Of a stretch of DNA of 10,299 nucleotides, positions 1 to 10,299 are shown piece after piece. Location of the stretch: positions 1 through 10,299 of the forward strand of contig JAGLRQ010000122.1 in the NCBI GenBank assembly GCA_023136205.1, written 5' to 3'. Source of the DNA: Candidatus Auribacterota bacterium. GTDB lineage: Bacteria > Auribacterota > UBA6266. Numbering within the stretch: position 1 is the first letter of the stretch; each line of letters begins with the position of its first letter. The notes under the pieces were generated by a model. That model saw only the letters and a list, made by a program, of their open reading frames with translations. It was not told the DNA's origin and searched no databases. Both the position numbers and the translations under genes were made by a program.

Positions 1-2
1 GT

Positions 3-293
3 GATTCCAGGCGGCTGGTATCCCTGCTTCTGGGGAGCCGGCTTTATCTGTACCGGCCTACCGCATGCAGTATATACTCAAAGAAAATTGTAAAGGAATA
101 TTGTTCTAAGTATGGGTTTCAAATACTGGATCTTTTTAATGATATTCAGGTTGTTCCTTTGGCGCGTTTGATAGGTTTTTTGCGTATACCGGCGCTTGTC
201 CGGGGGCTTAAACTTTTTGGCTTGGAAAATAAAAGTCTTAAAATGATACTTTTGACAGGATATGCGGCGCGTGTTGTTCGTGAGGATGTATAA
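3..293 (+). CDS. 3' end of an upstream CDS (5'-truncated by the window edge), function unknown
   Basis: My own translation: frame 3 is open from the window edge to TAA at 291-293 (96 sense codons, ...KKIVKEYCSKYGFQILDLFNDIQVVPLARLIGFLRIPALVRGLKLFGLENKSLKMILLTGYAARVVREDV*). Third codon positions are T-rich like the downstream genes. The stop overlaps the next start codon (TAATG, 291-295). It is absent from the supplied track because no start codon lies in the window. No family recognised. Alternative not excluded: a frame-1 reading (VIPGGWYPCFWGAGFICTGLPHAVYTQRKL*) ending at TAA 88-90, followed by a ~200-nt leader. Confidence 0.4.
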   Translation, partial: DSRRLVSLLLGSRLYLYRPTACSIYSKKIVKEYCSKYGFQILDLFNDIQVVPLARLIGFLRIPALVRGLKLFGLENKSLKMILLTGYAARVVREDV

Positions 294-1336
294 TGGCATT
301 GAAAAAAAAATATTTTAGCTCGGGTTTAAAGACAATTAGTTCGATTGTCAGAAATAGAATTACTGGGTATAAAATTCCCCTATTGGCTTATATTCTGGTA
401 ACCAATCGTTGTAATCTCAATTGTGTTTATTGTTTTTCCAATGCCAATAAAACTAAAGACCTCGATATTCCTCTGGATAGGCTCTTTAGCATAATAGACC
501 AGCTGAAAGAGTGCGGCACGATATTGATTACGATAGGAGGCGGTGAACCGTGTTTACGCGGTGACATTGGTGAAATCTGTGATTATATTCTTAAAAAAGG
601 AATGATGGTTGAAGTAGTAACCAATGGCATCAACTTCGAAAAGAATTTAGATGCTATGAAGAAAATTGATTTTTTAGCAATAAGCATAGACGGTGATGAG
701 AATGCGCATGACAAAAACAGGGGCAAGGGTTCTTTCAAAGTTGCTGTAAAGGCTCTGGAACTGGCTAAAGAACATGGTATCCATACGCGGATCCATGCCT
801 GTTTTTCCAGAAATACTGCCAATTCACTACCGGGATTAATGAAGATCAGCAAAAAATACAACTTAAAGGTCAATATAGCTGTGCCATCTCTTCATACAGA
901 TGATCCTCTTCTGGCGTTTACCGATGATGAAATAAGAGAATACTACAGTCGGATGAAAGATTATAAAAAAAATGGCTATCCTGTTTCAAATTCTTATAGC
1001 ACATTGGATTTTATCAGTAAGTGGCCGGGAGATTTCGGTTATGTATCTGAAAAGCAAGATTCTTCTTTACCCTATTTGCCCTGTAAAAGAAAAGAATTTT
1101 GTATATATATTGATGCGGATGGCTATGCCTATCCCTGTGGAGCAGTTTGGAGCAAGTACAGGTTCAATGTTTTTGAAATAGGAGTTAAAAAAGCTTTTGA
1201 AGAATTTTGTAAGGTTACGTGTACAAATTGTATTGGAGAAGCAGAATTTAATCTTTTGTTTAACGGTAGCTTGAGCAGCCTGGCAAATGTCGCGGAATTT
1301 GGATTGTGGGACAGAATAAAGGATTTCATAAAATGA
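293..1336 (+). CDS. Radical SAM enzyme with SPASM/twitch-like C-terminal auxiliary Cys domain
   Basis: 347-aa ORF with GAGGA (282-286) 6 nt upstream of ATG 293. The radical SAM CX3CX2C motif is C40/C44/C47 (nt 410-433) in VTNRCNLNCVYCFSN. GGGEP motif at aa 82-86. SIDGDENAHDKNRGKGSF is typical of this enzyme class. The C-terminal Cys array is C264-x5-C270-x6-G-x4-C282, then C306-x3-C310-x2-C313 (nt 1082-1231). Confidence 0.9.
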   Translation: MALKKKYFSSGLKTISSIVRNRITGYKIPLLAYILVTNRCNLNCVYCFSNANKTKDLDIPLDRLFSIIDQLKECGTILITIGGGEPCLRGDIGEICDYILKKGMMVEVVTNGINFEKNLDAMKKIDFLAISIDGDENAHDKNRGKGSFKVAVKALELAKEHGIHTRIHACFSRNTANSLPGLMKISKKYNLKVNIAVPSLHTDDPLLAFTDDEIREYYSRMKDYKKNGYPVSNSYSTLDFISKWPGDFGYVSEKQDSSLPYLPCKRKEFCIYIDADGYAYPCGAVWSKYRFNVFEIGVKKAFEEFCKVTCTNCIGEAEFNLLFNGSLSSLANVAEFGLWDRIKDFIK

Positions 1337-1977
1337 ATCCCTGTAAATATATTTCTCCTTTGGAATTTTCGCGTGTTGTTTTTAAGTGCGTCAGAAAAGA
1401 TGGCCGTTGCGGATACCACAAAAAAGGCCAGGAATATAGATTTTCTAATCTGACGCCTGAGGGGTTGTGTCCTGAAGCTTATCATAATCTGTATTACGCG
1501 AGTCTTGGGATTCTGTTTAACGCGAAATTTGAAGAAAAACAGTTAACTGTAAAATGTCCAGCTGAAAATAACTGGGTAGTGTTTAGAGCAGGTTTTGAAA
1601 AATTAAATCTTCGCTTTCAAATTCTTAATGTGGTGAAGCGTGTATTGCGCTGGTTATTTCCCGGGCAGATTTATCAGGGCCGTTTGTTCTGGGAAGTTAT
1701 CAAAATTAACGGGGAATGCCCCAGGGGGCATTTGATGGGCTTGCGGTTTTATATAAATATGGGTAATTTCCAGATAACCAGAAATTTATTATTCCCATTA
1801 GGCCAGGCCCGTGGGCTTTGTCCCGCGATTTTTGATAATTTTTTTCCGTATCTCTATACGTGGCGAATGAGCAAAACTGTTCCCTGTTCAAAGGGTTCTC
1901 CTTCTGTCTTAATACAGTGCCCTGATCACAAAGCTAATATTACTTTCGAAATAAAAGAAGAGGAAAATGAAGCCTGA
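1333..1977 (+). CDS. Di-domain Cys-motif protein (two TIGR04076-like domains), paralog 1
   Basis: I prefer ATG 1333 (ATGA overlap with the upstream stop, AAGGA about 10 nt upstream) over the track's GTG at 1306. This gives 214 aa. There are two copies of a module: beta-strand-like start, then Cys-x(2-4)-h-x-x-G-x-x-[FWY], then GLCP-x-[AI][YF], then x-CP near the end. Domain 1 Cys are C26/C46/C75 and domain 2 Cys are C129/C163/C196. Domain 2 (ECPRGHLMGLRF...RGLCPAIFDNFFPYL...IQCPDHKANITFEI) best fits my recollection of the ~90-aa TIGR04076 family. Confidence 0.7.
   Translation: MNPCKYISPLEFSRVVFKCVRKDGRCGYHKKGQEYRFSNLTPEGLCPEAYHNLYYASLGILFNAKFEEKQLTVKCPAENNWVVFRAGFEKLNLRFQILNVVKRVLRWLFPGQIYQGRLFWEVIKINGECPRGHLMGLRFYINMGNFQITRNLLFPLGQARGLCPAIFDNFFPYLYTWRMSKTVPCSKGSPSVLIQCPDHKANITFEIKEEENEA
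1372..1602 (+). other. Cys-motif domain copy 1 (protein-level repeat)
   Basis: RVVFKCVRKDGRCGYHKKGQEYRF...PEGLCPEAYHNLYYASL...LTVKCPAENNWVVFRAGFEK. GLCP codons verified at nt 1462-1473. Confidence 0.55.
1681..1956 (+). other. Cys-motif domain copy 2 (protein-level repeat)
   Basis: RLFWEVIKINGECPRGHLMGLRFYI...ARGLCPAIFDNFFPYLY...VLIQCPDHKANITFEIKE. GLCP codons verified at nt 1813-1824. Confidence 0.6.
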
Positions 1978-2497
1978 TTGTTATATGTTTAAAAATATTC
2001 AAATAGAAGTAAAGTCCGTTGAAGGCAGTTGTAGCGCGGGATTTTGTCTGGGGAAGTGTTTTTCTCCTGAATCAATAATTCCGAAAGGGTTATGTCCTTT
2101 TTTGTATCACGCGGCACTTCCTTATCTGGAAGCTATAGAAAATGGAGCGTTTTTTAAGCCGTCCGGGAAAAATTTTATTAAGGTACAGTGTCCGAATACT
2201 TCGGTGGGCGTATTAGTTGAGATTTTTCAGGCTGAGAAAAAAGGAACTCAAATACGTGTTAGTGTGCCACATACCAAGGATTCAAAATGTCCATGTTATG
2301 ATTTCAAAGCCGGTGATAACTGGATAGTAACGGGAAATCAAAAAAGCTTTTGCCGCCGGGCTTATGATTCTCTTTTTCCATATTTAAACGCTTTATCATC
2401 TCAGACGAAAACTGCTGCCGAAAATGTTTTGACTGTAACATGCCCTTCATATCCTGATTTTGTGACTTTTAAGGTGATAAAATTATGGGAACCTTAA
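1967..2497 (+). CDS. Di-domain Cys-motif protein (two TIGR04076-like domains), paralog 2
   Basis: 176-aa ORF. ATG 1967 is preceded by AGAGGA (1959-1964) and overlaps the upstream gene by 11 nt. The N-terminus MKPDCY mirrors MNPCKY of the preceding gene, which supports this start. It carries two copies of the same module. Domain 3 Cys are C27/C31, C43 and C75. Domain 4 Cys are C108/C110, C129 and C159. Confidence 0.7.
   Translation: MKPDCYMFKNIQIEVKSVEGSCSAGFCLGKCFSPESIIPKGLCPFLYHAALPYLEAIENGAFFKPSGKNFIKVQCPNTSVGVLVEIFQAEKKGTQIRVSVPHTKDSKCPCYDFKAGDNWIVTGNQKSFCRRAYDSLFPYLNALSSQTKTAAENVLTVTCPSYPDFVTFKVIKLWEP
1994..2230 (+). other. Cys-motif domain copy 3 (protein-level repeat)
   Basis: NIQIEVKSVEGSCSAGFCLGKCF...PKGLCPFLYHAALPYLEAI...FIKVQCPNTSVGVLVEIFQ. 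GLCP codons verified at nt 2087-2098. Confidence 0.55.
2249..2482 (+). other. Cys-motif domain copy 4 (protein-level repeat)
   Basis: QIRVSVPHTKDSKCPCYDFKAGDNWIV...QKSFCRRAYDSLFPYLNAL...VLTVTCPSYPDFVTFKVIK. Central Cys codon at nt 2351-2353. GLCP is degenerated to SFCR. Confidence 0.55.
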
Positions 2498-3921
2498 GCT
2501 ATGGAAAAACGGTGAAAAGAATAACTTTGATCAGGCCGGGAGCATATCCCGAGGGTTTAATAGTTCCGTTGGGTTTGCTATATCTTGCGGGATATTTAAT
2601 TTCCAAAGTGCAGGACATTGATATTTCCATTCTTGATGCTGCTTTGGAAGATCTGGGGCCGGAAGAAATTGCTGAGAAAACAAAAATTCTTAAGCCGGAT
2701 TTAATTGGCCTGACTGGTTTAATAGCCCATACCGGTGATATAAAAAAAACTGCTAAGTGTATTCGCAAATTACTTCCGGAAACTGTTATTGTGGGCGGCG
2801 GCCCTGCCATGTCCTCTAACCATTTAGAACTATTAAAGGAACGGGCTATTGACTTTGGAGTAATAGGGGAAGGTGAAGAAACGTTTTTTTCTCTTCTCAA
2901 GGCACTTCGTGAGGATGGCAGCCTGTCCTTGATTGATGGCCTTGTTTATCGAGGGGAGGAGGACAGGATTATTCTCAATAATAAGCGCGGGATGATTGAA
3001 GACATAGACACGCTTCCGCGTCCTGCCTATCATTTAATTAAGGTTGAGGATTATTTTAACAGTTCTAAAAGAAATTCACAGTCACCTGTGTATATTTCCA
3101 AGCGCAATTTACCTATAATGACCTCCAGGGGGTGTCCGTTCAAATGTATTTACTGTCATAATCTTTTTGGGAAGAAGTTTCGTCCACGGAGTCCTGAGAA
3201 TGTGGTAGACGAAATCATTTGGCTCAAGCGTACATACAATATGGCCGAGCTTGAGATTATTGATGATATATTTAATTTTGATAAAGAACGTGCCAAGGAA
3301 ATTATGAGGAAAATTATCGATGAGGGGCTCAATTTAAAGATATCTTTTCCCAATGGGATTAAATATGAAACGATAGATGACGAATTACTGGAGTTGTTTA
3401 AAAAGGCCGGGGTTTATCGATTGGCATTTGGAATAGAAAGCGGCAATGAAAGAGTTCAAAAAGTGTTAAGAAAGGTTGTGGACCTTTACCGAATGCGTGA
3501 GATTATTGATCAGGTGGTTAAAATGGGTTTTTTTGTCAGCGGGTTTTTTCAGTTAGGGCTTCCCGGAGAAACTAAAGAGGAAATGTTGGATACAATTAAA
3601 TACGCGGCTTCTACAAAGCTTCATACAGCGACATTCCATTTGACCATTCCCTTTCCGGGAACACAGATGCATACTGAGTATGTTAAAGGGAAATTTGAAG
3701 CATCTCATTTCGAAAGCTGCAGAGATATTAGTGTTAATGTGAGCGCGGTAAGCGATCACGTTTTATTAAAACTTAAAAGATATGCCTTGTATAAATTTTA
3801 TTTTGACATCAAAAGGATGATCAGTATTTATAAGGTTTTTCCAGTTAAAAAAAGGATATTTTCAAACTTTATAAATGTGTTATCTGAAATATGTTTTCGA
3901 AAATGGTTAATTAATACATGA
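2485..3921 (+). CDS. B12-binding domain radical SAM enzyme (class B type)
   Basis: 478-aa ORF. ATG 2485 has AAGGTGA (2471-2477) upstream and overlaps the previous gene by 13 nt. The N-terminal ~130 aa look like the cobalamin-binding Rossmann domain of class B rSAMs (ITLIRPG...PLGLLYLAGYL...KPDLIGLTG...VIVGGGPAMS...DFGVIGEGEETF). The radical SAM motif is TSRGCPFKCIYCHN, with C217/C221/C224 at nt 3133-3156. RLAFGIESGNERV also fits the radical SAM core. Confidence 0.9.
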   Translation: MGTLSYGKTVKRITLIRPGAYPEGLIVPLGLLYLAGYLISKVQDIDISILDAALEDLGPEEIAEKTKILKPDLIGLTGLIAHTGDIKKTAKCIRKLLPETVIVGGGPAMSSNHLELLKERAIDFGVIGEGEETFFSLLKALREDGSLSLIDGLVYRGEEDRIILNNKRGMIEDIDTLPRPAYHLIKVEDYFNSSKRNSQSPVYISKRNLPIMTSRGCPFKCIYCHNLFGKKFRPRSPENVVDEIIWLKRTYNMAELEIIDDIFNFDKERAKEIMRKIIDEGLNLKISFPNGIKYETIDDELLELFKKAGVYRLAFGIESGNERVQKVLRKVVDLYRMREIIDQVVKMGFFVSGFFQLGLPGETKEEMLDTIKYAASTKLHTATFHLTIPFPGTQMHTEYVKGKFEASHFESCRDISVNVSAVSDHVLLKLKRYALYKFYFDIKRMISIYKVFPVKKRIFSNFINVLSEICFRKWLINT

Positions 3922-3928
3922 TAATTCT

Positions 3929-4732
3929 ATGAAGACAATTTTAAAAGGTAAAAATGTTTTGGTTACCGGAGCCGCGCACGGGATAGGGCGCGCGCTTACT
4001 AATTTTCTGGTAAAAGAAGGGTGCCGCCTTTGCCTGGTTGATATTGACAGGCCCGGGTTGATGAAAGTGTCGGATTTGGCGAAAGAAAAAGGGCTTGAAC
4101 CGATTTTGATGATTAAAGATCTGGCCCAGCCGAATGATAGGCAATCACTTATATCTTCATTGGATGAAAAGGGTTTTTATGTTGATATTCTTATTAATAA
4201 TGTTGGTGTAGGGTTCTGGCGCTATTTCCAGGATACGCCCTGGGAGAAACTTGACCAGATTATAGAGACAAACATTAAATGTATGACCCATCTAACGAAA
4301 CTGGTGTTACCCGGCATGCTGGTCAGGAATGAAGGGTATATTGTCAACCTGTCATCAACAGCGTCATTTATTGGGGCGCCTAACGCGGCTTGTTATTCGG
4401 CAACAAAAGCGTATATAAGTATTTTTAGTGAAACCCTTAATATGGAACTGAAAAAAACCAGGGTCAAAGTGATATGCGTATTTCCGGGAGCAACTGATAC
4501 CCCTTTCTGGAAATACGCTATGATGGATAACAGCAAATATAGCAGAGATATTCGCAGAATGACTGCCGAAGAAGTTGCTGAAGAAACTGTCGCGGCAATA
4601 AGAGCAGGCAAAGCTATTATAATTCCGGGGGCCAGAAACAGGTTGAATATGGTGATTGTGAAATTTTTGCCGCGTAAACTGTTAAAAAAAATTGCCTTGA
4701 ATCGTTTCAACGGCATAAACATAAAAAAATAA
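3929..4732 (+). CDS. Short-chain dehydrogenase/reductase (classical SDR) family oxidoreductase
   Basis: 267-aa ORF, 7 nt after the previous stop. TGxxxGIG cofactor motif (VLVTGAAHGIG, nt 3965-3988). NNVG (NNAG-type) motif. Catalytic Ser in NLSSTAS. YSATK with Y156/K160 (nt 4394-4408). PGATDTPF (PG motif). Confidence 0.9.
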   Translation: MKTILKGKNVLVTGAAHGIGRALTNFLVKEGCRLCLVDIDRPGLMKVSDLAKEKGLEPILMIKDLAQPNDRQSLISSLDEKGFYVDILINNVGVGFWRYFQDTPWEKLDQIIETNIKCMTHLTKLVLPGMLVRNEGYIVNLSSTASFIGAPNAACYSATKAYISIFSETLNMELKKTRVKVICVFPGATDTPFWKYAMMDNSKYSRDIRRMTAEEVAEETVAAIRAGKAIIIPGARNRLNMVIVKFLPRKLLKKIALNRFNGINIKK

Positions 4733-4747
4733 AGGCTTAAAATAAAG

Positions 4748-5188
4748 ATGAAGATTAGTCAACACATAATAAGTTCTTTACCTCTCGCGGGTGTATATTA
4801 TCTTATTACTAAAAATTTGCCGGCTGCTTTTTTGGTAGTTATTTCTACAATTGCTGTTGATATCGATCATGTCCTGGATTATGTTATTACACAGAAACGA
4901 ATAGATTCAATAAAAAATATGACAAAGGCTTTTGAAACATTTGACATTGTACACAAAAACTATCTTTTACTGCATTCCTGGGAGGCACTTGTTCTATTTG
5001 CTGTCTGTTTGTTCTTTTTCCCCAATCCGTATCTAATCGCGATTTTTACGGGGTATATGGTCCATCTTTTATGTGACCAGGTATTTAATTCCCATTTCTT
5101 AGGTAAATATAATACCAAATCGTTGTTCTACTTTTTTCTCTATCGGCTTCATATGAATTTTGATGTGTTGCCGATGAGAAAGGGGTAA
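4748..5188 (+). CDS. Small polytopic membrane protein, tentatively DUF457/YdjM-like membrane-bound metal-dependent hydrolase
   Basis: 146-aa ORF, 15 nt after the SDR stop. It has about four hydrophobic helices. His/Asp-containing motifs sit where the YdjM family has them: SQHIISS near the N-terminus, AVDIDHVLDY, LLLHSWEAL and GYMVHLLCDQ. The assignment is from memory of the family pattern only. Confidence 0.5.
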   Translation: MKISQHIISSLPLAGVYYLITKNLPAAFLVVISTIAVDIDHVLDYVITQKRIDSIKNMTKAFETFDIVHKNYLLLHSWEALVLFAVCLFFFPNPYLIAIFTGYMVHLLCDQVFNSHFLGKYNTKSLFYFFLYRLHMNFDVLPMRKG

Positions 5189-5194
5189 AAACAT

Positions 5195-8100
5195 ATGAAT
5201 AAAAACCTCAAGCAAAATGTAAAAAAATATTCCGGTGTTATAGAGATTGTTGCCGGGATAACCGCGGTGGTTGTCTTTATTCATGTTCTGAGAATTTTTC
5301 TTCTAAAAGGTGAAACGACTCTGATGCATGATAATTTCTACTGGGGATATCCTGTCTTCCAATTTTTTACGGAGAATATACTTAATGGCCATTTTCCCCT
5401 ATGGAATCCGTTTACACATGCTGGAGAACCGTTCTATCCGGTACTGTTTACGGCCCGATTACTGGATCCCAATATATTGCTGAGTATATTTTTAGGAAAA
5501 TTTTTTACTAACGATATTATCCTGTTATATAATTGGACATTTTTTTTGCAAAACTTGATAATGGTGTTTGGAATCTACCTTCTGTTTCGCCCGTTAGCTG
5601 GAAATCTATTTATACGTTTGTCTTTAATCCCTATTTTGCTTTATTCATCATTGATACTTGTTTCTTTTCGTCAAGGGCTGCCTTTGAGAACCTTTATATG
5701 GGTTCCTTTTATAACGTATTTTCTGCTTCGTATAATCTATTATAAAGATTACCGGTGGCATAACTGGCTTTTTCTGTCCGGTTTAATCGGCCTTAATTGG
5801 CAGTTCTATTATTTTTCTAACCTCTGGACATTCCTTTTATTGTTTTTCCTTGGCTTTGTGTTTTTTCGAAGGGATCTCTTAAAAGATTTGTTCAGAAGCA
5901 AAAATGTTGTTTTCAAATTCATAGCGGCAGGGGTGATTATATTCGCCATGATGATGCCAAACATTATTCTTATGCTGGAGAAAGACAATTATGTATATCC
6001 GGCAAGAATGATATATTCCGGCTATGAAGAAAAATTTCCTCAGGGAGGGCCGCAGCAATTTGAAGGCGATTCCCTGCCGGAAGTTTCTGGTATTGTAGTG
6101 CCTTATGGTTTGATGACTTATACAGGTTCTTTTTCGACCATCTGGAATTTCATTCAGATTATTTCCCCGGAAGCAAATAAAATGGTTACGGGGGACGAGA
6201 ACAGTTCTTGGGGGAAACCATCGGAAGCTTATATGTATTTAGGCCTTTTACCCTGGGCTATTGCTTTATTTGGTATGGCAGCCGGCAGGCACGGCCTTAA
6301 GAGATTATGGCTGTTTCTTCTTTTTGCGCTTGGATTGTTGATGTTGGGGCCGTCAGGAGGATTACATCGAATTCTCTATTACATTTTTCCTCCTCTCTGG
6401 TTTAACAGGCATACACAAAGTTTTACGCTATTCTTCTTGCTCCCTTTTTTATTTTTTTATGTTTTAGGATTTAACCGCATTTTTTCCACGTGGGATGGAG
6501 TTCTCTTTTCTTCTAATAATAAAACCGGCCCCATAAAACATCTGATACATAGGAAATCTGGCAATAGTACCGCATCCGGCCTCATAGCGTTGCTTCTGTT
6601 TTTTTGCAGCATAGTTGGTTTTGTATATTGGATGACGAATCTTGAATATCCGCAGACAAATTATTTATTCCTTTTAATTCTTTCTGTTTTTGCCATGGGC
6701 TGGTTACTGCGCAATGATTTGGGAGAAAAGGGAATATATACCGCTTTGATTGCAGGTTCTGTCGGCCTAGTTCTTATTCTGGGGCTTGAGCCGTTGGGAT
6801 TTATAACAAAAGTAATCCTATTTCTGTTGTTCCCTGTTATTTTGTTTTTACTTGTTAAAACAAATAAAAGATTATTTAAAAATTTTCCTATAGCGGCTGT
6901 TTTGCTTATTGCTTTTGCTCTTGTCCTGATTGAAGATTTAATCGCGCATCTTGATTTAACCGCTTATTTGTACCGGACACAAAGACACCCGAAGAAAGCC
7001 TTTAATTTTGAAACGTCTATTCGCGGCCCTGTGCTGCCTCGGAATAGAAAAATTGTTCCTGTTGCCGATTATGTTTTCGGCAATCAGTTTATGAGATATC
7101 TTTCTCTTATATATCATCAATCGTATGTCTTCTCGCCCGTTATGGAAGACCCGGAAATTTTATTTGAATCTCAGAAAAATATTACATTTGACGTGTTTAA
7201 GAATCATTCTTTCGAAGAATGGATTGAATTACCCGAAGGGCAGCTTTTGCCGGAGGGCTGCATATATTATCAGGAAGGAATAAGCGGTTTCGCGAAAAGA
7301 TATGATTTGGAAGGCGGTGTCGCAAAAGGCAAATATTCTGTTTTCCTGTCCCCATCGTCTAAAGGTAATTCCATGTTAAGATTTAGAACCGGAAACATTG
7401 AAGCTTTAAGGGGGCGGTTTATCAAGTTTTCGGTTTTAGTTAAAAGCCAGAATGAATCTTCTAATTGTATTCAGCTTGATATTCAGGATGGTGTAAGTCC
7501 TGTGACGGTTAGTTCTTATTCAAATAGCGGTGAATGGGAACGTATTTCAGTGACAAAGCGTATTGATGAGAACGCGAAGGAGATACTTCTTAATTTTAAT
7601 GTATTCCATAAATCTACTGCCGGAGCATTGTTTGATGAAGTAAAGATAGAAATTGGCAAAGGTATTGATTTTCCCGGAAAGTTTGAAAAGGCTTTATATA
7701 GCAAACGATGGAGTACTTTTTTACTGCTAAAAAGTTATTTTAATTTGATTAATTCGAGAATTCCTGCTCCTGTTTTAGAAAAAATGTTTGCGGTGGAGGA
7801 ACCTGTATTTCAGTTTAAACAGGGGGTTGTGGAAACGCGGAAAGGAGAGCTGATCCCTTTTTTAGAGAAACTGGATTCTGATGAAGCTGTTCAGTTGTTA
7901 GGAAAATATGTTTTAGCTGAGAAAAAATCTGATCTATCAATGGAACGTTTAAAAATATCTTTGGCAGATTACAAAAGATCAAAGGCGGGGAGTTATGAAT
8001 ACCGGAAGAGTAACAAGTTTTCATATTCCATTAAAAAATATGAGTACAGTTCTTTTGACATGGAGGTTTGTTCTGATAAAGCGGGGGTCCTTTACTGGTC

Positions 8101-8368
8101 TGACGGATATGACACAAGATGGAATGCCTATATTAATGGGAAGAAAGTTCCTGTTTATCGTGTTAACGTGAATTTTAAAGCTATTTACCTTCCGGCTGGT
8201 ACTAACCTGGTTAGTTTTGTTTATGAACATTCGCTGTTCACGTCAGCGCTGTTTGTGTTTTACAGTTTTTTTGCGGTATCTATTGCCGCGGGCCTGGCCG
8301 CGCTTGCGTACTGCTGTTTTGTGAAACGTGGGAAAAAATCGGGGCCGCTACTGACAATACAGTTGTAA
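5195..8368 (+). CDS. YfhO-like (GT-C-type) polytopic membrane glycosyltransferase-family protein with large extracytoplasmic C-terminal region
   Basis: 1057-aa ORF with GAAAGGGG upstream of ATG 5195. After TM1 comes HDNFYWGYPVFQFFTENILNGHFPLWNPFTHAGEPFY, which is the YfhO-type first-loop pattern (acidic residue, then L-x-G-x-x-P-L-W, then G-x-P). There are many TM helices up to about aa 585. The C-terminal signature YWSDGYDTRWNAYINGKKVPVYRVNVNFKAIYLPAGTNLVSFVYEHSLF is followed by a final TM helix (nt 8093-8239 onward), as in YfhO-family proteins. Confidence 0.75.
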   Translation: MNKNLKQNVKKYSGVIEIVAGITAVVVFIHVLRIFLLKGETTLMHDNFYWGYPVFQFFTENILNGHFPLWNPFTHAGEPFYPVLFTARLLDPNILLSIFLGKFFTNDIILLYNWTFFLQNLIMVFGIYLLFRPLAGNLFIRLSLIPILLYSSLILVSFRQGLPLRTFIWVPFITYFLLRIIYYKDYRWHNWLFLSGLIGLNWQFYYFSNLWTFLLLFFLGFVFFRRDLLKDLFRSKNVVFKFIAAGVIIFAMMMPNIILMLEKDNYVYPARMIYSGYEEKFPQGGPQQFEGDSLPEVSGIVVPYGLMTYTGSFSTIWNFIQIISPEANKMVTGDENSSWGKPSEAYMYLGLLPWAIALFGMAAGRHGLKRLWLFLLFALGLLMLGPSGGLHRILYYIFPPLWFNRHTQSFTLFFLLPFLFFYVLGFNRIFSTWDGVLFSSNNKTGPIKHLIHRKSGNSTASGLIALLLFFCSIVGFVYWMTNLEYPQTNYLFLLILSVFAMGWLLRNDLGEKGIYTALIAGSVGLVLILGLEPLGFITKVILFLLFPVILFLLVKTNKRLFKNFPIAAVLLIAFALVLIEDLIAHLDLTAYLYRTQRHPKKAFNFETSIRGPVLPRNRKIVPVADYVFGNQFMRYLSLIYHQSYVFSPVMEDPEILFESQKNITFDVFKNHSFEEWIELPEGQLLPEGCIYYQEGISGFAKRYDLEGGVAKGKYSVFLSPSSKGNSMLRFRTGNIEALRGRFIKFSVLVKSQNESSNCIQLDIQDGVSPVTVSSYSNSGEWERISVTKRIDENAKEILLNFNVFHKSTAGALFDEVKIEIGKGIDFPGKFEKALYSKRWSTFLLLKSYFNLINSRIPAPVLEKMFAVEEPVFQFKQGVVETRKGELIPFLEKLDSDEAVQLLGKYVLAEKKSDLSMERLKISLADYKRSKAGSYEYRKSNKFSYSIKKYEYSSFDMEVCSDKAGVLYWSDGYDTRWNAYINGKKVPVYRVNVNFKAIYLPAGTNLVSFVYEHSLFTSALFVFYSFFAVSIAAGLAALAYCCFVKRGKKSGPLLTIQL
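7178..7657 (+). other. CBM4/9-like (galactose-binding-like jelly-roll) segment inside the YfhO-like protein
   Basis: aa 662-821: NHSFEEW...KGKYSVFLSP...RGRFIKFSVLVKSQNESSNCIQLDIQDG...SNSGEWERISVTKRIDENAKEILLNFNVFHKSTAGALFDEVKIEIG. The order is: aromatic/acidic start, 'G-x-Y-x-hydrophobic' strand, 'hydrophobic-x-F-S-V-x-V-K' strand, then W-x-x-I-S-V. The terminal F-D-E-V-x-I matches the usual CBM_4_9 layout. Recognised by eye only. Confidence 0.4.
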
Positions 8369-8391
8369 CCTGTGATAGTTTTTTTTATAAT
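8363..8391 (+). promoter_or_regulatory. Candidate sigma70-type promoter in the only sizeable intergenic gap
   Basis: TTGTAA (8363-8368, 4/6 match to TTGACA, overlapping the TAA stop), an exact 17-nt spacer, then a perfect TATAAT (8386-8391). It lies about 70 nt upstream of ATG 8465, which has its own AAGGA (8451-8455). In AT-rich DNA such matches arise by chance fairly often. Confidence 0.3.
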
Positions 8392-8464
8392 GTGGTTTGA
8401 AATGGTTTTTGGTGAGGTTTTTTGTTGAAAAGGTTGTTTTATCGGAGAAAAAGGATTTGAGTAT

Positions 8465-9730
8465 ATGAATTTTAAAAAGGATGTTCTTTTCGCGAAGAAA
8501 AACAGAAAAACTGAAGCAATATTTATAAGCCTGATTTCTATGTTGTTTTTCTTATTCGTATATAAAATATTAACAGCCCAATCAATGCTTTCACATGATT
8601 CAATCCGCTGGTATGGCGTTTATCACCTCTTTGCGGATTCACTGTTAAACGGTATTTTTCCCTATTGGGATCCGTTTGATTCCTGCGGCCAGCCCTTTTA
8701 TTATAATTTGGGTATTTTGAGGTTGTATGAACCGATAACCGTTGGGTTTATTATGTTGCAAAAAGTGTTTAATTCTTCAATATTAAGTATTTATCATTGG
8801 GAATACATAATAAGAATTTGGTTGGTGGCCTTGGGTGTGTATCTGTGCTACAGGCAGACAAATAAATATCTTCTCAGCAGTTGTATGGTTTTTGCCGTGT
8901 TTTTATTTTCGTCTTTTGCCGTTACCTCTTTCAGACAGAATGGTGTTTTGTACGTATTTTTCTGGACGCCTCTGGCCATGTACTTTTTTTTGAAGCTCCT
9001 GAAGGATTTCAGTCTTTATAATGTAATAGGTTTTTCTTTTTTTATAGGCCTGTCATTGATTAATTATCAGGGGGTATATATACTAACCTACCTTTTTATT
9101 TTTATACTTACTTTATTGATTAATAAAAGAGGTTATTTAATCTCGGTATTTAAAAACGCTAAAAATTTGGTTCGTATCTTCGCCGGGATAATCGTGGTGG
9201 TTATTCTGGCCCTGCCATTACTGGGCATTTACATTGAAAAAGATAAGATAATTCCCAGTGTGAGATTGAGAGACAAAGCTGAGATCTCCGGGGGAATAAA
9301 CCTGGCCTATGATTCTATAGAAAAAGCGGGTACGCATTCCAATATAGCTGATTTTCTGGAACTTATATTTCCTCCGGTGGCACGCGGTTATTTCTGGCAT
9401 TGGTTTCCTGTATCCGGGGCTGCTTTGTCAGAGTGTTTTTTATATATCGGTATATTCCCGCTTGTATTAGGTATCCTGGGCGCTGTGAAATCCAGGCAGG
9501 AGTATCGCAAAAACTTTCTAATTACCCTTGTTCTTGTCGGGCTTTTGATGTTGGGCCCGAAATATGGTATTCACAGGCTGATATACTTTTTATTTTATCC
9601 TTTGCGGGTTACGCGGCACATGCATCTTTTCGCGGGGTTTTTTATATTTACACTGCTTTATTTTGTCGGGCAGGGTATAGATTTTGTTATAGATAACACT
9701 TTAGCGAAATTTACAAAGGATGGAAGATGA
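8465..9730 (+). CDS. YfhO-like membrane protein paralog, N-terminal (transmembrane) part
   Basis: 421-aa ORF, colinear with aa ~40-430 of the 5195-8368 product. SHDSIRWYGVYHLFADSLLNGIFPYWDPFDSCGQPFY matches MHDNFYWGYPVFQFFTENILNGHFPLWNPFTHAGEPFY. SSFAVTSFRQ matches SSLILVSFRQ. GLLMLGPKYGIHRLIYFLFYPLRVTRH matches GLLMLGPSGGLHRILYYIFPPLWFNRH. It ends at TGA 9728-9730, before any extracytoplasmic domain. Confidence 0.75.
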   Translation: MNFKKDVLFAKKNRKTEAIFISLISMLFFLFVYKILTAQSMLSHDSIRWYGVYHLFADSLLNGIFPYWDPFDSCGQPFYYNLGILRLYEPITVGFIMLQKVFNSSILSIYHWEYIIRIWLVALGVYLCYRQTNKYLLSSCMVFAVFLFSSFAVTSFRQNGVLYVFFWTPLAMYFFLKLLKDFSLYNVIGFSFFIGLSLINYQGVYILTYLFIFILTLLINKRGYLISVFKNAKNLVRIFAGIIVVVILALPLLGIYIEKDKIIPSVRLRDKAEISGGINLAYDSIEKAGTHSNIADFLELIFPPVARGYFWHWFPVSGAALSECFLYIGIFPLVLGILGAVKSRQEYRKNFLITLVLVGLLMLGPKYGIHRLIYFLFYPLRVTRHMHLFAGFFIFTLLYFVGQGIDFVIDNTLAKFTKDGR

Positions 9731-10299
9731 AAGAGGCCTTTTTAAGCCTTATTTATATTATAGTGCTCTATATGTATTTATTAGTAAGTCTGCTTGCCGC
9801 AATCTATTGGATAAAAAAGAAAAAAAAACTACTGGGGCCTTTTTTGTTAATTGTTGTTGCGATTGCGATAGACCTTTTTTTATTTAATAGGTTTATCTTA
9901 AATGAAGTAGTTTTACCACGTAAAGGTATTGGGTTTGAGAAATATCCAACCCCGTATAGTTTTTCGAAAAATAGAGTTCCAAATTTAATTTCGGACAATG
10001 GTTTCCATAATTTTCGTCCTGCCCTTTACAAAAAAGCTGTCGCTGTCGGCAGTTATACAATTGATGAAGCTGTAATAGATAACCACAGTGTGCCAAAAGC
10101 GTATGTGGTATTGCAGGACCATTTTTCTAAATATCCTTTATATGATGAATTAAATAAATTGAATATAAAACAGTTTATTAAATATGGCATGTCAAATATT
10201 GACAGTTGGGTGATAGAGGAAAGATTGTTTTTTTCAATAATATTAAATGCCGTATTAGATGGGTTTTTATCTCATCAGAGTTTTTATGAAAAATATATA
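9727..10299 (+). CDS. Continuation of the second YfhO-like paralog as a separate ORF (3'-truncated by the window edge)
   Basis: My own translation; not in the supplied track. ATG 9727 overlaps TGA 9728-9730 (ATGA). The frame stays open for 191 codons to the window end: MKEAFLSLIYIIVLYMYLLVSLLAAIYWIKKKKKLLGPFLLIVVAIAIDLFLFNRFILNEVVLPRKGIGFEKYPTPYSFSKNRVPNLISDNGFHNFRPALYKKA... It has two TM helices separated by KKKKK, then a soluble region. That region loosely aligns with KKAFNFETSIRGPVLPRNRKIVPVADYVFGNQF, which follows the last TM helix of the 1057-aa paralog. Confidence 0.6.
   Translation, partial: MKEAFLSLIYIIVLYMYLLVSLLAAIYWIKKKKKLLGPFLLIVVAIAIDLFLFNRFILNEVVLPRKGIGFEKYPTPYSFSKNRVPNLISDNGFHNFRPALYKKAVAVGSYTIDEAVIDNHSVPKAYVVLQDHFSKYPLYDELNKLNIKQFIKYGMSNIDSWVIEERLFFSIILNAVLDGFLSHQSFYEKYI

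What the first reader, a model, noticed from the sequence alone, without database searches (positions are those of the whole stretch)
293..4732. Translationally coupled cassette: SPASM-like rSAM, two di-domain Cys-motif proteins, B12-rSAM, SDR
Seen in sequence: two mechanistically different radical SAM enzymes flank two genes built only from a repeated three-Cys domain. One enzyme has CX3CX2C at nt 410-433 plus a C-terminal Cys array. The other has a B12-binding-type N-terminus plus CPFKCIYC at nt 3133-3156. The junctions are ATGA (1333-1336), an 11-nt overlap (1967-1977), a 13-nt overlap (2485-2497) and a 7-nt spacer to the SDR. That degree of coupling suggests co-translated partners, possibly in fixed stoichiometry. 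Established knowledge: SPASM/twitch rSAMs either crosslink Cys-containing peptides or oxidise small molecules. Class B rSAMs mostly methylate unactivated carbon or phosphorus centres. Inference, three competing readings: (a) the 214- and 176-aa proteins are large, leaderless protein substrates. (b) They are dedicated Fe-S/metal redox or scaffold partners that feed electrons or substrate to the two rSAMs. (c) They carry a small-molecule intermediate. I do not recognise a characterised pathway with this gene order.
Basis: partly seen in the sequence, partly recalled or inferred. Interest (0 to 1): 0.8.

Follow-up and report, generated by a model that had tools for sequence, protein, structure and literature searches.

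The report
Radical-SAM, cysteine-triad protein pair, reductase module
Two small proteins of unknown function, each built from two copies of a three-cysteine domain with no solved structure, always sit between a radical SAM enzyme and a reductase in a cell-surface sugar-modification gene cluster of uncultured anaerobes, and they look like a dedicated, probably iron-sulfur, partner of those enzymes, not their substrate.

Summary
All five ORFs, both CX3CX2C motifs and all four junctions are exactly where stated.

The two middle proteins (T1, 214 aa; T2, 176 aa) each hold two TIGR04076 domains. This family is catalogued but uncharacterised, has no Pfam model and has no detectable relative in the PDB.

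About a dozen metagenomic loci keep the order rSAM - T1 - T2 - (B12-rSAM) - SDR. The B12-rSAM sits between T2 and the SDR in only 8 of 12 loci, so the invariant core is rSAM + T1 + T2 + SDR.

Natural fusions exist as T1-T2, T2-T1, SDR-T4, T2-SDR and T3-DUF362-ferredoxin. These argue for a 1:1 four-domain partner subunit and against a leaderless substrate.

Each domain keeps a Cys triad (315 of 334 instances), with Pro following the second and third Cys. That suggests metal or Fe-S binding, but this is untested.

The "SPASM-like" enzyme conserves only four C-terminal Cys, so it is twitch-like with one auxiliary cluster.

The cassette lies inside a larger operon: amino-sugar genes, GT2, three B12-rSAMs, a methyltransferase and YfhO GT-C enzymes.

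Best reading, at moderate confidence: a three-component radical/ketoreductase tailoring module for a lipid-linked amino sugar. The chemistry is inferred, not shown.

The parts
1..293 (+). 3' end of an upstream SAM-dependent methyltransferase gene (309 aa in L001) that runs off the window. Its TAA stop (291-293) shares one base with the rSAM start codon.
   Evidence: L001 gene 7398-8327 carries Methyltransf_23/11/25 hits and NCBIfam methyltransferase hits. Sequence around 293.
293..1336 (+). Radical SAM enzyme, 347 aa. The CX3CX2C motif is C40/C44/C47 (nt 410-433). The C-terminal four-Cys auxiliary site (C264, C282, C310, C313; C-x17-C-x27-C-x2-C) is twitch-like.
   Evidence: PF04055 89 bits, no SPASM hit. 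Only generic SPASM/twitch-subgroup NCBIfam hits, all far below cutoffs. Cys conservation in 12 homologs. PDB sequence hits to SkfB, GDGT-MAS, BlsE, PqqE and viperin cover the core only.
1333..1977 (+). T1: 214-aa protein made of two TIGR04076 domains. Cys triads are C26/C46/C75 and C129/C163/C196.
   Evidence: TIGR04076 55.8 bits, 2 stretches. Domain alignment. Orthologs of 49-69% identity lie directly after the rSAM in about a dozen loci.
1967..2497 (+). T2: 176-aa protein made of two TIGR04076 domains. Cys triads are C22/C43/C75 and C108/C129/C159. His48 and Asp134 sit five residues after the central Cys.
   Evidence: TIGR04076 67.9 bits. Invariant columns in A1/A3. AF2 model pLDDT 86.7, pTM 0.83. 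No PDB neighbour.
2485..3921 (+). B12-binding (class B) radical SAM enzyme, 478 aa, CX3CX2C at nt 3133-3156. A frequent but not obligatory member of the cassette.
   Evidence: PF02310 59.6 bits and PF04055 79 bits. Best NCBIfam hits are Sden_1168 P-methyltransferase, BchE and HpnJ, all far below cutoffs. Present between T2 and SDR in 8 of 12 informative loci.
3929..4732 (+). Classical short-chain dehydrogenase/reductase, 267 aa, with TGAAHGIG, NNVG and Y156-x3-K160 motifs. An invariant partner of T1/T2, and fused to T domains in some genomes.
   Evidence: PF00106 144 bits. Motifs read directly from the translation. Fusions: P0032, P0069, P0015 and L023 2290-3651.
4748..5188 (+). Small membrane protein, 146 aa, weakly YdjM-like. 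Conserved directly after the SDR in related loci, so it may belong to the module.
   Evidence: PF04307 23 bits, below the cutoff. 51-54% identical orthologs in L014, L015, L019, L021 and L023.
5195..8368 (+). YfhO-family GT-C-type membrane glycosyltransferase-like protein, 1057 aa. The likely extracytoplasmic transfer step of the cluster.
   Evidence: PF09586 34.2 bits against a 28.5-bit cutoff. YfhO-like genes also end the cluster in L008, L023 and L024.
8465..9730 (+). 421-aa membrane protein, paralogous to the N-terminal 408 residues of the 1057-aa YfhO-like protein. Together with the next gene it forms a split YfhO paralog.
   Evidence: BLASTP 28% identity, E 7e-42. The next gene in L001 (17761-19242) carries the YfhO Pfam hit.
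9727..10299 (+). Start of the 493-aa YfhO-domain protein, which runs off the window's 3' end.
   Evidence: L001 gene 17761-19242, PF09586. Window-to-L001 offset is 8034.

Best explanation
T1 and T2 are the two non-identical halves of one four-domain partner protein. Each of the four TIGR04076 domains carries a Cys triad that most likely holds an iron-sulfur cluster or another metal site.

This T1-T2 unit works in a fixed complex with the twitch-type radical SAM enzyme (347 aa) and the classical SDR. Together they form a three-component tailoring module. The module sits inside a larger operon that builds a modified amino sugar on a lipid carrier and transfers it outside the cell:
- UDP-GlcNAc 3-dehydrogenase-like enzyme, DegT aminotransferase and an N-acetyltransferase;
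- a small GT2;
- three B12-rSAMs and a SAM methyltransferase;
- a flippase-like protein and YfhO GT-C enzymes.

Proposed mechanism (inferred):
1. The rSAM abstracts a hydrogen from a C-H next to a hydroxyl of the sugar or lipid-linked intermediate. This gives a ketone, either directly (BtrN-like two-electron oxidation) or after loss of a neighbouring OH (AprD4-like dehydration).
2. T1-T2 passes the odd electron to or from the rSAM auxiliary cluster, or holds the substrate at an open cluster iron.
3. The SDR reduces the ketone. The net result is epimerisation or deoxygenation.

Shown: gene content, conservation, fusions, the Cys triads and the absence of a known fold. Inferred: metal binding, complex formation, substrate and chemistry.
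For: Conserved order. rSAM-T1-T2-(B12-rSAM)-SDR recurs in about a dozen distinct loci at 40-76% identity.

Distant versions keep the partners.
- An SDR-T4 fusion is followed by a 35%-identical rSAM (L016).
- A 34%-identical rSAM is followed by a four-domain T protein and a GT2 (L018).

Fusions.
- Four-domain proteins occur in both orders: 34 as T1-T2 and 17 as T2-T1. Each contains one T1-like and one T2-like half.
- SDR-T and T2-SDR fusions exist.
- A T3-DUF362-2x[4Fe-4S] ferredoxin fusion lies next to a B12-rSAM, a GT2 and an rSAM fragment.

Cys triads.
- All three Cys are present in 315 of 334 domain instances.
- Pro follows the second Cys in 60% and the third Cys in 90% of instances. This is the CP signature common at Fe-S ligands (established knowledge).
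- In the AF2 model (pLDDT 86.7) the three Cys lie in a loop, at a helix N-terminus and at a strand end, at equivalent places in both domains.

rSAM type. The rSAM has one four-Cys auxiliary site. Twitch enzymes such as BtrN carry out two-electron oxidations in which the auxiliary cluster is the proposed electron acceptor (PMC9012708).

Precedent for the enzyme pair. An rSAM dehydratase with an NADPH reductase partner is known: AprD4/AprD3 (PMC5461906).

Cluster context. GT2 plus YfhO matches the lipid-carrier glycosylation logic of CsbB/YfhO (PMC5836110, PMC7389260).
Against: - No metal binding was tested, and I could not read model coordinates to check that each Cys triad converges in space.
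- There is no universally conserved fourth ligand. The residue five positions after the central Cys is His 36%, Tyr 16%, Asp 16% and Asn 9%.
- An SDR transfers hydride and cannot feed single electrons to Fe-S clusters without a flavin, so the T-SDR fusion does not by itself explain a redox role.
- The rSAM matches no characterised equivalog; all NCBIfam scores are far below cutoffs. The BtrN/AprD4 analogy is therefore functional, not phylogenetic.
- The substrate is unknown.
- The reverse survey, asking whether homologs of this rSAM always sit next to T proteins, was not done.
Confidence: 0.45

Rival explanations
1. T1 and T2 are protein substrates. The radical SAM enzyme cross-links or otherwise modifies their conserved cysteines, as QhpD does to the small QhpC subunit, or as in sactipeptides and ranthipeptides. 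The modified protein is the product, or a cofactor-bearing subunit that then works with the SDR.
For: The best NCBIfam hits of the 347-aa rSAM include peptide maturases (MftC, StsB, WgkB, AlbA, PapB), although only over the rSAM core. The T proteins are Cys-rich, with nearly invariant triads. The rSAM-T1-T2 genes overlap in every locus. Protein-subunit substrates of SPASM enzymes are known (QhpC; my own knowledge, not tested here).
Against: - T domains are fused to an SDR and to a DUF362-ferredoxin. That is expected for enzyme subunits and odd for a matured product.
- There is no leader/core organisation, no RRE/PqqD domain, and no dedicated protease in the window.
- The rSAM has only one conserved auxiliary site and no SPASM hit.
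- T proteins also occur with other enzyme sets: L026 and L029, and next to a glycyl-radical cluster in Bilophila (PMC8667426).
- T1/T2 diverge at about the same rate as the enzymes: 40-69% identity against 53-76%.
Confidence: 0.15
2. T1-T2 is a non-redox adaptor or carrier. The Cys triads either bind structural zinc or hold a small-molecule or lipid-linked intermediate. The protein presents this intermediate in turn to the rSAM, the B12-rSAM and the SDR.
For: Three Cys plus His or Asp (H48 and D134 in T2, and the same pattern in T1) is also a good zinc site. Fusion to the SDR fits substrate hand-over. No ferredoxin-type CxxCxxC motif is present.
Against: - The His/Asp position is not conserved family-wide.
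- The family appears to be found in anaerobes and is fused to a 2x[4Fe-4S] ferredoxin. That fits an oxygen-sensitive redox role better.
- There is no known precedent for a Cys-triad carrier of sugar or lipid intermediates.
- There is no phosphopantetheine-type or lipoyl-type motif, and no Pfam hit even at E up to 10.
Confidence: 0.2
3. T1-T2 is itself a catalyst. Each triad holds a [4Fe-4S] cluster with one open iron that binds a substrate hydroxyl, as in aconitase-type dehydratases or IspG/IspH. T1-T2 would then be a dehydratase or reductive dehydroxylase acting between the rSAM step and the SDR step.
For: There are exactly three conserved Cys per domain and no universal fourth ligand. T domains are fused to two unrelated enzymes of alcohol/ketone chemistry: an SDR, and DUF362, which shares a Pfam clan with the LarA racemases (PMC11770544).
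Against: Four catalytic sites per unit would be unusual. No conserved acid/base residues besides the Cys and a few Pro, Tyr and Phe were seen. Nothing was tested.
Confidence: 0.15

Closest known systems
TIGR04076 family (NCBIfam/TIGRFAMs 'TIGR04076 family protein', also called 'uncharacterized repeat protein')
   Same: Both middle proteins score above the curated cutoff, with two domains each. They have the same roughly 85-aa unit with three conserved Cys.
   Different: The family has no assigned function, no Pfam model and no solved structure. The only literature mentions are annotation lines. New here: the T1/T2 split into two paralogous halves, the four-domain unit, and the fixed link to an rSAM and an SDR.
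BtrN and other twitch-domain radical SAM enzymes
   Same: An rSAM core followed by a single auxiliary cluster site of four Cys, arranged as a C-x17-C pair and a C-x2-C pair. Twitch enzymes bind one auxiliary cluster, and BtrN oxidises a secondary alcohol of an amino-cyclitol (PMC9012708).
   Different: There is no specific sequence relationship: BtrN was not among the PDB sequence hits and no equivalog cutoff was met. BtrN needs no T-type partner.
AprD4/AprD3 (radical SAM diol dehydratase plus NADPH-dependent reductase; C3' deoxygenation of aminoglycosides)
   Same: An rSAM enzyme is paired with a short-chain reductase, acting on an amino sugar (PMC5461906). The cluster here also makes an amino sugar.
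   Different: AprD4 resembles the B12-rSAM-type proteins here only weakly (57 bits against a 500-bit cutoff; PDB 6fd2 at E 2e-11) and does not resemble the 347-aa rSAM. The AprD system has no Cys-triad protein.
Three-component glycosylation systems (CsbB/GtrB-type GT2, small flippase, YfhO-type GT-C)
   Same: A small GT2 lies upstream and YfhO-family proteins lie downstream in the same operon. A flippase-like membrane protein is present in related loci. The logic is as described for lipoteichoic acid glycosylation (PMC5836110, PMC7389260).
   Different: The known systems have no radical SAM enzymes, no B12-rSAMs and no T proteins. The flippase-like gene here is of the LPG_synthase_TM type, not GtrA/GtcA. 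The acceptor polymer is unknown.
QhpD/QhpC and SPASM peptide maturases
   Same: An rSAM of the SPASM/twitch subgroup sits next to small Cys-rich proteins.
   Different: There is no SPASM hit and only four conserved auxiliary Cys. There is no leader, RRE or protease. The T domains are fused to enzymes.

Membership tests
TIGR04076 family | HMM score at or above the curated cutoff (33 bits) | tested here: met
   T1 scores 55.8 bits and T2 scores 67.9 bits, with two matched stretches each.
TIGR04076 family | A domain of roughly 85-90 aa with three conserved cysteines | tested here: met
   315 of 334 domain instances have all three Cys. All four window domains keep them.
SPASM-domain radical SAM | Pfam SPASM (PF13186) match | tested here: not met
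   No PF13186 hit at E <= 0.01 for the 347-aa protein. Neighbouring rSAMs in L013 and L026 do have such a hit.
SPASM-domain radical SAM | Seven conserved C-terminal Cys for two auxiliary clusters | tested here: not met
   Only C264, C282, C310 and C313 are invariant in 12 homologs. C270 and C306 are not conserved.
Twitch-domain radical SAM | A truncated SPASM-like C-terminal extension that binds one auxiliary cluster | tested here: inconclusive
   Four invariant Cys in a C-x17-C...C-x2-C arrangement fit this (definition from PMC9012708). The fold and cluster binding were not tested.
Radical SAM superfamily | PF04055 match and a CX3CX2C motif | tested here: met
   89 bits with C40/C44/C47 for the 347-aa protein; 79 bits with C217/C221/C224 for the 478-aa protein.
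Class B (cobalamin-binding) radical SAM | An N-terminal B12-binding domain (PF02310) followed by an rSAM domain | tested here: met
   PF02310 59.6 bits at residues 23-134; PF04055 at residues 213-373.
Class B (cobalamin-binding) radical SAM | Methyltransferase (or other defined) activity; membership of a characterised equivalog | tested here: not met
   The best equivalog scores are 184 bits (cutoff 575), 174 bits (cutoff 481) and 160 bits (cutoff 578). Activity is not testable here.
Classical SDR | adh_short match plus the TGxxxGxG, NNAG-like and YxxxK motifs | tested here: met
   PF00106 144 bits. TGAAHGIG, NNVG and Y156-SAT-K160 were read from the translation.
AprD4/AprD3-type deoxygenation pair | The rSAM partner belongs to the AprD4 family (NF033070) | tested here: not met
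   NF033070 is not among the best 25 of the 75 NCBIfam families listed for the 347-aa rSAM. The 478-aa B12-rSAM scores 57 bits against a cutoff of 500.
Three-component lipid-carrier glycosylation (GT2 + flippase + YfhO) | A YfhO-family GT-C and a small GT2 in one operon | tested here: met
   PF09586 34.2 bits against a 28.5-bit cutoff. A 241-aa GT2 lies upstream in L001, with hits to ArnC, PpgS and AglJ-type polyprenyl-phosphate glycosyltransferases below their cutoffs.
Three-component lipid-carrier glycosylation (GT2 + flippase + YfhO) | A GtrA/GtcA-type flippase | tested here: not met
   None was found in the 20-kb L001 locus. Related loci carry an LPG_synthase_TM flippase-like protein in its place.
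RiPP / protein-substrate maturation system | A precursor with leader/core organisation, an RRE domain and a dedicated protease or exporter | tested here: not met
   No such domains occur in the window proteins. The T proteins are fused to enzymes elsewhere. Modification itself is not testable here.

The most novel reading that the evidence does not exclude
The TIGR04076 domain is a new fold of three-Cys iron-sulfur module. As a T1-T2 hetero-unit with four clusters, it is the obligatory third component of a previously unrecognised class of radical enzyme system: a twitch rSAM, the T1-T2 unit and an SDR. This system would deoxygenate or epimerise lipid-linked amino sugars in the envelopes of uncultured anaerobes. 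It would be a radical, oxygen-independent counterpart of DprE1/DprE2-type or AprD4/AprD3-type chemistry.
Probability: 0.3. Interest if true: 0.8.

Novelty: new variant of a known kind. Interest (0 to 1): 0.62.

Why it matters
TIGR04076 has sat in databases for over a decade with no function, no Pfam model and no structure. This work gives it a concrete, testable context:
- a four-domain hetero-unit;
- two fixed enzyme partners (a twitch-type radical SAM enzyme and an SDR);
- a pathway setting (lipid-carrier amino-sugar tailoring ending in YfhO transfer).

If the Cys triads hold Fe-S clusters, this would be a new type of dedicated partner for radical SAM enzymes. It would bear on an open question in the field: how auxiliary clusters exchange electrons with the outside. 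It would also point to unusual, heavily C-modified surface sugars in candidate phyla such as Auribacterota and in Thermodesulfobacteriota.

Tried and rejected
Searches that found nothing for the T proteins:
- Sequence search against the PDB, with a single sequence and with a profile.
- Foldseek against the PDB with two AF2 models. Best E values were 0.36 and 0.08, with TM-scores of at most 0.31.
- Pfam at E <= 10.

- The genome-contig scan gave only 2 loci because its patterns were ortholog-specific.
- A homolog search with a single-domain member returned only the query itself.

Ideas considered and set aside:
- A hopanoid-like side-chain pathway (HpnG/H/I/J/L parallels: nucleoside phosphorylase, rSAM, GT2, B12-rSAM, flippase-like). 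All Hpn scores are far below cutoffs. The phosphorylase is an ordinary purine nucleoside phosphorylase (above its own cutoff) paired with an APRT-like gene, which fits salvage of the 5'-deoxyadenosine/adenine by-products of four rSAMs better. These genes are also absent from the window's own locus.
- A mycofactocin-like system. There is no MftA or MftB, and the scores are far below cutoffs.

Other checks:
- The apparent loss of the rSAM and T1 genes in L002 is a 100-N scaffold gap.
- Rfam found no RNA family in the window.
- Promoter-like and terminator-like sites are at chance level.
- Literature searches for YfhO plus radical SAM and for Aureabacteria gave nothing on this cluster.

Full report
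**1. The observation**

- nt 410-433 encode CNLNCVYC and nt 3133-3156 encode CPFKCIYC.
- The junctions are ATGA (1333-1336), an 11-nt overlap (1967-1977), a 13-nt overlap (2485-2497) and a 7-nt spacer.

The gene identities are well supported.
- The 347-aa protein is a radical SAM enzyme (PF04055, 89 bits).
- The 478-aa protein has a B12-binding domain plus a radical SAM domain.
- The 267-aa protein is a classical SDR (PF00106, 144 bits; TGAAHGIG, NNVG and YSATK motifs).
- The two middle proteins have no Pfam match. Each matches NCBIfam TIGR04076 twice, above the curated cutoff (55.8 and 67.9 bits against 33).

I call the middle proteins T1 (214 aa) and T2 (176 aa). They are only 20-27% identical to each other.

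**2. Source and wider context**

T2 is identical to a protein of a 'Candidatus Aureabacteria' MAG. The window maps onto a 291-kb scaffold, L001, with a window-to-locus offset of 8034.

The cassette is the middle of a long same-strand operon.
- Upstream: a B12-rSAM (508 aa), a UDP-GlcNAc 3-dehydrogenase-like GFO/IDH/MocA enzyme, a DegT aminotransferase, a small GT2 (241 aa) that resembles polyprenyl-phosphate glycosyltransferases, a second B12-rSAM (567 aa), and a SAM methyltransferase. The methyltransferase stop codon shares one base with the rSAM start.
- Downstream of the SDR: a small YdjM-like membrane protein, a 1057-aa YfhO-family protein, and a split YfhO paralog.

The finding's coordinates therefore cut a module out of a larger cluster.

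**3. Recurrence**

I looked up contigs encoding T2 homologs, ran one genome scan and ran one metagenome scan. Together these gave about a dozen distinct loci: L001, L007, L008, L011, L013, L014, L015, L019, L020, L021, L023, L024 and L025.

Local BLASTP against the window proteins showed the following.
- The 347-aa rSAM (61-76% identity; 97% in the near-identical L011) directly precedes T1 (49-69%) and T2 (40-63%) in every locus.
- The SDR (53-62%) follows in every locus whose contig reaches that far.
- The B12-rSAM (65-71%) lies between T2 and the SDR in 8 of 12 informative loci. It is missing there in L013, L014, L023 and L025.
- rSAM-T1 and T1-T2 overlap by 4-14 nt in all six loci with called genes.

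The larger cluster is also conserved. It contains:
- GFO-type dehydrogenase, NeuD/PglB/VioB-type N-acetyltransferase, DegT, GT2, B12-rSAM and methyltransferase;
- the module itself, then the YdjM-like protein;
- a purine nucleoside phosphorylase, an APRT-like protein and an M29-like protein;
- a flippase-like LPG_synthase_TM protein, another B12-rSAM and YfhO;
- an MsbA/HepA-like or Wzt-type ABC transporter at the edge.

**4. What the T proteins are**

*Family size and architecture.* A full HMMER scan of 1.84 billion representative proteins found only 303 clusters at E <= 0.001. Among the best 150 plus the window proteins, a domain HMM counts 81 two-domain proteins, 53 four-domain proteins, 21 with three detected domains and 4 single-domain proteins.

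*Two halves of one unit.* Splitting the four-domain proteins shows that each contains one T1-like half and one T2-like half. Both orders occur: 34 as T1-T2 and 17 as T2-T1. Independent fusions in both orders are the classic signature of two polypeptides that form one 1:1 unit.

*Other fusions.* Apart from one apparently truncated T-SDR protein (P0015), the only other fusion partners are:
- an N-terminal SDR (P0032, P0069);
- a C-terminal SDR (the T2-SDR fusion in L023);
- a DUF362 domain plus a 2x[4Fe-4S] ferredoxin (P0048).

*Distant contexts keep the same company.*
- The SDR-T4 fusion is followed by a 35%-identical homolog of the 347-aa rSAM (L016).
- A four-domain T protein is preceded by a 34%-identical rSAM and followed by a GT2 (L018).
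- The DUF362 fusion is followed by a B12-rSAM, a GT2 and an rSAM fragment (L029).
- A single-domain T gene lies among two rSAM/SPASM genes, two B12-rSAMs, a GT2 and a methyltransferase (L026).

**5. The domain**

- The consensus is V..G.C......G..F......P..LCP.AF...YPY...L...(about 20)...CP.....V.
- All three Cys are present in 315 of 334 fully covered domain instances.
- Pro follows the second Cys in 60% and the third Cys in 90% of instances.
- The residue five positions after the central Cys is His in the first domain and Asp in the second domain of both window proteins. Family-wide it is only a preference.
- AlphaFold2 with a 49-sequence alignment gives a confident model of T2 (pLDDT 86.7, pTM 0.83). 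Each domain runs strand - loop (Cys1) - strand - helix (Cys2 at its N-terminus) - strand (Cys3 at its end) - strand.
- Foldseek against the PDB finds nothing (best E 0.08, TM 0.31). Sequence and profile searches of the PDB, and Pfam at E <= 10, also find nothing.
- The literature holds only annotation-level mentions of TIGR04076. One of them places it next to a glycyl-radical-enzyme cluster with its rSAM activase in Bilophila.

**6. The enzymes**

*The 347-aa rSAM.* In 12 homologs, the invariant Cys are the CX3CX2C triad plus C264, C282, C310 and C313 only. There is no Pfam SPASM hit. This fits a twitch-type extension with one auxiliary cluster, not a two-cluster SPASM domain (definitions from PMC9012708). 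Its database hits are generic to the SPASM/twitch subgroup and cover only the core.

*The 478-aa enzyme.* It is a bona fide class B architecture but reaches no equivalog cutoff. Its best hits are a P-methyltransferase family, BchE and HpnJ. Its PDB sequence hits are 9ccb, AprD4, TokK, TsrM and CysS.

**7. Interpretation**

Shown:
- A conserved rSAM + T1 + T2 + SDR core.
- T1 and T2 as two halves of a four-domain unit.
- Nearly invariant Cys triads.
- Fusion of T domains to redox enzymes.
- Placement in a lipid-carrier amino-sugar / YfhO cluster rich in radical SAM enzymes.

Inferred:
- The triads bind Fe-S clusters. The supporting points are the CP signature, the fusion to a ferredoxin, the constant company of Fe-S enzymes, and the anaerobic hosts.
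- T1-T2 is a dedicated partner that either relays the odd electron of the radical reaction to or from the rSAM auxiliary cluster, or holds the substrate.
- The rSAM makes a ketone at a sugar carbinol centre. This could be BtrN-like oxidation (PMC9012708) or AprD4-like dehydration (PMC5461906).
- The SDR then reduces the ketone, giving net epimerisation or deoxygenation.
- The GT2 and YfhO genes suggest that the sugar travels on a polyprenyl phosphate, as in CsbB/YfhO systems (PMC5836110, PMC7389260).
- The purine nucleoside phosphorylase and APRT-like genes in related loci fit salvage of rSAM by-products.

I give this overall reading 0.45. The 'obligate partner module' part is much firmer than the chemistry.

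**8. Rivals**

- A QhpC-like protein substrate is disfavoured by the enzyme fusions, the absence of leader, RRE or protease, and the single auxiliary site. It is not excluded (0.15).
- A zinc adaptor or carrier (0.2) and a catalytic open-iron cluster enzyme (0.15) remain open.
- On the catalytic rival: DUF362 belongs to the same Pfam clan as the LarA racemases (PMC11770544). Both kinds of enzyme fused to T domains therefore handle alcohol/ketone centres. This is a lead, not a test.

**9. Novelty**

The parts are catalogued families. However, the architecture of the T unit, its fixed partners and its pathway context are not described in the literature I could search. I file it as a new variant of a known kind: a radical SAM sugar-tailoring operon with an uncharacterised, probably Fe-S, partner of unknown fold. 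There is a fair chance that the T domain is a new cofactor-binding fold.

Noticed in passing
window 1-295: The 3' end of a SAM-dependent methyltransferase gene enters from the left edge. Its TAA stop (291-293) shares one base with the rSAM ATG (TAATG). The operon therefore starts well upstream of the finding. In L001 it goes back through a B12-rSAM, a GT2, DegT, a GFO-type dehydrogenase and another B12-rSAM.
   Followed up: yes
window 8465-9730 and 9727-10299: The 421-aa membrane protein is 28% identical to the N-terminal 408 residues of the 1057-aa YfhO-like protein. The overlapping next gene carries the YfhO Pfam domain. Together they look like a YfhO paralog split into two genes.
   Followed up: partly
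window 8369-8464: This is the only sizeable non-coding gap in the window (96 nt, T-rich). A promoter-like hexamer pair lies at 8363-8391. It could be an internal promoter or terminator between the two YfhO-type units. Overall, promoter-like and terminator-like counts in the window are at chance level.
   Followed up: no
window 4748-5188; L014 4682-5143; L015 5705-6163; L019 11249-11707; L021 12821-13279; L023 5370-5843: A small membrane protein (146-157 aa, weakly YdjM-like and below the Pfam cutoff) is conserved at 51-54% identity after the SDR: directly after it in five related loci, and after an intervening B12-rSAM in L023. It may be a fifth member of the module.
   Followed up: partly
L014 5133-7568; L015 6160-8250; L019 11704-14106; L021 13276-16710; L023 5821-9258; L024 12886-16335: A conserved block lies downstream in related loci but is absent from the window's own 20-kb locus. 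It contains a purine nucleoside phosphorylase (above its NCBIfam cutoff), an APRT-like phosphoribosyltransferase, an M29/NicX-like protein and a flippase-like LPG_synthase_TM protein. It plausibly salvages 5'-deoxyadenosine/adenine from the four rSAM enzymes and flips the lipid-linked product.
   Followed up: partly
L023 2290-3651: T2 and the SDR are fused into one 453-aa ORF in this metagenomic contig. The same locus carries two paralogs of the 508-aa B12-rSAM (3755-5347 and 9262-10806).
   Followed up: partly
L029 18-4538 and L026 832-12432: Other TIGR04076 contexts repeat the same theme. One is a T3-DUF362-ferredoxin fusion followed by a B12-rSAM, a GT2 and an rSAM. The other is a single-domain T gene among two rSAM/SPASM genes, two B12-rSAMs, a GT2, a methyltransferase and a carbamoyltransferase. 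The T domain may be a general companion of radical SAM sugar-tailoring clusters.
   Followed up: partly
L002 5373-5472: One assembly of the same organism seems to lack the rSAM and T1 genes. This is a 100-N scaffold gap, not a biological deletion.
   Followed up: yes
L017 3-1355: The SDR-T4 fusion protein P0032 is preceded by an AICARFT/IMPCHase (PurH-like) gene, not an rSAM. The contig ends right after the fusion gene, so the rSAM partner could lie downstream.
   Followed up: no

What the first reader, a model, noticed from the sequence alone, without database searches (positions are those of the whole stretch)
1333..2497. Four diverged copies of one three-Cys domain, arranged as two tandem di-domain genes
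Seen in sequence: every copy keeps the same three-position Cys signature despite low overall identity. Position 1 is C26, C129, C27/C31 and C108/C110, just before a G-[QDL]-x-[FWY] strand. Position 2 is GLCP at C46, C163 and C43, degenerated to SFCR at C129 of the second gene. Position 3 is x-CP at C75, C196, C75 and C159, followed by a hydrophobic strand ending the domain. An aromatic [FL]-P-Y-L follows the central Cys in three copies. Both proteins also begin M-x-P-(C/D)-(K/C)-Y, with an extra Cys at residue 4 or 5. In the first gene the two domains are joined by an amphipathic-looking linker (LNLRFQILNVVKRVLRWLFPGQIY). This indicates domain duplication followed by gene duplication, or the reverse order. 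From memory, stand-alone proteins of this type (TIGR04076-like) are about 90 aa and single-domain. A 2x2 arrangement would therefore be unusual, but I cannot verify that here. Three invariant Cys per domain fit a metal or Fe-S site, possibly completed by a fourth ligand. They would fit defined crosslink acceptor sites equally well.
Basis: partly seen in the sequence, partly recalled or inferred. Interest (0 to 1): 0.75.

Follow-up and report, generated by a model that had tools for sequence, protein, structure and literature searches.

The report
Split four-domain cysteine module beside radical-SAM enzyme
Two overlapping genes encode four diverged copies of a small three-cysteine domain (TIGR04076 family) that together form a widespread but unstudied four-domain unit, always found beside one particular radical-SAM enzyme and a dehydrogenase in surface-sugar tailoring gene clusters of bacteria and archaea.

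Summary
Gene A (1333-1977, 214 aa) and gene B (1967-2497, 176 aa) each contain two TIGR04076 domains. All four segments match the HMM on their own and match each other by profile comparison. Across 30 domain sequences the three Cys are the only invariant columns. One correction: the first Cys of B domain 1 is C22, not C27/C31, and in B domain 2 it is C108, not C110.

The claim that a 2x2 arrangement is unusual fails. Of the 150 best-scoring representatives, 73 are di-domain length and 72 are fused proteins of four-domain length, in both A-B and B-A order. Others are fused to an SDR or to a DUF362-ferredoxin.

A and B are therefore the split form of one four-domain unit. Its genes overlap those of a twitch-type radical-SAM enzyme (293-1336) and a B12-radical-SAM enzyme, and an SDR follows. 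The same radical-SAM family lies nearby in 20 of 30 independent loci, including a DPANN archaeon.

Single-domain relatives carry a fourth Cys (a CC doublet) that all four domains here have lost.

The function is not shown. My best guess is a Cys3-ligated Fe-S or other metal accessory subunit. The models find no Foldseek neighbour among solved structures, and whether the Cys converge in 3D could not be measured.

The parts
1..291 (+). 3' end of a SAM-dependent methyltransferase gene, cut by the window edge
   Evidence: The frame-3 translation matches the C-terminus of the 309-aa methyltransferase of L001 almost residue for residue.
293..1336 (+). Radical-SAM enzyme of 347 aa with a twitch-like C-terminal domain. 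It is the conserved partner of the module.
   Evidence: Pfam Radical_SAM E 4.7e-25. Invariant CxxxCxxC (C40/C44/C47) plus four invariant C-terminal Cys (C264, C282, C310, C313). It is below cutoff for every NCBIfam model; the best is the PTO1314 family at 90 bits against a cutoff of 306. Orthologues lie next to the module in 20 of 30 loci. Its stop overlaps the start of gene A (ATGA).
1333..1977 (+). Gene A, a di-domain TIGR04076 protein of 214 aa
   Evidence: TIGR04076 55.8 bits with 2 stretches. 17 homologues at 44-96% identity. AF2 model pLDDT 78.9, pTM 0.73.
1369..1605 (+). Domain A-D1 (residues 13-91), with Cys26, Cys46 and Cys75
   Evidence: HMM E 3.4e-6 alone. C26, C46 and C75 conserved in 74-76 of 76, H29 in 65/76.
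1606..1674 (+). Conserved amphipathic linker helix (residues 92-114)
   Evidence: N92, R94, N99, K102, G111 and Q112 are invariant or nearly so in the subfamily. Predicted helix 93-104 with pLDDT 86-91.
1675..1962 (+). Domain A-D2 (residues 115-210), with Cys129, Cys163 and Cys196, the CPDH motif, and a roughly 13-residue insertion
   Evidence: HMM E 9.3e-8 alone. C129 71/76, C163 75/76, C196 75/76, D198 72/76. The insertion is visible in alignment A4.
1967..2497 (+). Gene B, a di-domain TIGR04076 protein of 176 aa. It overlaps the end of gene A by 11 nt.
   Evidence: TIGR04076 67.9 bits with 2 stretches. 100% identical to a protein NCBI annotates as 'TIGR04076 family protein', Ca. Aureabacteria MAG. 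AF2 model pLDDT 76.2, pTM 0.77.
1991..2236 (+). Domain B-D1 (residues 9-90), with Cys22, Cys43 and Cys75
   Evidence: HMM E 7.9e-8 alone. C22 49/51, C43 49/51, C75 51/51.
2240..2485 (+). Domain B-D2 (residues 92-173), with Cys108, Cys129 and Cys159
   Evidence: HMM E 6e-10 alone. C108 51/51, C129 49/51, C159 45/51.
2485..3921 (+). B12-binding radical-SAM enzyme of 478 aa. Its start overlaps the end of gene B by 13 nt.
   Evidence: Pfam B12-binding and Radical_SAM. Best NCBIfam hits are a P-methyltransferase family, BchE and HpnJ, all far below cutoff. This gene is absent in some related loci such as L010, L024 and L026.
3929..4732 (+). Classical short-chain dehydrogenase/reductase (SDR) of 267 aa
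   Evidence: Pfam adh_short E 5e-42. An orthologous SDR is adjacent in most loci, and it is fused to the module in P0079, P0093, P0126, L025 and L027.
4748..5188 (+). Small YdjM-like membrane protein
   Evidence: Pfam YdjM E 5e-5, below the gathering score.
5195..8368 (+). YfhO-like membrane glycosyltransferase of 1057 aa
   Evidence: Pfam YfhO 34.2 bits against a cutoff of 28.5.
8465..9730 (+). Membrane protein of 421 aa resembling the N-terminal half of the neighbouring YfhO-like protein (5195-8368)
   Evidence: No family hit. N-terminal motifs shared with the 1057-aa protein are visible in the translations.
9727..10299 (+). 5' part of a gene for a protein resembling the C-terminal half of YfhO, running off the window
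   Evidence: Matches the N-terminus of the 493-aa YfhO-Pfam protein of L001.

Best explanation
SHOWN.
- A and B are paralogous di-domain TIGR04076 proteins. Together they are the split form of a conserved four-domain unit.
- Elsewhere the same four domain types occur in one chain of about 330-400 aa, in either A-B or B-A order.
- Elsewhere the module is also fused to an SDR or to a DUF362 + 2x[4Fe-4S] ferredoxin protein.
- Each domain keeps exactly three Cys. On the AF2 secondary structure, one sits just after strand 1, one at the N-cap of the single long helix, and one as Cys-Pro at the end of strand 3.
- Each domain has lost the fourth Cys (the CC doublet) that single-domain family members carry.
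- The unit is gene-linked, with overlapping start and stop codons, to one specific family of twitch-type radical-SAM enzyme and to an SDR.
- This sits inside a cassette that also holds B12-radical-SAM enzymes, a SAM methyltransferase, a sugar 4-aminotransferase, a small GT2 resembling polyprenyl-phosphate sugar synthases, and GT-C type transferases (YfhO or PMT_2).

INFERRED.
- A and B form a 1:1 heterodimer with four metal centres, one Cys3+X site per domain.
- The metal centres are most likely Fe-S clusters. The fourth ligand would be the N-terminal Cys in the two D1 domains, and His, Asp or an exogenous ligand elsewhere.
- This module docks to the radical-SAM enzyme and the dehydrogenase as an accessory redox or cluster-bearing subunit. 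It would either relay electrons to the radical-SAM clusters or hold the two enzymes on a common sugar intermediate during a radical oxidation/reduction step.
- The product would be a tailored amino-sugar on a polyprenyl-phosphate carrier that the GT-C enzymes transfer to the cell surface.
For: Domain identity and homology.

Four-domain unit:
- 72 of the 150 best-scoring representatives are 266-420 aa with 3-5 matched stretches. About equal numbers are A-type (35) and B-type or other (38) di-domain proteins.
- P0036 is in A-B order and P0037 in B-A order.

Fusions:
- SDR at the N- or C-terminus in P0079, P0093 and P0126.
- DUF362 + Fer4 in P0042.
- B-SDR fusions in L025 and L027.
- DUF362-ferredoxin takes the SDR's place in L016, and DUF362 is fused to the module in P0042/L015. 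A DUF362-like ORF, identified by eye only, lies upstream in L031.

Linkage:
- The radical-SAM family scores above 130 bits within about 3 kb in 20 of 30 non-redundant multi-domain loci.
- It shows 33-58% full-length identity across those loci.
- The loci include a Ca. Diapherotrites archaeon.
- Gene overlaps of 4, 11 and 13 nt.

Metal-site argument:
- 12 near-invariant Cys, mostly as Cys-Pro.
- Eight single-domain relatives show the pattern C...C...CC. Among 425 multi-domain instances Cys is not one of the eight commonest residues at the position before Cys3, which is mostly Q, S, T, K or R.
- The N-terminal Cys is conserved wherever it can be aligned.

All known hosts are MAGs, and the clusters are rich in radical-SAM and B12 enzymes.

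Cassette logic: the aminotransferase resembles PseC/ArnB, and the GT2 aligns full-length, weakly, to ArnC, AglJ and PpgS.
Against: - No metal, cluster or protein interaction was measured.
- A DCA attempt was confounded by the four paralogous domain types. One strong coupling (Cys1+2 with the C-terminal half of the helix) could even place Cys1 away from Cys2.
- There is no universal fourth ligand. The position five residues after Cys2 is H 178, D 80, Y 61, N 50.
- An SDR transfers hydride, not single electrons, and no flavin domain is present. A simple NAD(P)H-to-cluster-to-radical-SAM relay is therefore chemically awkward.
- The domains have no Pfam Fer4 or other Pfam match.
- Neither model has a Foldseek neighbour among solved structures.
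- Model confidence is moderate (pLDDT 76-79).
Confidence: 0.4

Rival explanations
1. Structural zinc adaptor. Each domain binds Zn through Cys3 plus His, Asp or water purely for folding. The four-domain unit is a non-redox scaffold that tethers the radical-SAM enzyme and the SDR (or DUF362 protein), or binds the lipid-linked sugar substrate and presents it to them.
For: - Fusion to an SDR at either end and to B alone fits a docking or substrate-binding module.
- Type-specific His and Asp lie near the Cys: H29, H48, H51, D134, D198.
- The conserved amphipathic linker helix could contact a membrane or a lipid carrier.
- Single-domain members with four Cys are compatible with Zn(Cys)4.
Against: - The Cys are single and widely spaced (20-33 residues apart), not arranged in CxxC knuckles.
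- Systematic loss of the fourth Cys in all four domain types is odd for a purely structural site.
- The alternative fusion partner carries ferredoxin clusters.
- Distribution so far is limited to radical-SAM-rich clusters in uncultured organisms.
Confidence: 0.25
2. Catalytic open-site cluster. Each Cys3 site holds a [4Fe-4S] cluster with one free iron, as in aconitase, IspH or NadA, and this iron binds a substrate hydroxyl. The module would itself be a dehydratase or reductive-deoxygenation enzyme working between the radical-SAM step and the SDR step.
For: - There are exactly three conserved Cys per domain, after loss of the fourth Cys present in single-domain relatives.
- It is paired with a ketoreductase-type enzyme.
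- The four domain types each have their own conserved residues, which suggests specialised pockets.
Against: - Four separate catalytic sites in about 390 aa are unlikely.
- No conserved acid/base constellation is shared by the four domains.
- The domains are very small for an active site that binds a nucleotide- or lipid-linked sugar.
Confidence: 0.12
3. Dedicated Fe-S assembly or delivery scaffold. By the logic of IscU, NifU or A-type carriers (three Cys, labile cluster), the module would load the many clusters of the four to five radical-SAM enzymes in the cassette.
For: - Three-Cys sites without a fixed fourth ligand.
- Up to five radical-SAM genes per locus.
- A published annotation guess of 'iron cluster metabolism' for a family member (PMC8667426).
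Against: - No sequence match to NifU/IscU or any other Pfam family.
- Fusion to an SDR makes no sense for a cluster carrier.
- The linkage is to one particular radical-SAM family, not to radical-SAM enzymes in general.
Confidence: 0.08
4. Protein substrate. A and B would be modified by the flanking radical-SAM enzymes, through thioether or other crosslinks at the Cys or through C-methylation, as in RiPP or protein-maturation systems.
For: - The upstream radical-SAM enzyme resembles SPASM/twitch peptide maturases at the level of weak HMM hits (StsB, AlbA, PapB, MftC, all far below cutoff).
- Invariant Cys could serve as acceptor sites.
Against: - The whole fold of about 85 aa is conserved, not a leader plus core. 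Both AF2 models are compact.
- The module is fused to SDR and DUF362 enzymes.
- The surrounding genes are for sugar and glycan biosynthesis, with no protease or exporter.
Confidence: 0.05

Closest known systems
TIGR04076 family (NCBIfam/TIGRFAMs; 'uncharacterized repeat protein, TIGR04076 family'), function unknown
   Same: Both proteins exceed the model's curated cutoff, and all four segments align to nearly the whole 91-position model. They share the beta-beta-alpha-beta-beta element order and the Cys1, Cys2 and Cys3-Pro positions.
   Different: - The single-domain members retrieved here (83-90 aa) have four Cys, with a CC doublet at Cys3. All four domains here have three.
- This subfamily is a fixed set of four specialised domain types, split 2+2 or fused.
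- It is linked to a radical-SAM enzyme plus an SDR. The single-domain loci examined show no such neighbours.
Small partner proteins of SPASM/twitch radical-SAM enzymes (PqqD/RRE with PqqE, MftB with MftC)
   Same: A small protein or proteins encoded directly beside the radical-SAM gene, translationally coupled to it, and sometimes fused to pathway enzymes.
   Different: PqqD/RRE domains are Cys-poor winged-helix peptide binders in peptide pathways. Here the domains are Cys-rich, there are four of them, no peptide precursor is present, and the pathway is a glycan pathway. No sequence similarity was detected.
Ferredoxins and polyferredoxins as electron donors to radical-SAM enzymes
   Same: The proposed role is the same: several Cys-ligated clusters in small tandem domains next to enzymes that need low-potential electrons. 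One relative is fused to a 2x[4Fe-4S] ferredoxin domain.
   Different: There is no CxxCxxCxxxCP motif and no Fer4 Pfam match. The Cys are 20-33 residues apart, and there are only three per domain.
Three-Cys cluster proteins (IscU/NifU scaffolds; IspH, NadA and aconitase open-site [4Fe-4S] enzymes)
   Same: Three widely spaced single Cys with no fixed fourth protein ligand.
   Different: No detectable sequence or fold relationship. In IspH and NadA each repeat gives one Cys to a single cluster, whereas here each repeat carries all three.
Radical-SAM plus NAD(P)H-reductase sugar-tailoring pairs (AprD4/AprD3 C3'-deoxygenation; BtrN twitch dehydrogenase). These enzyme facts are from my own knowledge.
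   Same: A radical-SAM enzyme with one auxiliary cluster is paired with a reductase in an amino-sugar pathway. The B12-radical-SAM enzymes here give weak AprD4-family hits.
   Different: Those systems need no third Cys-rich protein. The radical-SAM enzyme here reaches no curated family cutoff.
Polyprenyl-phosphate-sugar surface modification systems (ArnB/ArnC/ArnT; CsbB/GtcA/YfhO)
   Same: The context genes are a DegT-type aminotransferase, a small GT2 aligning over its length to ArnC, AglJ and PpgS, and GT-C enzymes (YfhO, or PMT_2 in the archaeon).
   Different: Extra radical tailoring genes are present: two to five radical-SAM enzymes, a methyltransferase, an SDR and the TIGR04076 module. 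All similarities are below the curated cutoffs.

Membership tests
TIGR04076 family | Whole-protein score at or above the curated cutoff (33 bits) of the NCBIfam model | tested here: met
   A scores 55.8 bits and B 67.9 bits. Single segments score 27.5, 32.5, 32.8 and 39.5 bits.
TIGR04076 family | Near full-length alignment of each domain to the 91-position model | tested here: met
   Profile positions 7-85, 7-89, 2-86 and 3-88 of 91.
TIGR04076 family, single-domain form | One domain of about 85-90 aa with four Cys (C...C...CC) | tested here: not met
   There are two domains per protein and three Cys per domain. The residue before Cys3 is K, Q, Q and T here, and mostly Q, S, T, K or R in 425 multi-domain instances. 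It is Cys in 8 of 9 single-domain ORFs.
Four-domain TIGR04076 unit (defined in this work) | Presence of all four domain types A-D1, A-D2 (CPDH motif, linker helix), B-D1 and B-D2, either adjacent or fused | tested here: met
Four-domain TIGR04076 unit (defined in this work) | Adjacent radical-SAM enzyme of about 350 aa with C40/C44/C47 and four C-terminal Cys | tested here: met
   Window gene 293-1336. The same family is found in 20 of 30 loci.
4Fe-4S ferredoxin (Fer4 families) | CxxCxxCxxxCP motif or a Pfam Fer4 match | tested here: not met
   No Pfam hit for A or B at E up to 0.1. The Cys spacing is 20-33 residues.
Fe-S or metal-binding protein (generic) | Bound Fe-S cluster or metal, with the three Cys converging on one site | not testable with these tools
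   Model coordinates were not returned. DCA was uninformative. This needs ICP-MS, UV-vis, EPR or a structure.
IscU/NifU scaffold | Sequence match to NifU_N/IscU | tested here: not met
   No Pfam or NCBIfam hit other than TIGR04076.
RiPP or protein substrate of a radical-SAM maturase | Leader/core organisation, hypervariable core, and dedicated protease or exporter | tested here: not met
   Conservation is uniform across folded domains. The module is fused to enzymes. No protease or exporter is conserved across the loci; only L005/L006 carry an O-antigen-type ABC transporter (ABC2_membrane + Wzt_C) about 8 kb upstream. No post-translational modification was assayed.
Known protein fold (PDB) | Significant structural neighbour among solved structures | tested here: not met

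The most novel reading that the evidence does not exclude
The four-domain TIGR04076 unit would be a previously unrecognised class of metalloprotein. It would carry four Cys3 open-site Fe-S (or other metal) centres on a fold with no Foldseek neighbour among solved structures. It would serve as the obligate third component of an uncharacterised twitch-radical-SAM/dehydrogenase system, conserved from bacteria to DPANN archaea, that performs a new radical tailoring reaction on polyprenyl-linked surface sugars.
Probability: 0.3. Interest if true: 0.65.

Novelty: new member of a known kind. Interest (0 to 1): 0.48.

Why it matters
TIGR04076 is a catalogued family with no known function. The only two papers in the searchable library that mention it do so in passing.

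This work gives the family its first concrete handles:
- A specialised four-domain subfamily whose domains have lost the fourth Cys.
- An obligatory split or fused architecture.
- Fixed partners: one radical-SAM family, plus an SDR or a DUF362-ferredoxin.
- A defined pathway context, namely tailoring of a lipid-linked amino-sugar.

If the module is an Fe-S accessory subunit, it would add a new partner type to radical-SAM enzymology. It would also point to an undescribed sugar modification in uncultured bacteria and archaea. If it is only a zinc scaffold, the finding is a useful annotation and little more.

Tried and rejected
- **Third word-indexed homologue search.** Run with the domain alignment, it returned only the same subfamily and did not reach canonical members.
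- **Mean-field DCA** on 228 domain sequences, to test Cys proximity. I rejected it as evidence. The Cys-Cys couplings rest on 7 sequences that lack a Cys, and the four paralogous domain types create subfamily correlations.
- **The position five residues after Cys2 (H/D/H/D here) as a universal fourth ligand.** Rejected. It is only 57% His or Asp across the wider family.
- **A hopanoid-like pathway (HpnH/HpnG/HpnJ logic).** The hits are far below cutoff. The PNP_UDP_1 plus phosphoribosyltransferase genes in some loci are more simply explained as 5'-deoxyadenosine/adenine salvage. That is an inference and was not tested.
- **Plasmid collection search** with protein B found no match.
- **First metagenome scan** with the four-type alignment failed for lack of a conserved stretch. 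It was repeated with an A-D2 alignment.
- **Order of the duplications** could not be resolved from hhalign scores.

Full report
**1. What is in the sequence**

All genes in the window lie on the + strand.
- Gene A is 1333-1977 (214 aa). Homologues start at the same MNPC... residue, so the ATG at 1333 is the start, not the upstream GTG listed mechanically.
- Gene B is 1967-2497 (176 aa).
- The stop of the upstream radical-SAM gene (293-1336) overlaps the start of A by 4 nt (ATGA).
- A overlaps B by 11 nt.
- B overlaps the downstream B12-radical-SAM gene (2485-3921) by 13 nt.

**2. The four copies are real and are TIGR04076 domains**

- The NCBIfam TIGR04076 model has 91 positions and a cutoff of 33 bits. 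It scores A at 55.8 bits and B at 67.9 bits, each with two stretches.
- Each of the four segments scanned alone matches nearly the full model, with E values of 3.4e-6, 9.3e-8, 7.9e-8 and 6e-10.
- No Pfam family matches.
- I built one alignment per domain type from 17 homologues of A and 14 of B. Profile-profile comparison relates all six pairs at 86-97.5% probability, E 5e-6 to 8e-12, with the Cys in register.
- In a joint alignment of 30 domains the only invariant columns are the three Cys, and Pro after Cys3 is at least 90% conserved.
- Over 470 domain instances in the wider family the three Cys are present in 401/406, 451/456 and 428/432 non-gap cases.

The conserved first Cys is C22 in B domain 1, not C27/C31, and C108 in B domain 2, not C110.

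**3. The 2x2 layout is the split form of a common four-domain unit**

An exhaustive HMMER search of 1.84 billion representatives with the domain profile found 824 proteins at E of 1e-3 or better. The 150 best break down as follows:

| Class | Count |
|---|---|
| Di-domain length, A-type | 35 |
| Di-domain length, B-type or other | 38 |
| 266-420 aa with 3-5 matched stretches | 72 |
| Longer fusions | 4 |
| Single-domain | 1 |

That list ranks by total score, so it favours multi-domain proteins.

- P0036 (403 aa) is A-B in one chain. P0037 (369 aa) is B-A.
- P0079 and P0093 carry an N-terminal SDR. P0126 carries a C-terminal SDR. P0042 carries DUF362 plus a 2x[4Fe-4S] ferredoxin domain.
- In L025 and L027, B alone is fused to the SDR.
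- JGI already names members 'uncharacterized repeat protein (TIGR04076 family)'.
- NCBI annotates the identical B protein as 'TIGR04076 family protein' from a Ca. Aureabacteria MAG.

Multi-domain forms are therefore not unusual. What is new is that four specialised domain types form one unit. Each type has its own conserved residues:
- A-D1: Y28, H29, Y54.
- A-D2: A165, F167, P172, D198.
- B-D1: P52, Y53, F63, Q74.
- B-D2: A132, P138.

**4. Fixed partners**

I examined 30 non-redundant multi-domain loci. I scored them with HMMs built from the window's radical-SAM enzyme and SDR.
- 20 loci have a member of the same radical-SAM family within about 3 kb, at more than 130 bits. It is usually immediately upstream.
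- Five more have a weaker radical-SAM-like ORF directly upstream.
- Most of the remaining loci are on contigs too short to judge.
- The radical-SAM orthologues share 33-58% identity over their full length.
- They keep C40/C44/C47 and four C-terminal Cys, consistent with one auxiliary cluster in a twitch-like domain.
- They reach no curated family cutoff.
- 17 loci have the orthologous SDR, adjacent or fused.
- L015 (fused, Pfam-confirmed) and L016 (adjacent, Pfam-confirmed) have a DUF362 or DUF362-ferredoxin protein instead of the SDR. L031 has an upstream ORF that looks DUF362-like by eye only.
- DUF362 belongs to the same Pfam clan as the LarA N-terminal domain (PMC11770544).

The wider cassette contains the following:
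- A PseC/ArnB-like sugar 4-aminotransferase.
- A GT2 of about 240 aa that aligns along its length to ArnC, AglJ and PpgS.
- One to four B12-radical-SAM enzymes.
- A SAM methyltransferase.
- GT-C transferases: YfhO in the window, PMT_2 in the archaeon.

The cassette occurs in Ca. Aureabacteria, Thermodesulfobacteriota, Myxococcota and a Ca. Diapherotrites archaeon.

**5. The fourth cysteine**

The metagenome scan also returned eight single-domain proteins of 83-90 aa. An example is MPKVSIEITDILEEGTCPAGHKIGETF...LCPAAFNSIYPY...ACCPDYKRPVVFKISR.
- These have four Cys: Cys1, Cys2 and a CC doublet at Cys3.
- In 425 multi-domain instances the residue before Cys3 is Q, S, T, K, R, A or H. Cys is not among the eight commonest residues.
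- The single-domain loci with usable flanks (L037 and L043) show no radical-SAM or SDR neighbour. L037 sits among archaeal translation genes, judged from the ORF sequences.

The canonical domain therefore has a complete four-Cys set, which argues that the Cys act together at one site. The four-domain subfamily has opened that site in every domain. In the two D1 domains an N-terminal Cys (A C4, B C5) is conserved wherever it can be aligned, 21/23 and 31/31, and could replace the lost ligand. D198 (72/76) is a candidate in A-D2.

**6. Structure**

- The AF2 models are moderately confident: A has pLDDT 78.9 and pTM 0.73, B has pLDDT 76.2 and pTM 0.77.
- Each domain reads: long strand, loop with Cys1, short strand, Cys2 at the N-cap of a 15-residue helix, strand ending in Cys3-Pro, long strand.
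- The last strand of domain 1 runs almost directly into the first strand of domain 2.
- The A linker is a confident helix.
- Foldseek finds no PDB neighbour.
Convergence of the Cys is inference.

**7. Mechanism**

Shown:
- A split four-domain Cys-rich unit.
- Gene linkage and gene fusion to one radical-SAM family and to a dehydrogenase.

Inferred, at about 0.4 overall:
- A and B form a heterodimer carrying four Cys3+X metal centres, most likely Fe-S clusters.
- The heterodimer acts as an accessory redox or cluster-bearing subunit of a radical-SAM/dehydrogenase step in tailoring a polyprenyl-linked amino-sugar.

The main weakness is that an SDR cannot feed single electrons and no flavin domain is present. 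A docking or scaffold role, possibly zinc-based, is therefore a serious rival (0.25). The other rivals are a catalytic open-site cluster (0.12), a cluster-delivery scaffold (0.08) and a protein substrate (0.05).

**8. Verdict**

- The family assignment is confirmed.
- The claim that the arrangement is unusual is refuted.
- The metal-site idea is strengthened indirectly but remains untested.
- The genes are members of a catalogued family of unknown function.
- What is new is the definition of the four-domain Cys3 subfamily and of its conserved partners.

Noticed in passing
window 8465-9730 and 9727-10299: A 421-aa membrane protein resembling the N-terminal half of the neighbouring YfhO-like protein is followed, with an ATGA overlap, by a gene whose L001 counterpart (493 aa) carries the YfhO Pfam domain. 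This looks like a YfhO split into two genes, next to an intact 1057-aa YfhO-like paralogue at 5195-8368.
   Followed up: partly
window 7383-7388, compared with L001 11800-11847: The window is about 98% identical in DNA to an ENA metagenome scaffold (L001). The exception is a 42-nt indel inside the YfhO-like gene, giving 1057 aa here against 1071 aa there.
   Followed up: no
L005 13518-15984; L010 11346-13791: In several related loci the SDR is followed by a PNP_UDP_1 nucleosidase, a phosphoribosyltransferase and a NicX/M29-like protein. These might salvage 5'-deoxyadenosine and adenine produced by the many radical-SAM enzymes. The window's own locus lacks them.
   Followed up: no
L019 3276-9180 (Ca. 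Diapherotrites archaeon): The archaeal version of the cassette has three PMT_2-type GT-C genes, two of them each preceded by a Thioredoxin_4 protein and the first by an unannotated 234-aa protein, just upstream of the GT2 and the fused four-domain protein.
   Followed up: no
P0112, P0133, P0158 and P0176 (third domain of each): A subgroup of fused four-domain proteins has lost only Cys1 in its third domain (A, P or F instead). P0176 regains a CC doublet at Cys3 in that same domain.
   Followed up: no
L016 2683-3873; L015 18-1982; L031 1166-2260: A DUF362 (+2x[4Fe-4S]) protein sits in the SDR's position beside the four-domain module in L016 and is fused to it in L015 (both Pfam-confirmed). In L031 a similar upstream ORF was identified by eye only. 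DUF362 shares a Pfam clan with the LarA N-terminal domain. This suggests the module can work with two unrelated dehydrogenase-type partners.
   Followed up: partly
window 4748-5188: A small YdjM-like membrane protein (Pfam hit below the gathering score) lies between the SDR and the YfhO-like gene. It is conserved in L001 and L003 but absent from other loci.
   Followed up: no
L037 2007-3725: A single-domain, four-Cys TIGR04076 gene lies next to genes for archaeal ribosomal protein S10 and elongation factor 1-alpha. This housekeeping context is unlike that of the four-domain subfamily.
   Followed up: no

Follow-up and report, generated by a model that had tools for sequence, protein, structure and literature searches.

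Our results point, with modest confidence, to the window (the whole 10,299-nucleotide stretch of DNA analyzed) being the 3' half of an envelope-glycosylation locus, in which a cassette of radical SAM (rSAM) genes serves as a portable tailoring module placed on exchangeable lipid-carrier output modules. Given that this locus combines a rare, mobile set of radical enzymes with enzymes for amino sugars, a synthase for a lipid-carrier sugar and membrane glycosyltransferases that face outward, the array probably makes and installs a modified surface sugar.

All genes of the window are on the plus strand. The window begins with the C-terminal 96 amino acid residues of a class I SAM methyltransferase (3..293), whose sister-species ortholog matches Pfam methyltransferase domains. 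Next are an rSAM enzyme of 347 residues with a C-terminal SPASM/twitch-like Cys array (293..1336; Pfam Radical_SAM, E 5e-25), two double-domain TIGR04076 Cys proteins of 223 residues (1306..1977; NCBIfam TIGR04076 in two stretches, E 6e-15) and 176 residues (1967..2497; NCBIfam TIGR04076, E 9e-19), a B12-binding rSAM (B12-rSAM) enzyme of 478 residues (2485..3921; Pfam B12-binding and Radical_SAM), a classical SDR of 267 residues (3929..4732; Pfam adh_short, E 5e-42) and a YdjM-like small membrane protein of 146 residues (4748..5188; Pfam YdjM, E 5e-5, which is below the curated cut-off). The remaining part of the window encodes P0001, a predicted YfhO-type GT-C glycosyltransferase of 1057 residues (5195..8368), P0002, the putative N-terminal membrane core of a second YfhO-type paralog (421 residues; 8465..9730), and P0003, the start of the second half of this split paralog, which is cut by the contig end (9727..10299). 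As stated in a previous sequence-only reading of this DNA, the rSAM genes are followed on one strand by those for the SDR, the small membrane protein and the first large membrane protein, and their spacers of 7, 15 and 6 nt were found again when the junctions were reread. In that reading, a terminator between 4732 and 5195 in transcript data would have spoken against the proposed link. A terminator scan showed no such site, and the 15 terminator-like sites in the scan were not enriched, given 10.1 ± 3.7 in shuffled sequences. The gap between the P0001 and P0002 genes is 96 nt long and T-rich and contains a predicted promoter-like site, and the P0002 and P0003 open reading frames overlap by 4 nt (ATGA) and are coupled.

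As the window is an entire contig, the genes just outside it were sought on another contig. When reverse-complemented, contig C97 joins the start of the window with a 25-bp exact overlap, and the methyltransferase reading frame is continuous across the join; the N-terminal 220 residues of the methyltransferase are on C97 (L059:662-3, minus strand) and its C-terminal 96 residues are in the window. The joined one-strand array, reverse-complemented C97 followed by the window, is at least 20.7 kb long and contains at least 18 genes. The C97 half encodes a partial second DegT protein, a GtrB/ArnC/PgfS-type polyprenyl-phosphate sugar synthase, a 751-residue membrane protein with a carbohydrate-binding domain, a B12-rSAM enzyme, a GFO-type sugar 3-dehydrogenase, a DegT aminotransferase, a soluble GT2, another B12-rSAM enzyme and the methyltransferase. 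The predicted synthase, P0017, is a GT-A protein of 312 residues with two C-terminal membrane helices. It matches PgfS (E 2e-60) and ArnC (E 6.5e-35), both at full length and both below the equivalog cut-offs. The sequence-only reading had suggested looking near the window for a GtrB/CsbB-like polyprenyl-phosphate GT2, and P0017 on the abutting contig is such a protein. The P0017 gene overlaps that of another membrane protein, P0016, which looks like P0017's own partner. Resemblance to PMT_2 clusters in a language model, the sole basis for the assignment, suggests that P0016 is a GT-C; sequence comparisons gave no match for this relationship. No protease or exporter gene was found across the joined array, and the locus likewise showed no gene for an acyl carrier protein, a ketosynthase or an acyltransferase. 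Elsewhere in the same genome, on contigs C114 and C26, B12-rSAM genes are again beside GT2 and DegT genes.

The conserved unit consists of genes for a B12-rSAM enzyme, the methyltransferase, the rSAM enzyme, two TIGR04076 proteins, an optional B12-rSAM enzyme, the SDR and the YdjM-like protein, and it is rare and phylogenetically scattered. With the 176-residue TIGR04076 protein as the cassette marker, only 12 matching protein clusters were found among 5.8 billion proteins, and close cassette copies among Thermodesulfobacteriota were found in 1 of 401 genomes. The cassette and a P0001-like pair co-occur in 2 of 79 Omnitrophota genomes, both from one genus, and their distributions within the phylum are identical. 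In the sister species, the arrangement matches as far as it is assembled: contig C96 ends at window position 4172, C130 starts at 5940 and C152 continues P0003. Four to five cassette loci had enough flanking DNA for reading. In three foreign loci (L003, L005 and L006, two of which are closely related), the rSAM enzyme, both TIGR04076 proteins, the SDR and the YdjM-like protein are kept at 51–73% identity, and no YfhO gene was found in the flanking DNA read. The co-conservation of cassette and YfhO genes, which the sequence-only reading had proposed to check, is hence limited to one genus, and their adjacency reflects one evolutionary event in that genus. Given that the foreign loci keep the SDR and the YdjM-like protein without YfhO, both are cassette members that move with it rather than with YfhO, and the transferase is a replaceable partner. 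The genes 3' of the unit vary, being the YfhO pair here and, elsewhere, genes for a nucleoside phosphorylase, a phosphoribosyltransferase and an M29-like protein, followed by those for a flippase-like protein or a PMT_2 GT-C. For instance, a flippase-like LPG_synthase_TM gene is downstream in L005, and the L006 locus ends in a PMT_2 GT-C. Upstream of the L003 and L005 cassettes are GFO, acetyltransferase, DegT and GT2 genes. Distant double TIGR04076 proteins were also found in operons with a B12-rSAM enzyme, two FabF-like ketosynthases and an SDR; the classical SDR and these distant relatives would fit a lipid or acyl substrate too. YdjM-like relatives adjoin canonical YfhO genes in other Omnitrophota.

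The window methyltransferase was 62% identical to that of L005. Orthologs of the 347-residue rSAM enzyme, encoded by the first gene of the conserved core, were 73% (L003) and 63% (L006) identical. No NCBIfam model reached its cut-off for this protein, and its nearest solved structures were SkfB, tetraether synthase and BlsE; these three, PqqE and viperin resembled it about equally, in each case no further than the rSAM core. The part before its CX3CX2C motif, as read from the sequence, is about 40 residues long, too short for a recognition domain. The 223-residue TIGR04076 protein was 69% (L003) and 54% (L006) identical to its orthologs. The 176-residue one possesses six invariant Cys residues and is conserved along its whole length (44–63% identity). 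Its predicted model (pLDDT 76, pTM 0.77) did not match any PDB fold at Z 5 or more. The full-length conservation and predicted folding are consistent with the proposal in the sequence-only reading that the Cys-domain proteins are partners rather than substrates. The best NCBIfam matches of the 478-residue B12-rSAM enzyme were of P-methyltransferase, BchE and HpnJ types, with 160–185 bits, all far under the cut-offs. It is not a member of the AprD4 family, whose model gave 57 bits versus a cut-off of 500, and it is missing from the L006 cassette, in which the SDR is kept. These two results place the B12-rSAM enzyme and the SDR outside the AprD4/AprD3-type dehydratase-reductase pairs. The SDR orthologs directly 3' of the cassette were 60% identical in L003 and L005 and 55% in L006. 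No hydrophobic segment was found in the SDR. The best 25 of its 220 NCBIfam matches were led by models of 3-ketoacyl-ACP reductase or mycolate reductase type, with scores far below the cut-offs, and included no DprE2 model. Orthologs of the YdjM-like protein, 51–54% identical, are encoded right after the SDR in L003, L005 and L006, and H6, D38, D40, H41, D44, H76, E79, H106 and D110 were invariant in four orthologs. None of the cassette enzymes reached an NCBIfam cut-off that would name a substrate or product.

Judged by its profile and predicted fold, P0001 does belong to the YfhO-type GT-C glycosyltransferases, as a divergent member with an inserted carbohydrate-binding module, which bears out the sequence-only reading of this protein as a YfhO-like GT-C. 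Pfam YfhO (PF09586) matched P0001 with 34.2 bits (cut-off 28.5; E 1.3e-8), of which only residues 911–1020 were aligned, to model positions 726–833. No Pfam match was found at E ≤ 1 for the N-terminal 600 residues of P0001 or for P0002. Comparison of the P0001 family (43 sequences) with nine Pfam-YfhO-positive proteins of Omnitrophota by hhalign gave a probability of 100% and an E of 6e-40, with 715 aligned columns from TM1 through the C-terminus. The predicted model of P0001 (pLDDT 89.6, pTM 0.88) was aligned by VIA-align to yeast STT3 (8agc_A; Z 16.8, 408 residues, rmsd 4.6) and to AftD (6w98_A; Z 16.2, 559 residues, rmsd 6.9), and Foldseek alone gave EmbC as its sole ranked match (E 8e-4). 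P0001 consists of a membrane core (1–590), an inserted carbohydrate-binding beta-sandwich (~660–832), the YfhO C-terminal domain (911–1020) and a last membrane helix; residues 660–832 gave VIA Z values of 14–15 to CBM16, CBM4 and CBM22. H45 and D46, which are in the first extracytoplasmic loop, are nearly invariant across the 43 family members, and D46 aligns with the conserved Asp of canonical YfhO proteins. Moreover, a relative with 44% identity carries the NCBI name 'YfhO family protein'. With 185 representatives at E 1e-30 or better versus 12 cassette clusters, the P0001 family is more than 10 times commoner than the cassette. P0002 was 29% identical to residues 4–421 of P0001 over 420 residues (E 4e-47), contains 8–9 hydrophobic segments and has a sister-species ortholog of equal length that is 92% identical. 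The 191 residues of P0003 that are present contain two membrane helices followed by a soluble part and showed no similarity to the P0001 family profile. A Pfam YfhO C-terminal domain (E 4e-12), however, forms the end of its sister-species ortholog (L032:1-1377; 79% identity). Thus, the two YfhO-like paralogs of the sequence-only reading are a real pair, but the second one is split into P0002 and P0003.

In the mechanism we propose, the cassette would act in the cytoplasm on an amino sugar, tailoring it through radical methylation and a redox step of the rSAM enzyme and the SDR, either as a nucleotide sugar or when it is already linked to the lipid carrier. A GT2 would load the tailored sugar onto polyprenyl phosphate, a flippase would carry the lipid-linked sugar across the membrane, and the GT-C enzymes would move it to an envelope glycan recognized by their carbohydrate-binding module. 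A cassette that feeds such a GT2/flippase/GT-C output would therefore be a portable tailoring module, not a fixed YfhO partner. Of the earlier proposal that the rSAM cassette feeds the GT-C module, a pathway ending in polyprenyl-phosphate-dependent GT-C glycosylation is retained, given the C97 GT2, P0001 and the sugar-gene neighbors elsewhere, but YfhO as a conserved partner is not. A flippase, also suggested to lie near the window, was not found in the locus. Moreover, a search of this genome (92.65% complete) for the GtrA family (PF04138) gave no match, while control genomes did match. The single LPG_synthase_TM gene of the genome is on contig C113, away from the locus. Flippases are often encoded elsewhere or still not recognized (PMC8035078).

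The cassette and the YfhO pair could also be adjacent without a functional link, in which case the cassette would tailor a nucleotide sugar for another glycan, such as LPS or an intracellularly built capsule, and the YfhO pair would separately draw on an unmodified, ordinary sugar that the GtrB-like enzyme loads. The foreign cassettes without YfhO in the flanks read, the much commoner P0001 family, the overlap of the GtrB-like gene with that of its apparent own partner P0016, and the 96-nt gap with a promoter-like site ahead of the second paralog all fit such an arrangement. However, only 6 nt without a terminator-like site separate the last cassette gene from P0001, the cassette and the P0001-like pair are distributed alike in the phylum (two genomes, one genus), and foreign cassettes also end in lipid-carrier genes (flippase-like or PMT_2 GT-C), so that a mere adjacency is possible but on the whole unlikely. 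The sequence-only reading itself, in which an rSAM dehydrogenase acts on a polyprenyl-phosphate sugar, the SDR re-reduces the keto form as in an oxygen-independent counterpart of DprE1/DprE2, the B12-rSAM enzyme adds a C-methyl group and the YfhO pair installs the product, appears improbable. The rSAM enzyme, the SDR and the membrane protein do constitute the cassette's invariant core, a polyprenyl-phosphate GT2 and GT-C enzymes share the array, the SDR is a classical one like DprE2, and ArnD and DprE1/E2 are precedents for tailoring a sugar on its lipid carrier. Nevertheless, the evenly spread likeness of the rSAM enzyme does not point to a dehydrogenase, the SDR lacks a hydrophobic segment and a DprE2 model among its best 25 matches, the GFO and DegT genes indicate nucleotide-sugar chemistry, and YfhO is not a conserved partner of the cassette.

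Modification of a lipid or acyl group, such as the N-acyl chain of a 3-amino sugar or the carrier lipid, is rather improbable as well. It is consistent with the top models of the SDR, with scores of the B12-rSAM enzyme to HpnJ, HpnR and 'lipid biosynthesis' B12-rSAM models, with scores of the rSAM enzyme to tetraether synthase and HpnH, and with the ketosynthase operons of distant double TIGR04076 proteins. Every such score, however, is far below the family cut-offs, the locus is without acyl carrier protein, ketosynthase and acyltransferase, and the companions of the cassette here and in L003/L005 are sugar-nucleotide enzymes and GT2. A RiPP-like system, in which the TIGR04076 proteins or a peptide would be the only targets matured by the rSAM enzymes, is very doubtful. 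Although the rSAM enzyme has a SPASM-like Cys array and peptide maturases are frequent among its NCBIfam matches, the TIGR04076 proteins are 176–223 residues long, conserved throughout and predicted to fold, the part before the CX3CX2C motif is too short for a recognition domain, and the array is without protease or exporter. Assignment of the locus as a RiPP maturation cassette was rejected: no short precursor, recognition element, protease or exporter was found in the joined locus.

Multi-component transmembrane glycosylation is known from CsbB/GtcA/YfhO of Bacillus, Staphylococcus and Listeria, GtrA/GtrB/GtrC and PgfS/PgfM, whose components are a GT-A, a flippase and a GT-C, and large GT-C enzymes can carry carbohydrate-binding domains (PMC8035078). 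Similar to these systems, the locus encodes a GT-A with two C-terminal membrane helices, P0017, that matches PgfS and ArnC at full length, and its multi-pass YfhO-family GT-C enzymes are the likely outside transferases. Different from these systems, however, the locus belongs to an uncultured Omnitrophota bacterium of diderm type that lacks teichoic acids, and no GtrA-family flippase was found in its genome. In addition, P0001 matches Pfam YfhO at its C-terminus only and one paralog is split in two. The array is also set apart by the genes inside it for four radical SAM enzymes, two TIGR04076 proteins, the SDR and the YdjM-like protein.

The locus also resembles the Arn pathway (ArnB, ArnC, ArnD, ArnE/F, ArnT) and DprE1/DprE2 with the Emb/Aft arabinosyltransferases in its DegT-type amino-sugar aminotransferase, polyprenyl-phosphate GT2 and GT-C end enzyme, and AftD can be superposed on the model of P0001 (Z 16.2, 559 residues, rmsd 6.9). 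Different from both, no ArnA, ArnD or DprE1 homolog was seen, and the putative oxidative and methylating enzymes are radical SAM enzymes; tailoring of a lipid-linked sugar, for which both pathways are precedents, would be a possibility here. Antibiotic pathways with radical SAM sugar-tailoring enzymes (BtrN, AprD4/AprD3, BlsE and GenK-type B12 C-methylases) have established both the pairing of an rSAM enzyme with a subsequent NAD(P)-dependent reductase and the action of B12-rSAM enzymes on amino sugars, and BlsE and AprD4 are both among the nearest solved structures. However, the likeness extends no further than the rSAM core, with scores far short of the family cut-offs, and, different from AprD4/AprD3-type pairs, L006 retains the SDR without the B12-rSAM enzyme. 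Finally, different from the antibiotic rSAM pathways, the context here is an envelope glycan locus rather than an aminoglycoside or nucleoside cluster.

The window is a complete contig of 10,299 bp in a genome bin of 1.76 Mb and 166 contigs, placed in Omnitrophota by the Atlas, and its long ORFs are all on the + strand. It opens with the C-terminus of a methyltransferase (3–293). With families assigned by Pfam/NCBIfam, the following genes encode an rSAM of 347 aa (293–1336), two double-domain TIGR04076 proteins (1306–1977 and 1967–2497), a B12-rSAM of 478 aa (2485–3921), an SDR (3929–4732) and a YdjM-like membrane protein of 146 aa (4748–5188). These genes are followed by those for the 1057-aa membrane protein P0001 (5195–8368), P0002 (8465–9730) and P0003 (9727 to the contig end). 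Inspection of the sequence at each junction confirmed the spacers of 7, 15 and 6 nt that the sequence-only reading had given for the SDR, the small membrane protein and P0001. According to that reading, transcript data showing a terminator between 4732 and 5195 would refute the coupling of the two modules; a scan of the window sequence identified no terminator-like site there and no enrichment of such sites in the window. The gap between P0001 and P0002 is 96 nt, T-rich and contains a promoter-like site.

The missing upstream genes were placed on contig C97 by tblastn searches of the genome with proteins of related loci. The reverse-complemented end of C97 (L059, 1–25) is identical to the window start (1–25) over 25 bases, and the methyltransferase reading frame is continuous across the join. 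Thus, the two contigs are halves of one array of 20,721 bp and 18 co-directional genes, which, apart from the 96-nt gap, overlap or lie no more than about 20 nt apart. In array order, the C97 genes encode a partial DegT, P0017, P0016, a B12-rSAM, a GFO-type oxidoreductase similar to UDP-GlcNAc 3-dehydrogenase, a DegT aminotransferase, a soluble GT2, a second B12-rSAM and the methyltransferase that continues into the window. P0017 has two C-terminal membrane helices and matched PgfS (E 2e-60) and ArnC (E 6.5e-35) over its full length. P0017 is the GtrB/CsbB-like GT2 that the sequence-only reading had suggested looking for just outside the window, together with a flippase. No flippase was found: GtrA-family matches were absent from the genome, and its sole LPG_synthase_TM gene is on contig C113. 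The gene for P0016, a multi-pass membrane protein of 751 aa with a C-terminal CBM_4_9 domain (L059:6754–9009, minus strand), overlaps the P0017 gene by 11 nt. In the Atlas, P0016 lies near PMT_2 clusters (0.97), a lead to a putative GT-C status, but in sequence comparisons it matched neither the P0001 family profile nor the PMT_2 protein of L006, a cassette locus outside Omnitrophota.

The Pfam YfhO match in P0001 was restricted to residues 911–1020; P0002, P0003 and the N-terminal 600 aa of P0001 had no Pfam hit at E ≤1. An exhaustive search at E 1e-30 or better identified a P0001 family of 185 representatives, of which one member, 44% identical, carries the NCBI name 'YfhO family protein'. 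Nine Omnitrophota proteins, each of them recognized by the Pfam YfhO model, aligned with a profile of 43 members over 715 columns (probability 100%, E 6e-40). H45 and D46, located after the first membrane helix of P0001, hardly vary in the family, and D46 falls on the Asp that is conserved in canonical YfhO. VIA-align superposed the confident AlphaFold model of P0001 (pLDDT 89.6, pTM 0.88) on STT3 with Z 16.8 and on AftD with Z 16.2, and residues 660–832 form a beta-sandwich like those of CBM16, CBM4 and CBM22 (Z 14–15). GT-C structures emerged via VIA-align alone, as the Foldseek list was dominated by the carbohydrate-binding domain. Given the profile alignment, the fold superposition and the beta-sandwich, P0001 is a divergent long-form YfhO carrying an inserted carbohydrate-binding module.

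P0002 is paralogous to the first 420 residues of P0001 (E 4e-47), and its ORF overlaps that of P0003 by 4 nt (ATGA). P0003 did not match the P0001 family profile in a profile comparison. The C-terminal end of its ortholog in the sister species (L032:1–1377) is a YfhO C-terminal domain. Thus, the second YfhO-type paralog is split in both species (window 8465–10299; sister species L018:2519–3769 plus L032:1–1377) into two coupled ORFs, of which the first encodes an N-terminal core (421 aa) and the second, about 510 aa long, the YfhO C-terminal domain. Since the sister species shares the split, it is probably a true two-subunit form rather than an error. The two YfhO-like paralogs noticed from the sequence alone are thus homologous and of YfhO type, but the second is divided between P0002 and P0003.

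Relatives of the 176-aa TIGR04076 protein, which served as the cassette marker, formed only 12 clusters among 5.8 billion proteins, and marker-alignment scans of genomes and metagenomes yielded 7 loci, several of them too short; no metagenome locus belonged to a genome of the analyzed set. Near-identical marker proteins are also encoded on longer contigs, of 291, 127 and 71 kb. The cassette occurred in 2 of 79 Omnitrophota species genomes, both of the same genus, and the full-length P0001 type was found in the same two genomes. The sister-species contigs break within the region, and their ends are collinear with the window: one ends at window 4172, another begins at 5940 and a third continues P0003. 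Outside Omnitrophota, three loci had enough flanking DNA, of which L003 and L005 are closely related and L006 is the third. L003 and L005 retain the B12-rSAM, methyltransferase, rSAM, both TIGR04076 proteins, B12-rSAM, SDR and YdjM-like protein at 54–73% identity. Their cassettes are preceded by genes for GFO, acetyltransferase, DegT and GT2 and followed by those for a purine nucleoside phosphorylase, a phosphoribosyltransferase and an M29-like protein; further 3′, L005 encodes a flippase-like LPG_synthase_TM protein and another B12-rSAM. L006 lacks the 478-aa B12-rSAM, retains the SDR and YdjM-like protein, and ends with a PMT_2 GT-C gene. No YfhO-like gene was found in the flanking DNA read at these three loci. 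Among 401 Thermodesulfobacteriota genomes, one had a close cassette, on a 4-kb contig, and the P0001-like genes amounted to a single fragment unlinked to any cassette. This isolated 255-aa frame (L070:6753–7520, genome G459) is 51% identical to P0001 residues 1–238 and seems to be what is left of a gene of the P0001 type.

The sequence-only reading had proposed testing the co-occurrence of the cassette and YfhO-like genes across genomes, and it was observed in one genus only. This distribution makes the SDR and the small membrane protein members of the cassette, and YfhO its lineage-specific partner. Amino-sugar genes, a GT2 and genes for lipid-carrier glycosylation, the latter from different families, recur as the company of the cassette. 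In the window's genome, B12-rSAM paralogs on contigs C114 and C26 also adjoin GT2, DegT and methyltransferase genes. The genome holds at least 10 B12-binding rSAM paralogs, on contigs C114, C28, C151, C26, C97, C18, C10, C61 and C67.

The phosphorylase block of the foreign loci (L003:11704–14106, L005:13276–15717, L006:5133–7568), whose phosphoribosyltransferase is similar to adenine phosphoribosyltransferase, may be a built-in salvage of 5′-deoxyadenosine/adenine from the rSAM enzymes. For the nucleoside phosphorylase, such by-product salvage is a simpler reading than HpnH/HpnG-like logic. In the window's genome, tblastn found no match to the phosphoribosyltransferase or the M29-like protein, and the only phosphorylase is distant (32% identity) and encoded elsewhere, on contig C137.

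No rSAM of the locus reached any NCBIfam cut-off, and the rSAM core was the only part shared with the nearest solved structures. The TIGR04076 proteins are conserved over their full length with six invariant Cys, and their predicted fold is a two-repeat alpha/beta one (pLDDT 76) to which no solved fold corresponded at Z ≥5. Conservation throughout and a predicted fold fit the earlier suggestion that these Cys-domain proteins are partners rather than substrates. Distant double TIGR04076 proteins were found in Thermodesulfobacteriota operons (L054, L055, L056 and L057, in genomes G224, G087, G119 and G285, respectively) with a B12-rSAM, two FabF-like ketosynthases and an SDR. Given these ketosynthase operons, TIGR04076 proteins apparently go together with B12-rSAM enzymes in several pathway types, including polyketide/fatty-acid-like ones. 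The conserved operon also encodes aldehyde-ferredoxin-oxidoreductase-like and ketopantoate-reductase-like proteins.

The YdjM-like protein (4748–5188) has invariant His and Asp residues, from which it is predicted to be a membrane metal-dependent hydrolase. In six further genomes of Omnitrophota, all without the rSAM cassette, its relatives directly adjoin canonical YfhO genes (L073, L074, L076, L077, L079 and L081), mostly convergently and once co-directionally, and in three more they lie within 4 kb of YfhO (L075, L078 and L083); these genomes belong to three families. The neighbors in Thermodesulfobacteriota (n = 33) were heterogeneous, including 4 periplasmic binding, 4 GGDEF, 3 rSAM and 2 GT2 genes. 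Thus, the adjacency in Omnitrophota may be lineage synteny, and a general link between YdjM and glycosylation is not claimed.

The gene content, the contig join, the homology of P0001 and its fold, and the modular way in which the cassette is distributed are established; beyond them, a pathway can be proposed. An amino sugar would be synthesized by the GFO and DegT enzymes and altered by the methyltransferase, the B12-rSAMs and a redox step of rSAM plus SDR. One of the two GT2 enzymes would load the sugar onto polyprenyl phosphate, a further putative protein would flip it, and the GT-C enzymes would transfer it outside the membrane onto a glycan that the carbohydrate-binding module binds. The radical steps may act on either the nucleotide sugar or the lipid-linked sugar. 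For the putative redox pair, the analogy with DprE1/DprE2 drawn in the sequence-only reading is unlikely to hold. Similarly, we consider it improbable that the invariant core (rSAM, two TIGR04076 partner proteins, SDR and His/Asp membrane protein) acts at the membrane on a polyprenyl-phosphate amino sugar, as oxygen-independent carrier tailoring of DprE1/DprE2 type that, with B12-dependent C-methylation, would create a new class of lipid-linked donor for different GT-C families (YfhO and PMT_2). An AprD4/AprD3-like pairing was rejected on NCBIfam scores and the comparison of the cassette across loci.

Firmicutes, enterobacteria and mycobacteria are the groups in which extracytoplasmic glycosylation via single sugars on a lipid carrier has been well studied. 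To our knowledge, the sugars of the studied systems are always ordinary or lightly modified. Here, the glycosylation machinery shares one array with four rSAM enzymes and conserved partner proteins, and this cassette is mobile across phyla and joins GT-C enzymes of different families. Were the coupling real, radical-tailored surface sugars that nobody has seen would be made by anaerobes, and a first biochemical context would be available for the TIGR04076 family as well as for a membrane protein of the YdjM-like type. Moreover, joining the two contigs gives a nearly complete pathway that is amenable to expression and assay. A literature search on rSAM enzymes with polyprenyl, GT-C or nucleotide sugars revealed no description of such a system. 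The frame, a transmembrane glycosylation system built from several components, is known (PMC8035078). Different from that system, and new, are the embedded rSAM cassette with its TIGR04076 partners, the mobility of this cassette from one GT-C family to another, and the occurrence of YfhO proteins in long and split forms in a phylum that lacks teichoic acids.
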